Assembly (NCBI GenBank): GCA_027450205.1
Contig: DAIDJL010000004.1
Location: forward strand, 11,932-75,931
DNA: 64,000 nt
Direction of reading: 5' to 3'
From: Candidatus Parcubacteria bacterium
GTDB lineage: Bacteria > Patescibacteriota > Minisyncoccia > UBA6257 > 2-01-FULL-56-20
The notes under the pieces were generated by a model. It saw only the letters and a list, made by a program, of their open reading frames with translations, did no database searches and was not told the origin of the DNA. This document shows positions 1 to 64,000 of this stretch, one piece after another; position 1 is the stretch's first letter, and each line of letters starts with the position of its first letter. A program made the translations under genes and the position numbers.

Positions 1-1546
1 GATCCCGATCTGGGTTGCGGATTACGTGCTGGGTTCATACGGTACGGGCGCCATCATGGCGGTGCCCGCGCACGACGAGCGGGATTTTGAGTTCGCGAAA
101 AAGTTCGGTTTGCCTATCAGGAAGGTTGTAGTTCCAAAACCGATCATTCCCGGCGTGCCCAATGTGAGCGCTGCAATGGGTGGTGCAGCGCCGGAGTTGC
201 GTGCGGAAGAAGACTTATGGGAAGACGTCGGTGATTTAATAAACTCTGGCGATTTCACCGGTATGGATTCGGATCAGGCGAAAGCAGAGATCACAGCATC
301 CGTTGGCGGTATATTAAAGACGCAGTACAAGATCCGCGACTGGTCCGTATCGCGCCAGCGATACTGGGGCGTGCCGATCCCGATGGTGCACTGTCCGAAG
401 TGCGGCATCGTGCCGGTGCCGGAGAGCGACCTGCCGGTCGTGTTGCCGCCACTCGAGAACTATCGGCCGCAGGGGATGCCGCCGCTCGCGAGCTCGCCTG
501 CGTTCATTAATGTGAAGTGCCCGCAATGCGGCGGCGGCGCCAAACGCGATGCGGAAACGCTCGATACCTTCGTTGATTCATCGTGGTATTTCCTGCGCTA
601 TCCCGATCCGCACAACGCGGCGGAAATTTTTGATAAGAAAAAAGTGGCACACTGGATGCCGGTGGATCTCTATGTGATCGGCGCGGAGCACACCGTGATG
701 CACCTGCTCTATTCGCGCTTCATCACCAAATTCTTGCACGACGAAGGGTATCTTTCGTTCACCGAACCGTTTACGAAATTACGGCATATCGGGCTTATCA
801 TGGGTGCGGATGGCGCGAAGATGTCCAAGAGCAAGGGCAACGTGGTGAATCCGGACGAGATCGTCGCCGAGTTCAGCGCGGACGCGATGCGAATGTACCT
901 GATGTTTCTCGGCCCGTTCGATGACGCAACGCCGTGGGATGCGCGCGGGATCCTCGGGGTGGAACGTTTCCTGAAGCGGTTCTGGAAATATTACGCCGGT
1001 ACGATAGAGCGTATGAAACAGCCGGCTGTCTCCGGAGGTGCGGGTGGCGCGGCGGCTCCCGAAAAGCCGTCCGCAAAGGCGGCACTCCATCGCGCCATCA
1101 AAAAAGTGGGCGAGGATATTGAAGCGTTCAAGTTCAACACCGCTGTTTCTGCGCTTATGATACTCTTAAATGAGATGGAGGCCGCTGCGCCGCTCGCCGA
1201 AGACGACCTTGTTTCGCTCGTAAAGATCCTTCACCCGTTCGCACCCCACGCGGCACAGGAGCTATGGTCGCTTATGGGCAACAATACCTATCTGGACTTT
1301 GAGCCGTGGCCGGCGCACGATCCGGCGCTTATTGCGGAGATAAAGATCAGCCTGGCGTTCCAGGTGAACGGCAGGACGCGGGATACGGTTTCCGTGGATG
1401 CATCGATCGGCGAGGATGCCGTGAAAGAGCTCGCGCTTGCGAACGAAAAAGTAAATGTCGCGCTCGCGGCGGCAGGGCTTGCGCCCGGCGCCGCGCCGAA
1501 GCGCATCATTTATGTGGATAAAAAACTGGTGAATATCGTCGTGTAA
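1..1546 (+). CDS. leuS: Leucyl-tRNA synthetase, C-terminal ~500 aa (5' end lies upstream of the window)
   Basis: Class I aaRS signature KMSKSKGN. LeuRS-specific blocks are present (YGTGAIMAVPAHDERDFEFA, zinc-binding CPKCG/CPQCGG region, anticodon-binding domain). The frame is open to the window edge. Confidence 0.9.
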   Translation, partial: IPIWVADYVLGSYGTGAIMAVPAHDERDFEFAKKFGLPIRKVVVPKPIIPGVPNVSAAMGGAAPELRAEEDLWEDVGDLINSGDFTGMDSDQAKAEITASVGGILKTQYKIRDWSVSRQRYWGVPIPMVHCPKCGIVPVPESDLPVVLPPLENYRPQGMPPLASSPAFINVKCPQCGGGAKRDAETLDTFVDSSWYFLRYPDPHNAAEIFDKKKVAHWMPVDLYVIGAEHTVMHLLYSRFITKFLHDEGYLSFTEPFTKLRHIGLIMGADGAKMSKSKGNVVNPDEIVAEFSADAMRMYLMFLGPFDDATPWDARGILGVERFLKRFWKYYAGTIERMKQPAVSGGAGGAAAPEKPSAKAALHRAIKKVGEDIEAFKFNTAVSALMILLNEMEAAAPLAEDDLVSLVKILHPFAPHAAQELWSLMGNNTYLDFEPWPAHDPALIAEIKISLAFQVNGRTRDTVSVDASIGEDAVKELALANEKVNVALAAAGLAPGAAPKRIIYVDKKLVNIVV

Positions 1547-1554
1547 TCATATCC

Positions 1555-2586
1555 ATGGGAAACAAGATCATTTTCATTGCGATCGTTATCGTTGCGCTCG
1601 GCATCGGACTGTATATTTACAGCTCCGGCGCGATCACGGCGGGGGTGAACGGGCTTAATGCTATCATTCACGCGCCGACAAGCACGATGTTCGGGGCGGC
1701 GTCAACCAGTACGGGATCCGGCGCCACTTCCACCGCCACGCCTTCGTCATCGAATTCTTCGTGGTGGTCGTCGCTTTTCAGCTTCCTTGGTCCCGGCGGC
1801 GGTGCGTTTACCGGGTCGGGGGCTTCACCGTTGCTGCCGGGGCGAACAACGATCACCGCGCCTTCGTCGGGGTCCGGTTTTACCGCTGCAACAACCACGG
1901 TCAACCCCGCCGATATCCCGAAAGGATTCACGGCTGACCAGCTCTCGCCGTATTTCCATAAAGTGCGCCTTGCCGGCGTATCCGCGGGGTCGTACTACTC
2001 TTACGGTACGATCACGCTTTCGTACAATAATTATAACTCCACTGGCACGATCGATATCACCGGATGGCAGATCAGGTCAAAGAACAGCGGCGAATACATT
2101 CCGCAGGCGATCAATATCTATGACCCGTCGGGACTGACGCCCGCAAGCGACATTCTGATGAAGGCCGGCGATGTCGTGTATCTCTATTCCTCGTCCGCAC
2201 CGTTCAATGTGCGGATCAACGAGTGCATCGGCTATATCGCGCATATCGCGAATTTTAAGCCCGCTTTGCCGCACAACTGTCCGTACGTAGACCGTTCGAC
2301 CATAACAAACTTCACCGGACAGTGCCAAAACTATATTCTCTCCATCGGTTCGTGCCAGCAACCGAACATGTCGAGCCCGCAGATCCCGCGTACGGATTAT
2401 GCATGCCGGGATTATCTGGAAAATAATTTCACCTATAAGTCATGCTTCCAGGCGCATGCCGGCGATGCGAAATTCCTGAGCAATCAAGTATGGGTGTGGA
2501 CGGGCAGCAACGTCGTGGATCCGTATCACGATATCGTTGAGTTGCTCGACCGGAACGGGCTGCTCGTGGACATCTATTCGTATTAG
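1555..2586 (+). CDS. Hypothetical membrane-anchored protein (N-terminal TM helix, Ser/Thr-rich linker, Cys-containing C-terminal domain)
   Basis: N-terminal hydrophobic helix IIFIAIVIVALGIGLYIY, a long S/T/G low-complexity linker, and a C-terminal region with 6 Cys. No recognisable family. Confidence 0.5.
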   Translation: MGNKIIFIAIVIVALGIGLYIYSSGAITAGVNGLNAIIHAPTSTMFGAASTSTGSGATSTATPSSSNSSWWSSLFSFLGPGGGAFTGSGASPLLPGRTTITAPSSGSGFTAATTTVNPADIPKGFTADQLSPYFHKVRLAGVSAGSYYSYGTITLSYNNYNSTGTIDITGWQIRSKNSGEYIPQAINIYDPSGLTPASDILMKAGDVVYLYSSSAPFNVRINECIGYIAHIANFKPALPHNCPYVDRSTITNFTGQCQNYILSIGSCQQPNMSSPQIPRTDYACRDYLENNFTYKSCFQAHAGDAKFLSNQVWVWTGSNVVDPYHDIVELLDRNGLLVDIYSY

Positions 2587-2610
2587 ACCCCTCCCGCGGC
2601 GCTTTGCCCG

Positions 2611-3630
2611 TTACGTTCGCTCCGTGAGCACCATGGTTATCGGCAATTCTTTTCCGTCACGGAGGATCTTGAGTACTATCTCGTCCCCGACGCCGGAGTT
2701 CTCGAGAAAGTCCTGGATGGGGTGATCGCGGTCAAGTTTCTTTCCGTTGATCTCCAGAACGATGTCGTTCTCCTGTATGCCGGCTTTTTCCGCCGGGCTT
2801 TCCGGGACGACGGCCGCATCCCGGTCGCTTTCGCGCGCCACAAGCGCCCCGTGGTCCACGGAGAGATGCATTTTTTTTGCGAGCGTTTCATCTATCATCA
2901 CATAGCGTACGCCGAGGAGCGGCCGCCGGATGCGGCCGTATTTTTTAATATCATCAATGTCGCGGTGTGCGGCATTCACCGGGATCGCGAAGCCGATAGA
3001 CTGCGCTCCGGAGACGATCGCGGCATTCACGCCGACCACGAATCCGTTGCGGTCCACGATCGGGCCGCCGGAGTTGCCGGGATTGATCGCGGCGTCGGTC
3101 TGGATAAGGCCGCGCATCTCCTGCGGCGGCGCGTCGGGATCCTGCTGGGCTGTAATGGAGCGCGAAAGGCCGGAGACGATGCCGACGGAAACGGTATTGC
3201 GGAAAATGCCGAGCGCGTTGCCGATGGCGATGAGCGATTGGCCGAGCTGGAGCTTCGTGGCGTCGCCGAGGCGCACGCAGGGGAGTTTGTCCGCCGCGAT
3301 CTTCAGGATCGCCACGTCGTTAATCGGGTCGCGGCTCAATATTTTTGCGGGAAATGCGCGGCCATCGCTCAGGATCACGGTATACTCCGCCTTTTTCTCG
3401 CTGACTACATGTTTGTTCGTGAGGATAAGCCCGTTCGGCGCCACGACAAATCCCGACCCGCCGCCGGTGGTCACCATGCCGTGCTCGTCCGCCGCGCCGT
3501 CGGGAATCGTCACGCCCGCGCCGCCATTCGGCATCTGTTTTTTAAGATCATCCAGTTTTTCCGCGATGGCGATCGAAACCACCGAAGGCATGACCTTTTT
3601 GATGACCTTGATGACGCGCTTATCGTCCAT
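2611..3630 (-). CDS. htrA: HtrA/DegP-family trypsin-like serine protease with C-terminal PDZ domain
   Basis: Catalytic-triad context TNKHVV ... D ... GNSGGP. The PDZ-like tail contains GDEIVLKILRDGK. Confidence 0.85.
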   Translation of the reverse strand: MDDKRVIKVIKKVMPSVVSIAIAEKLDDLKKQMPNGGAGVTIPDGAADEHGMVTTGGGSGFVVAPNGLILTNKHVVSEKKAEYTVILSDGRAFPAKILSRDPINDVAILKIAADKLPCVRLGDATKLQLGQSLIAIGNALGIFRNTVSVGIVSGLSRSITAQQDPDAPPQEMRGLIQTDAAINPGNSGGPIVDRNGFVVGVNAAIVSGAQSIGFAIPVNAAHRDIDDIKKYGRIRRPLLGVRYVMIDETLAKKMHLSVDHGALVARESDRDAAVVPESPAEKAGIQENDIVLEINGKKLDRDHPIQDFLENSGVGDEIVLKILRDGKELPITMVLTERT

Positions 3631-3704
3631 GGGATTATTTTAACATGAAAGAATTGACTCGCGCCAAGCATTAATGATAGTCTCAATGCGGGAGGTGGTC
3701 ATTA

Positions 3705-3938
3705 ATGGCACCTTATGGAACAAAATCGCTTCCTCCTGCCGTACGCCCGATCGCCATATGCTTCATCGTTTTTGTTTGGGTGGCAGCGGTGGGACTTTCG
3801 CTCCTAACGTATGCGACGTTTCAATCGTGGAAGAGTGCCGGTATCGTCGCAGTGATCGGCTTGGTCGTCGCGATTCTTGTAACCCGTATTTTGGGGAGTC
3901 TCCTGGGGTGGTGGACTACCAGCTTTCCCATCGACTAG
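3705..3938 (+). CDS. Small two-TM membrane protein, hypothetical
   Basis: 77 aa with two hydrophobic helices. GGGAGGTGG Shine-Dalgarno about 8 nt upstream of the ATG. Confidence 0.45.
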   Translation: MAPYGTKSLPPAVRPIAICFIVFVWVAAVGLSLLTYATFQSWKSAGIVAVIGLVVAILVTRILGSLLGWWTTSFPID

Positions 3939-3952
3939 TAAGTCTCTTCGTC

Positions 3953-3990
3953 GTCGATCGGCCGGGGTTTTAACCCCTGGCCGATTTTTT
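3953..3990. terminator. Bidirectional intrinsic terminator between convergent genes
   Basis: GC hairpin ATCGGCCGGGG-TTTTAA-CCCCTGGCCGAT followed by TTTTTT. It lies between the + small membrane gene and the - methyltransferase. Confidence 0.6.
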
Positions 3991-4870
3991 ATTTCACAAA
4001 TCGTACATAAATTCCCGACGGCATCACGCGTCCGGAACCTTTTTCGTTCACGCGCAATTCGCCGAATTCGCCGTTCTTGATCTCGCCGAACGAACCTTCC
4101 ATTGCCTGCACCAGTGATTGTGGCGCGTAACCCGCGGCGTAGCCGTTCAGTAAAAAGAACGAACCGGGTTTTTGCGCGAAAATTTTGCGTACGGCATCCA
4201 GCAGGGGAACAATATCCTCTTCAATACGCCACACTTCGCCGTCCGGACCGCGGCCGAATGCGGGCGGGTCGAGGATGATGCCGTCGTATACTGAACCGCG
4301 CCGGATCTCGCGTTGCACGAATTTGAGCGCGTCGTCGGTGATGTAGCGGAGTGTGTCCGGTGGAACTTTCGAGAGCGTCGCATTCTCCTTTGCCCATGTG
4401 TTGCTCTGCTTGGAGGCATCAAGATGGGTGACCATCGCGCCATGCTTTGCGGCAACGATGCTCGCAATGCCGGTGTAGCCGAAGAGATTGAGGATTTTTG
4501 GCGAGCCGCCGCGTTTTGCAAGCGCGCTCACGCGCTCGCCGATCCATTCCCAGTTCGGCGCCTGTTCGGGGAATACGCCGGTGTGCTTGAAGGACGTCAG
4601 CCGCAGGGTGAATCGCGCATCGCTGTGCCACGTGATATCCCACATCTCCGCGCCGCCCTTGTTCATCGAGCGCCAGGATCCCTTTCCGCCATCAAAACGG
4701 AATTCCGCTTTCGCGGTCTTCCATAGTTCCGGATGGAGCGGCTTCCAGATCGCCTGTGTCTCCGGTCGGATCAAAACAAACGGCCCGAACCGCTCCAGTT
4801 TTTTATTGTCGCCGGAGTCGAGAAGCTCGTAATCGGGCCAGCCGTCCGTAGAAAGATCAATTTGCCGCAT
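3989..4870 (-). CDS. Class I SAM-dependent rRNA methyltransferase (RlmI/RlmK-like, PF10672-type)
   Basis: Motifs LNLFGYTGIASIVAA (SAM-binding glycine-rich block) and ILDPPAF (catalytic motif IV). Overall architecture matches YccW/RlmI-like enzymes. Confidence 0.7.
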   Translation of the reverse strand: MRQIDLSTDGWPDYELLDSGDNKKLERFGPFVLIRPETQAIWKPLHPELWKTAKAEFRFDGGKGSWRSMNKGGAEMWDITWHSDARFTLRLTSFKHTGVFPEQAPNWEWIGERVSALAKRGGSPKILNLFGYTGIASIVAAKHGAMVTHLDASKQSNTWAKENATLSKVPPDTLRYITDDALKFVQREIRRGSVYDGIILDPPAFGRGPDGEVWRIEEDIVPLLDAVRKIFAQKPGSFFLLNGYAAGYAPQSLVQAMEGSFGEIKNGEFGELRVNEKGSGRVMPSGIYVRFVK

Positions 4871-5014
4871 AAAAGGATTATATCAGAAATCAAAAAGACC
4901 GTTCTTTCGAACGATCTTTTTGAAAATGGTGCTTGCGGCACCACGCTAGGCTGCCACCTTGATATCCATAGTACTCGGATCTCTATGGACGTCAAGTTTA
5001 AGTTCGTGCCAACG

Positions 5015-5086
5015 TTGACCGGTGGGGAGTCGAACCCCAAACTGCCAGGTGGCAGCCTAGCCGTGATACCGTTTCACCACCGGCCC
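5015..5086 (-). tRNA. tRNA-Gly(GCC)-like gene with aberrant anticodon arm (possible pseudo-tRNA) and structured 3' trailer
   Basis: Minus-strand read GGGCCGG-TG-GTGA-AACGGTA-TCAC ... TGGGG-TTCGACT-CCCCA-CCGGTCA-A gives canonical acceptor, D and T arms. The anticodon stem CTAGG/CCTGG encloses a 6-nt loop CTGCCA containing GCC, one nucleotide short of canonical. No CCA is encoded. Confidence 0.4.
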
Positions 5087-5159
5087 TCTCGGTCGTTGGC
5101 TTTGCCACCATAGCATAGAGGCAATTAAAACTGTCTAAACTCTATGTTTAATAAAAACA

Positions 5160-5996
5160 CTATTTCCCTAATGTGTCGCCGTGTCGCACGCTCCACTGAT
5201 ACAAAACGACCGCGGCGGACACCGACGCGTTCAGCGATTCGGTGCGCGCATGCATCGGGATCCGCAAAGAAATATCGCAACGTTCCATGGTTTTCTGGCG
5301 GATACCTTCGCCTTCGTTGCCCACGATGAAAAGCGCGGGCGCGGCAAATTGTTCGTCCATAATATTCTGTGCGCCGTTCATCACGAGTCCGTAAGTGACG
5401 AAGCCGATCTTTTTAAGCGCGTCCACGGCCTGGTTGACGTTGCCGATCGAGATGAGGGGAATGCGGAATGCCATGCCGGCGGAGGTCTTTACGACCGTGC
5501 CGGTGATCGGCGCCTGGTTATGGACGGGGATCAGCACGCCCGCCGCGCCGAACGCCGCCGCGGAGCGGATGATCGCGCCCACGTTGTGCGGATCGGTAAG
5601 CTCGTCGAGCAGGACGAGCATCGTCTTCTCGGTGGGGCGGAGACTTGCGATGAACTGCTTAAGATCAAGAAGCAGCGATCCTGGGTCGGTGACGGCGATC
5701 ACTCCCTGATGCGCGGTCTCACGGCCGACGACACGGTCTATTTCGCTGGATTTCAACACGCCGGGCGTGAGGCTGGCGTTGCGAAGCAGTGTCCGCAGTT
5801 CGGGATCATTCACTTCTGGCGACAAGAAAACCTTCCGCACTGCGTGCGGCGCATGCGCGAGCGCTTCCATCAGCGCATGTTTGCCGTAGATGTATATCTT
5901 CTCGCGCGAGCCATGCGCGGAATAGTGCGCGCGCGCAGGGTGTTCGCGGCGTGGTGCGCGGCCGGAGTGCGCGCGCGATGGGCGGTGCCTTTTCAT
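5160..5996 (-). CDS. rlmB: TrmH/SpoU-family 23S rRNA 2'-O-methyltransferase (RlmB-like)
   Basis: SpoU motifs LVLLDELTDPHNVGAIIRSAAAFG, FIVGNEGEGI, ESLNASVSAAVVLY. The ATG at 5996 (MKRHRP...) is preferred over the track start at 6071, whose extra N-terminus is Arg-rich junk. Confidence 0.8.
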   Translation of the reverse strand: MKRHRPSRAHSGRAPRREHPARAHYSAHGSREKIYIYGKHALMEALAHAPHAVRKVFLSPEVNDPELRTLLRNASLTPGVLKSSEIDRVVGRETAHQGVIAVTDPGSLLLDLKQFIASLRPTEKTMLVLLDELTDPHNVGAIIRSAAAFGAAGVLIPVHNQAPITGTVVKTSAGMAFRIPLISIGNVNQAVDALKKIGFVTYGLVMNGAQNIMDEQFAAPALFIVGNEGEGIRQKTMERCDISLRIPMHARTESLNASVSAAVVLYQWSVRHGDTLGK

Positions 5997-6000
5997 AGTC

Positions 6001-6639
6001 CTATTTCCCGTGCTGGAATTCCGTTCCCGGCTTCCATGGCACGCCGAGCCAGGGGAGCAGCCACCGGTCAATGCCGAGCCAGCCGGCGTTGCGCCAGGCG
6101 AGGATCAGGAATAGTTGGATCAAAAGGAGAAAGGGATTCGTGCTGACGGTGCCGGCGAATAAATAATTGAGGTTCATGAATGCGCCGAAGAACGCGGCGA
6201 TGCCGGTGAACGCGCCAAGCACGAGTCCGATGCCGACGGCCAGTTCGCCGAGGGTGATGATATACGAGAACGTCGCGGCATGGGGGATCGCGACGTTGCT
6301 GATGAACCATGCGTACCATCCCGCCACTGCCGGATTCGATCCTGCGGCTTTTGCGAGCGCGCCCTTCAGAAACCCGCTGATCGCCGTCCCCGCGTGCGCG
6401 CCGACCCATGCGGCGTTTGTCATCTTTTCCCATCCCGCCATCACCCATTCGTAGCCCACGTAGAGGCGGAGCAGGAGCCATACCCATGCTACGCGTGTGT
6501 CTGCGAATAAAAACTCCGCAATTTTCGGTTCGGGGATTACGACCGCTTCGTGCAATGGGCTTTCAGCCATGGAGTTATCATACCATAGATTGTGCGGTTT
6601 GCATGGGCGAGACAGCCGCGACGGCGGGAGCGTCGTCAC
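6001..6639 (-). CDS. DoxX-family membrane protein
   Basis: Four predicted TM helices with DoxX-like composition (WVWLLLRLYVGYEWVMAGWEK ... FLLLIQLFLILAW). The true start is possibly the internal MAESPL. Confidence 0.55.
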   Translation of the reverse strand: MTTLPPSRLSRPCKPHNLWYDNSMAESPLHEAVVIPEPKIAEFLFADTRVAWVWLLLRLYVGYEWVMAGWEKMTNAAWVGAHAGTAISGFLKGALAKAAGSNPAVAGWYAWFISNVAIPHAATFSYIITLGELAVGIGLVLGAFTGIAAFFGAFMNLNYLFAGTVSTNPFLLLIQLFLILAWRNAGWLGIDRWLLPWLGVPWKPGTEFQHGK

Positions 6640-6776
6640 GTTGACCGCGCGTTAGCCCCTATAAAAGCTGGATAAAATTCTTAGGCACGATCGGCGCCGC
6701 CGAAAATCATTACCGACCCCATATTCCAATTGTATTAGTGGTAAAGGTCGAGAAAACATAATTATCTACCAAACAT

Positions 6777-6950
6777 ATGTGGAAACAATGGACAAACGTG
6801 GTGCTCGGACTCCTGGTTCTTATTGGTACATACGCGGGAGTGACCATGGGATGGATTATGACCGGCGTGGCATTGATGACCATTCTGGCTTGCTGGGCTG
6901 GAATAGAAGGCCTCGGAGCGGAAAGCAGATCGGCAGCACATGCGCATTAG
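6777..6950 (+). CDS. Unannotated small hydrophobic protein (57 aa, two predicted TM helices)
   Basis: ATG..TAG frame encodes MWKQWTNVVLGLLVLIGTYAGVTMGWIMTGVALMTILACWAGIEGLGAESRSAAHAH. It is absent from the ORF track only because it is under 60 aa. It lies directly upstream of hsp20. Confidence 0.3.
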   Translation: MWKQWTNVVLGLLVLIGTYAGVTMGWIMTGVALMTILACWAGIEGLGAESRSAAHAH

Positions 6951-6995
6951 CGTGCGGCGGATGGCAAAGGTCGGCAATAATTAATAACTAAAACC

Positions 6996-7457
6996 ATGCC
7001 CATCATTAGAAAAGCGAAAGAAGAGAACGAGCCGTTGTCGCTTCGCGAAGCGATGGGCCGCCTGTTTGATGAGAGTTTTTGGAGCCCATTCGACTTTTCT
7101 GTTCCGGTGATCCGCGGACGCTGGTTGGCTTATCCAAAAACTGATGTCTCGGAAACCGATCGCGAGGTTACGGTAGTTGCGAACATTCCCGGAATTGATC
7201 CCGACAAAATAGAAATTGATGCGGGCGACAGTTCGATTCGCCTAAGCGGCAAGCTTGAGAAAGAGGCGGAAGAGAAGGGAAGGCAATTCTACCGCTATGA
7301 GCGTGAATATGGGGAGTTCAGCCGTGAAGTCCCGTTACCCGCAAAGGTTGATCCGGATAAGGTTTCGGCGAAGGCGAAGAATGGCGTGCTCACGATCACG
7401 CTTCCGAAAATAGAAAAAGAGAGCCGAAAGAAGATAGAAATAAAAAAGGAATCGTGA
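6996..7457 (+). CDS. Hsp20/alpha-crystallin family small heat shock protein
   Basis: Alpha-crystallin domain, including the C-terminal GVLTITLPK motif. Confidence 0.85.
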   Translation: MPIIRKAKEENEPLSLREAMGRLFDESFWSPFDFSVPVIRGRWLAYPKTDVSETDREVTVVANIPGIDPDKIEIDAGDSSIRLSGKLEKEAEEKGRQFYRYEREYGEFSREVPLPAKVDPDKVSAKAKNGVLTITLPKIEKESRKKIEIKKES

Positions 7458-7613
7458 AAAAAATGAACACCACGACGTTCGATAGGAGGTGATCGCGGCT
7501 GCAATCGCCATTTGTCGTATCAGTCCGCGATCGCCTCATGGCGGGTAGTGGTATAGTCATATTCCAAACAATGCGGCACACCAGGAGGGGACGCCTTTTT
7601 CTTTATTTTGCTG

Positions 7614-7698
7614 CGGAGAGGGTGGGATTCGAACCCACGGGCCCTTGCGGGCGGCCGCATTTCAAGTGCGGTGGAATAAACCACTATCCGACCTCTCC
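7614..7698 (-). tRNA. tRNA-Ser(TGA)
   Basis: Acceptor stem GGAGAGG/CCTCTCC. Anticodon stem CCGCA/TGCGG with loop CTTGAAA. Long variable arm. T-arm GTGGG-TTCGAAT-CCCAC. Confidence 0.85.
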
Positions 7699-7711
7699 AT
7701 ATTCAATTTTG

Positions 7712-7782
7712 TGGACCCACGGGGAATCGAACCCCGACCTCCTCCATGCCATGGAGGCGTAATACCATTTTACTATGGGCCC
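7712..7782 (-). tRNA. tRNA-Ala(GGC)
   Basis: Acceptor stem GGGCCCA/TGGGTCC carries the G3:U70 Ala identity pair. Anticodon stem CCTCC/GGAGG with loop ATGGCAT. T-arm CGGGG-TTCGATT-CCCCG. Confidence 0.8.
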
Positions 7783-7862
7783 TTTTTTATGACGATAGCA
7801 ATCCTGCCACTCATTCTATATATATTGCGACCATTGCGTCAATCGTCTATAGTGTTTGCAAA

Positions 7863-7934
7863 GCCCTCGTAGTTCAATGGATAGAACAAATCCGTCCTAA
7901 GGATAAAATGGAAGTTCGATTCTCCCCGAGGGCA
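7863..7934 (+). tRNA. tRNA-Arg(CCT)
   Basis: Perfect acceptor stem GCCCTCG/CGAGGGC. D-arm GTTC-AATGGATA-GAAC. Anticodon loop GTCCTAA. T-loop TTCGATT. Confidence 0.8.
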
Positions 7935-7943
7935 CACCGACAC

Positions 7944-7978
7944 GGCGGAGTTATCCACCGCCGGGCTTTTCTTTTTTT
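7944..7978 (+). terminator. Intrinsic terminator after tRNA-Arg
   Basis: Hairpin GGCGG-AGTTATCCA-CCGCC followed by GGGCTTTTCTTTTTTT. Confidence 0.65.
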
Positions 7979-8492
7979 GGGAGAGTGGTACGGTAAAAGG
8001 AGCTGCTTTCGGTGTCCAACCAGGGATCGGAAGTACATCTTTAAATACCGAGGGTAAAATGGCAACAGTCGTAGTTGCGCTTAGCGGTACCCGGGAGACC
8101 CATATCCCGGGAAATGGCGTTCCTCGCTTATCCCAACCCCAGTTTGTTTGCACGGATCCCCACCTTTCCGGCAGGCTTCTCTCCGATTTCCTGCAGGGCG
8201 TCAATTGCACCCTTTCCGGTCCGCAGAAGATGCGGATGCTGGATCACGCCAAAGTCTGTCCGTCTTGCAATGGCGTGCTGACAAGGAAGTTTGGAAAGAG
8301 GTTTTCCTGGGACAATTAAGGTCGAGTTTTCGGATTTTTTACCCCACCCCCACACCATGGCGTCGTTTTCATTTTTAGGATCCGGCGCCATCACTCTGTT
8401 CGGACCCTTGAAAAGGGTCCGCATTTCTGTAACTATAGAGCGGGGAGGGTTTTTGATTGGCAGGGGTCCAAGGCGCCGCACGCATGCAAAGC

Positions 8493-8579
8493 GGTGAGGT
8501 GGCTGAGTGGTCGAAGGCGCCGCACTCGAAATGCGGTGTACCTGAAAGGGTACCGTGGGTTCGAATCCCACCCTCACCG
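8493..8579 (+). tRNA. tRNA-Ser(CGA)
   Basis: Acceptor stem GGTGAGG/CCTCACC. Anticodon stem CCGCA/TGCGG with loop CTCGAAA. Long variable arm. T-arm GTGGG-TTCGAAT-CCCAC. The acceptor stem is extended by a flanking inverted repeat GCATGCAAAGC / GCTTTGCATGC. Confidence 0.85.
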
Positions 8580-8634
8580 CTTTGCATGTGCAGCCTTCTT
8601 TCTTGGTCCACGGCCGCAGGCGCGGTACAAGATC

Positions 8635-8707
8635 GCCACCTTAGCTCAGCTGGTAGAGCAGTGCTTTCGTAAAGCAAAGGTCCCCGGTTCAAATCCGGGA
8701 GGTGGCT
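8635..8707 (+). tRNA. tRNA-Thr(CGT)
   Basis: Acceptor stem GCCACCT/AGGTGGC. D-arm GCTC-AGCTGGTA-GAGC. Anticodon loop TTCGTAA. T-arm CCCGG-TTCAAAT-CCGGG. Confidence 0.8.
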
Positions 8708-8728
8708 CAGAGGTGGTATAATGGAATC

Positions 8729-8956
8729 ATGAGCCGAAGATCGCCCGAACAATCCTTTCAGCCGGAGCAGGGGAACCTTTTCCCCGACGATCCCGAGTTT
8801 TTGGCGATCATGGAATCGGTGCGAAAGGCGAATCCGCAGACATCATTTTCCAAAAATGACGAAGCATTGAAACAATTGGCGGAGATCGAATGGGAGCGCC
8901 GAAAATCCGGCAAGCGGATGCCGCGATCCGAGGAGCACGACCATTTTCTTGATTGA
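8729..8956 (+). CDS. Hypothetical small acidic protein (75 aa) upstream of prfB
   Basis: The in-frame ATG at 8729 lies just 3' of tRNA-Thr. The track start at 8702 overlaps the tRNA and is unlikely. No family is recognised. Confidence 0.35.
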
Positions 8957-8969
8957 TTTTTAAAAAAAC

Positions 8970-10011
8970 ATGGACCACTCAGAACAACTCAACGAATTGG
9001 ATGCCGAAGCTCGCCGGTTGGGCGAGCGTCTTTGACCTCGGCGCAAAACGAAAGCGGATCGCGGAGCTTGAGGCGGAAATGTCATCCGCCGGTTTTTGGA
9101 GTGACCGCCAGAACGCGGATGCAAAGATACAGGAGCTCGGCGAATTGAACGACGTCGTCTCCCGGTGGAGCGATATCCGGACCGGCATCGCCGGGCTCGG
9201 GTCCGCGTTTGATGAAAATAGTTTCCATGATGTTAAACGCAAGTTCCGCGAATTCGAGCTGACGCAGCTTTTCGCCGGTCGTTATGACAAGCAGGCCGCG
9301 GTGCTTGCGATCTATCCGGGTGCGGGCGGCGATGATGCCTTGGACTGGGCGCGGATGCTGGGCGTTATGTACGAGGGCTACGCGAAGCAGCGCGGGTGGA
9401 AGGTGCGTGAAGTGGATGACAATCCGCGTTCGCGCACGATCGAGATCACCGGCCCGTACGCATATGGTTATTTAAAGAACGAATCCGGAGTGCACCGGTT
9501 GGTGCGCATTTCGCCGTTCAACGCGAAGCATTCGCGCGAGACGTCGTTCGCGCTCGTGGAGGTGGTGCCCGATCTGCCGCAGCTCGACGAATCGAAATTG
9601 CAGATCCCGGAAAGCGATCTTAAATTCGAATTTTCCCGCGCCGGCGGTCCGGGCGGCCAGAACGTGAATAAAGTGGAGACGGCGGTGCGCGTGATCCACG
9701 TGCCCACCGGCATCGCGATCAGCTCGCGCGCCCAGCGCTCCCAACAGCAGAACCGCGAGCAGGCATTAAAAATATTGAAGGCAAAGCTTTTTCAATTGAT
9801 GGAGCGGGAAAAAGTGGAAGAGGTGGGTGCGTTGCGTACGAAAGTGAAGCCGGAGTGGGGAAGTCAGATCCGTTCGTACGTATTAAACCCATATCAGATG
9901 GTGAAGGATCACCGTACCGAAGCGGAAACGGCGCGCGTGGATGACGTGCTGGCGGGAAATATCGATATGTTCATAGAAGCGATGTTGGAGCAACCGAAGC
10001 TTGACAAATAG
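8970..10011 (+). CDS. prfB: Peptide chain release factor 2, with programmed +1 ribosomal frameshift
   Basis: ATG at 8970 opens a 21-codon frame [21 protein letters not shown] that ends at the canonical CTT TGA C shift site (9030-9036). The +1 frame continues [14 protein letters not shown] through to the conserved GGQ motif ([13 protein letters not shown]). The six-frame track's TTG start at 8953 is an artefact of the frame switch. Confidence 0.9.
9030..9036 (+). other. prfB +1 programmed frameshift site CTT TGA C
   Basis: Sequence cgtCTTTGACctc. The 0-frame stop is TGA, and the +1-frame GAC begins the RF2 body. Confidence 0.85.
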
Positions 10012-10206
10012 CCATATTATGGCATATAATATATTCGAAGATTAGAGCCCTTTTACAGTCATAAAATCAATTGAATTAATGGTTTGGTTGCGGCCCTTGG
10101 CGCGTAGAAGCGTATGCGTCGCGGGTCGCAACCAACCCCGGAGGAACATCATCCGAAGCAGCGCGATGTTCAGGGACTTGGACGGCAGAAAAAGGAGGAC
10201 TTGCGC

Positions 10207-10884
10207 ATGAAAAACGCAACCCTTGAACAAGGAATGAAAGTGCAGAAAATGATCGTGGATAAAGGAACGCCGGACGAGCAGCTCCAGTGGACGCTGGAAT
10301 CGGGGGCGTTGTCCGACCTCTTCGATGCGAACCCCATAGAGTTCAACCGCGATGCTTTCCGGGCGTTTCTCGGCCTCAAACCGTTGAACCCACCGGCTCC
10401 GCCACTCCTCATTCCTGTCGGCACAACGACCGTGGCCGCAACGACGAATCCGTTCGTCGTCCGCGACCGCATCGTCGTGAATACCCCGAAGAACGCGCCC
10501 GTGAAGATTTACTTCGTGAGCGACTACTTCAAGCAGTGCTTCTACGGAAAGACGGAAGAGGCATTCGGGGGATCGACGCTTAACTATGGCAAGCTCTCGC
10601 GCTCGTCCGTGGATGGCCCGATCATCGCTGAACTCGGCGGCAAAGCCAAGGCAGAGACCACCCTCACCGAGGTCTATGCGCTCATGGAAGTGCAGAAGAA
10701 CGGCGAGAAAGATCCTCTGCTCACCAATGGTTACGCGAACATTTTCTATGTCCGTGACATCAATGGCGTGCTCCGCGCGGTCGTCGTGTACTGGAACGGC
10801 GTCGGCTGGCGCGTGGACGCGGACGGCGTCACGCACCCGGGCGCGTGGGACGTTGGCGACCAGGTGTTTTCCCGCAATTCTTGA
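10207..10884 (+). CDS. Hypothetical protein (no recognisable family)
   Basis: Strong RBS AAAGGAGGA 8 nt before the ATG at 10207, preferred over the track start at 10114. The C-terminus is ...VVVYWNGVGWRVDADGV. The gene ends at tandem hairpin terminators. Confidence 0.6.
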   Translation: MKNATLEQGMKVQKMIVDKGTPDEQLQWTLESGALSDLFDANPIEFNRDAFRAFLGLKPLNPPAPPLLIPVGTTTVAATTNPFVVRDRIVVNTPKNAPVKIYFVSDYFKQCFYGKTEEAFGGSTLNYGKLSRSSVDGPIIAELGGKAKAETTLTEVYALMEVQKNGEKDPLLTNGYANIFYVRDINGVLRAVVVYWNGVGWRVDADGVTHPGAWDVGDQVFSRNS

Positions 10885-10945
10885 AATCTTGAGTACCTTG
10901 GGTTCTACGATTTTTTTAGAACCCTTGGACTCTTCAACCCTTTGA

Positions 10946-10986
10946 CCCTCGCATCTTTTTCGGAAGGAGCGAGGGTTATTTTTTTT
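10946..10986 (+). terminator. Intrinsic terminator
   Basis: Hairpin CCCTCGC ... GCGAGGG followed by a T8 run. A second hairpin GGGTTCTA ... TAGAACCC sits just upstream, followed by a TATACT -10-like box. Confidence 0.6.
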
Positions 10987-10998
10987 GCTATACTATGC

Positions 10999-11328
10999 AA
11001 TGAAAGCTCGCATACGGAACGGTCATGGCTTTTCCGTCGCGCTTTTAGAAAACTATTCTGCCGGAATCGCGCCGGGTACGCCTTGCGCGAGTGCGTGAAT
11101 CGGTTTCTTTCAAAAATTCAAGAAATGGATAATATTCTAGCGCTTCGCGATGATTTGCGAAATGGCACATATCGGCATGGCGGCTATCAGGCATTCAACA
11201 TTTCCGACCCCAAGCCGCGGAATATCCACAAGGCATCGGTGCGTGACCGCCTATTACCCCCCCGCGACCAGTCATTAATTCTTATAAGGGAATGCTTAGC
11301 CACGGCAATGCCTATAAACAAACATTAA
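10999..11328 (+). pseudogene. N-terminal fragment of a retroelement reverse transcriptase, DGR-type RT-like, truncated
   Basis: The translation ...ILALRDDLRNGTYRHGGYQAFNISDPKPRNIHKASVRDRL matches the N-terminal/motif-1 region of retroelement RTs (consensus G.Y..G.Y..F.I.(D/E)PKPR.I....(F/V)RDR(L/V)). This is closest to diversity-generating-retroelement RTs as recalled. The frame stops 10 codons after RDRL. No RT motifs 2-7 (YxDD etc.) exist downstream, and there is no usable ATG. Confidence 0.5.
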
Positions 11329-11380
11329 ATCTTCCTTAAAAAGTTTTTGACTTTGTTTTTGTGGAGATTATGCTTGTTGT

Positions 11381-11749
11381 ATGAAAAAAACAAAACTAAC
11401 AAAGAAGAAAATGACGATCGAGGATCTGGCAGTAAAAATGGATGGATTAGCGACCAAAACCGATCTAAAAATAGACGAGTCTGTAGGCAGTCTGGCCATT
11501 ATGGTTCAGAACGGCTTTATGGAAACCGCAAAACAAGAAGATCTACTTGCACTTACCGAGCGTGTCAAAAAAATAGAAGAACGTCTTGATGGGCATGATA
11601 AGGAATTTAAGGGCATGCATCAAAATTTTGACGATTTATTTCAAAAGATCAAAGAAATAAGAGAGGATATGAAGGAAGCCGACAGTCGCGCCGACGTGGT
11701 AGACCTGCAGATCCGCGTAAGCAAACTCGAAAAGAAAATTCGTTCATAA
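11381..11749 (+). CDS. Hypothetical coiled-coil protein (K/E-rich, 122 aa) in an AT-rich insert
   Basis: Strongly helical heptad-like sequence. GC is markedly lower than the surroundings. The TTGACT -35-like box lies upstream. Confidence 0.55.
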   Translation: MKKTKLTKKKMTIEDLAVKMDGLATKTDLKIDESVGSLAIMVQNGFMETAKQEDLLALTERVKKIEERLDGHDKEFKGMHQNFDDLFQKIKEIREDMKEADSRADVVDLQIRVSKLEKKIRS

Positions 11750-11773
11750 TATTTTCAAAGAATATTGTATTTT

Positions 11774-11888
11774 GGGCTCATCCCTTTATCTTTTAAAAGG
11801 CGTCTCGGAGCCGCGAGGGCGGCGAGAGCCGAGGCGCGCACTCAGCAGAGGGTGATGACGTACTTTTAAAAGATAAGAGGATGAGCCC
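11774..11888. repeat. Hairpin-flanked structured repeat, copy 1 (26-bp imperfect inverted repeat arms around a ~55-nt conserved GC-rich core)
   Basis: Arms GGGCTCATCCCTTTATCTTTTAAAAG / CTTTTAAAAGATAAGAGGATGAGCCC. The core CGGAGCCGCGAGGGCGGCGAGAGCCGAGGCGCGCACTCAGCAGAGGGTGATGACG recurs at 49.7 kb with compensatory changes. Confidence 0.6.
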
Positions 11889-11927
11889 TGGTGGGATATT
11901 TTTTTAAAATAGTGTATCATTAAGTAC

Positions 11928-12611
11928 GTGATCGTTTTCCAGGGAGTTTCCAAGCATTATACGGGCCACGGGGTCGCACTTGAGGATGTTGATTTCCAGA
12001 TCGACCCCGGAGAATTTGTTTCTCTCGCCGGCCGCTCGGGCGCCGGAAAGTCCACTATTATAAAGTTATTGATTGGAGAGGAAAAACCGTCAAAAGGACG
12101 CGTTTTTTTCGGGCAATATGAGGTGAACAAGCTGCAGGACAACGAACTACCGGCATTCCGGCGCCACATCGGGGTCGTGTTCCAGGATTTTCGCCTGCTT
12201 CCCACCAAGACCGCGTATGAAAACGTTGCGTTTGCGCTTGAAGTTGCCGGCCGGCCCCAGCGGGAGATCGCCGAGCTTGTGCCGCAGGTATTGGATATGG
12301 TGGGCCTGGGAGACAAGACGAAGAATTTCCCCAACGAACTTTCCGGCGGAGAGCGCCAGCGCGTCGCGATCGCACGTGCGATGATCCATCGCCCGGAGGT
12401 CGTTATCGCCGACGAGCCCACGGGCAATCTCGACCCATTCCACACGTTCGAGATCATTAAGCTGTTGGAAAAGATCAACCAGCTTGGCACCACGGTGGTG
12501 CTTGCCACCCACGACAAGGAGATCATCAATACCCTTGAGCGACGGGTATTGACGCTGGACAAGGGCCGCCTCATTCGCGACGAGAAAAAAGGAAAATATA
12601 TCCTGGTCTGA
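11928..12611 (+). CDS. ftsE: Cell division ATP-binding protein FtsE
   Basis: Walker A GRSGAGKST, ABC signature LSGGERQR, Walker B VVIADEPTGNLD. High similarity to E. coli FtsE. GTG start. Confidence 0.9.
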   Translation: MIVFQGVSKHYTGHGVALEDVDFQIDPGEFVSLAGRSGAGKSTIIKLLIGEEKPSKGRVFFGQYEVNKLQDNELPAFRRHIGVVFQDFRLLPTKTAYENVAFALEVAGRPQREIAELVPQVLDMVGLGDKTKNFPNELSGGERQRVAIARAMIHRPEVVIADEPTGNLDPFHTFEIIKLLEKINQLGTTVVLATHDKEIINTLERRVLTLDKGRLIRDEKKGKYILV

Positions 12612-12641
12612 CGTCGGGCCAACAATGTATAATAATTAAAG

Positions 12642-13550
12642 ATGTTCACCATCATTTCGCGTATCTTCCATTTCGGGTTCAAGAATTTCTGGCGGAACGG
12701 CTGGCTTTCCACGGCGACGATCGCCATCATGACGCTCGCGGCGATCGGATTTTTAGGTCTTATTATTTTTGGCGTCGTCACTCACGCTGCGGCGTCCGCG
12801 ATCCAGGATAAGATAGATATCAGCGTTTATTTCAACACCAATACGCCCGAGGACGAGATATTGAACATCCAGCAGTCGCTTGAGGGATTGTCGCAGGTGG
12901 CAAGCGTGGATTATATCTCCCAGGACCAGGCGCTTGCGACGTTCCAAAAGAATCACGCGAACGACCCGACGGTCAGTCAGGCCATCAATGCGCTTGACGC
13001 CAATCCACTTGAGGCGTCGCTCAACATCAAAGCGAAGGATCCGAGCCAGTACGGCGCCATCAATGATTATCTGAGCTCCCCGGATCTTGCTTCGTATATA
13101 GACACCATCAGTTACACGCAGAACCAGGATGTGATCAACCGTCTGGCCGCGATTGTGCGCGATGTTTCGATCGGCGGATGGCTTATGACCATTTTCCTTG
13201 CGCTCGTCGCGGGACTTGTCATGTTCAATACGATCCGCCTTGCCATTTATTCCAATCGCGAGGAGATCGGCGTGATGCGCGTGGTGGGGGCGTCAAACAG
13301 TCTGGTGCGCGGCCCGTTTGTGGTAGAGGGCATGTTGTGGGGATTGATCGCCGCGCTCATCAGTCTTGTCGTGTTTGCCCCCGTACTCTATTTCGTTTCG
13401 CCCTATCTTAACGAATTCATTCCGGGCCTGGATATTTTCAGGTATTTTTATACGCACATCATCCTGCTTTTCATCTATGAACTGCTCTTTGGGGTCGTCA
13501 TCGGAGGATTGTCCAGTTTCTGGGCCGTCCGCCGTTATTTGAAGAATTAG
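12642..13550 (+). CDS. ftsX: Cell division permease FtsX
   Basis: FtsX topology with N-terminal TM, large extracytoplasmic loop, three C-terminal TMs and the conserved R-x-E-I-x-V-M block (REEIGVMRVVGAS). Confidence 0.85.
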   Translation: MFTIISRIFHFGFKNFWRNGWLSTATIAIMTLAAIGFLGLIIFGVVTHAAASAIQDKIDISVYFNTNTPEDEILNIQQSLEGLSQVASVDYISQDQALATFQKNHANDPTVSQAINALDANPLEASLNIKAKDPSQYGAINDYLSSPDLASYIDTISYTQNQDVINRLAAIVRDVSIGGWLMTIFLALVAGLVMFNTIRLAIYSNREEIGVMRVVGASNSLVRGPFVVEGMLWGLIAALISLVVFAPVLYFVSPYLNEFIPGLDIFRYFYTHIILLFIYELLFGVVIGGLSSFWAVRRYLKN

Positions 13551-13631
13551 CCCTTGAACGATCTCGTTCCACAACCATTGCCGCCGGCGGAGGAAGGCCC
13601 GAAGCCGCCGCTGCACCACGATGCGCCCGCT

Positions 13632-14522
13632 ATGGCGCGCAAACATAAGGCAAGGCGCCGGCTGGCCGTGGCCGCCGTCATCGTGGCTGCCGCCGGCATG
13701 GCGTTGTGGTATTTCCAAAAATCACTTTCTTTGCCGTTGCAGCATATTGCCGAATTCGGCAATTCCATCGATACCTCACTGACAAATCAGCTGGAACAGA
13801 ATTTTTCCGCACCGTCGCCGTTGCAGCAGGTTACCAAGGCGACGCCCAAAAAAACAAACATTCTCACCGTTGCGGGGGTGATCGCGCAGACGAACATGCA
13901 GCGGGCGCAGAATGGCGACCTCCCGCCGCTTTCGGAGAATGCCACGCTTGACGCTATCGCTACGCTTCGCATTTCCGATATGTTTGCCCAGCAATATTTT
14001 GCACACGTCGGGCCGCAGGGTGAGAGCGCGCTTACCGTGGCGAGCAGCGTACATTACGCGCATCTTGCGCTTGGCGAGAATCTTGCGCTTGGGTTGTTTG
14101 CCGGTGATGCCGGTGTGGTGGATGCGTGGATGAACAGTCCCGGCCACCGCGCGAATATTTTGAACGCGCACTATACGCAGATCGGCGTTGCCGTGCGTGA
14201 GGGGATGTTCCAGGGACAGGAGACGTGGATCGCGGTGCAGGTATTCGGCCGGCCGGCATCCGATTGTCCGTCGCCGGATGCGAATTTGAAGACCAGCATA
14301 GACCTCTCCGAAAAACAGATCAGCGCGATGGCTGCGGAACTCACGTCCGACAGAGCCGCCATAGCCGCCATGTCGCCGCAGGCCGGACCGCAATACAACG
14401 CAAAGGTGGAAGATTACAATAATCTTGCGGCGCAATATAACAACCTCGTCGCAGAGACCAAGACCGCCATCGGCATGTATAACGACGAGGTTGCCGCGTT
14501 CAACCAGTGCCTCAGCGAATAG
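13632..14522 (+). CDS. Membrane-anchored CAP/SCP (PR-1-like, YkwD-type) domain protein
   Basis: CAP motif GHRANILNAHYTQIGVAV plus TM anchor AVAAVIVAAAGMALWYF. The ATG at 13632 is preferred over the track's TTG at 13554. Confidence 0.7.
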   Translation: MARKHKARRRLAVAAVIVAAAGMALWYFQKSLSLPLQHIAEFGNSIDTSLTNQLEQNFSAPSPLQQVTKATPKKTNILTVAGVIAQTNMQRAQNGDLPPLSENATLDAIATLRISDMFAQQYFAHVGPQGESALTVASSVHYAHLALGENLALGLFAGDAGVVDAWMNSPGHRANILNAHYTQIGVAVREGMFQGQETWIAVQVFGRPASDCPSPDANLKTSIDLSEKQISAMAAELTSDRAAIAAMSPQAGPQYNAKVEDYNNLAAQYNNLVAETKTAIGMYNDEVAAFNQCLSE

Positions 14523-14573
14523 CTGACCCTCTCCGCTGGTAAAAAAGCCGTTATTTTGCTATCATTGCGGTGT

Positions 14574-15320
14574 ATGTTGAACATTTCCCTTGTCGCGGAG
14601 AAAGTTTTTTCTATCGGGCCGTTCCCGGTGACGAATGCACTGCTTTTATCGTTCGTGGTGCTTGTGGTTGCCGCCGTCATTGCCGTCACCCTCAAAACAA
14701 AGCTTGCGATGGTTCCCGGCATGTTGCAGAACATCGCCGAAGTAGCGCTTGAAGGCGCGCTTGGCCTGATGGATTCGGTGCTGGGAAGCCGTAGGCAATC
14801 GGAGAAATACCTTCCGCTCGTATTCACGATTTTTATTTTCATACTCATTTCCAACTGGTTCGGGCTGGTTCCCGGCGTCGGTTCGGTGACGATCGGCCAT
14901 GGCGCGGACGCAGTGCCGCTGCTTCGGTCGCCCGCAAGCGACATTAATTTTACGCTCGCACTCGCGCTTATCGCCGTTACGATGGTGAACGTGTTCGCGG
15001 TCTCGATCGTCGGGTTGCGTGAACGCGCGTCCGTTTTTTTTAACTTTGGCAGCCCGATCAAGCTTTTCGTCGGATTGCTTGAGCTTATCTCTGAATTTGC
15101 TAGAATTATCTCGTTCACGTTCCGTCTTTTCGGCAACGTGTTCGCGGGCGAGGTCCTGCTTGCCATCATGGCGCTTCTTGTGCCATATCTCGTTCCATTA
15201 CCGTTCATGTTCCTGGAGGTGTTCGTGGGATTCATCCAGGCGTTCATTTTCGGGATGCTCACTCTGATATTCGTGGCGCTGGCGATCACCCCTCATGAAG
15301 GCGAGGCGGCGGGTCATTGA
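14574..15320 (+). CDS. atpB: F-type ATP synthase subunit a
   Basis: Conserved Arg-containing helix ISFTFRLFGNVFAGE. Five to six TM helices. Confidence 0.85.
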   Translation: MLNISLVAEKVFSIGPFPVTNALLLSFVVLVVAAVIAVTLKTKLAMVPGMLQNIAEVALEGALGLMDSVLGSRRQSEKYLPLVFTIFIFILISNWFGLVPGVGSVTIGHGADAVPLLRSPASDINFTLALALIAVTMVNVFAVSIVGLRERASVFFNFGSPIKLFVGLLELISEFARIISFTFRLFGNVFAGEVLLAIMALLVPYLVPLPFMFLEVFVGFIQAFIFGMLTLIFVALAITPHEGEAAGH

Positions 15321-15454
15321 TGCCGCGGGTGGAAAGGTCGTTATTAAATTAAATAAATCCCAAATTCCAATATCCAAACCCCAAATAAGCATCCAAACCC
15401 TAAATTTCAATTTGGAATTTGAGCTTTGGGGTTCAGGCATTATTTGGAATTTAG

Positions 15455-15712
<258 letters not shown>

Positions 15713-15749
15713 CCGTTTTGTGCAGTAAACGCCGCCGGACGGCGTTACG

Positions 15750-16298
15750 ATGCCCTTGGCGCCAAAGAATCTATTTCACGCAAAAAATCATATGCAGCAA
15801 TTAGTGGATCAATTGGGTATCAATTGGCAGCTCCTGCTCAGTCAGGCGGTCAATTTTGCGCTGCTTCTGATCGTGTTGCGTATTTTTGTGTATAAGCCGT
15901 TATTGAAGCTGTTGCACGACCGGCGCGAGAAGATCGAGGGAGGGTTGGTGAAGGCCGAAGAGGCCGAACGCCGCCTTCACGAAGTTGACGAGATCGGCAA
16001 GGGAAAGATCAAGCATGCCGAAGCGGAAGCGGTCAGCATTCTCAAGAAGACGGAGTCGGACGCGAAGACGCTCGAGGAAAAACTTCTCGCCGAAGCCAGG
16101 CGCCGCGAGGAAGAAGCGATGGCCGGTGCCGCCGTGCGCCTGCGTTCACAGGAAGAAGAATCGCGCCGCGCGATGGAAAAAGAAGCAGCGGCGCTCGTGC
16201 GCGCCGCCATCGTGAGAACGGTCGAACTCTCGCCGGAAAAGATAGATGATGCCTTGATCGCAAAAGCGGTCGGCGAGGCGAAACAGCAGGTCGCATGA
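15750..16298 (+). CDS. atpF: F-type ATP synthase subunit b
   Basis: Single N-terminal TM followed by a long charged helix (A/E/R-rich). The start could instead be the internal ATG at 15792. Confidence 0.8.
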   Translation: MPLAPKNLFHAKNHMQQLVDQLGINWQLLLSQAVNFALLLIVLRIFVYKPLLKLLHDRREKIEGGLVKAEEAERRLHEVDEIGKGKIKHAEAEAVSILKKTESDAKTLEEKLLAEARRREEEAMAGAAVRLRSQEEESRRAMEKEAAALVRAAIVRTVELSPEKIDDALIAKAVGEAKQQVA

Positions 16299-16681
16299 GA
16301 TATCCCGCGCACATTTACGCAAAAGCGCTCGTAGACGTTTTGTCCGTGCCTGCTGGTCCGGGCAAAAAACATGACGACGAGATCGCAAAGAATTTTCTCG
16401 CGCTCGTGCGGAAGAACGGCGACGAGGGGCATCTGCAGAAGATCCTTGAGGAGGCGTCGCGGTTCGCGCGCGGCAAGAGCGGCGTGCGGAAGGTCACCAT
16501 CGCTTCGGCGCGGGAACTGAGCTCTTTGCAGGGCAGGCATCTGGACCAATTCGTAAAGCCGGGGGATGTCGTCGTGAGACGGATCGATTCCGATCTCATC
16601 GCGGGGGTTAAGATCACCATCAACGACGAATTGCAGTTCGACGGGTCGCTGAAGAACAAATTAAACAAGATGCTCCGCTGA
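16295..16681 (+). CDS. atpH: F-type ATP synthase subunit delta (OSCP), short form
   Basis: C-terminal delta motif IDSDLIAGVKITINDELQFDGSLKNKL. The start overlaps the atpF stop (ATGA). Confidence 0.8.
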   Translation: MRYPAHIYAKALVDVLSVPAGPGKKHDDEIAKNFLALVRKNGDEGHLQKILEEASRFARGKSGVRKVTIASARELSSLQGRHLDQFVKPGDVVVRRIDSDLIAGVKITINDELQFDGSLKNKLNKMLR

Positions 16682-16725
16682 TATCCTGGAATTTAGTCAC
16701 GTGGTATTTGGAATTTTAACTATAT

Positions 16726-18252
16726 ATGTCATACGAAATAATAGAAAAATTAAAAAAGGATATCGAAGGATATAAAGAGAAGCCCGAATGGGCTGAGGTC
16801 GGCCGCGTCATCGAGGTCGGCGACGGGATCGTCAAGATCCTCGGCTTACGCAATGCGGTCAGCCAGGAAGTGCTCATTATAGAGACCGCGCACGGCGAAC
16901 GTCCGGCGCTTGCGCTCAGCCTGGAGGAGGAATCCATCGGCGGGCTCGTACTTGGTGATTTTCTTTCGGTGGCGGTGGGGGACACGGTGCGCCGCACGGG
17001 CGACGTGCTTTCCATCCCGGTTGGCGACGAATTGATCGGGCGCGTCGTCGATCCGTTGGGCGAACCGCAGGACGGATTGGGGCCGATATTCAAAGCCGGC
17101 AGTAAGCCCCAGCGTAATCCGATGGAACGGCGCGCGCCCGGCATTCTTGAGCGCGAAGGAGTAAACACGCCGGTGCATACCGGCATCAAGGCGATCGACG
17201 CACTTATTCCGATCGGCCGCGGGCAGCGCGAGCTTATCATCGGCGATCGCCAGTCGGGAAAGACCGCCGTCGCGCTTGATGCCATTTTGAACCAAAAGAA
17301 CGACACCGGCCGCCGCACGCCGATCTGCATTTACGTCGCGATCGGCCAGAAGGAATCAAAGATCGTAAAGATCGCCGAGACGCTCAAAAAGTTCGACGCC
17401 TTCAAATACAGCATCATCGTCTCGGCCTCGGCGGGATCGCCGGCGGCCATGTGGTATCTTGCGCCGTACGCGGGCACCGCGATCGGCGAATATTTCCGCG
17501 ACAAGGGCATGGATGCGCTCATTGTTTACGACGATCTTTCCAAGCACGCGTGGGCATACCGTCAGATCTCTTTGTTGTTGCGCCGCCCGCCGGGCCGCGA
17601 GGCGTATCCGGGCGACGTCTTCTATCTGCACTCGCGCTTATTGGAGCGGTCCGCAAAGCTTTCCAAAGAGAAGGGCGGCGGTTCGCTTACCGCGCTGCCG
17701 ATCGTGGAAACCCAGCTGGGCGACGTGACGGCATATATTCCGACGAACATCATCTCCATCACTGACGGGCAGATCTATCTGGAGACGGATCTCTTCAACC
17801 AGGGCCAGCGCCCGGCGCTGAACGTCGGTATCTCGGTATCACGTGTCGGTTCCGCTGCGCAGACGAAGGCCATGAAGAAAGTGGCCGGCAAGCTTAAGCT
17901 TGCGCACGCGCAGTTCCGCGAGCTCCAGGCATTCGCGCAGTTTGCCACGGACGTGGACGAGGCCACGCGCAAGCGTATTCTGCAAGGACAAAAGATCAAT
18001 GAGGTTTTGAAGCAGAGCGACCTCGACCCGATGCCGGTGGAGGAGCAGGTCTGCGTGTTCTACGCGGTGCTCAACAACTATTTTGAGAATGTGGCCGTGG
18101 AAGATATTGCAAAGACGGAAGCCGGCCTTGTTGATTATCTCAGCAAACTTCACGAAGACGATATTTTGAGACCGATTCGCGAAACAGGATTGTTCGACGA
18201 GACGACGGAGAGCAAATTAAAAGAGGCGATCACGAGGTTTTTGGCAAAATAA
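16726..18252 (+). CDS. atpA: F-type ATP synthase subunit alpha
   Basis: Walker A GDRQSGKT. Highly conserved alpha-subunit blocks. Confidence 0.95.
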   Translation: MSYEIIEKLKKDIEGYKEKPEWAEVGRVIEVGDGIVKILGLRNAVSQEVLIIETAHGERPALALSLEEESIGGLVLGDFLSVAVGDTVRRTGDVLSIPVGDELIGRVVDPLGEPQDGLGPIFKAGSKPQRNPMERRAPGILEREGVNTPVHTGIKAIDALIPIGRGQRELIIGDRQSGKTAVALDAILNQKNDTGRRTPICIYVAIGQKESKIVKIAETLKKFDAFKYSIIVSASAGSPAAMWYLAPYAGTAIGEYFRDKGMDALIVYDDLSKHAWAYRQISLLLRRPPGREAYPGDVFYLHSRLLERSAKLSKEKGGGSLTALPIVETQLGDVTAYIPTNIISITDGQIYLETDLFNQGQRPALNVGISVSRVGSAAQTKAMKKVAGKLKLAHAQFRELQAFAQFATDVDEATRKRILQGQKINEVLKQSDLDPMPVEEQVCVFYAVLNNYFENVAVEDIAKTEAGLVDYLSKLHEDDILRPIRETGLFDETTESKLKEAITRFLAK

Positions 18253-18274
18253 CCGTACGGCTAAAATAAAAAAC

Positions 18275-20858
<2,584 letters not shown>

Positions 20859-20862
20859 AAGT

Positions 20863-21402
20863 ATGAGCTCAACTTTAGAGATGCCAAATAATATTGATGT
20901 TGAAAACGAAGGGGGATCCTTCATTAAATTTGAATCATCGAAAGAGCACTATAAGGCGGAGGCATGCATCGTGTGGTGCTACGATGCCCGGTTTGCGGAT
21001 CTGTATAATGATTTTCTGTCGCAGCGCGGTTTTGAGGATTCGAAAGTGGATGCCGTCAAAGGCGCAGGCGGCGCGCAGGCGCTTGCGGGAGGGGAGGGTG
21101 CCGATCGCACGGTCGCGGAATCCCAGATCGCGAAATCGATCAAGCTTCATCATACCGAGCGTGTCATTTTGATGGTACACATGGACTGCGGCGGCTATGG
21201 CGGTTCCAAGGCGTTTGGCGATGATCATCAGGCGGAATGGGACCACCACGTCGCCGAGCTTCAAAAAGCGGCGGATCTCGTGCAGAGCCAGTTTCCGCAG
21301 GTGAAAGAGATCGAGTGCTGGCTGGCCGACTTTGACGGTATACATAAGATCGACGCGATCACGGGTGCCGAAGCAAAAGAGGAGGAAGAGGAAGCGGCAT
21401 AA
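20863..21402 (+). CDS. Beta-class carbonic-anhydrase-like protein, paralog 1
   Basis: Zinc-ligand motifs in beta-CA order: C-Y-D-A-R (CIVWCYDARF), then about 60 residues later H-M-D-C-G-G (LMVHMDCGGYGG). Acidic poly-Glu tail. Confidence 0.5.
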   Translation: MSSTLEMPNNIDVENEGGSFIKFESSKEHYKAEACIVWCYDARFADLYNDFLSQRGFEDSKVDAVKGAGGAQALAGGEGADRTVAESQIAKSIKLHHTERVILMVHMDCGGYGGSKAFGDDHQAEWDHHVAELQKAADLVQSQFPQVKEIECWLADFDGIHKIDAITGAEAKEEEEEAA

Positions 21403-21483
21403 ATTCTCTTTTCTGTTGGACATATTTTGAAAATTAGGGTATACTTTTGCTAGTGGATTTAAATTCCCATTTTGCTCTGAGGG

Positions 21484-22053
21484 TTGCAAATGGCAGGATT
21501 GTTAGCTGCAGACCGCGCGTTCATCGAAAAACTTCGGAAAGCCGGAGTGTTTCTGGATGTGGAAAATCACCTTATTGACCAGACGGCAGGAGTGATTCTG
21601 GTAACATGTTCGGATGCGGATCGCTTTTGCGATATTTTTATGCATCAGATTTACATGCAGTCGGGATGCCGTCCCGATCCTCGCATTCACGTATTGGCTT
21701 GGCATGGTGGCGCTCTCGCATGCGCGCCGTGCTCACCGATCAACCGTCGGAAACATGCAGATGATGTTTTTCTGGACCAGATCATTGATGCCCGCGCGTT
21801 AAAAGGGATCAATGTTGTGGCGTTATATGCTCACGCGCCTTGCGGCGCGGCCGGGCACCATGGCGTCAGTCTTGAACGGGTCATCGCCCTTCAGGTCAGA
21901 GCTAAGCGCAGGATCAAGGCATTGAACGAAGGGGTCATGGTTGTTTGCTTCTTCCATGTTGATTACGGAAACGGCAAACAGCGGACGTATTTCCTCTGCC
22001 GTGAAAAATGGGAGCAGTGGGCGGAGGCTCATGGTATTCAGGCCATTGCCTGA
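21484..22053 (+). CDS. Beta-class carbonic-anhydrase-like protein, paralog 2 (divergent)
   Basis: Same ligand arrangement: CSDADRF ... AHAPCGAAGHHG. Roughly 25% identical to paralog 1. Confidence 0.45.
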   Translation: MQMAGLLAADRAFIEKLRKAGVFLDVENHLIDQTAGVILVTCSDADRFCDIFMHQIYMQSGCRPDPRIHVLAWHGGALACAPCSPINRRKHADDVFLDQIIDARALKGINVVALYAHAPCGAAGHHGVSLERVIALQVRAKRRIKALNEGVMVVCFFHVDYGNGKQRTYFLCREKWEQWAEAHGIQAIA

Positions 22054-22134
22054 TATCTTTCCGGGCCGGGAATTTTTCTCCCGGCTCATTTTTTATCTTT
22101 CTAAGGCGCGCCGCGTGCGATATAATGGAATGGA

Positions 22135-22413
22135 ATGAAAAATCATCCACCGGCCCTTTTTACCGAAAAAGTTTATGCTGTTGTGGCGAAGATCCCGCGC
22201 GGGAAGACGATGACCTATGGTGAGGTCGCCCGCCGGGCGGGACGGCCGGGCGCTGCCCGCGCAGTGGGGAACATCATGCACAATAATCCGGACACGAAAA
22301 AAGTGCCGTGCCATCGCGTGGTGCGGGCGGATGGAACGCCCGGAGGCTACGCGTGGGGCATAAAAAGGAAGATCGCGCTCCTGCGGCGCGAAGGCGCAAT
22401 TCCGTTCAGATAG
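22135..22413 (+). CDS. ogt: Methylated-DNA-protein-cysteine methyltransferase DNA-binding domain protein (Ogt/MGMT C-terminal domain only)
   Basis: Active-site motif PCHRVV and a helix-turn-helix (TYGEVARRAGRPGAARAVG). Confidence 0.8.
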   Translation: MKNHPPALFTEKVYAVVAKIPRGKTMTYGEVARRAGRPGAARAVGNIMHNNPDTKKVPCHRVVRADGTPGGYAWGIKRKIALLRREGAIPFR

Positions 22414-22453
22414 AGCGCGTTTCGGCACGATTGCCGTATGGTATACTGGAGGC

Positions 22454-22936
22454 ATGAAATCTTTGGGTGCCCTGAAGACATTGGCCATCGTGTTCGCCGT
22501 GATCATCATCATCCTGCTGGGCGTGCTCTTTTTCTACAATCCTGCGAAGGCGCCGCTGCTCCCGCCGGACAACGCCGGCGGGGCGAAAATACTCCAGCCG
22601 ACCCTTTCCGCGGACGGGCATCTTGGCGTGACGGCGCCGCAGCCGGGCGCGCTCGTGACGTCGCCGGTCACCGTCGTGGGCACCGTCACCGGCGGCGGAT
22701 GGTTTTTTGAGGCGTCATTTCCGGTAAAGGTTCTGGACGGCAACGGCACGGTCATCGGCCGCGGCATCGCGCAGGCGCAAGCCGACTGGATGTCCACGAG
22801 CTCCGTGCCCTTCACCGCAATCGTGCAATTTTCCGCGCCGGCAGGCGCCACGGGCACGGTCGTGCTTTCCAAGGACAATCCGTCCGGCAATCCCGCAATG
22901 GACATGTCTCTCAGCATTCCGATAAGATTCAAATAA
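22454..22936 (+). CDS. Membrane-anchored protein with Ig-like (Gmad2-like) domain, hypothetical
   Basis: N-terminal TM LAIVFAVIIIILLGVLFF followed by a beta-rich domain (VTVVGTVTGGGWFFEASFPVKVLDGNGTVIG). Confidence 0.45.
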   Translation: MKSLGALKTLAIVFAVIIIILLGVLFFYNPAKAPLLPPDNAGGAKILQPTLSADGHLGVTAPQPGALVTSPVTVVGTVTGGGWFFEASFPVKVLDGNGTVIGRGIAQAQADWMSTSSVPFTAIVQFSAPAGATGTVVLSKDNPSGNPAMDMSLSIPIRFK

Positions 22937-22946
22937 AATATCATTT

Positions 22947-23402
22947 ATGAATTTCGAAAAAGGAGCAAGTGAGAATCCCGAAACGAGGATGGTACGGACC
23001 ATCGATGGTTCTTCCAAAGGCACCGTCGAGGCGCTGGATGCCGTCGTTCATTTTCTGGAGTCGGCGGATCTGAACGGAGATCGCATCGATGACATCAAGA
23101 AGACCGTGCGCGTCGGGATCGAGAACGCCGTTACCTATGCCAACCACGGAGATGCGAAAAAATCGATCGTTGTCGAGCTTTCGGTAAATGTCGCAAAGGA
23201 CAGCGAAGGATCCGTGGAAATATCCATCGCGGGCGAAGACAAAGCGGTGGAAGCGTCTTCTCCTACGGAAGCTGAGGCCAGTCTGCAGGGCGCGCGGGCA
23301 GGAGATCTTTTCATGAAGCTCCCGGCGGGCATTGAAGTGACCCTTTTTCCCGAGGAGAACAGGGTGATATTGAAGCGGAACGCGGAACCGGCAGGGGAAT
23401 AA
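22947..23402 (+). CDS. Hypothetical acidic protein, possibly GHKL/anti-sigma-factor-like ATP-binding fold
   Basis: Weak resemblance to the RsbW/SpoIIAB-type HATPase fold (VRVGIENAVTYANHG ... ELSVNV). No firm motif. Confidence 0.3.
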   Translation: MNFEKGASENPETRMVRTIDGSSKGTVEALDAVVHFLESADLNGDRIDDIKKTVRVGIENAVTYANHGDAKKSIVVELSVNVAKDSEGSVEISIAGEDKAVEASSPTEAEASLQGARAGDLFMKLPAGIEVTLFPEENRVILKRNAEPAGE

Positions 23403-23441
23403 AAAAAGCCCCCCGTCATGGATCGTTGAATATGACGGGGG

Positions 23442-23699
23442 TTACTTCGTGGGAAAAAGATCAAGCTGATGACGGTTAAAGAATGCTTTGTCGCTGCCGG
23501 ATTTGCCGAGCTTGCTGCAAACGAGTGCGCGCATTTCGCTTTGGAGGGGATCATTGCGGATCCCATGTTTATCGAGCGCCACGATGACGGCACCCAATGC
23601 ATTCTTCTTATAAGGCTGTCTGCCGTATAGCTCGCTGGCATCGTGAAGGACCGCCAGGAACAGCGGGCTTTCCTCCAGTTTTATTTCTTTGGTTGCCAA
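23442..23699 (-). CDS. Hypothetical small protein (85 aa)
   Basis: ORF with AT-rich flanks. First gene of a two-gene minus-strand cassette. No family recognised. Confidence 0.4.
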   Translation of the reverse strand: MATKEIKLEESPLFLAVLHDASELYGRQPYKKNALGAVIVALDKHGIRNDPLQSEMRALVCSKLGKSGSDKAFFNRHQLDLFPTK

Positions 23700-23822
23700 G
23701 GCGCACCTCTCCTTTCCTGTTTAGTATTTTAACATAAATATCCGATATACGCAACTAGGGACAGGATAAGAAAAGCCGCCCCGTAATGTGCGGGGCGGCC
23801 GGGTTATTGCATGGACGATAGA

Positions 23823-24278
23823 CTAGAACGTCCGAAACTTGTCTGCGAATGCGGGGTTGTTTTCCAACTTCTCCTGAACGAGCCGGGAGCGGGAAGAGAT
23901 TTGGCGGTGGATGATCCCGACGAGCTCGGAGATCCTTTTGGGATCTTCTTTGTCGGGATTGTATTGAGCAAAGGTCAGCTCAATAGCCTTTTCAAACGAG
24001 ACCTGATAGTCGACAAGCACTCTCACGTAATCCGTCAATGCCTTGACGGAATAGGAGATCTCTTTGCGTTGCCGTTCTCTTCTGATCGCGGCGCGGATCT
24101 CGCATTTAAGTATCTCCTGCGTTTCGCCGGGCTCGATGTGGTATTGCCCCATCAGGTATTCCAGCGCGTTCTCAAGGCCGCCGAACTCGCGCATGGATTC
24201 TCTTGTTTCGGTGATCAGGGTTGCAAGAGAAACATCAAAACTCTCTCGTTCGGGCGGTAATGCGATATTGGCCGTCAT
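23823..24278 (-). CDS. Hypothetical protein (151 aa)
   Basis: ORF with typical codon usage and a mostly helical prediction. No family recognised. Confidence 0.45.
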   Translation of the reverse strand: MTANIALPPERESFDVSLATLITETRESMREFGGLENALEYLMGQYHIEPGETQEILKCEIRAAIRRERQRKEISYSVKALTDYVRVLVDYQVSFEKAIELTFAQYNPDKEDPKRISELVGIIHRQISSRSRLVQEKLENNPAFADKFRTF

Positions 24279-24402
24279 TCGTTACCTCGAAAATGAAAAT
24301 AGTACCGTCTCTATTTCTACCCTTTTTTATTAGAGATGTCAAAGTTTTGTGCAATATCTTTCTATGCCAGTTCCGTTATAATTTAACTATCGTATCAACA
24401 TT

Positions 24403-25059
24403 ATGATTCCTCCCAAAGACCTTCCGCGCCTGCGCGCCCGGTGGCGCAAGATTTCCCGCACGCTTGGCAGGCTTTTTCCGCATCCCAAGATCGCGCTCAC
24501 GTACGGCAATGCGTGGGAACTGCTCGTGGCGGTTCAGCTTTCCGCGCAGTGCACGGACAAGAAAGTGAATGAGGTGACGCCCGCGCTGTTCAAAAAGTAC
24601 CGGACGCTCGACGCGTATGTGCGCGCTGGCAGGACGGCGGCCGGCGTTCGCGCGTTCGAAGCGATGGTGAAGCAGACCGGATTCTATCGCGCGAAGACGC
24701 GCAACATTCTCGCGGCGGCACGCGTGGTCAAGGAAAAGTTCGGCGGCAAACTCCCGCGCACGATGGCGGAGATGGTGACAATCCCGGGCGTCGGCCGCAA
24801 GTCGGCGAACGTCATCCTCGGCAACACCTACGGCGTGGTGGAGGGGATCGCGGTGGACACGCACGTGATGCGCCTGTCGCGCGTGCTCGGCCTCTCGCGC
24901 GAAAAGACGCCGGAGAAGATAGAGCAGGACCTGATGGCCATCATCCCGCGCAAGGATTGGTTTCGCGCCACGTACATGCTGATCGACTACGGCCGCGCCT
25001 ACTGCGTGGCACGCCCGCACAAGCACGAGCTGTGCCCGCTGACGAAAGTGGTGGGGTAG
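24403..25059 (+). CDS. nth: Endonuclease III (DNA glycosylase/AP lyase)
   Basis: HhH-GPD motif IPGVGRKSANVIL, catalytic Lys/Asp context, and C-terminal 4Fe-4S cluster C-x6-C-x2-C-x5-C (CVARPHKHELCPL). Confidence 0.9.
   Translation: MIPPKDLPRLRARWRKISRTLGRLFPHPKIALTYGNAWELLVAVQLSAQCTDKKVNEVTPALFKKYRTLDAYVRAGRTAAGVRAFEAMVKQTGFYRAKTRNILAAARVVKEKFGGKLPRTMAEMVTIPGVGRKSANVILGNTYGVVEGIAVDTHVMRLSRVLGLSREKTPEKIEQDLMAIIPRKDWFRATYMLIDYGRAYCVARPHKHELCPLTKVVG
24985..25059 (+). repeat. Direct repeat copy A (3' end of nth)
   Basis: The 72-75 nt segment GACTACGGCCGCGCCTACTGCGTGGCACGCCCGCACAAGCACGAGCTGTGCCCGCTGACGAAAGTG... is repeated at 25869-25940 with 3 mismatches over the shared ~66 nt. Confidence 0.8.
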
Positions 25060-25133
25060 GGGGAATAAAAAAAAGAAAAGCGCCGCCCTCATAAAAAGAT
25101 GGGCGGCGCATGGATATTAGTAAGGAAGAGCCA

Positions 25134-25775
25134 TTATTGTTTGTTGGCGAGAAATTCCCGGCCTTTGCCAACGGTGGTGTTTATGGGAGTGTCTGCAGCA
25201 CACAGCGGGCATTCATCCGCTTCCCAACTTTTGAGATCGATGCTAGTAAGCGAGTAGAGTTCTGGAAGAAGGCCAATGTCTCCTTCTGTCACTCCGCCGC
25301 GGTTATAGATGGCGCCAAGCCCAATGACGTTTCCGCCGAGCGCGTAGACGGCATCGAATACTTTCTTCGCCGAACCACCGGTAGTAAGGACGTCCTCGAC
25401 GATAAGGATGTTTTTGCCGGGGATGAGTTTTTCATATCCCCGTTTGATAACGAATTTATCGCCATCTTTTTCGGCATAAACCGCGAGCACGATACGACCG
25501 GAGAGCGTGGACAGCATACTTGCGGTGTGTTGCGATAGGATGATGCCGCCCTTTTCCGGTCCGACAACAACATTGACTTCGCGATCCAAAAAGTGTTGGG
25601 CGAAGTAAAGGCAGAGGTATGAGGTTTCCCTCGTGTGCGGGTAGATGGCATCCTTGTTCACATAAGCCGAACCATGCTTACCCGATGTATAGACGAAGTG
25701 ACCATCGTTGAGCACGGCACCCACTCGTCCGAGGATCTTCATTGCGTCCAACTGAATTTTTCCTTCTGCATTCAT
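25134..25775 (-). CDS. pyrE: Type I phosphoribosyltransferase, orotate phosphoribosyltransferase-like
   Basis: PRPP-binding motif ILIVEDVLTTGGS. N-terminal GHFVYTSGKHGSAYVNK resembles OPRTase. C-terminal extension with CPLC. Confidence 0.6.
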   Translation of the reverse strand: MNAEGKIQLDAMKILGRVGAVLNDGHFVYTSGKHGSAYVNKDAIYPHTRETSYLCLYFAQHFLDREVNVVVGPEKGGIILSQHTASMLSTLSGRIVLAVYAEKDGDKFVIKRGYEKLIPGKNILIVEDVLTTGGSAKKVFDAVYALGGNVIGLGAIYNRGGVTEGDIGLLPELYSLTSIDLKSWEADECPLCAADTPINTTVGKGREFLANKQ

Positions 25776-25868
25776 AAGGCATGCTTCCTTTCAAAGGGCT
25801 GTTGGGCCGGATCCCGTTTGGATTGGGCTTAGGTATGGTTTATCAGAAAAATTGCGGGATGGCAAATG

Positions 25869-25940
25869 GACTACGGCCGCGCCTACTGCGTGGCACGCCC
25901 GCACAAGCACGGGCTGTGCCCGTTGACGAAGGTGCTCTAG
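25869..25940 (+). repeat. Direct repeat copy B (duplicate of nth 3' end, encodes DYGRAYCVARPHKHGLCPLTKVL*)
   Basis: Near-identical to 24985-25059. Lies ~810 bp downstream on the far side of the pyrE-like gene. Confidence 0.8.
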
Positions 25941-25984
25941 AATCGTATCCTTGGAGTAGCAGCGCATTTCTAGGAGGGTGAAAT

Positions 25985-26422
25985 ATGATAACCGTGACGC
26001 TCTCTGGTTTGCCAGAGATGGGCGAAGATGCCAAGCGGTCGCTATTCCGCAACTGCGTGGCCGCGATATGTCTTGAAAAGGATTGGGACCTCAAGAAAAG
26101 GGATTTTATCTTTGAGTTCTCGCCGTCAACAATAATTTCCGCAAATGAGACGCATCAGATCAACGTTGTCGTCCATGGCTTTCCTATAAAGCCCAGAGAT
26201 GGAAGGATTCGCAACCTCTTTGCGCACGTGCTTGGAACCAAGCTCCGAGAATGGTATCCAGACATTTTTATCCGGGTTCGTGTGCCAAAGGTCGATTCCG
26301 AGGAAGGATTTTGGAGTTCAGATCGAAAGCCAAATCCCTATCAGGCGGTTCGTGAGCTCGAGCGCATGCTCGGACCGAAGGCGGGCGTCGGAGACGAGTG
26401 CCTCGACTATCGGCGTTACTAA
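25985..26422 (+). CDS. Hypothetical protein (145 aa), lower-GC segment
   Basis: ORF with a GGAGGG RBS-like sequence upstream. No family recognised. Confidence 0.4.
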   Translation: MITVTLSGLPEMGEDAKRSLFRNCVAAICLEKDWDLKKRDFIFEFSPSTIISANETHQINVVVHGFPIKPRDGRIRNLFAHVLGTKLREWYPDIFIRVRVPKVDSEEGFWSSDRKPNPYQAVRELERMLGPKAGVGDECLDYRRY

Positions 26423-26540
26423 TTTATCGGGCCATCAATAAACGATCTGGGGAGCGAAAGCCCCCCCGATTTTTCTATGATCAATATAGAGTCGTATTTA
26501 CGGTCTTTATTCGTACATTAACATGTGTTAATATACGAAT

Positions 26541-26795
26541 ATGAAAAAAGATTTCTATTCAACAGCCGAAGTTGCCCAGATATTGAACCTAAGCCGGGTT
26601 TCTGTTTTTAATAGGATCAAAAAGGGGAAGATCAAAGCCACTAAGGTTGGGCGTAATTTTATCGTTACCCACGACGAGCTTCTGGAAGCATTAGGCGATA
26701 AAATCGGTCCGGCAAAAAAAGCACAGATCGAGAAAGCCATCAATCGGGCCATGAAGGATTATAAAGAAGTTTTTGAGAAACTTGCCAAGGAATGA
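26541..26795 (+). CDS. Excisionase/AlpA-family helix-turn-helix DNA-binding protein
   Basis: HTH_17-type motif YSTAEVAQILNLSRVSVFNRIKKGKIKATKVGRNFIV. Short basic protein. Confidence 0.65.
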   Translation: MKKDFYSTAEVAQILNLSRVSVFNRIKKGKIKATKVGRNFIVTHDELLEALGDKIGPAKKAQIEKAINRAMKDYKEVFEKLAKE

Positions 26796-26957
26796 GACCT
26801 AAGCCGATTACCATCGCGGAGGTCGAATATACACGCATTTCTGTTGGCACATACGGTTGATTTCTAAAGTCGTCTGGCCAATATCCCTTCGGGATATCCC
26901 CATTTTGACACCGTCAAAAGTGTGCTAAAATGGATATTGTTAGTTAGAAGAAAGGCC

Positions 26958-27003
26958 GCTTTCCGGTGTGAGGCTGGAACGCGGTTTTTCGTTTTTTTTG
27001 ACT
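26958..27003 (+). terminator. Intrinsic terminator upstream of uvrB promoter
   Basis: Stem CCGCTTTCC ... GGAACGCGG followed by TTTTTCGTTTTTTTT. Then TTGACT-17nt-TAAACT, a promoter-like pair. Confidence 0.55.
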
Positions 27004-27099
27004 CTCCATTAAAAAAACATTAAACTGGATTGGCAGAGATTTGGATGAGCAACCCCTATAGCCCTCGGGCAAGGGGCGTTTCGAACTATAACGAACGCC

Positions 27100-29226
27100 A
27101 TGAACCACTTCGAGATCATATCCGACAACAAACCCGCGGGGGACCAGCCGAAGGCGATCGCATCGCTCGTTTCGGGGTTGCGCTCCGGCCTGCGCGACCA
27201 GACCCTGCTCGGCGTCACCGGCTCCGGCAAGACCTTCACGATGGCGAACGTGATCCAGCAGATCGGCAAGCCGACGCTCGTGATCGCGCACAACAAGACG
27301 CTCGCCGCGCAGCTCTGCAACGAGTTTCGCGAGCTTTTCCCGAACGCATCCGTCAATTATTTCGTTTCGTACTACGACTACTATCAGCCGGAGGCGTACA
27401 TCCCGACGAGCGACACCTATATAGACAAGGAGGCGCTGATCAACGACGAGATCGACAAGCTGCGCCACGCGGCCACGATGGCTCTTCTTACGCGGCGCGA
27501 CGTGATCATCGTGGCGTCAGTGTCGTGCATCTACGGCCTCGGCGCGCCGGAGGAGTACGCCAAGAACATCGTGCACTTCAAGGTGGGCGACGCGGTGAAC
27601 CGCCATGAGTTTTCGCGCAAGCTTGTTTCGCTGCAGTTCAACCGCACGACCGCGGACCTCAAGCGCGCCACGTACCGCCTGCGCGGCGAGAACTGGGAGA
27701 TCATGCCGGCGGATCGCGAGGTCATCTATAACCTGGAGGTGTCGGGCGGCGTGATCCGCGCCATCTATGAAGTGGATCCGGTGAAGGGGTTTCAGCCGGG
27801 CAAGACGCCGGCGATCCCGGATATTTTATTCGCGCCGGCGAAGCACTTTATTACCGAGCCGGCCTCGCGCGAACGTGCCATCAACGATATTAAAATTGAA
27901 TTAAAAGAACAGCTCGCCAAGTTTGACCGCGAGAAGAAGTTCCTGGAAGCCGAGCGGCTGGAGCGGCGCACCAAGTTCGATCTCGCGATGATGGCGGAGG
28001 TGGGATACTGCCACGGCATCGAGAACTATTCGCGCCATCTTTCCGGGCGCGCCGCGGGCGAGCCGCCGGCCACTTTGCTTGATTACTTCCCGCACAAACC
28101 GGCCGCAGCGGGCGCTGATGCCGGCACGCCGGACTTTCTCACCATCATCGACGAGTCGCACATGACCGTGCCGCAGCTGCAGGGCATGTTCAACGGCGAC
28201 GCCGCGCGCAAGAAGACGCTCGTGGAATACGGATTCCGTTTGCCGTCCGCGATCGATAACCGGCCGTTGCGGTTTGAGGAATTCGACGCGCGCATCGGCC
28301 AGGTCATCTACACGTCCGCCACGCCGGGGCCGTACGAGTTGAAAGTGAGCAGGCCGGCGCCTGCGGGAGCCCCCCGCCAGGACGGGGGCCAGATAGTAGA
28401 GCAGATCATCCGCCCCACCGGCCTCGTCGATCCGAAGATCACGGTCAAGCCCGCGCGCGGGCAGGTGGAGGACCTGATCCCGCGCATCGAGGAGCGCGTG
28501 GCCAAGCACGAGCGCGTGCTCGTGACGACGCTCACCAAGCGTATGGCCGAGGACCTCTCGGCGTATCTGGAAGAGCGAAAAATAAAAGTGAACTATCTGC
28601 ACAGCGATGTGAAGACGATGGATCGCATCAAGATCCTTACCGACCTGCGCAAGGGGAAGATCGAAGTGCTCGTCGGCGTGAACTTGCTCCGCGAAGGTCT
28701 CGACCTGCCGGAGGTTTCCTTGGTCGCCATTTTGGATGCGGATAAGGAAGGATTTCTGCGCAGCGAGGTTTCTTTGATCCAAACGATCGGCCGCGCGGCG
28801 CGCAACGTGGAAGGCGAAGTACTGATGTACGCGGACAACATCACCGGTTCCATCGAGCGCGCCATGCGCGAAACCGATCGTCGCCGCACGATCCAGCTGG
28901 CGTACAACAAAAAGCACGACATCACGCCGCGCACCGTCGTGCGTAAGATCTCGGACATCCTGCCGGATATTGACGATATCCTGAAGCTGGAGACGGCGCC
29001 GGTGCCGCGGTCCAAGACCGCGCTGCAGCGGCTGATCGCGGAGAAGGAGCGCGAGATGAAGCTTGCCGCGAAGGAGCTCAACTTCGAGCTCGCGGGAATA
29101 TTGCGCGATGAGATCCGTGAGCTGAACAAAAAGGCGGGGGCGGTGGAGGAGGTGATGAAGGCGGGGCGGAAGGAGACATTGGACGCCGCGCATGCCGCGG
29201 GGTTGTCGCAAAAAAAGAAAAGATAA
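27100..29226 (+). CDS. uvrB: Excinuclease ABC subunit B
   Basis: Walker A GVTGSGKT, beta-hairpin region, helicase motifs and a C-terminal UvrB/UvrC interaction helix. Full-length conservation. Confidence 0.95.
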   Translation: MNHFEIISDNKPAGDQPKAIASLVSGLRSGLRDQTLLGVTGSGKTFTMANVIQQIGKPTLVIAHNKTLAAQLCNEFRELFPNASVNYFVSYYDYYQPEAYIPTSDTYIDKEALINDEIDKLRHAATMALLTRRDVIIVASVSCIYGLGAPEEYAKNIVHFKVGDAVNRHEFSRKLVSLQFNRTTADLKRATYRLRGENWEIMPADREVIYNLEVSGGVIRAIYEVDPVKGFQPGKTPAIPDILFAPAKHFITEPASRERAINDIKIELKEQLAKFDREKKFLEAERLERRTKFDLAMMAEVGYCHGIENYSRHLSGRAAGEPPATLLDYFPHKPAAAGADAGTPDFLTIIDESHMTVPQLQGMFNGDAARKKTLVEYGFRLPSAIDNRPLRFEEFDARIGQVIYTSATPGPYELKVSRPAPAGAPRQDGGQIVEQIIRPTGLVDPKITVKPARGQVEDLIPRIEERVAKHERVLVTTLTKRMAEDLSAYLEERKIKVNYLHSDVKTMDRIKILTDLRKGKIEVLVGVNLLREGLDLPEVSLVAILDADKEGFLRSEVSLIQTIGRAARNVEGEVLMYADNITGSIERAMRETDRRRTIQLAYNKKHDITPRTVVRKISDILPDIDDILKLETAPVPRSKTALQRLIAEKEREMKLAAKELNFELAGILRDEIRELNKKAGAVEEVMKAGRKETLDAAHAAGLSQKKKR

Positions 29227-29316
29227 AAAAGGTTCTAACAAGACCTTTTTATCTGGGGGTGGCACGCAGTTGAATGCCTGCCAATCCTTGATCCGCGATC
29301 GGTTTGCCGTGAATGT

Positions 29317-30588
29317 TTATTGGGGGGCGAACGCTGCGATATCGGCACCTACCTGGGAATCGGCGTTGGTCCATGACCATTTGGGATTGACGCTGTTATT
29401 TGCCGAATCAATGAGATAAGCCATATCGGCGAACTCTCCATTGCCTGCTCCGGTCTGCGGATCCAGGATCGTAAATCCGGAATCTATCGCTTGACCGGCG
29501 GGATTGTGTGTATAGATGGCAAGGAAGCCGGAAACTATCAGCTCGCCGGTCCTGGCGGGAGTGATAGGCCCGGAATTGAGGGAGGTCACCGTGGCGTCGG
29601 TTCCGGTGCCGTTTTGTGTATCGAACACTGCGGAGGTGGTCATTGTCCCGCTCCATGCACTCGCCAATATCGTTGGATAGGAACCGTTTGCCGTGAATGT
29701 CTGGGTTGGGCTTGTGGTAGGATTGTAACAATAAAAGATGGTTATAAATCGGTTGTTGCCTCCGTCCTGGTATGACGTCAAGCCGTGCCATGTATTACCT
29801 TGGGAGTCGGTAGGAGCAGGAGGCGCAGTTTGATAGTTTGCGACCACGGCGATGAGCAGGGTCGCTCCCGTGGTGTTGATGGCCGGAGTGGTGGCGGAAC
29901 TTCCTGAATTGGTAGCGTATGTGTGGGAAATGAGCGCTATTGATGCGTTGCCGCCGCCAAAATCTATCGGGGCCAACGTAAGGCTCGATCCTTTCTCTAA
30001 AATATCGGCATACCTTCCTCCGTCGGTCTGACCTGTAGCCTGAAATTTAGTGGATTCCATCTTGGCGGTCAGCTCGTAAGAAGAGCCATTCGCTTCGTAG
30101 GTATAGTAAAGTCCGGTGGAGGAATTGTTGCTCGGGTCTATAGGGAGGCTCCCCAGAGGGGATCCCATTGACAAGGAGGAGAAATTTATCGGGATCCATC
30201 CCGCTCCATTTGTGCTGCGATAATTTTGCGGGGAGGAACACTGATAGGAATAGCCCGCAGGAAGGGAGGGGAGACCAAGGGACGAGCAGGTTGACGTTTG
30301 ATTTCCCGATAGGGTTGGATCGGGCAGAGAAACGTAGACCAAGGAGGCGGTGCCCATCGTATATCCGGCGCTTCCTTCCTGATCTTCCTGATAGAGGGAA
30401 ATGGCCCGGGTGATGGTGTTGAGGTCGGAAACGCGGTTCGCGTCGCGGGCTTGCTTCAAAAGTTCTGCGGGGTTCAAAACCAGCACCACGACGACTGCGA
30501 GGACCGCAATAATGGCGATGACAACCAGGAGTTCGATAAGGGTGAACCCTCGAAAACTCCGCCCCGGCGAGGGGATATGATCATTCAT
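29317..30588 (-). CDS. Type IV pilin-like protein with large C-terminal domain (prepilin N-terminal methylation motif)
   Basis: Class III signal MNDHIPSPGRSFRG|FTLIELLVVIAIIAVLA. The 400-aa mature region is Thr/Ser/Gly-rich and beta-rich. Confidence 0.75.
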   Translation of the reverse strand: MNDHIPSPGRSFRGFTLIELLVVIAIIAVLAVVVVLVLNPAELLKQARDANRVSDLNTITRAISLYQEDQEGSAGYTMGTASLVYVSLPDPTLSGNQTSTCSSLGLPSLPAGYSYQCSSPQNYRSTNGAGWIPINFSSLSMGSPLGSLPIDPSNNSSTGLYYTYEANGSSYELTAKMESTKFQATGQTDGGRYADILEKGSSLTLAPIDFGGGNASIALISHTYATNSGSSATTPAINTTGATLLIAVVANYQTAPPAPTDSQGNTWHGLTSYQDGGNNRFITIFYCYNPTTSPTQTFTANGSYPTILASAWSGTMTTSAVFDTQNGTGTDATVTSLNSGPITPARTGELIVSGFLAIYTHNPAGQAIDSGFTILDPQTGAGNGEFADMAYLIDSANNSVNPKWSWTNADSQVGADIAAFAPQ

Positions 30589-30761
30589 CTTTATGGTTAT
30601 AGTATATCACGATAATGCATATGCATAACTTAAATCGTTACGGGCAATCGGATATGCCGGATTTGAAGTATTCTTTGAAAACCATTACACTGGAGCGGTA
30701 TGAATTCGGCAGACCCCTCCTATGAGCGCCGCTCGGAGGGGATTTAGCATCAAAAAAAACA

Positions 30762-33338
30762 ATGAAACACGATAAGATCATCATCAAAGGCGCGCGCGAG
30801 CATAATCTCAAGGATGTGAACCTGGAGATCCCGCGCGATAAAATGGTCGTCTTTACCGGGCTTTCCGGTAGTGGAAAATCATCGCTTGCATTCGACACGA
30901 TATTTGCCGAAGGCCAGCGCCGCTATATTGAATCGCTCTCCGCGTACGCGCGGCAATTTTTAGGGCGCCTGGACAAGCCGGATGTGGACGACATCGAGGG
31001 TCTCTCGCCGGCCATCTCCATCGATCAAAAATCGCATTCTGCCAACCCGCGCTCCACGGTGGCGACGATCACGGAAATCTACGATTATCTCCGTGTGCTT
31101 TTCGCACGCGCCGGAAAACCGTATTGCCCCACCTGCGGCCGCGAGATCAAAAAATTGACGAATGAGGAGATCGTGGATGTCGCGATCGATATCTCGGACA
31201 GCAATAAAGATAAGAAGAATTTCGTCATCCTTGCGCCGGTGGTGCGCGGCCGCAAAGGCGAGTATTATCAGATGCTCTACGATTTTCTGAATGCCGGATT
31301 TTCCGAGGTGCGCATCGACGGAAAATATCACTCATTGCGTGAGCGCGTGGAGCTCAGCCGTTATAAAGTGCACGACATTGATCTCGTTGTGGACCGCTTA
31401 CCGTCGGGAATGAACTTTAAGGACAAAGATAATCGTTTGCGGCTTGCCGAAGCGATCGAGTCGGCGCTCAAGTACGGCAATGCGGTGGTGACGCTCATCA
31501 CTGATAAGGAGATTTCTCTCTCGGCAAAGTTCACGTGCCCGCACGACGGATTCTCCTTTCCGGAGATCGAGCCGCGCCTGTTCTCGTTCAACAGTCCGTA
31601 CGGCGCATGTCCGGAATGCCACGGTCTTGGCACGAAGGATCTGTGGTCCGAAGAGCTCTGTCCGGTGTGCGACGGTAAACGGCTTCGTGTGGAAAGCTTG
31701 AATGTATTGATAGACGACAAGAGCATCCATACCGTCACCGCGCTTTCTATAGAAGACGCACATGCGTTCTTTTCCGGCTTGAAGTTCAAGGCGACGTCAA
31801 TGAATGAGGTCGCCGAAGCGCCGCTCCGGGAGATCAAAAATAGATTAAAGTTCATGATGGATGTCGGGTTGGAATATTTGACGCTTGACCGAAAAGCGGG
31901 GACGTTGTCGGGCGGCGAGGCCCAGCGTATACGGCTTGCGTCGCAGATCGGCTCACGCCTGGTGGGAACGCTCTATATATTGGACGAGCCGACGATCGGT
32001 CTGCACCAGCGTGATAATGCGAAGCTCATTCAGACGCTCAAGGACCTGCGCGACCTCGGCAACACGATCATCGTGGTCGAGCACGATGAGGACACCATTC
32101 GCGAATCGGATTATCTGGTGGATATCGGACCGGGTGCGGGCGTGCATGGTGGGAAGGTGGTGGCGCAGGGACCCATGCCGGAGCTTGTCAAAGATATGAA
32201 ACAGAATTCGCTTACCCTGCAATATTTGCGCGGCAAGAAGTTCATCGAGGTGCCGGAGACGCGGCGCAAGGTGGTGTTGCCCGCGGAACGCGGCGTGAAG
32301 GTCACGGCGAAGACAAAGTTGGGTGGTGGAAGCGGTACGTCGCAGGAGTTTTTGAAGATCCGCGGCGCGCATGCGAACAATTTAAAGGATGTGGATGTGG
32401 ATATTCCATTGCGGCGCTTCACCGCGGTGACCGGCGTCTCGGGCAGCGGCAAATCGTCACTTGTCTACGACGTGCTGTACAAGGCCGTCGCGGACAAGCT
32501 GAATCACGCGAGCTTCAAGGCGGGTGGATACAAGCAGATTTTGGGTCTGGAATACATCACACGCATCATCAACATCGACCAGGCGGCGATCGGCCGCACG
32601 CCGCGGTCCAATCCGGCGACGTACGTCGGCGCGTGGACGCACATCCGCGACCTTTTCGCAGGCACCGAGGACGCCCGCGTGCGTGGGTACAAGCCGGGCC
32701 GGTTCAGCTTCAACGTCCCGGGTGGGCGTTGCGAGAACTGCGAAGGCCACGGCACGATCGCGATCGAGATGCATTTCCTGCCGACGGTGTACGTCACGTG
32801 CGACGTGTGCAAGGGCAAGCGCTTCGATCGCGAGACGCTCGCCGTGGAATATAAAGGCAAAAATATTTACGATGTCTTACAGATGACGATCGAGGAAGCC
32901 GTTAAATTCTTTGAGGACATTCCGTGGCTGATGGACAAGCTCACTATATTAGAAGAGGTGGGTCTGGGATATCTCGAGCTCGGCCAGTCGGCGACGACGC
33001 TTTCCGGCGGCGAGGCCCAGCGCATCAAGCTGTCCGCGGAGCTCGGCAAGCGCGACACGCGCCGCACGCTCTATCTGCTCGACGAGCCGACGACCGGCCT
33101 TCACTTTGCCGATGTGGACCAGTTGATAAAAGTGTTGCAGCGGCTTGTCGATCGTGGCAACACGATCGTCGTCATCGAGCACAACTTGGACGTCATCAAG
33201 ACCGCGGACTGGGTGATCGACCTCGGCCCCGAAGGAGGCGCCCGCGGCGGGACGATCGTCGCGGTCGGCGCGCCGGAAGAGATCGTGCGCAAGAAGGCGA
33301 GCGTGACGGGGGAATACCTGCGGCCGCTGCTGCAGTAG
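30762..33338 (+). CDS. uvrA: Excinuclease ABC subunit A (compact form)
   Basis: Two ABC ATPase modules ([12 protein letters not shown] / [11 protein letters not shown], signatures LSGGEAQR twice) and zinc-finger CxxC pairs. 858 aa. Confidence 0.95.
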
Positions 33339-33360
33339 TCCCGGGTGCTATACTAAAACC

Positions 33361-33639
33361 ATGAAGATATACGACAATAAGATCTGGCGGGACGGGCAGA
33401 AGATCGGATGGATCGACGGCAGTCATATTCGCACGGAACCGGATGGGCGCAGGCTTGGCTACTTCGAAAACGATTTTGTCTATAATATGGACGGACATAA
33501 GCTCGCGTATATGCTCGAGGACGAGTTGAGGTTTGAGAATGGCGCCACACCGATCCGGTTGGAAAAGGTGAACGAAGAGATCGAGGGAACGGCGCCGTTG
33601 CTTGAAAAGTGCGCCGTGCAGGTGCTCATGGAAGAATAG
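33361..33639 (+). CDS. Hypothetical small protein between uvrA and uvrC (92 aa)
   Basis: Intact ORF with normal codon usage. No family recognised. Confidence 0.4.
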   Translation: MKIYDNKIWRDGQKIGWIDGSHIRTEPDGRRLGYFENDFVYNMDGHKLAYMLEDELRFENGATPIRLEKVNEEIEGTAPLLEKCAVQVLMEE

Positions 33640-33670
33640 TCAGTAAATCAGTATAATAGGGAGGTTAAAA

Positions 33671-34885
33671 ATGATTAAAACCTCCGTTCCATACAAGAAA
33701 TTTCCCGAAACGCCGGGCGTCTACATCATGAAGGACGCCGCCGGGCGCGTGTTGTACGTGGGCAAGGCGGGGAATTTGCGCCGGCGCGTGTCAAGCTATT
33801 TCGAGCGGCCGCACGACGTGCGCATCCAGACGCTGGTCAGTAAGATCGCGCGCATCGACATTGAACAGAAGGATACTGCGCTCGAGGCGCTGATCCGCGA
33901 AGCGGAGCTCATCAAAACACTTACGCCGCCGTTCAATGTGCGCGAGAAGGATGACAAGAGCTTTTTATATTTCGAGGTCACGCGCGAGAAATTTCCGCGG
34001 GTACTGCTCGTGCGCGGCGCGGGTGCGGCGAGCGGGCGGCTTTATGGGCCGTTCACTTCCGCGTCGAGCGCGCGCGAGGCGTTGCGTATCCTGCGGCGCA
34101 TCTTCCCATGGAGCACGCATAACCCGGACGAGCTCGGCAAGATGAAGCGCCCGTGTTTCAATTACGAGATCGGATTATGCCCGGGCACGTGCGTGGGTGC
34201 CGTCACGCACGAGGAATATCTGAAAAATATAGAGCGGTTGCGGATGTTCTTTGAGGGCAAGAAGGCGCATATCATCCGCGCACTTGAAAAAGACATGAAG
34301 GCGGCGAGCAGGAAGCAGGAGTTCGAGAAGGCGGAAAAATTTCGGCGGCAGATATTCGCGTTGCGGCATATCCAGGATACCGCACTCATCTCGGACAGCG
34401 AGATGCTGGTGCCGGGGGGTGTCGCTGGGGCATTGAGGGATGGCTACCGCATCGAAGGTTACGATATTTCCAATATCTCCGGCACGTCCGCCGTAGGTTC
34501 TATGGTGGTGTTCGAGGACGGCGAACCGAATAAGAGCGCATATCGTAAGTTCAAGATCCGCAGCATCTTCCAGCCGAACGATGTCGGGATGTTGAAAGAA
34601 GTGCTTGAGCGCCGCTTTTCCCGCGCGGACTGGCCGATACCTGATCTAATCTTGATCGACGGCGGCCTCGCGCAGGTGAATACCGCGCGTCGCGTTCTGC
34701 TCCGCGCCGAAAAAAAGATCCCTATCATGGGGATCGCGAAGGGTCCGCGGCGCGACCGCAATGATATCATCGGTCTTATCCCGAAGGGTGTGCAAAAGGA
34801 GACATTGATCAGGGTGCGCAACGAAGCGCACCGGTTCGCCATCGGATATCACAAAGCATTGCGGCGGGTGAGGACGTTCGCCTAA
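33671..34885 (+). CDS. uvrC: Excinuclease ABC subunit C, short form lacking the C-terminal HhH region
   Basis: GIY-YIG N-terminal nuclease (GVYIMKDAAGRVLYVGKAGNLRRR) and UvrBC-interaction region. 404 aa, versus ~600 aa typical. Confidence 0.85.
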   Translation: MIKTSVPYKKFPETPGVYIMKDAAGRVLYVGKAGNLRRRVSSYFERPHDVRIQTLVSKIARIDIEQKDTALEALIREAELIKTLTPPFNVREKDDKSFLYFEVTREKFPRVLLVRGAGAASGRLYGPFTSASSAREALRILRRIFPWSTHNPDELGKMKRPCFNYEIGLCPGTCVGAVTHEEYLKNIERLRMFFEGKKAHIIRALEKDMKAASRKQEFEKAEKFRRQIFALRHIQDTALISDSEMLVPGGVAGALRDGYRIEGYDISNISGTSAVGSMVVFEDGEPNKSAYRKFKIRSIFQPNDVGMLKEVLERRFSRADWPIPDLILIDGGLAQVNTARRVLLRAEKKIPIMGIAKGPRRDRNDIIGLIPKGVQKETLIRVRNEAHRFAIGYHKALRRVRTFA

Positions 34886-35466
34886 TTCACGATGACGACT
34901 GCGGGGCTGATAAGTTCGCCGAGGCCGTTCCCATCGAACCGGATACTGATCGCATAAGTGCCGGGGACGACATCCTTCTTGTCCGCGCTGTAGCGGGCGA
35001 GGTAGATGGAACGCGCATCCCAGCTGTATGACGTTTGGTTCGGGCCGGTCTCCGAGAGAATGACGCCGACAAATGCTTTGGTGTTCGCATTGATCAGGTC
35101 GATCTCCCCGGTGACGTCCGCGGCGTTATTCCACGAGATGACGTTCGGGCTTCCCATGGTCCAGATGCTGTTCGCGACCGGTGCGAGGAGGTCGATGGTG
35201 ATGGAGGGACTTGGGAGGGTGGGGGTGGCGGCGCCTCTGGCCGGGCGCGTCTCCGTACCGTTCGAGTTCGTCATCACCCCGCTTGACGTTGTGCTGGCGG
35301 CGGTTGACGTGCTCGTGTTTTGCATCCCGGCGCCGTTATTCGGCGCATTCTTTGGGGTGTTGCCGTTATTCATCGATCCTATAATGAAATAGATGCCAAG
35401 TATGACCACTATCGCGATTCCCGCAACGGTTCCGACAGTTTTCCATTTTATTTGGGATAGGTTCAT
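34882..35466 (-). CDS. Membrane-anchored protein with S/T-rich linker and C-terminal beta domain, hypothetical
   Basis: N-terminal TM VAGIAIVVILGIYFIIG followed by low-complexity N/T/S region. Confidence 0.45.
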   Translation of the reverse strand: MNLSQIKWKTVGTVAGIAIVVILGIYFIIGSMNNGNTPKNAPNNGAGMQNTSTSTAASTTSSGVMTNSNGTETRPARGAATPTLPSPSITIDLLAPVANSIWTMGSPNVISWNNAADVTGEIDLINANTKAFVGVILSETGPNQTSYSWDARSIYLARYSADKKDVVPGTYAISIRFDGNGLGELISPAVVIVN

Positions 35467-35515
35467 GTGTTTTATTATACCAAACCGGACAGTAAAATGG
35501 TATTATTAAAGAAGG

Positions 35516-37177
35516 ATGATAGCCGATGAGATACGACAATTTTTTCACGGGGACGTGGCGGTAGATGATGCTACGCTTGCGAAATTCAGCCGCGATTATT
35601 CGCTTTTTAAGGTCCGCCCGCAGGTGGTGGTCTTTCCTAAAGATGTTGACGACATAAAAAACCTCGTAAAGTTTGTGGCGCAAAAAAAGGCGGCAGGGGA
35701 GGATGTGTCGCTCACCGGCCGTTCGGCCGGAACCGACATGACCGGCGGGCCGCTCAGCCAGGGGATCATCGTCTCGTTCACGAAATATTTCAACCATATC
35801 GTCGAGATAGGCAGTGACGAGGCCAAGGTAGAGCCGGGCGTCTATTTCCGCGATTTTGAAAAGGCGCTGACCGAAAAAGGCCTGCTCTATCCGGCATTCC
35901 CCGCGTCAAAAGACCTGTGCGCCCTCGGCGGCATGGTCAACAATAATTCCGGCGGCGAGAAGACGCTTGCATACGGAAAAACGGAGGATTACGTGCAAGC
36001 GGTGAATATCGTAATGAGCGACGGCGAGCAGCACACGTTATGGCCGCTCGCGGGCGATATGCTTCAGGCAAAGTTGGACGAGCAGAGTTTTGAGGGTGAT
36101 ATCTATCGCAAGCTCTATAAGCTGATCAGCGATAATTACGACGCGATCAAGGCGGCCAAGCCGGACGTCTCAAAGAATTCCGCCGGTTATTATCTGTGGA
36201 ACGTGTGGAACAAAGAGACCGGCGTGTTTGATATCACAAAGCTGATCGTCGGTTCGCAGGGGACGCTTGGCCTGCTCACCGAGGCGAAACTGAGGCTGGT
36301 GCCGCTCAAGAAGCATTCGCGGCTGTGCGTGGTGTTCCTGAAAGACCTTACGCCGGTCGCGGATCTGGTGGAGAACGTATTGCCGTTCCATCCGGAAAGC
36401 ATTGAATCGTATGACGATAAGACGATCGCGGTGGCGGTCAAGCTGTGGCGGCAGGTGATCGGATCAATGAAGGGCAACATATTCACGCTCGGTTTCCAGT
36501 TCATCCCGGAGGCGTGGATGGTGCTTACCGGCGGCATGCCGAAGATGATCATGCTCATCGAGCTTACCGGGGATGATGAAAAACAGCTCGATGGACAGCT
36601 CGCCGCGCTCGCGGCCGATGTCCGCACGTTTGCGAAGACGCACAAGGGCATCCGCGTCCATCCGTTGCGCAATGAAAAGGCGGAAGGGAAATATTGGACG
36701 ATCCGACGCCAAAGCTTCGCGCTGCTGCACAACAATACGACCGGGCTTGATACCGCGCCGTTCATCGACGACTTTATCGTCAAGCCGGAATATATGCCGG
36801 AGGTACTGCCCCAGGTGAATGCGATCTTGGACAAATATAAAGAGGACCTTATTTATACGATCGCAGGTCATCCGGGCAATGGTAATTTCCATATCATTCC
36901 GTTAATGAACCTGAAAGACGATCGCGTGCGGGCGCTCATTCCGAAGATCTCGGAAGAGGTTTACCGGCTCGTGTTCAAATATCACGGTTCCATCACGGCC
37001 GAGCATAATGACGGACTTATCCGCACGCCATATCTGGAGGAGATGTACGGGCCAAAGATCGAGGAATTGTTCGTGGAGGTAAAGAAGATATTTGATCCGC
37101 TGAACATCTTCAATCCGGGCAAAAAAGTGGGCGGGAGCCTGCAGTACAGCGAGGAGCATATCGCATCAACGCAGTAA
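35516..37177 (+). CDS. FAD-linked oxidase (GlcD/D-lactate dehydrogenase-like, FAD_binding_4 + C-terminal oxidase domain)
   Basis: FAD-binding block VSLTGRSAGTDMTGGPL. Overall two-domain architecture of FAD-linked oxidases. Confidence 0.7.
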   Translation: MIADEIRQFFHGDVAVDDATLAKFSRDYSLFKVRPQVVVFPKDVDDIKNLVKFVAQKKAAGEDVSLTGRSAGTDMTGGPLSQGIIVSFTKYFNHIVEIGSDEAKVEPGVYFRDFEKALTEKGLLYPAFPASKDLCALGGMVNNNSGGEKTLAYGKTEDYVQAVNIVMSDGEQHTLWPLAGDMLQAKLDEQSFEGDIYRKLYKLISDNYDAIKAAKPDVSKNSAGYYLWNVWNKETGVFDITKLIVGSQGTLGLLTEAKLRLVPLKKHSRLCVVFLKDLTPVADLVENVLPFHPESIESYDDKTIAVAVKLWRQVIGSMKGNIFTLGFQFIPEAWMVLTGGMPKMIMLIELTGDDEKQLDGQLAALAADVRTFAKTHKGIRVHPLRNEKAEGKYWTIRRQSFALLHNNTTGLDTAPFIDDFIVKPEYMPEVLPQVNAILDKYKEDLIYTIAGHPGNGNFHIIPLMNLKDDRVRALIPKISEEVYRLVFKYHGSITAEHNDGLIRTPYLEEMYGPKIEELFVEVKKIFDPLNIFNPGKKVGGSLQYSEEHIASTQ

Positions 37178-37244
37178 TTACGCCCCCAAAGCCGCCCCTG
37201 CGGTCTTTAATCTTTCTTTAATCCGGTTTTGCTATGGTTGGTGG

Positions 37245-38213
37245 GTGAAAAAACGCGCCCGCGCCGTTTCCTACTTTTTCTCCCTGATCGCCGTGGCGGC
37301 GATATTTTTCAGCATAGAATTCATCACTGAAAAATATTTCTATCCGGACGATGAGACGGTGGATATCCTCGCCGCCGTCATTGGCGCGCTCCTGTTCGCG
37401 CGTTTTCGGCGATTTTTCGACCGTGTGACCGACCGGATATTCTTCCATGGCCCGCGGGATACCCGCGCGGAATTCATTACGAACATTTCCCACGAGCTGC
37501 AGACGCCGATCGCCATCCTGCGTGGAAACGTTGAGGTGCTGCAAAGCGGGTGCGCGACGGATGCGGAGCGCGTTTTGGCTGAGCGGGTGATCGTGACGAC
37601 GCTCGACGGCATGTCACGCCTCATCGGCAGCGTCCTCCGGAGTGCCAAGGCCACATTTGACGTAAAAGCGGCTTCCCGGGAATATCTGGCGGTGGGGGCA
37701 TTGCTGCGTGAAGTGCATGAGGATTGCCACATTCTTGCGGAAGACAAGGGGATCCGCTTCGTTATTGCGCCGGATGCGGCGGATGACGGGGGCGAAGGCA
37801 GTGAATTTCTTTTTGTCCGCGCCGAGCGCGACCGGCTCAAGGAGGTGATGCTGAATCTTATCAGCAATGCGTTCAAGCATACCGCGCGCGGCGGCGTGGT
37901 GACGCTGCGGGCGGAACGGGCGAGGGCCATCGGGCGCGCCGGGGCTGTTGCGCGCATCACCGTGGAAGACACCGGCACGGGCATTCCGCCGGAGGCATTG
38001 CCGCATATCTTCGAGCGGTTCTATAAGATCAAGAACGGGTATATCGCGTTCGCCGATGGCGGTGATGCCGGTGCGCCGCCCGTGCCGAGCACCGGCGTCG
38101 GCCTCAATATCTGCCGCCAGATCGTGGAGGCGCACGGCGGTACGATCACCGCGGAGAGTGCGCCGGGCAAGGGAAGCCGTTTCGTCATCCATCTGCCGCT
38201 CGCGCCGCCGTAA
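37245..38213 (+). CDS. Sensor histidine kinase
   Basis: H-box FITNISHELQTPIAIL. N, G1 and G2 boxes (LISNAFKHT, EDTGTGIP, GVGLNICRQIVEAHGG). One N-terminal TM. GTG start. Confidence 0.8.
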   Translation: MKKRARAVSYFFSLIAVAAIFFSIEFITEKYFYPDDETVDILAAVIGALLFARFRRFFDRVTDRIFFHGPRDTRAEFITNISHELQTPIAILRGNVEVLQSGCATDAERVLAERVIVTTLDGMSRLIGSVLRSAKATFDVKAASREYLAVGALLREVHEDCHILAEDKGIRFVIAPDAADDGGEGSEFLFVRAERDRLKEVMLNLISNAFKHTARGGVVTLRAERARAIGRAGAVARITVEDTGTGIPPEALPHIFERFYKIKNGYIAFADGGDAGAPPVPSTGVGLNICRQIVEAHGGTITAESAPGKGSRFVIHLPLAPP

Positions 38214-38241
38214 CGTGTGCCGTATCTGCTATAATAAACTC

Positions 38242-39012
38242 ATGAACATAACAATAATGCCCTCAAAAAAACTCTACTCCCAGGTGTCATCGGGCGACCT
38301 CGTCCTCGACAGCAGCGGGGAGAAGGATAAGCAATATGTATTGAAGCTGCGGGACCTTCCTGCCGACGAAAAGCCGCGTGAGAAGCTCATCAAATATGGC
38401 CCGTCGGTGCTTTCGCTCGCGGAACTTTTTGCCGTTGTGCTGAACGTCGGCACGAAAAAGGAGGAAGTGCTGAGCATGTCGCGCCGCCTGCTCAAAGAAT
38501 ACGGTGACAGCGCGATCGTCAACCAAAAGGATCCGGAGAAGATAAAAGAGCTGCTTGGCATCCCGCTCGGCAAAGCCTGCCAGATCGTTGCGACGTTCGA
38601 GCTCGGGCGCCGGTTCTTCAAGGCGCCGGACGGCCGCAAGCCGCTCACGATCCGCACCGCGAGCCAGGTCTATGAATATTTAAAAGATATGAAAGACCTC
38701 CCGAAGGAGCATCTGCGCGGGTTATATCTCGACACGCACTATCAGCTGATCCATGATGAGGTCGTGTCCATCGGCACGCTCACGTCCAACATCATCCATC
38801 CGCGCGAGGTGTTCCGTCCGGCGCTCGAATACTCCGCGTCGGCGGTGATCCTGGCGCACAACCATCCCTCCGGCGTGGCGAAGCCGAGCGACGCGGACAT
38901 CGCGATCACGCGCCAGATCGTGGAAGCCGGCAAGATCCTGGGCATTTCGCTCCTGGACCATGTCATCATCACAAAAAACAAGTTTGAGAGCGTGCCGGTG
39001 GAGTATTTGTGA
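38242..39012 (+). CDS. radC: RadC-family JAB/MPN-domain protein
   Basis: N-terminal HhH-like region plus JAMM motif HNHPSG...SDADI. The ATG at 38242 is preferred over the read-through track start at 37948. Confidence 0.8.
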   Translation: MNITIMPSKKLYSQVSSGDLVLDSSGEKDKQYVLKLRDLPADEKPREKLIKYGPSVLSLAELFAVVLNVGTKKEEVLSMSRRLLKEYGDSAIVNQKDPEKIKELLGIPLGKACQIVATFELGRRFFKAPDGRKPLTIRTASQVYEYLKDMKDLPKEHLRGLYLDTHYQLIHDEVVSIGTLTSNIIHPREVFRPALEYSASAVILAHNHPSGVAKPSDADIAITRQIVEAGKILGISLLDHVIITKNKFESVPVEYL

Positions 39013-39078
39013 TGGAACTGGCGTTATTTAGTTATCCCCAGCTTTGAATAGTGAATTTGATAGAATAGAGATAATCTA

Positions 39079-42000
39079 ATGAGGCAACGATTTCTATCCA
39101 GTCGCATAGCCCATTTTGTTCTGTCTGGAGCCGCCACTTTGCTTGGCGGTTTTCTTTTTCTTCTTCCATCAGCGCAGGCAAGCACCATAAACGTTATAAG
39201 TAATATTACGACGAGTACAACATGGGTTGCGAGTAATGTGTACGTTTTTAATAACAACCTGATCGCAATTCAGTCCGGGGTTACCCTTACCATCGCAAGC
39301 GGTACTGTTGTGAAATTTAACGGCACATCTTCAGGATTGACGGTTGACGGTACATTGCAAGCTAATGGCGCAGCCGGAAATCAAATTTATTTTACTTCCG
39401 TTAATGACAATTCAGTGGGTGGGACTATTAGTGGATCGACAGGGAGTCCGGCCGCTGGTAATTGGGCCGATATCGGGATTGCTTCAGGGGGTATCGCAAA
39501 TATAACCGACGCAGTGGTTCGCTATGGGGGATCTTCAAGCGGGGGGTCTGCGGATATCAATCAGTCCGGCGGGGTGCTTACTGTTTCAAGCACGCAAATA
39601 GCGACAAGTACGTTATATGGTTTGTATATATCTGCCGGAACCAGTACGGTTGAAACGAGCACGTTTACCACAAATGGTTTTTATGGATTCTATGAGACCG
39701 GCTCTGCCTCGCTCACTCTCACGAGCAGCACGTTTTCTCAAAACGACTTCACGGGTTATGTTAATTTTGGAAGCGGCGCTACGTTTATCCCTTCTGGAAA
39801 TTCCGCTTCTGAAAATATTACCGAAAACGGTTATGACATTTTAGGAACCCTTACCAAAAACGAGACATTATATGATGACGGTGTTCCTTATGTCATTGGC
39901 TATAACAATGGCGTTGGGGTCACTATTGCACCAGGGACGTCTCTGACTATCAATCCCGGTACGATTATAAAATTTCTTAAAGTCAGCTCCGCTGCTTATA
40001 TTGATGTAAAAGGCATCCTCAATGTTCAAGGAACATTAACCAACCCAGTATATTTTACCTCGATCAAAGACAACTCTGTTGATTCTGGGACGGGGGGGAG
40101 CACTACATCCACCCCGGGCTTGGGCGATTGGGGAAGTATTGAAATTGATCCCGGGGCAAGTACAACGATTATGAATGCTATCATTCGTTATGGTGGTGCT
40201 ACAGGGTCTGCATATTACAATTCTGCCGATATCGACATAGCGGGAGGCGTTTCATCACTCTCTTCTGTAACGGTGGCATCGAGTAGTAATTATGGTATTC
40301 AATCCACCGCTGGAACGATAACTATTTCAAGTAGCACCATCAGTAGTAATGGGGCATCGGGAATCTACGCATATAGCTCATCCGGCACTATTAATATTTC
40401 GAGTAGCACTTTCGCTAATAACGGTGTTGATGCGGCATTGATTAATTTTACGAGCGCCGTTACCTTTGTTCCTTTAGGGAATACTGCGTCAGGTAATGGC
40501 GAGAATGGGTATGATATCCGCGGGACGTTAAGCACGAACGAGACTTTATACAATGACGGCATTCCTTACGTTATTGGCTATAACAATAATGATGGTGTCA
40601 CTGTTGCCTCAGGGACCACACTTACCATCAGTAGTGGAACGGTCATAAAGTTCTTGCATCAGACTACGGCGTCGTTTCTGGATATAAAGGGACGCTTAAA
40701 TGTTCAGGGAACACCAACCAACAAAGTTTATTTTACCTCAATTAAGGACAACTCAATCGATCCCGGTACTGGCGGGAGCACTACGTCTACTCCAGGTCCT
40801 GGCGATTGGGGACGTATTGAAATTGATTCTGGTGCAAGCACAACAATCAACAATGCTTTCATTGGGTACGGCGGCTATTCCTTGACTCCCGCGACCGATA
40901 TTTACCAAGCGGGAGGTGTTTCAACTATCATTAATTCGCAGATCGCTGATAGTTTAGATGATGGCATCAATATAAACGGAGGAACATCGACTATTACACT
41001 CTCCGAATTTAATGGCAATGGGCATGGTGGAATTTATATGAATGGCGGGATGATCACGATTTCAACAAGCAGCATCCAGGGAAACGTCACTTACGGAATG
41101 TACAACGGTGATAATGTTACTTCCACCGCCATTGCCGAAAATAATTGGTGGGGATCAACAACTGGCCCGACGAATGCCGCGAATCCTGGAGGCACAGGCG
41201 ATGTGGCGTCATCATATGTTGATTTTAATAACTGGCTCAATTATTCTCCGGTAAACGGAACTACAACTTTAAGTAATCTTATGCAGTATAAATCGGATGC
41301 GACAACAACGCTTAGCGAGGGGAGCTCTACCACCGAATCAATTATAGTGTTCGGTGCAAAACTGCAATCATTAGCTACAAGTACAGAAAGCCTTCAAGTG
41401 GAAGTTGAACCAGTGGGTACTATGTTTACCAATACCGTTACCGTATCCAGCACTTATGTGGTTCCCGGAAGCAATGCGACGGCAACATTCCCACTTGTGG
41501 ATACTCGCGAGATCAGCGGAAATGGAAGCTATCATTGGCAGGCGAGGGTAACTGATCAATTGGGAGATACTTCCGGATGGCAATTGTTTGGGCCGAACTC
41601 AAGCTCTACTGATTTCAAAATTAGTGCGGTGCCACTTTATACACAGGTCACGTCGACCTACCCTTCGCCTTCTGCAACTACGGGGACTGTCTGGTGGGCA
41701 CCTCAATTATTAGATGGTATCGCCACAAATACTATCGCCGGCTTCGGCTGCTTAATTACATCTGTGACGATGGACCTTCGATCGTATGGGATAACAACCA
41801 CTACAATGCAAAGTTATATGAGTAGTACCGATGTTAATCCTGCGAACTTAAATGATTGGCTTGAGATGGCAAATAGTTCTGGTACGGGTTATTTCCCGGC
41901 GGGAAGTGGTCTTATGAATTGGCAGGACATCCCTTACTATTCCGAAACTCCATCAGGCACGTTTAGAGTTTGGTATAACGTTACTACCGATCATATATCT

Positions 42001-42633
42001 TCACCTTCAAGCACATGGGTTAATAAATGGCTTGATTATACTTCAACGGGAACGGTGCCAGTAATTTTAACCGAAGGAAATATTTCCGGTGTGACTCATT
42101 TTGTAGTGGCAACGGGATTCGCTAATAACAATAATACTTCGACCTATACCTTACGCGATCCATTCTTTTATAACACTCAATATTTGAATCAAGCATCATC
42201 AACAGCAAATCATATTTATGGATATGCCAATACCTATGCGAGTGCAAATATTCTCGAGCCGACTTCTACCGCTGTTTTGCCTCTTTACCTCGAATATACT
42301 ATTGATAGCATGCACACACTTTTGATCACTGATCCGAATGGAAATAAACTTGGCATAAATTTAGGCACCGGCGTTGAATATAATCAGATACCAGATGCAG
42401 CAGAGGACGATAGTCAGCCGGGCGTTCGTTTTCTTACTATTTACCATCCAATAGATGGAAATTATACGTTAAGTATTGGAGGGTCTGGGAAATATGAGTT
42501 ATCAAGTTTCGTAGCTGATGGGAAGCATATGCCTATTCCGCAGATAATTTCATCAACTACACCATCTTCGGCCGCTGCGATATATCATCAAGATTATAAT
42601 TCTTTGAATCTTTCAGCTAGCACAGTCCAGTAA
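39079..42633 (+). CDS. Giant secreted beta-helix repeat protein (1184 aa) with three tandem ~200-aa modules and a C-terminal Cys/His/Asp-containing domain
   Basis: Signal peptide ...FLFLLPSAQAS. Three near-identical modules each contain GT(V/I)IKFL, YFTSIKDNS, GDWG.IEI, IRYGG and ENGYDI.GTL..NETLY.DG.PYVIGYNN. A Thr/Ser-rich tail carries GFGCLIT ... GVTHFVVATGF ... TLRDP, suggesting a papain-like triad. The GC content is markedly low for this window. Confidence 0.7.
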   Translation: MRQRFLSSRIAHFVLSGAATLLGGFLFLLPSAQASTINVISNITTSTTWVASNVYVFNNNLIAIQSGVTLTIASGTVVKFNGTSSGLTVDGTLQANGAAGNQIYFTSVNDNSVGGTISGSTGSPAAGNWADIGIASGGIANITDAVVRYGGSSSGGSADINQSGGVLTVSSTQIATSTLYGLYISAGTSTVETSTFTTNGFYGFYETGSASLTLTSSTFSQNDFTGYVNFGSGATFIPSGNSASENITENGYDILGTLTKNETLYDDGVPYVIGYNNGVGVTIAPGTSLTINPGTIIKFLKVSSAAYIDVKGILNVQGTLTNPVYFTSIKDNSVDSGTGGSTTSTPGLGDWGSIEIDPGASTTIMNAIIRYGGATGSAYYNSADIDIAGGVSSLSSVTVASSSNYGIQSTAGTITISSSTISSNGASGIYAYSSSGTINISSSTFANNGVDAALINFTSAVTFVPLGNTASGNGENGYDIRGTLSTNETLYNDGIPYVIGYNNNDGVTVASGTTLTISSGTVIKFLHQTTASFLDIKGRLNVQGTPTNKVYFTSIKDNSIDPGTGGSTTSTPGPGDWGRIEIDSGASTTINNAFIGYGGYSLTPATDIYQAGGVSTIINSQIADSLDDGININGGTSTITLSEFNGNGHGGIYMNGGMITISTSSIQGNVTYGMYNGDNVTSTAIAENNWWGSTTGPTNAANPGGTGDVASSYVDFNNWLNYSPVNGTTTLSNLMQYKSDATTTLSEGSSTTESIIVFGAKLQSLATSTESLQVEVEPVGTMFTNTVTVSSTYVVPGSNATATFPLVDTREISGNGSYHWQARVTDQLGDTSGWQLFGPNSSSTDFKISAVPLYTQVTSTYPSPSATTGTVWWAPQLLDGIATNTIAGFGCLITSVTMDLRSYGITTTTMQSYMSSTDVNPANLNDWLEMANSSGTGYFPAGSGLMNWQDIPYYSETPSGTFRVWYNVTTDHISSPSSTWVNKWLDYTSTGTVPVILTEGNISGVTHFVVATGFANNNNTSTYTLRDPFFYNTQYLNQASSTANHIYGYANTYASANILEPTSTAVLPLYLEYTIDSMHTLLITDPNGNKLGINLGTGVEYNQIPDAAEDDSQPGVRFLTIYHPIDGNYTLSIGGSGKYELSSFVADGKHMPIPQIISSTTPSSAAAIYHQDYNSLNLSASTVQ

Positions 42634-42637
42634 TAAT

Positions 42638-43330
42638 ATGAATAAAAAAGGTTCAATAAATATCGCACTTATTATTCTCGTCGTTTTGCTAATAGTTGGC
42701 GCTATTTGGTATTATGAAGCAAATAAGGAGAGTGCATTTCAAATGTCACTTTCTCACGATACTATTACGACAACCTCGATTCAAACAACTGCGGCAAGTT
42801 CAACCGTACCCCCGAGTACTTCATGGTTAGCATCCATAAAGCGGACAAGTCCGGAGGTGGTGCCCGTGCCCAGTTCAGTTTTAATTTCTGAAAAAATTCG
42901 AGGTAAGTTTGCTTTCATCCAAGGAGGAGATGTTTGGGTTGCTGACCAAGATGGAAACAGTCAATTACAACTAACTCATGCGGGTAGTGAGGGGGAGGTG
43001 AGAGATTTCACTTTTTCTCCTAATTTTCAATATCTTGAATATCACATCCCGTGGTTTGGAGCTTACGCTCGTGGAACAATTAATATTCTTGATTTGAATA
43101 CTAATAAAGTAGTTTTTCAAGTCAATGGATTGACTCTTTATCAGTTCGGTACATTTAAATCAATGTTAGGATCTCAAACGCCATACGTAGCTTTCGATAG
43201 TTGGATTAATAATAACCAATTCATTTATGACGCTTGGGGGCTGGATGGTCCCGGTGGCGGAGCAAATGAATATGGAAAGTTACTCGTTGATTTACAAAAC
43301 GGAACGACTACGGTGATACAACCTCAATAG
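42638..43330 (+). CDS. Membrane-anchored hypothetical protein (230 aa), beta-rich
   Basis: N-terminal TM IALIILVVLLIVGAIWYY. Same low GC as the upstream giant gene, and probably co-transcribed with it. Confidence 0.5.
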   Translation: MNKKGSINIALIILVVLLIVGAIWYYEANKESAFQMSLSHDTITTTSIQTTAASSTVPPSTSWLASIKRTSPEVVPVPSSVLISEKIRGKFAFIQGGDVWVADQDGNSQLQLTHAGSEGEVRDFTFSPNFQYLEYHIPWFGAYARGTINILDLNTNKVVFQVNGLTLYQFGTFKSMLGSQTPYVAFDSWINNNQFIYDAWGLDGPGGGANEYGKLLVDLQNGTTTVIQPQ

Positions 43331-43395
43331 GATCTAATGAAACATTTTCGACTTAGGAAATTTTCCTTTGTCGATTTTTCTGCTATAATCTCCCT

Positions 43396-44172
43396 ATGGT
43401 GGATTTCTCGCATTTAACGAAGGCCTATAAAAAGAAGGTGGTCGTGGACGATTTTACGCTTTCCGTGGATGTGCCGATCTTCGGTTTTTTGGGACAGAAC
43501 GGGGCGGGGAAGACGACGATCATGAAGATGATCGTAGGATTGCTCCAGCCCACAAGCGGCACGATAACGATCGACGGGGCGCTCTCGTCGCATCCTATTT
43601 TTAAAAAGAAGCTGGGGTACATGCCGGAGACGCCGTACTTTTACGAGCGCATGACCGGCATGGAATTTTTGCGTTTCTGCGACGAACTTTTTGATAACAC
43701 GAACAGCGGCGCCGATCCGGCGGCACGAACATCGCACTACGAGGAAATTTTAAAGAAGGTGGGTATCTTTGCCGCGCGCAACGCGGAGATCCGCACGTAT
43801 TCCAAGGGTATGCGCCAGCGCCTCGGCTTCGCGCAGTCGCTCGTGAACGATCCGGAATATTTATTTTTAGATGAGCCGCTTGACGGCCTTGATCCGATCG
43901 GCCGGCGGGAAATGAAAGAGGTGATGCTCGCGCTCAAGCACGAGGGCCGGAAGATATTTTTGAATACGCATATCCTCGCCGACGTGGAGGAGATCTGCGA
44001 TGAGGTGGGGATCGTGCACAAAGGAAGATTATTGTACGCCGGCAGCGTGAAGGCGTTCTGCGCGGGCAAGCCGCTCGAAGAGCGGTTCATGGAAGCGGTT
44101 GCGGAACACGAATCGATCGCGCTCAATGCCGTGCCGGCGCACGAGATACCTGCGGGCCATCATCAAAAATAG
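43396..44172 (+). CDS. ABC transporter ATP-binding protein
   Basis: Walker A GQNGAGKTT, Q-loop, signature-like YSKGMRQRL and Walker B LFLDEPLDGLD. Confidence 0.85.
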   Translation: MVDFSHLTKAYKKKVVVDDFTLSVDVPIFGFLGQNGAGKTTIMKMIVGLLQPTSGTITIDGALSSHPIFKKKLGYMPETPYFYERMTGMEFLRFCDELFDNTNSGADPAARTSHYEEILKKVGIFAARNAEIRTYSKGMRQRLGFAQSLVNDPEYLFLDEPLDGLDPIGRREMKEVMLALKHEGRKIFLNTHILADVEEICDEVGIVHKGRLLYAGSVKAFCAGKPLEERFMEAVAEHESIALNAVPAHEIPAGHHQK

Positions 44173-44173
44173 C

Positions 44174-44938
44174 ATGAGAAATATCTTTATCATCGCAAAA
44201 AATACGTTGAAGCTGGAGATCCGTGACAAGATCCTGTACGGCATCATCGTATTCGGCCTGCTCTATGTATTTTTTACGCTTTTTCTTGCCGATCTGGTCT
44301 TAAAGGAGCCAACCATGGTGAAAGCCTTCGGGCTTACCGGAATCTACTTTTTCAACGCCATCATTGCGCTGTTTCTCGGCACGACATCGTTCTTTAAGGA
44401 TGTCGATCGCAAGGTGGTCTATTTCATCCTTTCAAAGCCGGTGTCGCGCGCGCAATTCCTGCTGGGCAAGTTCTTCGGGCTCTGCATGGTGCTTTTGCTT
44501 ACGAGCGGCATCCTTGCCGTGGCGTACGAGGGCGTGGTGACCTATAAGCTGGGGATGTTCGACGGGATCGGGCTCGTGGCCGTCGCGATGCAATTCCTCG
44601 AGATGGCGCTCTTTCTCGCGTTCGCGATATTCGTTTCCACATTCGCGAGCTCGCTGCTCTCCATCGTATATACCTCCGGCGTGTTCTTTCTCGGCCATAT
44701 CGTGAGCCAGCTCGTGATCGATGCGAAGGCGATTGGCATAAGCGGCATCCGGTTATGGCTGGTGGAGATCCTCTATTATGTATTCCCGAACCTGGAGAAG
44801 TTCGACGCGCGCGATTTTGCGATCCACGCGGTCGCCGTGCCGTGGGCTTCGTTCAGTCTGGCCGTTGCATATGCCGCCGCATATATCATTTTTCTCCTTG
44901 CCGCCGCAGTGTGGATCTTCAATAAAAAAGAAATTTAG
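44174..44938 (+). CDS. ABC-2 family transporter permease
   Basis: Six predicted TM helices. Its start overlaps the stop of the ATPase gene. Confidence 0.7.
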   Translation: MRNIFIIAKNTLKLEIRDKILYGIIVFGLLYVFFTLFLADLVLKEPTMVKAFGLTGIYFFNAIIALFLGTTSFFKDVDRKVVYFILSKPVSRAQFLLGKFFGLCMVLLLTSGILAVAYEGVVTYKLGMFDGIGLVAVAMQFLEMALFLAFAIFVSTFASSLLSIVYTSGVFFLGHIVSQLVIDAKAIGISGIRLWLVEILYYVFPNLEKFDARDFAIHAVAVPWASFSLAVAYAAAYIIFLLAAAVWIFNKKEI

Positions 44939-44941
44939 AGC

Positions 44942-45805
44942 ATGGCGCGGCTCAGTAATCCATTTGCAAAATTAGGAGTGCTGGGGCTGCTCCTCGCGCT
45001 GGTGGTGCTTTTGCAGTTTGAATACGACGCCACCAAGATGACGCTTCCCGCGTCGAGCGCCCAGACCATGTCGCCGTTCATGGTGCGCCTGCTTGACATG
45101 GGATTCCATCCCGCCGTCGCATCGTTCCTGTGGGCGACCACGATGCCGGAGATACTCGACCTTTTCAATAAAAAAACGGAATATTTTACCGATCTCGCGT
45201 TCGTGAATGCGGTTGATCCGAAATTAAGCTACCCGTACGCATTTTCGGTGTTGACGCTGCCTGCGGTGCCGGCGAGCGACGATCCCCAGGCGATCGAACA
45301 GGCGCAGGCGATCGGCCGGCAGGGGCTTGCGAACGCGGACACCGATTGGCGCATCGCGTATTATATGGCGACGAACGAATTCCTGTACGCAAAGAACGAA
45401 CAGAAAGCGCTGTGGTATTACAATCTCGCCGCGCAGACGCCGGGCATCCCGGCATACGCCGAGCGATTCTCGTTGAACTTCGGGATAGAAACGAATCAGC
45501 GGCAGAAAACGGAACAGCTGTGGGAGACCATCAAGGATTCAACGAACGATCCCGCCGAGAAGGCGCGCGCGCAGGCTTTCATCGATCACCTCCAGGATTT
45601 TGATTATCTTGACGCGGCATCGAAGCAGTATAAGAAAGCGTTCGGCGTTTATCCGACGTCCACCGCCGAGCTCGTTGCGAAGGGGATCATCCCGGCCGTG
45701 CCGGTGGACCCGTTCGGGTTCACGTTCATCATCCAGGCTGACGGCACATCCGCGATCGACCTGAGCCATTTCCCTGCGTATATGTCGACAAGCTCCGCGC
45801 AATGA
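44942..45805 (+). CDS. Hypothetical membrane-anchored protein (287 aa)
   Basis: N-terminal TM VLGLLLALVVLL. Helical repeat-like body. No family recognised. Confidence 0.45.
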   Translation: MARLSNPFAKLGVLGLLLALVVLLQFEYDATKMTLPASSAQTMSPFMVRLLDMGFHPAVASFLWATTMPEILDLFNKKTEYFTDLAFVNAVDPKLSYPYAFSVLTLPAVPASDDPQAIEQAQAIGRQGLANADTDWRIAYYMATNEFLYAKNEQKALWYYNLAAQTPGIPAYAERFSLNFGIETNQRQKTEQLWETIKDSTNDPAEKARAQAFIDHLQDFDYLDAASKQYKKAFGVYPTSTAELVAKGIIPAVPVDPFGFTFIIQADGTSAIDLSHFPAYMSTSSAQ

Positions 45806-45866
45806 TGCCGTATCGTTGCGCCGGACCGGTGTTCGCTTGAATTTTCCGCGAAAAAAAGCGATAGTT

Positions 45867-46904
45867 ATGGGCGATATGAAACTATCCATCGGCATCGTCG
45901 GGCTTCCGAACGTGGGCAAATCGACACTGTTCCACCTGATCACCAAGCAAAACATCACGATCGCCAACTATCCCTTTGCGACGATAGATCCCAATGTGGG
46001 CGTCGTTGCCGTTCCCGACGAGCGCCTGGAGAGGTTGAACACGCTTTCCGCGTCCAAAAAGAAGATCCCGGCCGTCGTGGAGTTCTTCGATATTGCCGGT
46101 CTCGTAAAAGGCGCGAACAAGGGCGAGGGTTTGGGTAATGCGTTCCTGGATGACATCCAGCTGACGCAGGCGATCGTCATGGTGGTCCGCGCGTTCGAGA
46201 ACCCGGATATCGTCCATGTGGATAATTCAGTGGATCCGGTGCGCGACATCGACATCATCAATTTGGAATTGATGATGAAAGATCTTGCGGCCGTGGATAA
46301 GCGGCTCATGCGCGTGGAAGCGGAAGCGCGCGCGGGGAAGAAGGAGGCGCTGCATGATAAAGAGATTTTGGAGCGATTGAAGAAATCGTTGGAAAGCGGG
46401 GTGTTGCCGGTGAGCGATGCGGACCTATTGCACGCGATCAAAAGCGAACCGCGGCTGAACGACCTGCGTCTGCTTACCGCAAAGCGACAGCTCTACCTCG
46501 TCAACGGAAAGGAATCCGACGTCTCCGACGGCCTGCGCGGCAAGATCGCGTCGCTCGGCGCGGAATATCTCGTCGCCGACCTTTCGTCGCCCGAGGCGGA
46601 ATCGAGCGGTATTCCCGAGCTCGTCAAAAAAGCGTACCACACGCTTGATCTCATCAGCTTCTTTACGACCGGGGAGGACGAGACGCGCGCGTGGACGATC
46701 GAACGCGGAACCAAGGCTCCCCAGGCGGCGGGCGTCATCCATACCGACTTTGAAGAGAAGTTCATCCGCATGGAGGTCGTTCCGACGGATAAGTTATTAG
46801 AGGCGGGCGGCTGGAGCAAGGCGAAACAAAAGGGATGGTTGCGTGTGGAGGGGAAGGAATATGTGGTCGCGGATGGCGATGTGATAGAGGTGCGCCATGG
46901 GTAG
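45867..46904 (+). CDS. ychF: Ribosome-binding ATPase YchF (Obg-family GTPase)
   Basis: G1 motif GIVGLPNVGKST. Matches E. coli YchF through to the C-terminal TGS domain. Confidence 0.9.
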   Translation: MGDMKLSIGIVGLPNVGKSTLFHLITKQNITIANYPFATIDPNVGVVAVPDERLERLNTLSASKKKIPAVVEFFDIAGLVKGANKGEGLGNAFLDDIQLTQAIVMVVRAFENPDIVHVDNSVDPVRDIDIINLELMMKDLAAVDKRLMRVEAEARAGKKEALHDKEILERLKKSLESGVLPVSDADLLHAIKSEPRLNDLRLLTAKRQLYLVNGKESDVSDGLRGKIASLGAEYLVADLSSPEAESSGIPELVKKAYHTLDLISFFTTGEDETRAWTIERGTKAPQAAGVIHTDFEEKFIRMEVVPTDKLLEAGGWSKAKQKGWLRVEGKEYVVADGDVIEVRHG

Positions 46905-46950
46905 GAATGCCGCCCTTTTAAGAAAGATTTAATGCGGCAGCTGGTATAAT

Positions 46951-47589
46951 GTGTTTATGCGGCCATTTCCAACAAAACAATTCAAGGATCTTCCAAGAGA
47001 GCTCGCGCTATTAAAGAAGCTGCGGACCCCCGGAGCGATCCAGGATTTTTTGAACGGTATCCCGTTCAATTTTGAAGAGAAAGGGGAAACACATCGGTCG
47101 CCCGCGATGTTGCTACGGGCAAAGGAGGCCCATTGCATGGAGGGAGCGATGCTCGCCGCCGCGGCGCTGTGGCTGCATGGCCGTCCGCCGCTTATTATGG
47201 ACCTCAAGACGACCGAACGGGATGTGGATCACGTGGTCGCGCTTTTTAAAGAGGGGAATCGCTGGGGTGCCATCAGCAAGACCAACCATGGGGTGCTTCG
47301 CTATCGCGATCCGATCTATCGCGATCCGCGCGAGATCGCAATGTCGTATTTCAATGAATATTTCTTGGATGACGGGACGAAGACCATGCGCAGTTTCTCC
47401 CGGCCGTTCGACCTTTCGCGGCGCAATGATGCGTGGCTGACCACGAAAGAAAAACTGGATGATATCGCCATCGCGCTCGATGATTCTCCGCATGTCATGA
47501 TCGTCGGTGCCCGCGCCGCTGCGCGCCTGCGCCGCGCCGATCCGGTAGAGATCAAAGCGGGAAAGATCGTGGAATGGAGGAAAAAATAA
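46951..47589 (+). CDS. Hypothetical protein (212 aa)
   Basis: Intact ORF. Weak transglutaminase/papain-like hints (AHCMEGA ... DHVVALF) only. Confidence 0.4.
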   Translation: MFMRPFPTKQFKDLPRELALLKKLRTPGAIQDFLNGIPFNFEEKGETHRSPAMLLRAKEAHCMEGAMLAAAALWLHGRPPLIMDLKTTERDVDHVVALFKEGNRWGAISKTNHGVLRYRDPIYRDPREIAMSYFNEYFLDDGTKTMRSFSRPFDLSRRNDAWLTTKEKLDDIAIALDDSPHVMIVGARAAARLRRADPVEIKAGKIVEWRKK

Positions 47590-47706
47590 AAATGAGGCCA
47601 GCGGAACAAAAGAGTTCCACTGGCCTGGAGACGAGTCGTCAAGCCTGAATCTGGGCCGAACTTTGATCAGCCTGGCTGGCGACACCGCTTTTAAATCCTA
47701 TCATTC

Positions 47707-48312
47707 TTAATTCCTTCTATCAAGCGCCGAGCCAAGCGTCTCGTCGTCCGCGAATTCGATCTCGCCGCCGGTAGGAAGGCCGCGCCCAAGCCGGCTGATC
47801 TTTTTGCCGAGCGGCGCGAGCTCTTTCAGCAGGAGCGACGCTTGGAAGTCCCCGAGCGTCGTCGGGTTGAAGCCGAGGATGATCTCGTCGGCCGCGCCAC
47901 CCAGCTCATCCGCGATATATTTCTTTAAGCTAAGAAGCCGCGTTTTTTGCCATGCCTCCAAGAATCCCGTCTTCGGCACGGGGCCGACGATGAAGTAGCG
48001 CCCGGTGAACTTTTTTGTGTTCTCAAGTGAAAGATAATCCGTCTCTTTTTCCACCACCATGATGACGCGCTGATTCCGTGCCGGGTTCATGCAGACGTCG
48101 CACAGTGCGCCCGCGTTCTGATGGATGAAAAAACATCGCTCGCAGATCTTGATCGCGCGCAGGGCGTCGATGCTCTGCGCAAGCACGCGCAGATCTTCTT
48201 TTGGCCGTCCGATCAGGTAGAACGCAAGCCGCACCGCCTGCCGCGGCCCGATGGATGGCAGCTCCGCGAGCGCATCCACCACCTTTTGCACCGGCTCGGG
48301 GAGTTTCATCAT
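47707..48312 (-). CDS. recR: Recombination protein RecR
   Basis: HhH motif LPSIGPRQAVRLAFYL, C4 zinc finger CERCFF...C..C, Toprim domain and Walker-B-like tail. Confidence 0.9.
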   Translation of the reverse strand: MMKLPEPVQKVVDALAELPSIGPRQAVRLAFYLIGRPKEDLRVLAQSIDALRAIKICERCFFIHQNAGALCDVCMNPARNQRVIMVVEKETDYLSLENTKKFTGRYFIVGPVPKTGFLEAWQKTRLLSLKKYIADELGGAADEIILGFNPTTLGDFQASLLLKELAPLGKKISRLGRGLPTGGEIEFADDETLGSALDRRN

Positions 48313-48929
48313 GAGTTTTTTTGAGCTTCCTGTTTAATCATTGCAATAATCTCGGGAAATTTCGATATATTGAAATGTCCATTCTTACTCTTATAAATTG
48401 TGATACGGGCATTATTTAATTTCTTTCGATACTTCTCAGCATGAATAACAGGCACGACATTATCATCTTTTGAAAAAAGAAGATGAAGATATTTACAGTT
48501 TTTTTCCATAAGCGAGAGGTTAGCTTTCAATTTAAACCCGCCAACGAGGTCTTCGGTCGGGGTCGTATCATCGTAAGGCGGTGCGATTAAATACACGGAT
48601 ATTGCTTTCTTGGGCAGTTTATTTTCGGAGAGATATTTTGCAAGAAAAATACCACCCAGAGATGAGCCAATTAAGATATAGCGACTTTTTAGAAGAGGTA
48701 TATATTTTTTAAAAACAATCTTCCAATCTCTATATTTTGCATTATCTTGAAGTGGCATGCGCGGCCCGATGACTTCAAATTTCTTACCCAACTTTTTTTC
48801 TAAATAATCACCTGTCCAATACCTTTTTTTCTTAGTTGACACTTTCTTTGTGCGAAGGTAATGCAAATAATCCTTGTCATTTTTAAAAGTCATCCCGCCA
48901 TGTATCGTTAGCACCTGAATCTGTTTCAT
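48309..48929 (-). CDS. Alpha/beta-fold serine hydrolase (RBBP9/YdeN-like), low-GC gene
   Basis: Nucleophile elbow GSSLGG, with downstream Asp and His (NGHFNI). AT-rich codon usage, unlike the flanks. Confidence 0.55.
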   Translation of the reverse strand: MKQIQVLTIHGGMTFKNDKDYLHYLRTKKVSTKKKRYWTGDYLEKKLGKKFEVIGPRMPLQDNAKYRDWKIVFKKYIPLLKSRYILIGSSLGGIFLAKYLSENKLPKKAISVYLIAPPYDDTTPTEDLVGGFKLKANLSLMEKNCKYLHLLFSKDDNVVPVIHAEKYRKKLNNARITIYKSKNGHFNISKFPEIIAMIKQEAQKNS

Positions 48930-48987
48930 TACGTGCTTTTATTATCACTCTATTTTTCGCCTTAAGCAATTTTTACCCGGCGGCCGA

Positions 48988-49629
48988 TTAATTCTGACTT
49001 AAGGGGATTGCGACCTCCTCGAGTAATGACGCCTTCTTCATGCCGTCTTCTTTTCCATACCAAAAGACGGTCACGCTTGAAACGGTTATATCCTTACTTT
49101 CGATCGCTTTGAGATTTCTTTGAGACTCCGCGATATCGGCCTGTGGCTTATCAAAATCAATTTCGCCGAGCGTGATATGCGGATCGAACACTTCTTCTGG
49201 AACATGATATGCCTGCAAACTTTGGCGGCTACCGTCAGTGTGAATTCCTTGGCTTTCCAATCTCTTTTGGATTTTTTCAGATATGAATGGGCTGCGATAA
49301 GGAATGGCCAGCGCTGATACTATATCGTGCAGTTTCTGCAACTGTTGCTTATTGGAGACATCCATAATGTAAAGATTCCGATGTCGATCATTCTCGACTC
49401 TTATTTTCGGCGCAAGAAGTGAAACGGTAAATGGTTTTATAGAAAGTCCGCGAAGTTTTTCTAATAGCTTTGGATATCCATCAGATGTATAGCTATCGAG
49501 ATAGAGCGTAATATGCGGCTCCGACTTATAACTACTTCCATACTCGGAAATAAAACGCTGCTTCTCCTGCCAAAGCACATTTGTAATGTTATCCGGGAAA
49601 GTTATACGAATGCTGATATCGTATCTCAT
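48988..49629 (-). CDS. 2H-phosphoesterase superfamily protein (LigT/2'-5' RNA ligase-like)
   Basis: Two H-x-T-x motifs (EPHITLYL and DPHITLGE) at the expected spacing. Confidence 0.6.
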   Translation of the reverse strand: MRYDISIRITFPDNITNVLWQEKQRFISEYGSSYKSEPHITLYLDSYTSDGYPKLLEKLRGLSIKPFTVSLLAPKIRVENDRHRNLYIMDVSNKQQLQKLHDIVSALAIPYRSPFISEKIQKRLESQGIHTDGSRQSLQAYHVPEEVFDPHITLGEIDFDKPQADIAESQRNLKAIESKDITVSSVTVFWYGKEDGMKKASLLEEVAIPLSQN

Positions 49630-49658
49630 TTCGATCGAGAAATAATATAAGAAGTCAT

Positions 49659-49784
49659 GGCATTATGAGGCATACAAATTTGTCCCGAGGGGAATCGCGG
49701 AGCCGCGTAGGCGGCGAGCGTTAGGGCGCATTCAGCAGAATGCGACCCGTCCCCGAAGGACATGTTTGTATGCCTCATAATGCC
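49659..49784. repeat. Hairpin-flanked structured repeat, copy 2 (perfect 20-bp inverted arms around the conserved core; distal arm overlaps dnaB stop codon)
   Basis: Arms GGCATTATGAGGCATACAAA / TTTGTATGCCTCATAATGCC. The core CGGAGCCGCGTAGGCGGCGAGCGTTAGGGCGCATTCAGCAGAATGCGACCCG aligns with copy 1. Confidence 0.6.
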
Positions 49785-51139
49785 GGCAGCTCTTCGTATC
49801 TCTTCTCTATCGTCTTGAAGCTGGCGAGCTCGCCATTGAAGAAGAAGTCCATATCTTTGAGCGCGCCGTTGCGGTGCTTGGCGACGCGGAGGTGCACCGT
49901 ATTATCGGCGGATGATGCGGTGTCGTTCGGGTTGCGTTCGTCGCGATAGAGGAACATGACGACGTCGGCGTCCTGTTCAATGGAGCCGGAGTCGCGGAGA
50001 TCCGAGAGGCGGGGGATCTTGTGATCGCGCTGTTCAAGGCCGCGCGAAAGCTGGGAAAGCGCGAGCACCGGCACCTTGAGCTCGCGGGCAAGCGCCTTGA
50101 GTCCGCGCGAGATCTCGGTGATCATGTTCACCATGTTGTCGCTGTTCGTGCGCGGGCGGATGAGCTGGAGATAATCCACGACGAGCAGGTCAAGGCCGTG
50201 TTCCACCTGGAGTCTCCGCGCCATGGAACGCATCTGGAGCACGTTCAGTGACGGCGAATCGTCTATATAGATCTTTACGCCGGAAAGGCGGTCGAGCGCT
50301 TCCTGGATCATGGAGAACTCGCTGTCATTTCTGATCCGGCCGGTAAGGATGTTCCAGAGCGGCACCTGCGATTCCGCGGAGATGATGCGGTCCTGCAGCG
50401 ATTCGCGCGACATTTCGAGCGAGAATACGCCGACGCTGAACCCGGCTTTGCCCGCGTTGCGCGCGATGTCGAGCGCGAACGACGTTTTTCCGACGGACGG
50501 CCGCGCGCCGAGGATCACGAGTTCGGATTTATGCAATCCGGAAAGGCACTCGTCGAGCGCGGGAAATCCGGTAGGTACGCCGCGCAACTTTCCGCCCCCG
50601 GCGTGGAGGTTCGCAATGCGTTCGTACGCGCTCGTGAGATCATCTTTGAGCGCCACGAAATTTTGCGGCAATGATTTCTGCGAGATCGAGAGGATCTTCT
50701 GCTCGACGTCGTCGAGCAGATCCTCCACCTCGCCGCCATTCGAGAACACGTTCTCGGCGATCTCCGCCGATGCCCGGATGAGGTCGCGCAGCACCTTCTT
50801 TTCTTTTACGATCGTGGCATAGTGCTGCACGTGCGACGCGCTCGATACGTGGTTCGTCAGGTCGGCAAGATACGCCGAGCCGCCGATATCCTTGAGCCAC
50901 TCGTGTTCCTTGAGGTAGTTCGCCAGGCTGAGGACATCAATCGGCTGATGTTTCTCGTAGAGGGAGAGAATGGCTTTATATATCCGTTCATGCGCGGGAG
51001 TATAAAAATCTTCGGGCAATAAAATATCCGCCACGCGGAAAATCGCGTTCTTGTCGATAAGGACGGAACCCAGCACCGCCTGTTCCGCTTCAAGGTTTTG
51101 GGGCGGAAGTTTGAGTTGTGATTTTTTGCTGACCGTCAT
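49775..51139 (-). CDS. dnaB: Replicative DNA helicase DnaB
   Basis: N-terminal domain plus RecA-like domain with Walker A GARPSVGKT, Walker B LLVVDYLQL, and an arginine finger. Confidence 0.95.
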   Translation of the reverse strand: MTVSKKSQLKLPPQNLEAEQAVLGSVLIDKNAIFRVADILLPEDFYTPAHERIYKAILSLYEKHQPIDVLSLANYLKEHEWLKDIGGSAYLADLTNHVSSASHVQHYATIVKEKKVLRDLIRASAEIAENVFSNGGEVEDLLDDVEQKILSISQKSLPQNFVALKDDLTSAYERIANLHAGGGKLRGVPTGFPALDECLSGLHKSELVILGARPSVGKTSFALDIARNAGKAGFSVGVFSLEMSRESLQDRIISAESQVPLWNILTGRIRNDSEFSMIQEALDRLSGVKIYIDDSPSLNVLQMRSMARRLQVEHGLDLLVVDYLQLIRPRTNSDNMVNMITEISRGLKALARELKVPVLALSQLSRGLEQRDHKIPRLSDLRDSGSIEQDADVVMFLYRDERNPNDTASSADNTVHLRVAKHRNGALKDMDFFFNGELASFKTIEKRYEELPAL

Positions 51140-51163
51140 GGATATTTGATCGAACCTCAGTTA

Positions 51164-52606
51164 TTAAAAAAATCTTTTCCGTATCCGGGAGCCGCTCTTG
51201 AAATCCCTTATAGCATATCCTAATCCTTCTATATCTTTTCTCAAAGCGTCGGACTGGATAAACTGTTTATTGCTCCTGAGTTCGGCATATATTCTCGCCT
51301 TTTCGGCTATTTCTGCGTTATCGACGGGCAGCGAGGCGTCGGCCATGGCGGTTTCCAGCCCAAGCCCCAAGACTGCGTCGTAGTGCTTGACGAGCGCAAG
51401 CTTTTCTTTCGGATTCCCGCCGTCGGCCAGCATTTCATACAATACGGCAAGTGCCTGCGGCGTGTTCAGGTCGTCGTCCAGCGCCGCGTGGAACTCCAGT
51501 TTATAGTGTTCGAGGGATCTTTTCGGCGTTTTCGCCGCCGTTTCGCCGCCATCCGCATCTGCCGCCTGCGCGGCTTCAAAGAGGTCATTTACCGCCTCGT
51601 AGAGCCGTTCGATGCCGTTCCGCGCCGCCTCCATGCTTTCCCAGGTGAAGTTGAGTCGCGTACGGTAGTGCGCGCCGAGCACGAGATAGCGGTAGACGAG
51701 GGGATGGAAGCCGCGCGATGCGAGCTCCGCGAGCGTGAGGGAATTTCCCTCTGACTTTGCCATCTTGCCGCCGTCGAGCAGAAGGTGCTCGCCGTGCATC
51801 CAGACGCGCGCGAGCGGGACGTCGTACGCGGCCTCCGACTGCGCGATCTCGTTCGTGTGATGCGTGCCGACGAGATCGATGCCGCCGGCGTGGATGTCGA
51901 ACGGCTGGCCGAGAAAGTGCCGTGCGATCGCGGAGCACTCGATATGCCATCCGGGAAATCCTTCGCCCCATGGCGACGGCCAATGCAAAAGATGTTTTTT
52001 AAATTTTCCCTCCAGCTTGAACCAAAGCGCGAAATCGGCAGGGTTGCGCTTGTCGCTGTCGACCACAACCTCCTCACGCGCGCCGGTCATCTTTTCTTCG
52101 AGCGATTGCCCCGAGAGCGCGCCGTACGACGGGAACTTGCTCACGTCGTAATAGACCGCCTTCGGCGTATCGTATGCATATTCTTTTTCGAGGAGCGTTT
52201 GAACGAGCGCGATCTGTTCGCGCACGTATTCGCTCGCGGGCGCGACGATATCCGGCATGGTGATGTTCAGTTTTGCGAGATCGTCAAAGAACGCGTCGGT
52301 ATAGAACCGCGCGATGTCCTCCACGGATTTTTTTTGTTCCGCGGCGGCGGTCTCGAGCTTGTCGTCGCCCGCATCGGCGTCGCCGGTGAGGTGTCCCACA
52401 TCCGTGATGTTCATCACGCGCCGCACCGCGTATCCGTCCGCGCGCAATGTCCGTTCAAGGATGTCCTCAAAAATGAACGTCCTCAGATTGCCGATATGCG
52501 CGAAGTTATAGACGGTCGGACCGCAGGTATACAATCCGACCCAATCCGGATGGACGGGCGTGAGCGGCTCCTTTTTGCGCGAAAGCGTGTTGTAAAGCGT
52601 GATCAT
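51164..52606 (-). CDS. cysS: Cysteinyl-tRNA synthetase
   Basis: HIGH-type motif (HIGN) and KMSKS-type motif (KMAKSEGN). Zinc-binding Cys and anticodon-binding domain conserved. Confidence 0.9.
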   Translation of the reverse strand: MITLYNTLSRKKEPLTPVHPDWVGLYTCGPTVYNFAHIGNLRTFIFEDILERTLRADGYAVRRVMNITDVGHLTGDADAGDDKLETAAAEQKKSVEDIARFYTDAFFDDLAKLNITMPDIVAPASEYVREQIALVQTLLEKEYAYDTPKAVYYDVSKFPSYGALSGQSLEEKMTGAREEVVVDSDKRNPADFALWFKLEGKFKKHLLHWPSPWGEGFPGWHIECSAIARHFLGQPFDIHAGGIDLVGTHHTNEIAQSEAAYDVPLARVWMHGEHLLLDGGKMAKSEGNSLTLAELASRGFHPLVYRYLVLGAHYRTRLNFTWESMEAARNGIERLYEAVNDLFEAAQAADADGGETAAKTPKRSLEHYKLEFHAALDDDLNTPQALAVLYEMLADGGNPKEKLALVKHYDAVLGLGLETAMADASLPVDNAEIAEKARIYAELRSNKQFIQSDALRKDIEGLGYAIRDFKSGSRIRKRFF

Positions 52607-52702
52607 ATTAAATCATTATAAAACCCCGGCCAAAACAAAGACAGCCTCCCGCCCCCCCAAAAAAAAAGATGGACCGTCCGGCTGCGGGGCTGTCTTTTCG
52701 TT

Positions 52703-53584
52703 TTAAAACCACCCTTTTCGCCGGAAATAGATGGTGAGCGAGACCATTCCGACCATCATGATGCCGAAGATGATCCAGAACGCGTTGGGCATGTTGACGA
52801 GCGGCGTGCCGCGCGTGTTCATACTGAAGAGCGCCGCGATGAGCATGAACGGGAAGGTAAGGAATGAGAGCGACGTGAATGTCTTCATCACGCTGTTGAT
52901 CTTGAGATTCATCAATTGGTTGTTCGTGTCCTCAAAGTCGGAGATCGCCTCGCGATAATCTTCCAGCTGGTTCACTACCTTCAGCTGGTCGCCGATGAGG
53001 TCGTTCAGGTAGATTTCCGCGCTGTCGCCCCAGAACTTCTTCCCCTTTGCGAGGAGCGATCGCAGGATCGGTTCCTGGAGGCGGACGACGATGCGGTATT
53101 CCGAAACATCCCGCTTGACGTAGGTGATGCGCTCAAGCACTTCCTTCTCGCGGTCCTTGAATATTTCCTTGCCGACCGCCTCTACTTTCTCGCGGATATG
53201 GCGGAGCTGGCGTTCCTGGAAGCTGATGAGGTGTTCGATCAGGTGGTACATCACCGCAAGCGAGGAATCGCAGTGCGCGATATTGGGTTCGTCGAGCGCA
53301 CCCTCCAGGCCGTCGTAGTGTACGGTGATGACCGTGTTTTTGGTGATGATGAAATCGATCTCCGTCCGCGCGCTTGCTTCGTCGCGGTGGTCGTAGACGG
53401 GGAAGTAATAGATGAAGTAAAGATAGTTCCGGTATGCTTCCACGCGTCCGCGCGCGGACGGACCCCGCAGCTCGTCAACGATGATCGGATGGATCCCGAA
53501 TTCCTTTCCGAGCCATGCAAGGTCTTTTTCCGACGGCTTGCCGACATTGATCCACTGGACGCCTTTGCCCTTCCGGATTTCCAT
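52703..53584 (-). CDS. corA: CorA-family divalent cation transporter
   Basis: Cytoplasmic funnel domain plus two C-terminal TM helices with a GMN-like loop (LFSMNTRG). Confidence 0.7.
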   Translation of the reverse strand: MEIRKGKGVQWINVGKPSEKDLAWLGKEFGIHPIIVDELRGPSARGRVEAYRNYLYFIYYFPVYDHRDEASARTEIDFIITKNTVITVHYDGLEGALDEPNIAHCDSSLAVMYHLIEHLISFQERQLRHIREKVEAVGKEIFKDREKEVLERITYVKRDVSEYRIVVRLQEPILRSLLAKGKKFWGDSAEIYLNDLIGDQLKVVNQLEDYREAISDFEDTNNQLMNLKINSVMKTFTSLSFLTFPFMLIAALFSMNTRGTPLVNMPNAFWIIFGIMMVGMVSLTIYFRRKGWF

Positions 53585-53699
53585 AATGGTATTTTAACAT
53601 ATTCGGCGTTTGTCCTCGCCCGGCAACCCCTTCCATTTTTTCACCGATGTGGTATAATGATTCCAGCGGTAAAATTCTTTTGATGAGAGGTTTCGCGTA

Positions 53700-54068
53700 A
53701 TGGGAATCATGACTGAACGGAAGTTCCATGGCATGGTTTTGGATCTTTTGGGATCTGAAGCGTGTCCGCGATATCGGTCCGGGCTTTTCGATGCCCTGAA
53801 CGATATCGGAAATCCCCGCTCTTTCGAGACGGTCGAAAACGTTGACGATGTTCGCTACGCGGAAGGACATGCCGCAGGGAAAAAGCTGCGGGAATTGTTC
53901 CTTGGGCTTGACGGGAAAATCGGGGACGAGGCGGTCACCGCCGAGATCTGCCGGTTGGTGGAGTGCGATGCCGAACGCATCCCCCTTGATGTTCTCAACA
54001 AGGCTTCGTGGGAGGGGGATCGGCGGATCCGGGCGGCCTTCAATGCTCTCCTGGACCCTGTTTTCTGA
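53700..54068 (+). CDS. Hypothetical protein (122 aa), low confidence
   Basis: ORF in the divergent corA/hrcA intergenic region. No RBS or family support. Confidence 0.25.
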   Translation: MGIMTERKFHGMVLDLLGSEACPRYRSGLFDALNDIGNPRSFETVENVDDVRYAEGHAAGKKLRELFLGLDGKIGDEAVTAEICRLVECDAERIPLDVLNKASWEGDRRIRAAFNALLDPVF

Positions 54069-54144
54069 CAATTAATGTTTTTTAAGGTCTTTCGCGGCCA
54101 GGTACCCCCACCTGGCCGCCTCTTTTTTCCTAAAAAGATAGCTC

Positions 54145-54183
54145 TTGGCACTCTCTTGACGAGATTGCCAACGGGCGTATAAT
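54145..54183 (+). promoter_or_regulatory. CIRCE-like HrcA operator overlapping a sigma70-type promoter
   Basis: TTGGCACTC-N9-GATTGCCAA, against the CIRCE consensus TTAGCACTC-N9-GAGTGCTAA. The spacer contains TTGACG (-35), and TATAAT (-10) follows 16 nt later, immediately upstream of hrcA. Confidence 0.7.
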
Positions 54184-54191
54184 GAGCACGA

Positions 54192-54863
54192 ATGACCGAC
54201 CGAACGGCACAAATTTTGGAGGCGGCGATCCAGGAGTTCATCAATACCGGCGACCCGGTGAGTTCGGGCTTGCTCTATGACCGTTACGAGTTTGGGATAA
54301 AACCGGCGATGATCCGGCTCGAGCTTGATGAGCTGGAAGACGCCGGATATTTGGAACAACCGCACCACTCGGCGGGGCGGGTGCCGACCAACAGCGGTTA
54401 TGAATTTTTTGCGAAACGGATGCTCGGCGCCGCGGCGGCTGCGAACACCGCGCGACAGAACGACCTGCGCCAGATGCTCGAAGATCGCGCGTGGCCGGAT
54501 CTTCTAAATGAACTTTCCGCACAACTGGGGTTGCTGAGCGTGTGCGCCGACCTTACACGCGAGGCGGTGTATAAAGCGGGGCTGCAGCACCTGATCGACA
54601 ACCTCGATTGGCATGACCAAAGCGGCATCCGTTCCGTCATCCGCGATTTTGAAGAGGTGGAGAACCGTGTCCCGCGGGCGAGCGAAAAATTGGGCATCGG
54701 GCCGCAGATCTTCATCGGGAAGAAAAGTCCGGTCACATCGAGTGACAGTCTTTCCGTGGTGGGAGGAAATTATCAGATCGGCGATGCCACCATTTCCATC
54801 TTTGCCATCGGTCCCAAGCGGATGGATTATAAAAAGGTCATTAAAATTTTCAAAAATCTATAA
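54192..54863 (+). CDS. hrcA: Heat-inducible transcription repressor HrcA (short form)
   Basis: N-terminal winged-helix ILEAAIQEFINTGDPVSSGLL. Position at the head of the grpE-dnaK-dnaJ operon, behind the CIRCE element. Confidence 0.8.
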   Translation: MTDRTAQILEAAIQEFINTGDPVSSGLLYDRYEFGIKPAMIRLELDELEDAGYLEQPHHSAGRVPTNSGYEFFAKRMLGAAAAANTARQNDLRQMLEDRAWPDLLNELSAQLGLLSVCADLTREAVYKAGLQHLIDNLDWHDQSGIRSVIRDFEEVENRVPRASEKLGIGPQIFIGKKSPVTSSDSLSVVGGNYQIGDATISIFAIGPKRMDYKKVIKIFKNL

Positions 54864-54865
54864 CC

Positions 54866-55363
54866 ATGAACGACGATAAAGAAAAGGAGATCCAGCAGCC
54901 GGAGCCGAACGAGCTCGAAGCGAAGCTCGCGGAAGCGGAAAAGGCCCGCGACGAATATCTTGCCGGATGGCAGCGCACCAAGGCGGACTTTATCAATTAC
55001 AAAAAAGAGGAGATGAAGCACCTGGAGGACGTCGCGCGCTACGGCAGCGAGGATCTCATCAAGGACCTCATTGGCGTGATCGACAATTTTGACCTCGGCC
55101 TGCGCACGATGGAGAAGTCCGGGCCGGTGGAGCGCGGCATTTATCTTATCCGCACGCAGATCGAGGATATTTTAAAGAAGCGCGGACTGGTAAAGGTGGA
55201 GATCAAGCCGGGCGACGAGTTTGATCCGATGATCGCCGAGGCCATGACGGAGGTGCCGTCGGAGCGCCCGCCGGGCACGATCGTGGAGGAAGTGGAGCCG
55301 GGCTATCGGCTGCACGAAAAGATTTTAAGGCCAGCGAGGGTAATACTAAGCAAGGGGAAGTGA
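54866..55363 (+). CDS. grpE: Nucleotide exchange factor GrpE
   Basis: Coiled-coil N-terminus and conserved C-terminal beta-domain (FDPMIAEAM ... VEPGYRLHEKILRPARV). Confidence 0.9.
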   Translation: MNDDKEKEIQQPEPNELEAKLAEAEKARDEYLAGWQRTKADFINYKKEEMKHLEDVARYGSEDLIKDLIGVIDNFDLGLRTMEKSGPVERGIYLIRTQIEDILKKRGLVKVEIKPGDEFDPMIAEAMTEVPSERPPGTIVEEVEPGYRLHEKILRPARVILSKGK

Positions 55364-55377
55364 TTAATAGTGGTAAT

Positions 55378-55626
55378 ATGAATTATTACGCAGAAAATCC
55401 AGTACCAATATTTCCGCATGAAGATGACTTGCCAGAAGAAGTGCAATGGGTTGATTTAACTTTTTCAGACATTGCTTTTGCCGGTACCACGAGTGCATAT
55501 GTTACGTCTGGTAATGTTTATAAATCGACATCTCCAGGATTTATTAAAACAGATAATGGTAATTTGATAGAGATTTTAAGTGATAGTAAATTAAATAATA
55601 ATGAATTAAACAAACTAATTAATTAA
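55378..55626 (+). CDS. Hypothetical small AT-rich ORF inserted between grpE and dnaK
   Basis: 83 aa, N/K/Y-rich. GC content is conspicuously lower than the flanking chaperone genes. Confidence 0.35.
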   Translation: MNYYAENPVPIFPHEDDLPEEVQWVDLTFSDIAFAGTTSAYVTSGNVYKSTSPGFIKTDNGNLIEILSDSKLNNNELNKLIN

Positions 55627-55632
55627 AAAACT

Positions 55633-57531
55633 ATGGCAAAAATTTTAGGAATCGATTTGGGAACAACGAACTCGGCGGTAGCCGTTATGGAAGGCGGCGA
55701 GCCGAAGATCTTGGAGAACGCGGAGGGCAACCGCACGACGCCGTCGATCGTGGCGATCTCAAAGTCCAATGAACGGCTCGTTGGCCTGCTCGCGAAGCGG
55801 CAGTCGGTGACGAATCCGAAGAACACAATCTTTTCCGTCAAGCGCCTTATTGGCCGCAAGTTCACGGACGAGGTAGTGCAGAAGGACAAGGCGTGGCTTC
55901 CGTACGAGATCAAGGCCAGCGCGAATGGCGGCGTGGACGTAAAGATGGGCGATAAGTGGTACTCGCCGGAGGAAGTTTCCTCTTTTATATTGGCGAAGCT
56001 GAAGGCGGATGCGGAGGCGCGTCTGGGCGAAAAGATCGAGGAGGCGGTGATCACGGTGCCGGCGTACTTTGACGACGCGGAGCGTCAGGCCACGAAGAAC
56101 GCGGGCGAGATTGCAGGGCTTAAGGTGCGGCGCATTTTGAACGAGCCGACGGCGGCGGCGCTCGCATATGGCATGAACAAGCAGAAGAATGAGAAGATCG
56201 TCGTCTACGACTTTGGCGGCGGCACGTTCGACATTTCTGTTTTGGAAGTGGGCGATGACACGGTGGAGGTCAAGGCGACCGGCGGCGACACGCACCTCGG
56301 CGGCGACGACTTTGATAAGAAGATCCAGGAGTTTTTGGTGGACGAATATAAGAAGCAGGAAGGAGTGGATATTTCCAAGGATCCGCTCGCGCTCCAGCGG
56401 TTGAAGGAAGCGGCGGAGAAGGCGAAGCATGAATTGTCGTCTGCGGCGGAGACGGAGATCAATCTGCCGTACATCACCTCCGGGCCGGAAGGGCCGAAGC
56501 ACTTCGTGATGAAGCTTTCGCGCGCGAAGCTGGAATCGCTCGTGGCGGAATATATCGATCGTTCCATCGCGCTCACGAAAGAGACGGTGACGGCGGCCGC
56601 GCCGAAGGGCGCCGGGTTCCAGCTCTCGGAGATCAATGAGGTCATCATGGTCGGCGGCCAGACGCGCATGCCGGCGATGGTGGAGGCGGTCAAGAAATTG
56701 TTCGGCAAGGACCCGCATCAGGGCATCAATCCGGACGAGGTCGTCGCGATCGGCGCGGCGGTGCAGGCCGGCATCCTGCAGGGCGACGTCAAAGATATTC
56801 TTCTGCTCGACGTGACCCCGCTCACGCTTTCCATCGAAACGTTCGGTTCCGTGGCAACGCCGATGATCCCGAAGAACACGACGGTGCCGACCGCGAAGTC
56901 GCAGGTGTTCAGCACCGCGGCCGACAATCAGACGTCGGTGGAAGTGCACGTCACGCAGGGTGAGCGCCCGATGGCGTCGGACAACAAGACGCTTGCGCGG
57001 TTCATCCTGGACGGCATCCCGCCGGCGCCGCGCGGTGTGCCGCAGGTGGAGGTCACGTTTGATATTGACGCGAACGGCATCCTGAACGTTTCGGCCAAGG
57101 ATAAGGCGAGCGGCAAGACGCAGTCGGTCAAGATCGAGGCGTCCACGTCGCTTTCTAAGGATGATATTGAAAGAATGAAGAAAGACGCCGCCGAACACGC
57201 GGCGGAGGACGAGAAGAAGCGCGCGCTTATCGAAGTGCGCAACCAGGCGGAGTCGCTCATGTACACCGCCGAAAAGGCGGTGAAGGATGCGGGCGAGACG
57301 CTCGCGGCTGACATCAAGGCCGGCGTGGAAGAAAAGCTGGCGGCGCTGAAGAACGTGAAGGATGGCGAGGATGAGGCCGCGATCAGGTCCGCAACGGAGG
57401 CGCTTTCCACAGAGATACAAAAAATCGGCCAGGCGGCGTATAATAAAACAAATGAACCTCAGGGAAGTGATGGCGGGAACCAGCCCGGCGGACCAGCAGG
57501 GGCAGAACCTGATCAATCCGGCCAGAATTAA
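55633..57531 (+). CDS. dnaK: Molecular chaperone DnaK (Hsp70)
   Basis: Hsp70 signatures [16 protein letters not shown] and VGGQTRMP. Full-length conservation. Confidence 0.97.
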
Positions 57532-57586
57532 AACCGCGGAACGGGCGCCGGGGTTCTGGCGTTCGCTCGGTCTTGATGCGGTAGCG

Positions 57587-58480
57587 GTGCTTGCCGCTGC
57601 GCTGTTCGGGTTCCTCTATTACCGCTATCTTACGCAGGGATTATCGGTATGGTTCCTCCTCGCCGCGCTCACATTTTTCGGTGTAGCGTGCGTCATGGAA
57701 ACCCTGCTTACCAAAAGCGCATCGCGCAGCCTGCTCGTCATCATCCTGGAGACCGGTGCGGCGCTCGGATTCTTCTGGCGCGACGATCTGCAGATTATCG
57801 GGATCATCGCGCTCATCATGATCGTTATGCTTGCGTGGGGACATTTTTCCGCCCGATCGCTCGTGCGGAACGCGATCGAGGTCCCGTTCTTCGGGGTGAG
57901 CGGGGATGTGCTCGGCAAGTTTACGACCGCGCTCCTGCTCTTTATGATCCTTGCGTATGTTCCGCAGATCGGCGGAAACGCGCTGGTTGTTTCCCAGCAG
58001 AGCTTCCGCACCTTCTTTGACTGGACGTCGGGGTTCATCAACAGTTTTTATCCGGGATTGACGTTGAACGGTTCGTTCGGGGATTTCGCGCAAAGCGTTT
58101 CCAGGATGGAACTTGCGAATAATCCGAGCTTCAAAAATCTGAACACCGCGCAACAGAACGTCGCGCTCCAGCAGGCGAGCGATCAGTTCGCGCAGAACTT
58201 TTTACAGGGCGCCGCATCGGGGACGGTTGCGGCGTCGGCGCCGGCGAGCGACGCGTTTTATAACGTGTTGAACGGCGTACTCGGCGCGTGGCAGAGCCAG
58301 TCGTCGGGATGGTTCGATGTCGGATGGGTGACGGTGCTCTTCATCGGCCTGCGCACGATAGGCATTCTTTTCGTATGGGCCGCCCAGTTCATCTCGCTCA
58401 TGTTCTACGAGCTATTGCTCGCGCTCGGTTTTATGAAGATTTCCGAGGAATCTCATCCGCGCGAGGTCCTCGGGTATTAA
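57587..58480 (+). CDS. Polytopic membrane protein between dnaK and dnaJ, hypothetical
   Basis: About 7 predicted TM helices. No in-frame ATG near the dnaK stop, so the start is probably GTG 57587 (or ATT 57527). Confidence 0.4.
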   Translation: MLAAALFGFLYYRYLTQGLSVWFLLAALTFFGVACVMETLLTKSASRSLLVIILETGAALGFFWRDDLQIIGIIALIMIVMLAWGHFSARSLVRNAIEVPFFGVSGDVLGKFTTALLLFMILAYVPQIGGNALVVSQQSFRTFFDWTSGFINSFYPGLTLNGSFGDFAQSVSRMELANNPSFKNLNTAQQNVALQQASDQFAQNFLQGAASGTVAASAPASDAFYNVLNGVLGAWQSQSSGWFDVGWVTVLFIGLRTIGILFVWAAQFISLMFYELLLALGFMKISEESHPREVLGY

Positions 58481-58508
58481 TTGTCGGATCTGAATATATG
58501 GATCATTC

Positions 58509-59618
58509 ATGAAAGATTATTATTCAATTTTAGGGGTTTCAAAGACCGCCTCCGAGGAAGAGGTCAAAAAGGCGTACCGAAAATTGGCGCACCAGCATCA
58601 CCCGGACAAGGCCGGCGGCGATGAAAAAAAATTCAAAGAAATAAACGAGGCATATCAGGTGCTTTCGGACAAGAACAAGCGTGCGCAGTATGACCGGTTC
58701 GGCACCGCTGAGCCGATGGGCGGCTTTGGCGGTGCGGGCGGGCAATGGGGGGGAGCCGGGTTCCCGGGCGGCGGGCAATGGAGCAATGTCGGTTTCGACC
58801 CGTCGCAATTCGGCGACATGGGCGATTTCGGCGACATTTTCGAAAGTTTTTTTGAAGGGATGGGCGGCGCGCCGCGGCGGAAGACGTACGAAAAAGGGTC
58901 CGATCTTGAGGTTCAGGAACAGATAACGCTGGAAGAGGCGTTCGGCGGCACGATAAAGACCGTCCGCCTCAGGACATTCGTGCAATGTGCGAAATGCGGC
59001 GGCAAGGGCGCGGAGCCGGGCAGTGGTTTCGAAAAGTGCACGACGTGCGATGGGCAGGGACAGATCCGCGAACAGCGCCGGACGTTCTTTGGCAGTTTTT
59101 CACAGGTAAAGACGTGCGCCAAGTGCCATGGCACCGGCGAAGTCCCCAAAAAACCCTGTGCCACGTGCAAGGGCGCCGGGCGCGTGGAATCGAACCGTGA
59201 CATCAATATCGATATCATGGCGGGGATCGATGACAATCAGATCATTAAAGTGAAGGGGATGGGCGAAGCGGGCGAGCGTGGCACTGCCGCCGGCGACCTT
59301 TATGTACGTGTGCGCGTGCGCCCGCATGCGGTGTTCGCGCGACACGGTGCCGATCTCATCGTTACCCGGGACCTCAAGCTTGTGGATCTTCTGCTCGGCA
59401 AATCCATCACGGTGCCGGTCATTTCGGGTGGCACGATCACGGCGGAGATCCCTGCCGGGTTCAACCTTAAAGAATCATTACGGATCGCGGGGCAGGGCAT
59501 GCCGCATATCGGTTCACGCGCCCGCGGCGATCTTCTCGTGAACTTTATGATCAAGGCGCCCAAAAAGCCGGGCGCGAAGGCAAAAGAGCTGCTCGAAAAA
59601 TTAGAAAAGGAGCAGTAA
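58509..59618 (+). CDS. dnaJ: Molecular chaperone DnaJ
   Basis: J-domain with HPD (HHPDKAGG), G/F-rich linker, and four CxxCxGxG zinc-finger repeats. Confidence 0.95.
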
Positions 59619-59632
59619 GAAATGGTAGTTTT

Positions 59633-60061
59633 ATGGATAACAATATCAAGATCTTTGCCGACAAAAGATCGGTAAAGCCCGCCGAGGCGGCGGCGCTGTA
59701 TGTTGAATTAGGCTGGGGGACGCCGCGGGAATATTCCGTAGCACGGATGAAGCGTTCGCTTGCGCACTGCGATATCGTCGTTTCCGCACGCAATGCCGCA
59801 GGGGAGCTGGTGGGCATTGGTCGAGCGCTCAGCGACTTTGCGATTGATACGAAGATCCTTGACCTCATCATCGCGCCGGAATATCAGCGTCAGGGCCTTG
59901 GACAGGCGATGATGAAAAGGATCGCGGCGGCCGCGAAGGGTACGTCTATTTATTTTGAGACGGGAAAGAAAAATTTTGCTTTCGCGGCAAAGTGCGGATA
60001 TGCAAAGCGCGGCGGCTTGACGGTATTCATAAAAAAATCCCCCCGAGATCAGAGTGGTTGA
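59633..60061 (+). CDS. GNAT family N-acetyltransferase
   Basis: Acetyl-CoA-binding motif QRQGLGQAMMKRI. Confidence 0.75.
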   Translation: MDNNIKIFADKRSVKPAEAAALYVELGWGTPREYSVARMKRSLAHCDIVVSARNAAGELVGIGRALSDFAIDTKILDLIIAPEYQRQGLGQAMMKRIAAAAKGTSIYFETGKKNFAFAAKCGYAKRGGLTVFIKKSPRDQSG

Positions 60062-60564
60062 TCTCGAAGGGGTTTTGTTTCCGGGTGACCCAGGAGTATC
60101 TGGAGGGCGAATTTTCCCCATCCGAGCACTTCCCAGGTATATGCGAACCATGGAGAATCGTTTTCAGTGCTCGAACAGCTTTCGATCTCGCCCTTGAATC
60201 CGAGCCAGCGCCACATCGCAACGATGCGTCGGAGATGGTAACTTGAGCTTACGACGCTCACCGATGTCGCGTGCAATTGCCGGAGGACGCCGATCGCCGC
60301 CCGGGTTTCCTGCAGGGTGGTATTTGCCAATGGCCGATGGATCAGCCGATCCATAGGCCATTGCAACCGTCCTAGTTCGCGGATGGTCGCCTCCCTAAGA
60401 AAGGGAATGACGTCATTAACTGAAAATACCATCACCGAATTGTGATATGTTCGCGCGACCGCCACCGCTTTCCGGCATCGGTCTGCGGCGTCGCTATGCA
60501 GGGTGCCATTCTTTTTTACCCTGCCGCCGTACAACACAATTACTTCGATTCCGTCGGATGACAA
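60049..60564 (-). CDS. DUF218/YdcF-like (SanA/ElyC family) protein
   Basis: Rossmann-like YdcF pattern (VIVLYGG ... SSSYHLRR). Confidence 0.45.
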   Translation of the reverse strand: MSSDGIEVIVLYGGRVKKNGTLHSDAADRCRKAVAVARTYHNSVMVFSVNDVIPFLREATIRELGRLQWPMDRLIHRPLANTTLQETRAAIGVLRQLHATSVSVVSSSYHLRRIVAMWRWLGFKGEIESCSSTENDSPWFAYTWEVLGWGKFALQILLGHPETKPLRDQPL

Positions 60565-60694
60565 GTCTACCTCCCTTCAGCCGGCACTGATGTGTATTAT
60601 ATATAATATATTAAAAATAGTCAACTATATCGATCCGATAAGGTTGCGGAGATATTGAAAAAACGGGACTTTTTCATTAGTATGAGAAAGTACT

Positions 60695-60768
60695 GCCCCT
60701 ATAGCTCAGTCTGGTAGAGCAGCTCCCTTTTAAGGAGATGGTCCCAGGTTCAAATCCTGGTGGGGGCA
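60695..60768 (+). tRNA. tRNA-Lys(TTT)
   Basis: Acceptor stem GCCCCTA/TGGGGGC. D-arm GCTC-AGTCTGGTA-GAGC. Canonical Lys anticodon loop CTTTTAA. T-arm CCAGG-TTCAAAT-CCTGG. Confidence 0.85.
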
Positions 60769-60772
60769 CAGA

Positions 60773-61528
60773 ATGAAATTGATCTCTCTGAACGTGTGGG
60801 GAGGGGTTGCCGGCAGAGAAAAGGTCCTGGATTTTTTTGCATCGCAGAGCGACGTTGATATTTTTTGTCTTCAGGAAATATGGAACGGCGGACACGAGAT
60901 GATCGGTCGCACCGCGGGAGGAAGGCCGCTTGCCGGCATCGCGCACTGGCTGCTTGCCGATATCGGCGCCGTGCTGAAAAATCATGCCGCTTATTTTCGG
61001 CCTCAGTTCAAGGATTATTACGGACTGACGATGTTCATCAAAAAGAATATTCCGGTGCAGGAAGAAGGCGAAGTGTTCGTATATAAAGAACGCGGATATT
61101 TTTCCGAGGACGATATCGGCGACCATTCCAGAAATATCCAATATGCGAGGATGGGATCCGCCGTTGGTCCGCGCACTGTTGTGCATGTCCACGGACTTTG
61201 GAACGGCAAGGGAAAAACCGATTCTGCGGATCGCCTATTGCAATCGGATAACATAGCCCGTTTTTTGAGCAGCGTGAAAACCCCCTCGGTCTTTTGCGGC
61301 GATCTTAATTTGCTTCCCGAGACCGAAAGTCTGAAAAAGCTTGAAGCCTTGGGAATGAGAAATCTCATCAAAGAGTTCGGTATCACTTCGACCCGGTCGA
61401 GTTTCTATACGAAGCCGGTTCGATTCGCGGATTATATGTTCGTGAGCGACGGCATCGAGGTAAAAGATTTCAAGGTTCTTCCGGACGAGGTTTCCGATCA
61501 TCTTGCTCTGTATCTCGAATTCTCATAG
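60773..61528 (+). CDS. Endonuclease/exonuclease/phosphatase (EEP) family protein
   Basis: EEP catalytic blocks: N-terminal LNVWGG...DIFCLQE and C-terminal SDHLALYLEF. Confidence 0.75.
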   Translation: MKLISLNVWGGVAGREKVLDFFASQSDVDIFCLQEIWNGGHEMIGRTAGGRPLAGIAHWLLADIGAVLKNHAAYFRPQFKDYYGLTMFIKKNIPVQEEGEVFVYKERGYFSEDDIGDHSRNIQYARMGSAVGPRTVVHVHGLWNGKGKTDSADRLLQSDNIARFLSSVKTPSVFCGDLNLLPETESLKKLEALGMRNLIKEFGITSTRSSFYTKPVRFADYMFVSDGIEVKDFKVLPDEVSDHLALYLEFS

Positions 61529-61538
61529 GATTTTAGCG

Positions 61539-62180
61539 ATGGCGCACCCTTCGTTTAAAAATAATTACTTCGTTCTGCGGCACGGAGAAAGCATGCCAAA
61601 TATGCGTGGGGTTATTTTAAGCCATCTGGACGAGGGCAAGAAGGATGAGCATATGCTTACAAAGAACGGAGAGGAGCAGGTCTTCCGTTCGGTGCGGAAA
61701 GAAAAAGAACGCGGCTCGCTGGATGGCGAAACGATGATCTATTCTTCGCCGTTTTCGCGGTGCCGACGGACGGCGGAGATCGCAAAAGATGTGTTGGGCG
61801 TGCAGACGGAGGTCGTTATTGATGACCGTCTGCGCGAGCGATGGTTCGGCGATTGGGAGGGTACGAGCAACGCCAATTATCAAAAAGTGTGGGATAGAGA
61901 TGTTTTCGATCCCGATCATAAAGATGCAAGCGTGGAAAGCACTGCGGAGGTTTTCCGAAGGGTCGCCGGACTTATACACGACCTGGAAGAAAAGTATTCC
62001 GGTAAGAATATTTTACTGGTTTCCCATGGCGACGCGCTACAGATACTCCAGACATTTTTTGAGAACAGGCCGCCGTCCGCACACCGGAGCATTCCGCATC
62101 TGAAGGTGGCGGAAATAAGAAGGATGAATGAGCGTCGCGACAGATCACGTCCGGATAATGCCCAAATCATGGTAGAATAG
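61539..62180 (+). CDS. Histidine phosphatase (phosphoglycerate mutase family)
   Basis: RHG motif (FVLRHGES) and the C-terminal His region (LLVSHGDALQ). Confidence 0.75.
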   Translation: MAHPSFKNNYFVLRHGESMPNMRGVILSHLDEGKKDEHMLTKNGEEQVFRSVRKEKERGSLDGETMIYSSPFSRCRRTAEIAKDVLGVQTEVVIDDRLRERWFGDWEGTSNANYQKVWDRDVFDPDHKDASVESTAEVFRRVAGLIHDLEEKYSGKNILLVSHGDALQILQTFFENRPPSAHRSIPHLKVAEIRRMNERRDRSRPDNAQIMVE

Positions 62181-62186
62181 ATCTAT

Positions 62187-62609
62187 ATGGATGAAGTCCC
62201 GATGCCCGTACCGCAAGGCCCCGTGTCGTCCGCGCCCATGGCCGTCGTTGCGCCGCCGATCTGTCCGCGCTGCCATTTTGTGGTGAAGCCGGAATATTAT
62301 TATTGTCCCAACTGCGGCGCGAAGCTTACCGAGCCGCCGCTCGGTGTCGCGCTCATGGACCAGCTATTGCTTTACGCATTCAGCATCATCCTTCCGTGGA
62401 TCGCGTATCTTGCGATCACTAAATGGCAGGGAATAAAATATCTTCGCGCGCCGAGCGCGCAGGCGAGGCAGATCGGCCTCATCGCGCTTGTCCTGCTCGT
62501 CGTTTCGAGCATCATCATGTTCTGGCTTACTACCATGTGGGTGCAGGGATATATTCAGCAGTCATTGAACGATGTGAATAATTTGGGCGGGCTTGGTAAC
62601 GGGCTTTGA
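62187..62609 (+). CDS. Zinc-ribbon domain membrane protein, hypothetical
   Basis: N-terminal CPRC...CPNC zinc ribbon followed by two TM helices. Confidence 0.5.
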   Translation: MDEVPMPVPQGPVSSAPMAVVAPPICPRCHFVVKPEYYYCPNCGAKLTEPPLGVALMDQLLLYAFSIILPWIAYLAITKWQGIKYLRAPSAQARQIGLIALVLLVVSSIIMFWLTTMWVQGYIQQSLNDVNNLGGLGNGL

Positions 62610-62615
62610 TCGATA

Positions 62616-63272
62616 ATGACGAGATGGGTGGTCGGTATTGATGAAGTTGGGCGGGGGGCGCTGGCGGGGCCGGTGGTGGTCGCCGCCGCGATGCTTGCCG
62701 TCGACGCTCGCGGGCGTATCAGGCATGCCCCATTTCGGACATTAAAAGATTCTAAAAAACTGAGTCCCGCGCGCCGGGAGTTTTGGGCTAAAGAGCTTGC
62801 GAAGCGCACCGCTGCCGGTGCGGGCGTGGGGTTTGCGCTTGCGCGGGTATATCCGCGGGGGATAGAGCGTATAAACATCTCCGCCGCCGCGAACCTTGCC
62901 GCATTCCGGGCTTGCTCGCGATTATTAAAAGATCATAAATTATCGCCGGCGGTGGTGGCAGTGTATCTTGATGGCGGATTGTTCCTTGGCAGCCGCGCGC
63001 GGCAGGAGACGTCTCGAAACAAAGCAGGTATTGCCGCAAAAACCGTCATCAGGGGCGATGAGAAGATCCCTGCGGTTGCCGCGGCGTCCATCATCGCCAA
63101 GGTCTCGCGCGACCGGTTCATGGTGAGGCTGGCAAAAAAATATCCCGGATATGGATTTGAGGTTCATAAGGGATATGGGACGGTCGCCCACCGTCGAGCC
63201 TTAAAAAAACAGGGCCCGTGCGATGCTCATCGGTTGACTTTTTTGCCCGCGCGCCATATTATAAACAAATAA
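62616..63272 (+). CDS. rnhB: Ribonuclease HII
   Basis: Active-site block VVGIDEVGRGALAGPVVVAA, plus the DSK and GSG-type motifs downstream. Confidence 0.9.
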   Translation: MTRWVVGIDEVGRGALAGPVVVAAAMLAVDARGRIRHAPFRTLKDSKKLSPARREFWAKELAKRTAAGAGVGFALARVYPRGIERINISAAANLAAFRACSRLLKDHKLSPAVVAVYLDGGLFLGSRARQETSRNKAGIAAKTVIRGDEKIPAVAAASIIAKVSRDRFMVRLAKKYPGYGFEVHKGYGTVAHRRALKKQGPCDAHRLTFLPARHIINK

Positions 63273-63293
63273 ATTAATCTTTAATCCAATCAG

Positions 63294-63446
63294 ATGGCAG
63301 GCGTACCAACCAAGCATCATACCAGGAGCAAGACCGGGAACCGGCGTTCGCACCTTGCGATGAAGAAGCAAAAGCTTCTTGTTTGCAGGAATTGCGGCGC
63401 TCCACGGAAGCCGCATCGGACGTGCGCGCAGTGCGGAAAAATGTAA
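63294..63446 (+). CDS. rpmF: 50S ribosomal protein L32
   Basis: 50-aa ORF MAGVPTKHHTRSKTGNRRSHLAMKKQKLLVCRNCGAPRKPHRTCAQCGKM. Matches the L32 pattern (basic N-terminus, RRSH, CxxC...CxxC). Not in the track because it is under 60 aa. Confidence 0.8.
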   Translation: MAGVPTKHHTRSKTGNRRSHLAMKKQKLLVCRNCGAPRKPHRTCAQCGKM

Positions 63447-63501
63447 TTATCCTCGCATCATGAATCGGTCGCTCTTTGCAGAAATTGTTCTTTCCTAAAC
63501 C

Positions 63502-63930
63502 ATGGCTACACGGCATCTTATTAGAACCGTCGTTCTCCAGTCACTCTACGAGTGGGATTTTTATAACCAAAAAAAGGATATCACCGAGATCCTTGAGCGG
63601 AATATGGCAGAGTTCGCGCCGGGCGTGGACGAGCCGGAGTTCGGTTGGAAGATACTGCAGGGGGTGGCGGTACACCTCAAAGACATTGACGCCGTCATCC
63701 GCCGCGCCGCGCCGGAATGGCCGCTTGAAAAGATCGCGGTGATCGACCGCAATATTTTACGCATCGGCCTTTATGAACTGATGTACGCGGATCCCGAAGA
63801 GGTTCCGCCGAAGGTTGCCATCAACGAATCGATCGAACTTGCAAAGAACTATGGCGGGCCGAACGCGGCGCGCTTCATCAACGGCGTGTTAGGAACGGTC
63901 TATCGCGAGAGGGTTCCCGCAGCGAAATAA
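63502..63930 (+). CDS. nusB: Transcription antitermination factor NusB
   Basis: Conserved NusB blocks: N-terminal [17 protein letters not shown] and C-terminal [25 protein letters not shown]. Confidence 0.9.
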
Positions 63931-64000
63931 GGGCGCATCATAATGGCATTATCCGACGAATTGGAAAAAAATATCGGTATCACGTTTTTTAATAAGGACC

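Follow-up and report, generated by a model that had tools for sequence, protein, structure and literature searches.

In the genome of an uncultured Paceibacterota bacterium (CPR), a pyrE gene sits at the tail of nth, the gene for endonuclease III, and a spare 70-base copy of the nth tail remains beyond it as a scar. Within the 64-kb stretch of DNA that we analyzed (the window), the terminal sequence of nth is duplicated, the DNA between the two copies is an insertion relative to related genomes, and its cargo is identified as pyrE; outside the window, the same arrangement recurs at nth in two other Patescibacteria. On balance, we favor a model in which a ~0.8-kb pyrE module was inserted at the nth 3′ end through an nth-3′-homologous segment on the incoming DNA, in a Campbell-type integration. 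The type of footprint, an insertion into the 3′ end of a gene, is already known; the example described here is small and recombinase-less. CPR bacteria have small genomes and their routes of gene gain are little known, and at this locus a core biosynthetic gene lies outside its usual pyrF-pyrE operon, placed by itself, as a one-gene module, where a repair gene ends, with a scar that resembles the prophage integration type yet lacks a recombinase. The nth scars in two further lineages suggest a reusable insertion point and, if this is upheld more widely, nth-fragment scars could provide a simple marker of recent gene gain in uncultured CPR bacteria.

The target gene, nth (24403-25059, plus strand; 218 aa; PF00730 and PF00633), is intact. 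It aligns over its full length, through the stop codon, with its relatives at 70-89% amino acid identity and scores 203 bits against TIGR01083, slightly below the cutoff of 211.7. A repeat search revealed that its terminal ~70 nt (copy A, 24982-25052, plus strand), which end before the last two codons and the stop, reappear at 25866-25936. Aligned from 24982-25050 and 25866-25934, the two copies are 94% identical over 69 nt, with a start-to-start spacing of 884 and a gap of 815 nt, and they share an exact block of 42 nt (24985-25026 and 25869-25910) for which 100 shuffles gave an expectation of 0 matches. With the boundary base and the tail included, mismatches fall at positions 3, 47, 58, 66, 70 and 72 of 72, while 24985-25050 alone contains 3, confirming the ~70-bp repeat with 3 mismatches and a spacing of ~810 bp that an earlier note on this DNA had described. 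It is the sole high-identity repeat of its type within the window. The second copy, an orphan nth 3′ fragment on the plus strand (copy B, 25866-25940), reads in frame to a stop codon, as the same note had also claimed, and encodes (M)DYGRAYCVARPHKHGLCPLTKVL-stop, compared with ...IDYGRAYCVARPHKHELCPLTKVVG-stop at the nth terminus. In the repeat, which that note described as the Fe-S cluster region, only two of the four cysteines are retained (C-x6-H-x2-C-x5-V).

The DNA between the copies holds a single gene, located on the minus strand at 25134-25775 (213 aa), which had correctly been singled out in the earlier note as a pyrE-like phosphoribosyltransferase gene. It matches PF00156 above cutoff, its best NCBIfam match is TIGR01367 (pyrE_Therm; 130.4 bits, below the cutoff of 150.25), and by homology it is a pyrE orthologue encoding a predicted orotate phosphoribosyltransferase. 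Its closest homologue (78% amino acid identity) lies directly after pyrF and beside pyrD in the relative GCA_036510525, and in relatives the pyrE orthologues belong to pyrF-pyrE operons at other genomic sites; the insert carries a housekeeping-type gene rather than an element gene. The GC3 of the window pyrE is 0.57, compared with 0.69-0.85 for most core genes called in the window (nth 0.85, uvrB 0.83), whereas the corresponding gap in the relative is small (0.67 for pyrE and 0.75). The gene is accompanied by a putative intrinsic terminator (25063-25110, minus strand), in which the hairpin GCGCCGCCC/GGGCGGCGC, with a ViennaRNA fold of -23.4 kcal/mol, is followed by a U-run 3′ on the minus strand; a comparable GC hairpin and T-run are found at the relative’s pyrE. 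Upstream of pyrE, a 90-nt region with a visible Shine-Dalgarno-like GAAAGGAAG (25776-25865, minus strand) forms the right inner flank of the insert and is similar neither to pyrF nor to any fetched locus. No pyrF remnant was detected upstream of pyrE by tblastn, pyrF and pyrD are absent from the window, and pyrF has no match on the 319,946-bp contig.

Comparison of the nth-uvrB interval, which the earlier note had proposed as a check, indicates that this arrangement is an insertion. Synteny of nth and uvrB is kept in about 50 same-clade relatives with 0-2 small genes between them, and uvrB (27100-29226, plus strand; 87-98% amino acid identity to relatives), the conserved right-hand neighbor that delimits the interval, always lies downstream of nth, partial matches on short contigs included. 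Neither pyrE nor an nth duplicate is present between the two genes in any of these relatives, and the repeat-bracketed layout as an ancestral state, which that note had named as its counter-case, was found in none of them. Instead, relatives carry an orf145 homologue, an HTH gene, a pilin-like gene or no gene in the interval. In the “empty” sites (L098, L104, L117-L119, L122 and L123), a conserved unit directly adjoins the nth stop codon; in the window this unit (26892-26999, plus strand) comprises a predicted promoter (TTGACA-17-TAAAAT) and a 17-bp hairpin that would terminate a short transcript, and it is conserved at 85-95% nucleotide identity in 12 or more relatives, with no corresponding Rfam family. 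Other repeats near nth, in L059, L066 and L046, proved to be tandem pilin paralogues or non-coding repeats and not gene-end duplications.

Two further genes lie to the right of copy B, outside the repeats. The first, orf145 (25985-26422, plus strand), was overlooked in the earlier note; located after copy B and before the HTH gene, it encodes a hypothetical protein of 145 aa without matches in Pfam, NCBIfam or PHROG. Its homologues occur between nth and uvrB in L087 (48% amino acid identity), L091 and L120/L121 (37%), and its leader motif, GAGTAGCAG..CATTT..GGTGA..ATG, is also present in L087 and L091, in both of which nth is immediately followed by orf145. A consensus scan placed a promoter-like site, TTGACG-17-TATCCT, ahead of it (25923-25951, plus strand), with the -35 box falling within copy B. 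The second gene (26541-26795, plus strand) encodes an 84-aa HTH protein; in L086 and L088, both of them free of the repeat and of pyrE, its orthologues, with 79-86% amino acid identity and an equally low GC3 (0.37-0.44), come immediately after nth. Because both genes follow nth in repeat-less relatives, they belong to the variable resident content of the region and not to an element; the nth-uvrB interval is hypervariable, and orf145, the HTH gene and the hairpin unit are all among its ordinary residents.

The two nth copies differ in ways that bear on their origin. Their differences are concentrated in the final 26 nt, preceded by a 43-nt perfect block, and this clustering (roughly p = 0.02-0.04) produces a mosaic that is expected of a crossover between two different nth ends, not of uniform decay. 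In the core, 2 differences are synonymous and 1 is non-synonymous, a number too small to test selection. Evidence as to which copy is native, drawn from the sequences themselves, appears to point both ways. With respect to orf145, copy B sits in the native place: the orf145 leader and the spacer that separates nth from orf145 in L087 and L091 are homologous, so that copy B lies where nth ends in relatives. Its homology to relatives’ nth extends to 25936, and it retains the AAG GTG CT state of most relatives. Its left junction fuses the pyrE leader to nth codon D195, and about 45-60 nt of native tail and spacer are missing to its right. In favor of copy A, its tail, GTGGGGTAGGGG, is similar to the CTGGGGTAGGGG tail of relatives, and it is slightly nearer than copy B to the closest relative, L087. 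A GCA codon absent from about 40 relatives is common to both copies. This shared codon and the native-looking tail of copy A fit a duplication in situ, unless gene conversion homogenized the left block. Local alignment against shuffled controls revealed no third, decayed nth remnant, either to the right of copy B or to the left of nth, which rules out tandem accretion with orf145 and the HTH gene included.

To the evidence from the window can be added two independent assemblies from other Patescibacteria lineages in which nth is bracketed in the same way. In L032, nth is followed by a Fic gene on the minus strand and an nth fragment of ~120 nt, and in L026 by DUF2283/DUF4258 genes on the minus strand and an nth fragment of ~80 nt. 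Between the nth-end copies of L032, 13 codon differences are synonymous and 4 non-synonymous; divergence chiefly at synonymous sites indicates that both were once functional nth ends. Across 2142 ORFs in 1.37 Mb of loci, high-identity same-strand duplications of the terminal fragments of real genes were found for nth only; 80 of the more than 583 GTDB nth matches were taken in. The left boundary falls at the same Asp-Tyr codons in 2 of the 3 modules and the cargo is antisense to nth in all three. The three modules have no backbone in common and, as their inner flanks share no sequence, they provide no evidence of a single element family.

According to the model that we favor, the incoming module would have comprised pyrE, its own terminator and the 90-nt leader, ~0.8 kb in all, and would have carried its own nth 3′ end, through which it recombined into nth. 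The outcome would be an intact nth and an orphan second copy of its final ~70 nt beyond the insert, with copy B now possibly also providing the -35 box of the predicted orf145 promoter. The recurrence at nth in two lineages and the synonymous bias in L032 fit such an integration of DNA bearing its own nth end. The module may represent an integrase-less, CIME-like remnant of an nth-targeting element, or it may have entered by RecA integration of DNA taken up from a related, lower-GC member of the Paceibacterota; the nth-pyrE adjacency needed of a donor is absent from all relatives. The reading of the nth-end repeat as a footprint of integration is upheld in that the duplicated 3′ end flanks inserted DNA, nth is full length and relatives are without the insert, but the degraded element with an excisionase that was attached to it is not.

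An in-situ rearrangement without mobile DNA, in which a replication or repair error copied pyrE from the same genome or population, seems to us rather unlikely. By template switching or break repair, synthesis would have restarted ~70 nt upstream within nth, and copy B would have decayed later. Such an event would account for a lineage-specific GCA codon in both copies and for the native-type GGGGTAGGGG tail of copy A; it would need no recombinase, and the loss of native tail and spacer right of copy B suggests a messy event. The window pyrE is also close to the clade’s own, its 78% amino acid identity to the nearest relative comparing with 83% for Nth. Against this, two unrelated lineages show the layout again, specifically at nth, the L032 copies were once both functional, the mismatches between copies A and B are clustered and not spread, and the composition of pyrE is atypical for the host genome.

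The earlier note had proposed instead that ~25060-27000 is a degraded integrative element, with the HTH gene as its excisionase and its integrase lost, which we consider improbable. The HTH protein does belong to an excisionase family: it matches PF12728 (HTH_17), the PHROG excisionase families and TIGR01764 (“excise”; 31.0 bits, cutoff 28.8), and its gene starts 600 nt past copy B, as had been noted. The interval content also varies among relatives, and the entire 25060-27000 segment is lower in GC than its flanks, with values across 25950-27000 dropping to 0.41-0.51. Yet neither the HTH gene nor orf145 is enclosed by the repeats, both have counterparts in relatives (those of the HTH gene in genomes without repeat or pyrE, those of orf145 as residents in L087, L091 and L120), and no nth-like remnant follows copy B. 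The excisionase-like gene consequently does not favor such an element. The lower-GC stretch at 25985-26800 is real but, given the HTH orthologues and their low GC3 in repeat-less relatives, represents resident variable content outside the bracketed unit, and the “strong terminator” placed at 26800 exists as a hairpin at about 26956-26999, within the separate promoter-hairpin unit. For annotation, this means that an excisionase-type HTH gene beside a repeat need not indicate a mobile element.

The integrase that a degraded element calls for was likewise not found. Pfam identified no integrase or recombinase in 29 window ORFs, and the window gave no recombinase in phmmer and hmmsearch runs seeded with XerD, lambda Int, IntE and PinE. 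A phmmer census with these few seeds, covering all open frames of at least 100 aa in the window and 112 nth loci (3845 ORF segments; about 10 kb either side of nth), yielded one XerD-like gene, in L023, which is not at an insertion; no integrase able to explain the insertions was detected near the 112 related nth loci. No free attP-like nth fragment was detected in viral contigs (pattern and protein searches) or in plasmid and phage collections (blastn). Our literature search found nothing relevant on nth as an integration target or on integrative elements in Patescibacteria.

An assembly artefact, in which the assembly of a MAG ran chimerically from one strain variant into another and falsely joined nth, pyrE and the nth fragment, is very improbable. 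Only one record contains the locus, a 319,946-bp contig of MAG type, all four locus proteins are database singletons and the closest relative reaches only 89% Nth identity, so that no independent assembly is available. Nevertheless, 5-6 positions distinguish the copies, whose flanks differ on either side, the structure is interior to a contig of 320 kb, the junction at the left of copy B could not arise from merely collapsing two strain variants, and analogous structures occur in independent assemblies of other lineages. Insertion of a transposon or IS, which would likewise leave direct repeats of the target flanking the insert, is contradicted by the length of the repeat (about 70 nt here and 80-120 nt in the other lineages, compared with roughly 2-15 nt for transposase duplications), by the lack of inverted repeats at the insert ends and by the absence of transposase domains from the window ORFs scanned with Pfam.

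More speculatively, and with considerable doubt, the nth 3′ end could in Patescibacteria be a dedicated attachment site for very small recombinase-less cassettes (pyrE, Fic, toxin-antitoxin pairs) that each bring along a spare nth end. Cassettes of this kind might transfer between lineages by means of a trans-acting recombinase, or by DNA uptake, single-crossover RecA recombination and loop-out. Such a reading draws on the occurrence in three independent lineages, the nth-specific enrichment, the Asp-Tyr boundaries in two of three modules and the antisense cargo throughout; if true, it would amount to integron-like trading of single genes in tiny genomes with few classical mobile elements.

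Known systems reproduce parts of this locus. Integrase-free gene-gain hotspots between core genes are generated when DNA that has been taken up recombines, either homologously or by homology-facilitated illegitimate recombination. Like them, the nth-uvrB interval, with 0-2 differing small genes among relatives, has conserved core flanks and no recombinase, but their plain double-crossover leaves no duplication of the flanking gene, whereas nth-specific 3′ duplications were seen three times. CIMEs, described in streptococci, are cis-mobilizable, att-flanked, integrase-less derivatives of ICEs and IMEs. They share with the window insert a small cargo, direct repeats of a gene 3′ end and the lack of recombination or transfer genes of their own; they are defined, in contrast, by att sites shared with a cognate integrase-bearing element, and the 112 nth loci yielded none at nth or close to it.

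A close parallel in form is the integration of e14 and phage 21 at E. coli icd, where a housekeeping protein gene likewise has the insert in its 3′ end and an orphan fragment (icdC) remains at the far end. The two cases differ in scale and content: e14 is 15 kb long and has intE and xisE next to its att site, whereas the window insert is 0.8 kb long, holds one metabolic gene and has no integrase, tyrosine or serine recombinase, or excisionase inside the repeats. The nearby HTH gene does encode an excisionase-family HTH domain but, being outside the repeats, lacking an integrase neighbor and having orthologues in the repeat-less L086 and L088, does not fit the excisionase of an att-flanked element. 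The traits held in common are the direct repeats of the target gene’s 3′ end, empty sites in relatives and an intact target gene, which at icd and at nth alike is explained by the presence of a substitute 3′ end. The copies themselves are also comparable, with 153 of 165 nt identical between icd and icdC (93%) and about 94% identity between the window nth copies, and synonymous differences predominate both at e14 (9 synonymous, 2 non-synonymous) and between the nth ends of L032 (13 and 4).

A repeat search located the final ~70 nt of the nth coding sequence (24982–25050/52, copy A) a second time at 25866–25934/36 (copy B), with 69 nt matched at 94% identity and a start-to-start spacing of 884 nt. 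The pair includes an exact stretch of 42 nt, where chance predicts no such pair, and the 64-kb window holds no second repeat of the nth-end type. Exactly one gene, on the minus strand at 25134–25775, lies between the copies; its terminator, a hairpin and U-run at 25063–25110 (minus strand), folds at −23.4 kcal/mol. The duplicated nth 3′ end and the single bracketed phosphoribosyltransferase (PRTase) gene described in the earlier note are thus both borne out, although its gene inventory overlooked a 145-aa ORF (orf145, 25985–26422) to the right of copy B. Copy B translates in frame as (M)DYGRAYCVARPHKHGLCPLTKVL-stop, and the nth C-terminus reads ...DYGRAYCVARPHKHELCPLTKVVG-stop.

The window comes from a bacterium of the Paceibacterota (Patescibacteria/CPR). 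The nearest Nth proteins are those of such MAGs, the top full-length match among 5.8 billion proteins being only 89% identical, and the proteins of the locus are database singletons, all from one 319,946-bp contig. In the counterpart of the endonuclease III [4Fe-4S] loop (24982–25059), Nth of the window and its relatives reads C-x6-H-x2-C-x5-V/L, keeping only two cysteines of the canonical C-x6-C-x2-C-x5-C, and some lineages (L026, L046) carry a C-x6-C-x2-H variant. CPR Nth proteins of these types may lack the canonical cluster.

The two copies differ in a patterned way. Mismatches fall at positions 3, 47, 58, 66, 70 and 72 of 72, with positions 4–46 identical, so that a perfectly matching left block is joined to a right block ~15% diverged. 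The nth genes of relatives end in AAG GTG CTG GGG TAG GGG; copy A has a native-type tail (AAA GTG GTG GGG TAG GGGG), while copy B ends AAG GTG CTC TAG and runs straight into the orf145 leader, with ~45–60 nt of tail and spacer absent. Such a mosaic agrees with two distinct nth ends having crossed over, homogenised close to the crossover point. We lean towards a reading in which pyrE would have arrived on DNA that also bore an nth-like 3′ segment and that recombined Campbell-style into the end of nth, preserving nth and leaving a spare nth end, as at icd with the E. coli prophage e14. Duplication of the nth end in situ, by repair or template switching, would account for a GCA codon that both copies share and no relative has, and for the native-type tail of copy A, but uniform decay of such a duplicate fits the mosaic less well, and we consider this origin unlikely.

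The bracketed gene is a predicted pyrE orthologue whose best family match is TIGR01367 (pyrE, 130 bits, under the curated cutoff). At 78% aa, its closest homologue is found in the MAG whose Nth (83% aa) makes it the nearest relative in GTDB; there the gene comes directly after pyrF and adjoins pyrD, and the second closest homologue (75%) likewise follows pyrF. Neither pyrF nor pyrD is present in the window, and no pyrF remnant was found beside pyrE. Because GC3 is 0.57 in pyrE versus 0.85 in nth and 0.83 in uvrB, whereas the difference in that GTDB relative is small (0.67 versus 0.75), the composition suggests that pyrE was imported from a related lineage of lower GC rather than moved purely internally. 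An unrelated Patescibacteria MAG (L022) has, at 9416–9820, a distant PRTase-family gene (25% aa to the window pyrE) just upstream of its nth, an adjacency that is probably coincidental.

We compared the nth–uvrB interval across 112 nth-bearing loci, comprising 80 GTDB genomes, 26 loci from a metagenome scan with a YGRAYCVARPHKH-coding pattern and 7 protein look-ups, minus L102, whose contig contains no more than the final 45 Nth codons. The clade of the window accounts for about 50 of the loci (70–93% Nth identity), which share the gene order atp operon, ogt, Gmad2, HATPase-like, nth, uvrB, uvrA. Their nth–uvrB interval is hypervariable. In the "empty" state (L098, L104, L117–L119, L122, L123), a conserved ~105-nt element begins within ~10 nt of the nth stop, with a single small ORF between it and uvrB in L119; a pilin-like gene occupies the interval in L001. 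Neither pyrE nor another nth end occurs there in any of these ~50 relatives, so pyrE and copy B are an insertion specific to this genome. The leader that follows copy B (GAGTAGCAG..CATTT..GGTGA..ATG) and the nth–orf145 spacer of L087 and L091 are homologous, so copy B occupies the place of the relatives' nth end; its TTGACG and a TATCCT −10 box, now spaced by 17 nt, form a putative orf145 promoter.

The earlier note had also read the HTH gene at 26541–26795 as part of a larger integrative element. Its excisionase-type DNA-binding domain is confirmed, but orthologues (79–86% aa, with the same low GC3 of 0.37–0.44) directly follow nth in the repeat-less L086 and L088, and orf145 homologues occupy the interval in L087, L091, L120 and L121. 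On these comparative grounds both genes are ordinary variable residents of the interval, and the larger element, contradicted by the relatives, is improbable. An assembly artefact we regard as very unlikely indeed.

The strong terminator with which that note closed its 25985–26800 stretch exists as a hairpin farther on, at ~26956–26999. It falls within a highly conserved non-coding unit (26892–26999), always between nth and uvrB, that is 85–95% identical across relatives whose nth DNA identity is only 73–89%. A near-perfect promoter (TTGACA-17-TAAAAT, 26906–26934) precedes a predicted ~65-nt transcript of AUAUUGUUAGUUAGAAGAAAG, a 17-bp hairpin and a U-run; no Rfam family matches, and the unit may represent a small RNA or else the leader/attenuator of uvrB.

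Elsewhere in the window, a minus-strand gene between uvrB and uvrA (29317–30588) encodes a pilin-like protein of 423 aa whose N-terminus bears a methylation motif; in L117–L121, uvrB and uvrA overlap with nothing between them. It is the repair-gene cluster's second insertion on the opposite strand, and no repeat was detected flanking it. A 1184-aa ORF (39079–42633) contains an internal tandem duplication (39822–40874, period 678 nt; two blocks of 153 and 194 nt, 72–76% identity). Two adjacent minus-strand genes, serine-hydrolase-like and 2′-5′ RNA ligase/LigT-like (48309–49629), have GC3 of 0.35–0.43, far below their neighbours, adjoin a 35-nt inverted repeat (49659–49784) and are possibly another acquired patch. 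A tRNA-like gene (5014–5086, minus strand) has no anticodon assignable by ARAGORN and a weak Rfam tRNA score (35.8 bits).

The layout recurs in two other Patescibacteria. In Candidatus Colwellbacteria (L032, 10594–11923), a Fic gene on the minus strand separates nth from an nth fragment of ~120 nt, whose stop falls at the codon position where the intact gene also ends; because the copies differ by 13 synonymous versus 4 non-synonymous codons, both would once have ended functional nth genes. In L026 (1212–1862), nth is followed by a minus-strand DUF2283/DUF4258 toxin-antitoxin-like pair and then by a ~80-nt nth fragment, which begins at the very Asp-Tyr codons that mark the left boundary in the window. 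When 2142 ORFs of at least 120 aa in 1.37 Mb of nth loci were screened (L032 excluded, Ns), high-identity, same-strand terminal-fragment duplications turned up, among real genes, for nth only. With the window omitted, these affect 2 of ~104 nth genes versus 0 of ~1000 others. This recurrence is mildly surprising, the sole such part of the case. The inner flanks of the three modules have no common sequence.

An integrase, which the earlier note proposed seeking on the contig, was not found within the window: Pfam scans of 29 of its ORFs gave no recombinase, and phmmer and hmmsearch with XerD, lambda Int, IntE and PinE seeds over 3845 ORF segments (all loci and the window) gave one XerD-like gene, in L023, away from any insertion. 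Viral contigs, plasmids and phages gave no nth fragment or module copy, and beyond copy B there is no third remnant of nth. The agent of the proposed recombination could be a site-specific recombinase, lost or acting in trans, which would make the module a remnant resembling a CIME (att-flanked, integrase-less cis-mobilisable element); alternatively, RecA could have recombined DNA that the cell acquired from a relative by uptake.

A transposon was rejected, the repeat being ~70 nt with neither inverted repeats nor a transposase. The layout matches integration into protein-gene 3′ ends, as by e14 at icd in E. coli K-12, where the copies differ at 12 of 165 nt (9 synonymous and 2 non-synonymous). 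In contrast to such integrative elements, the module has no integrase or excisionase inside, and it differs from a CIME in that no cognate integrase-bearing element was found at the loci searched. We class the locus as a gene-3′-end insertion scar of an already known type, in a CPR genome and with a housekeeping gene as cargo.
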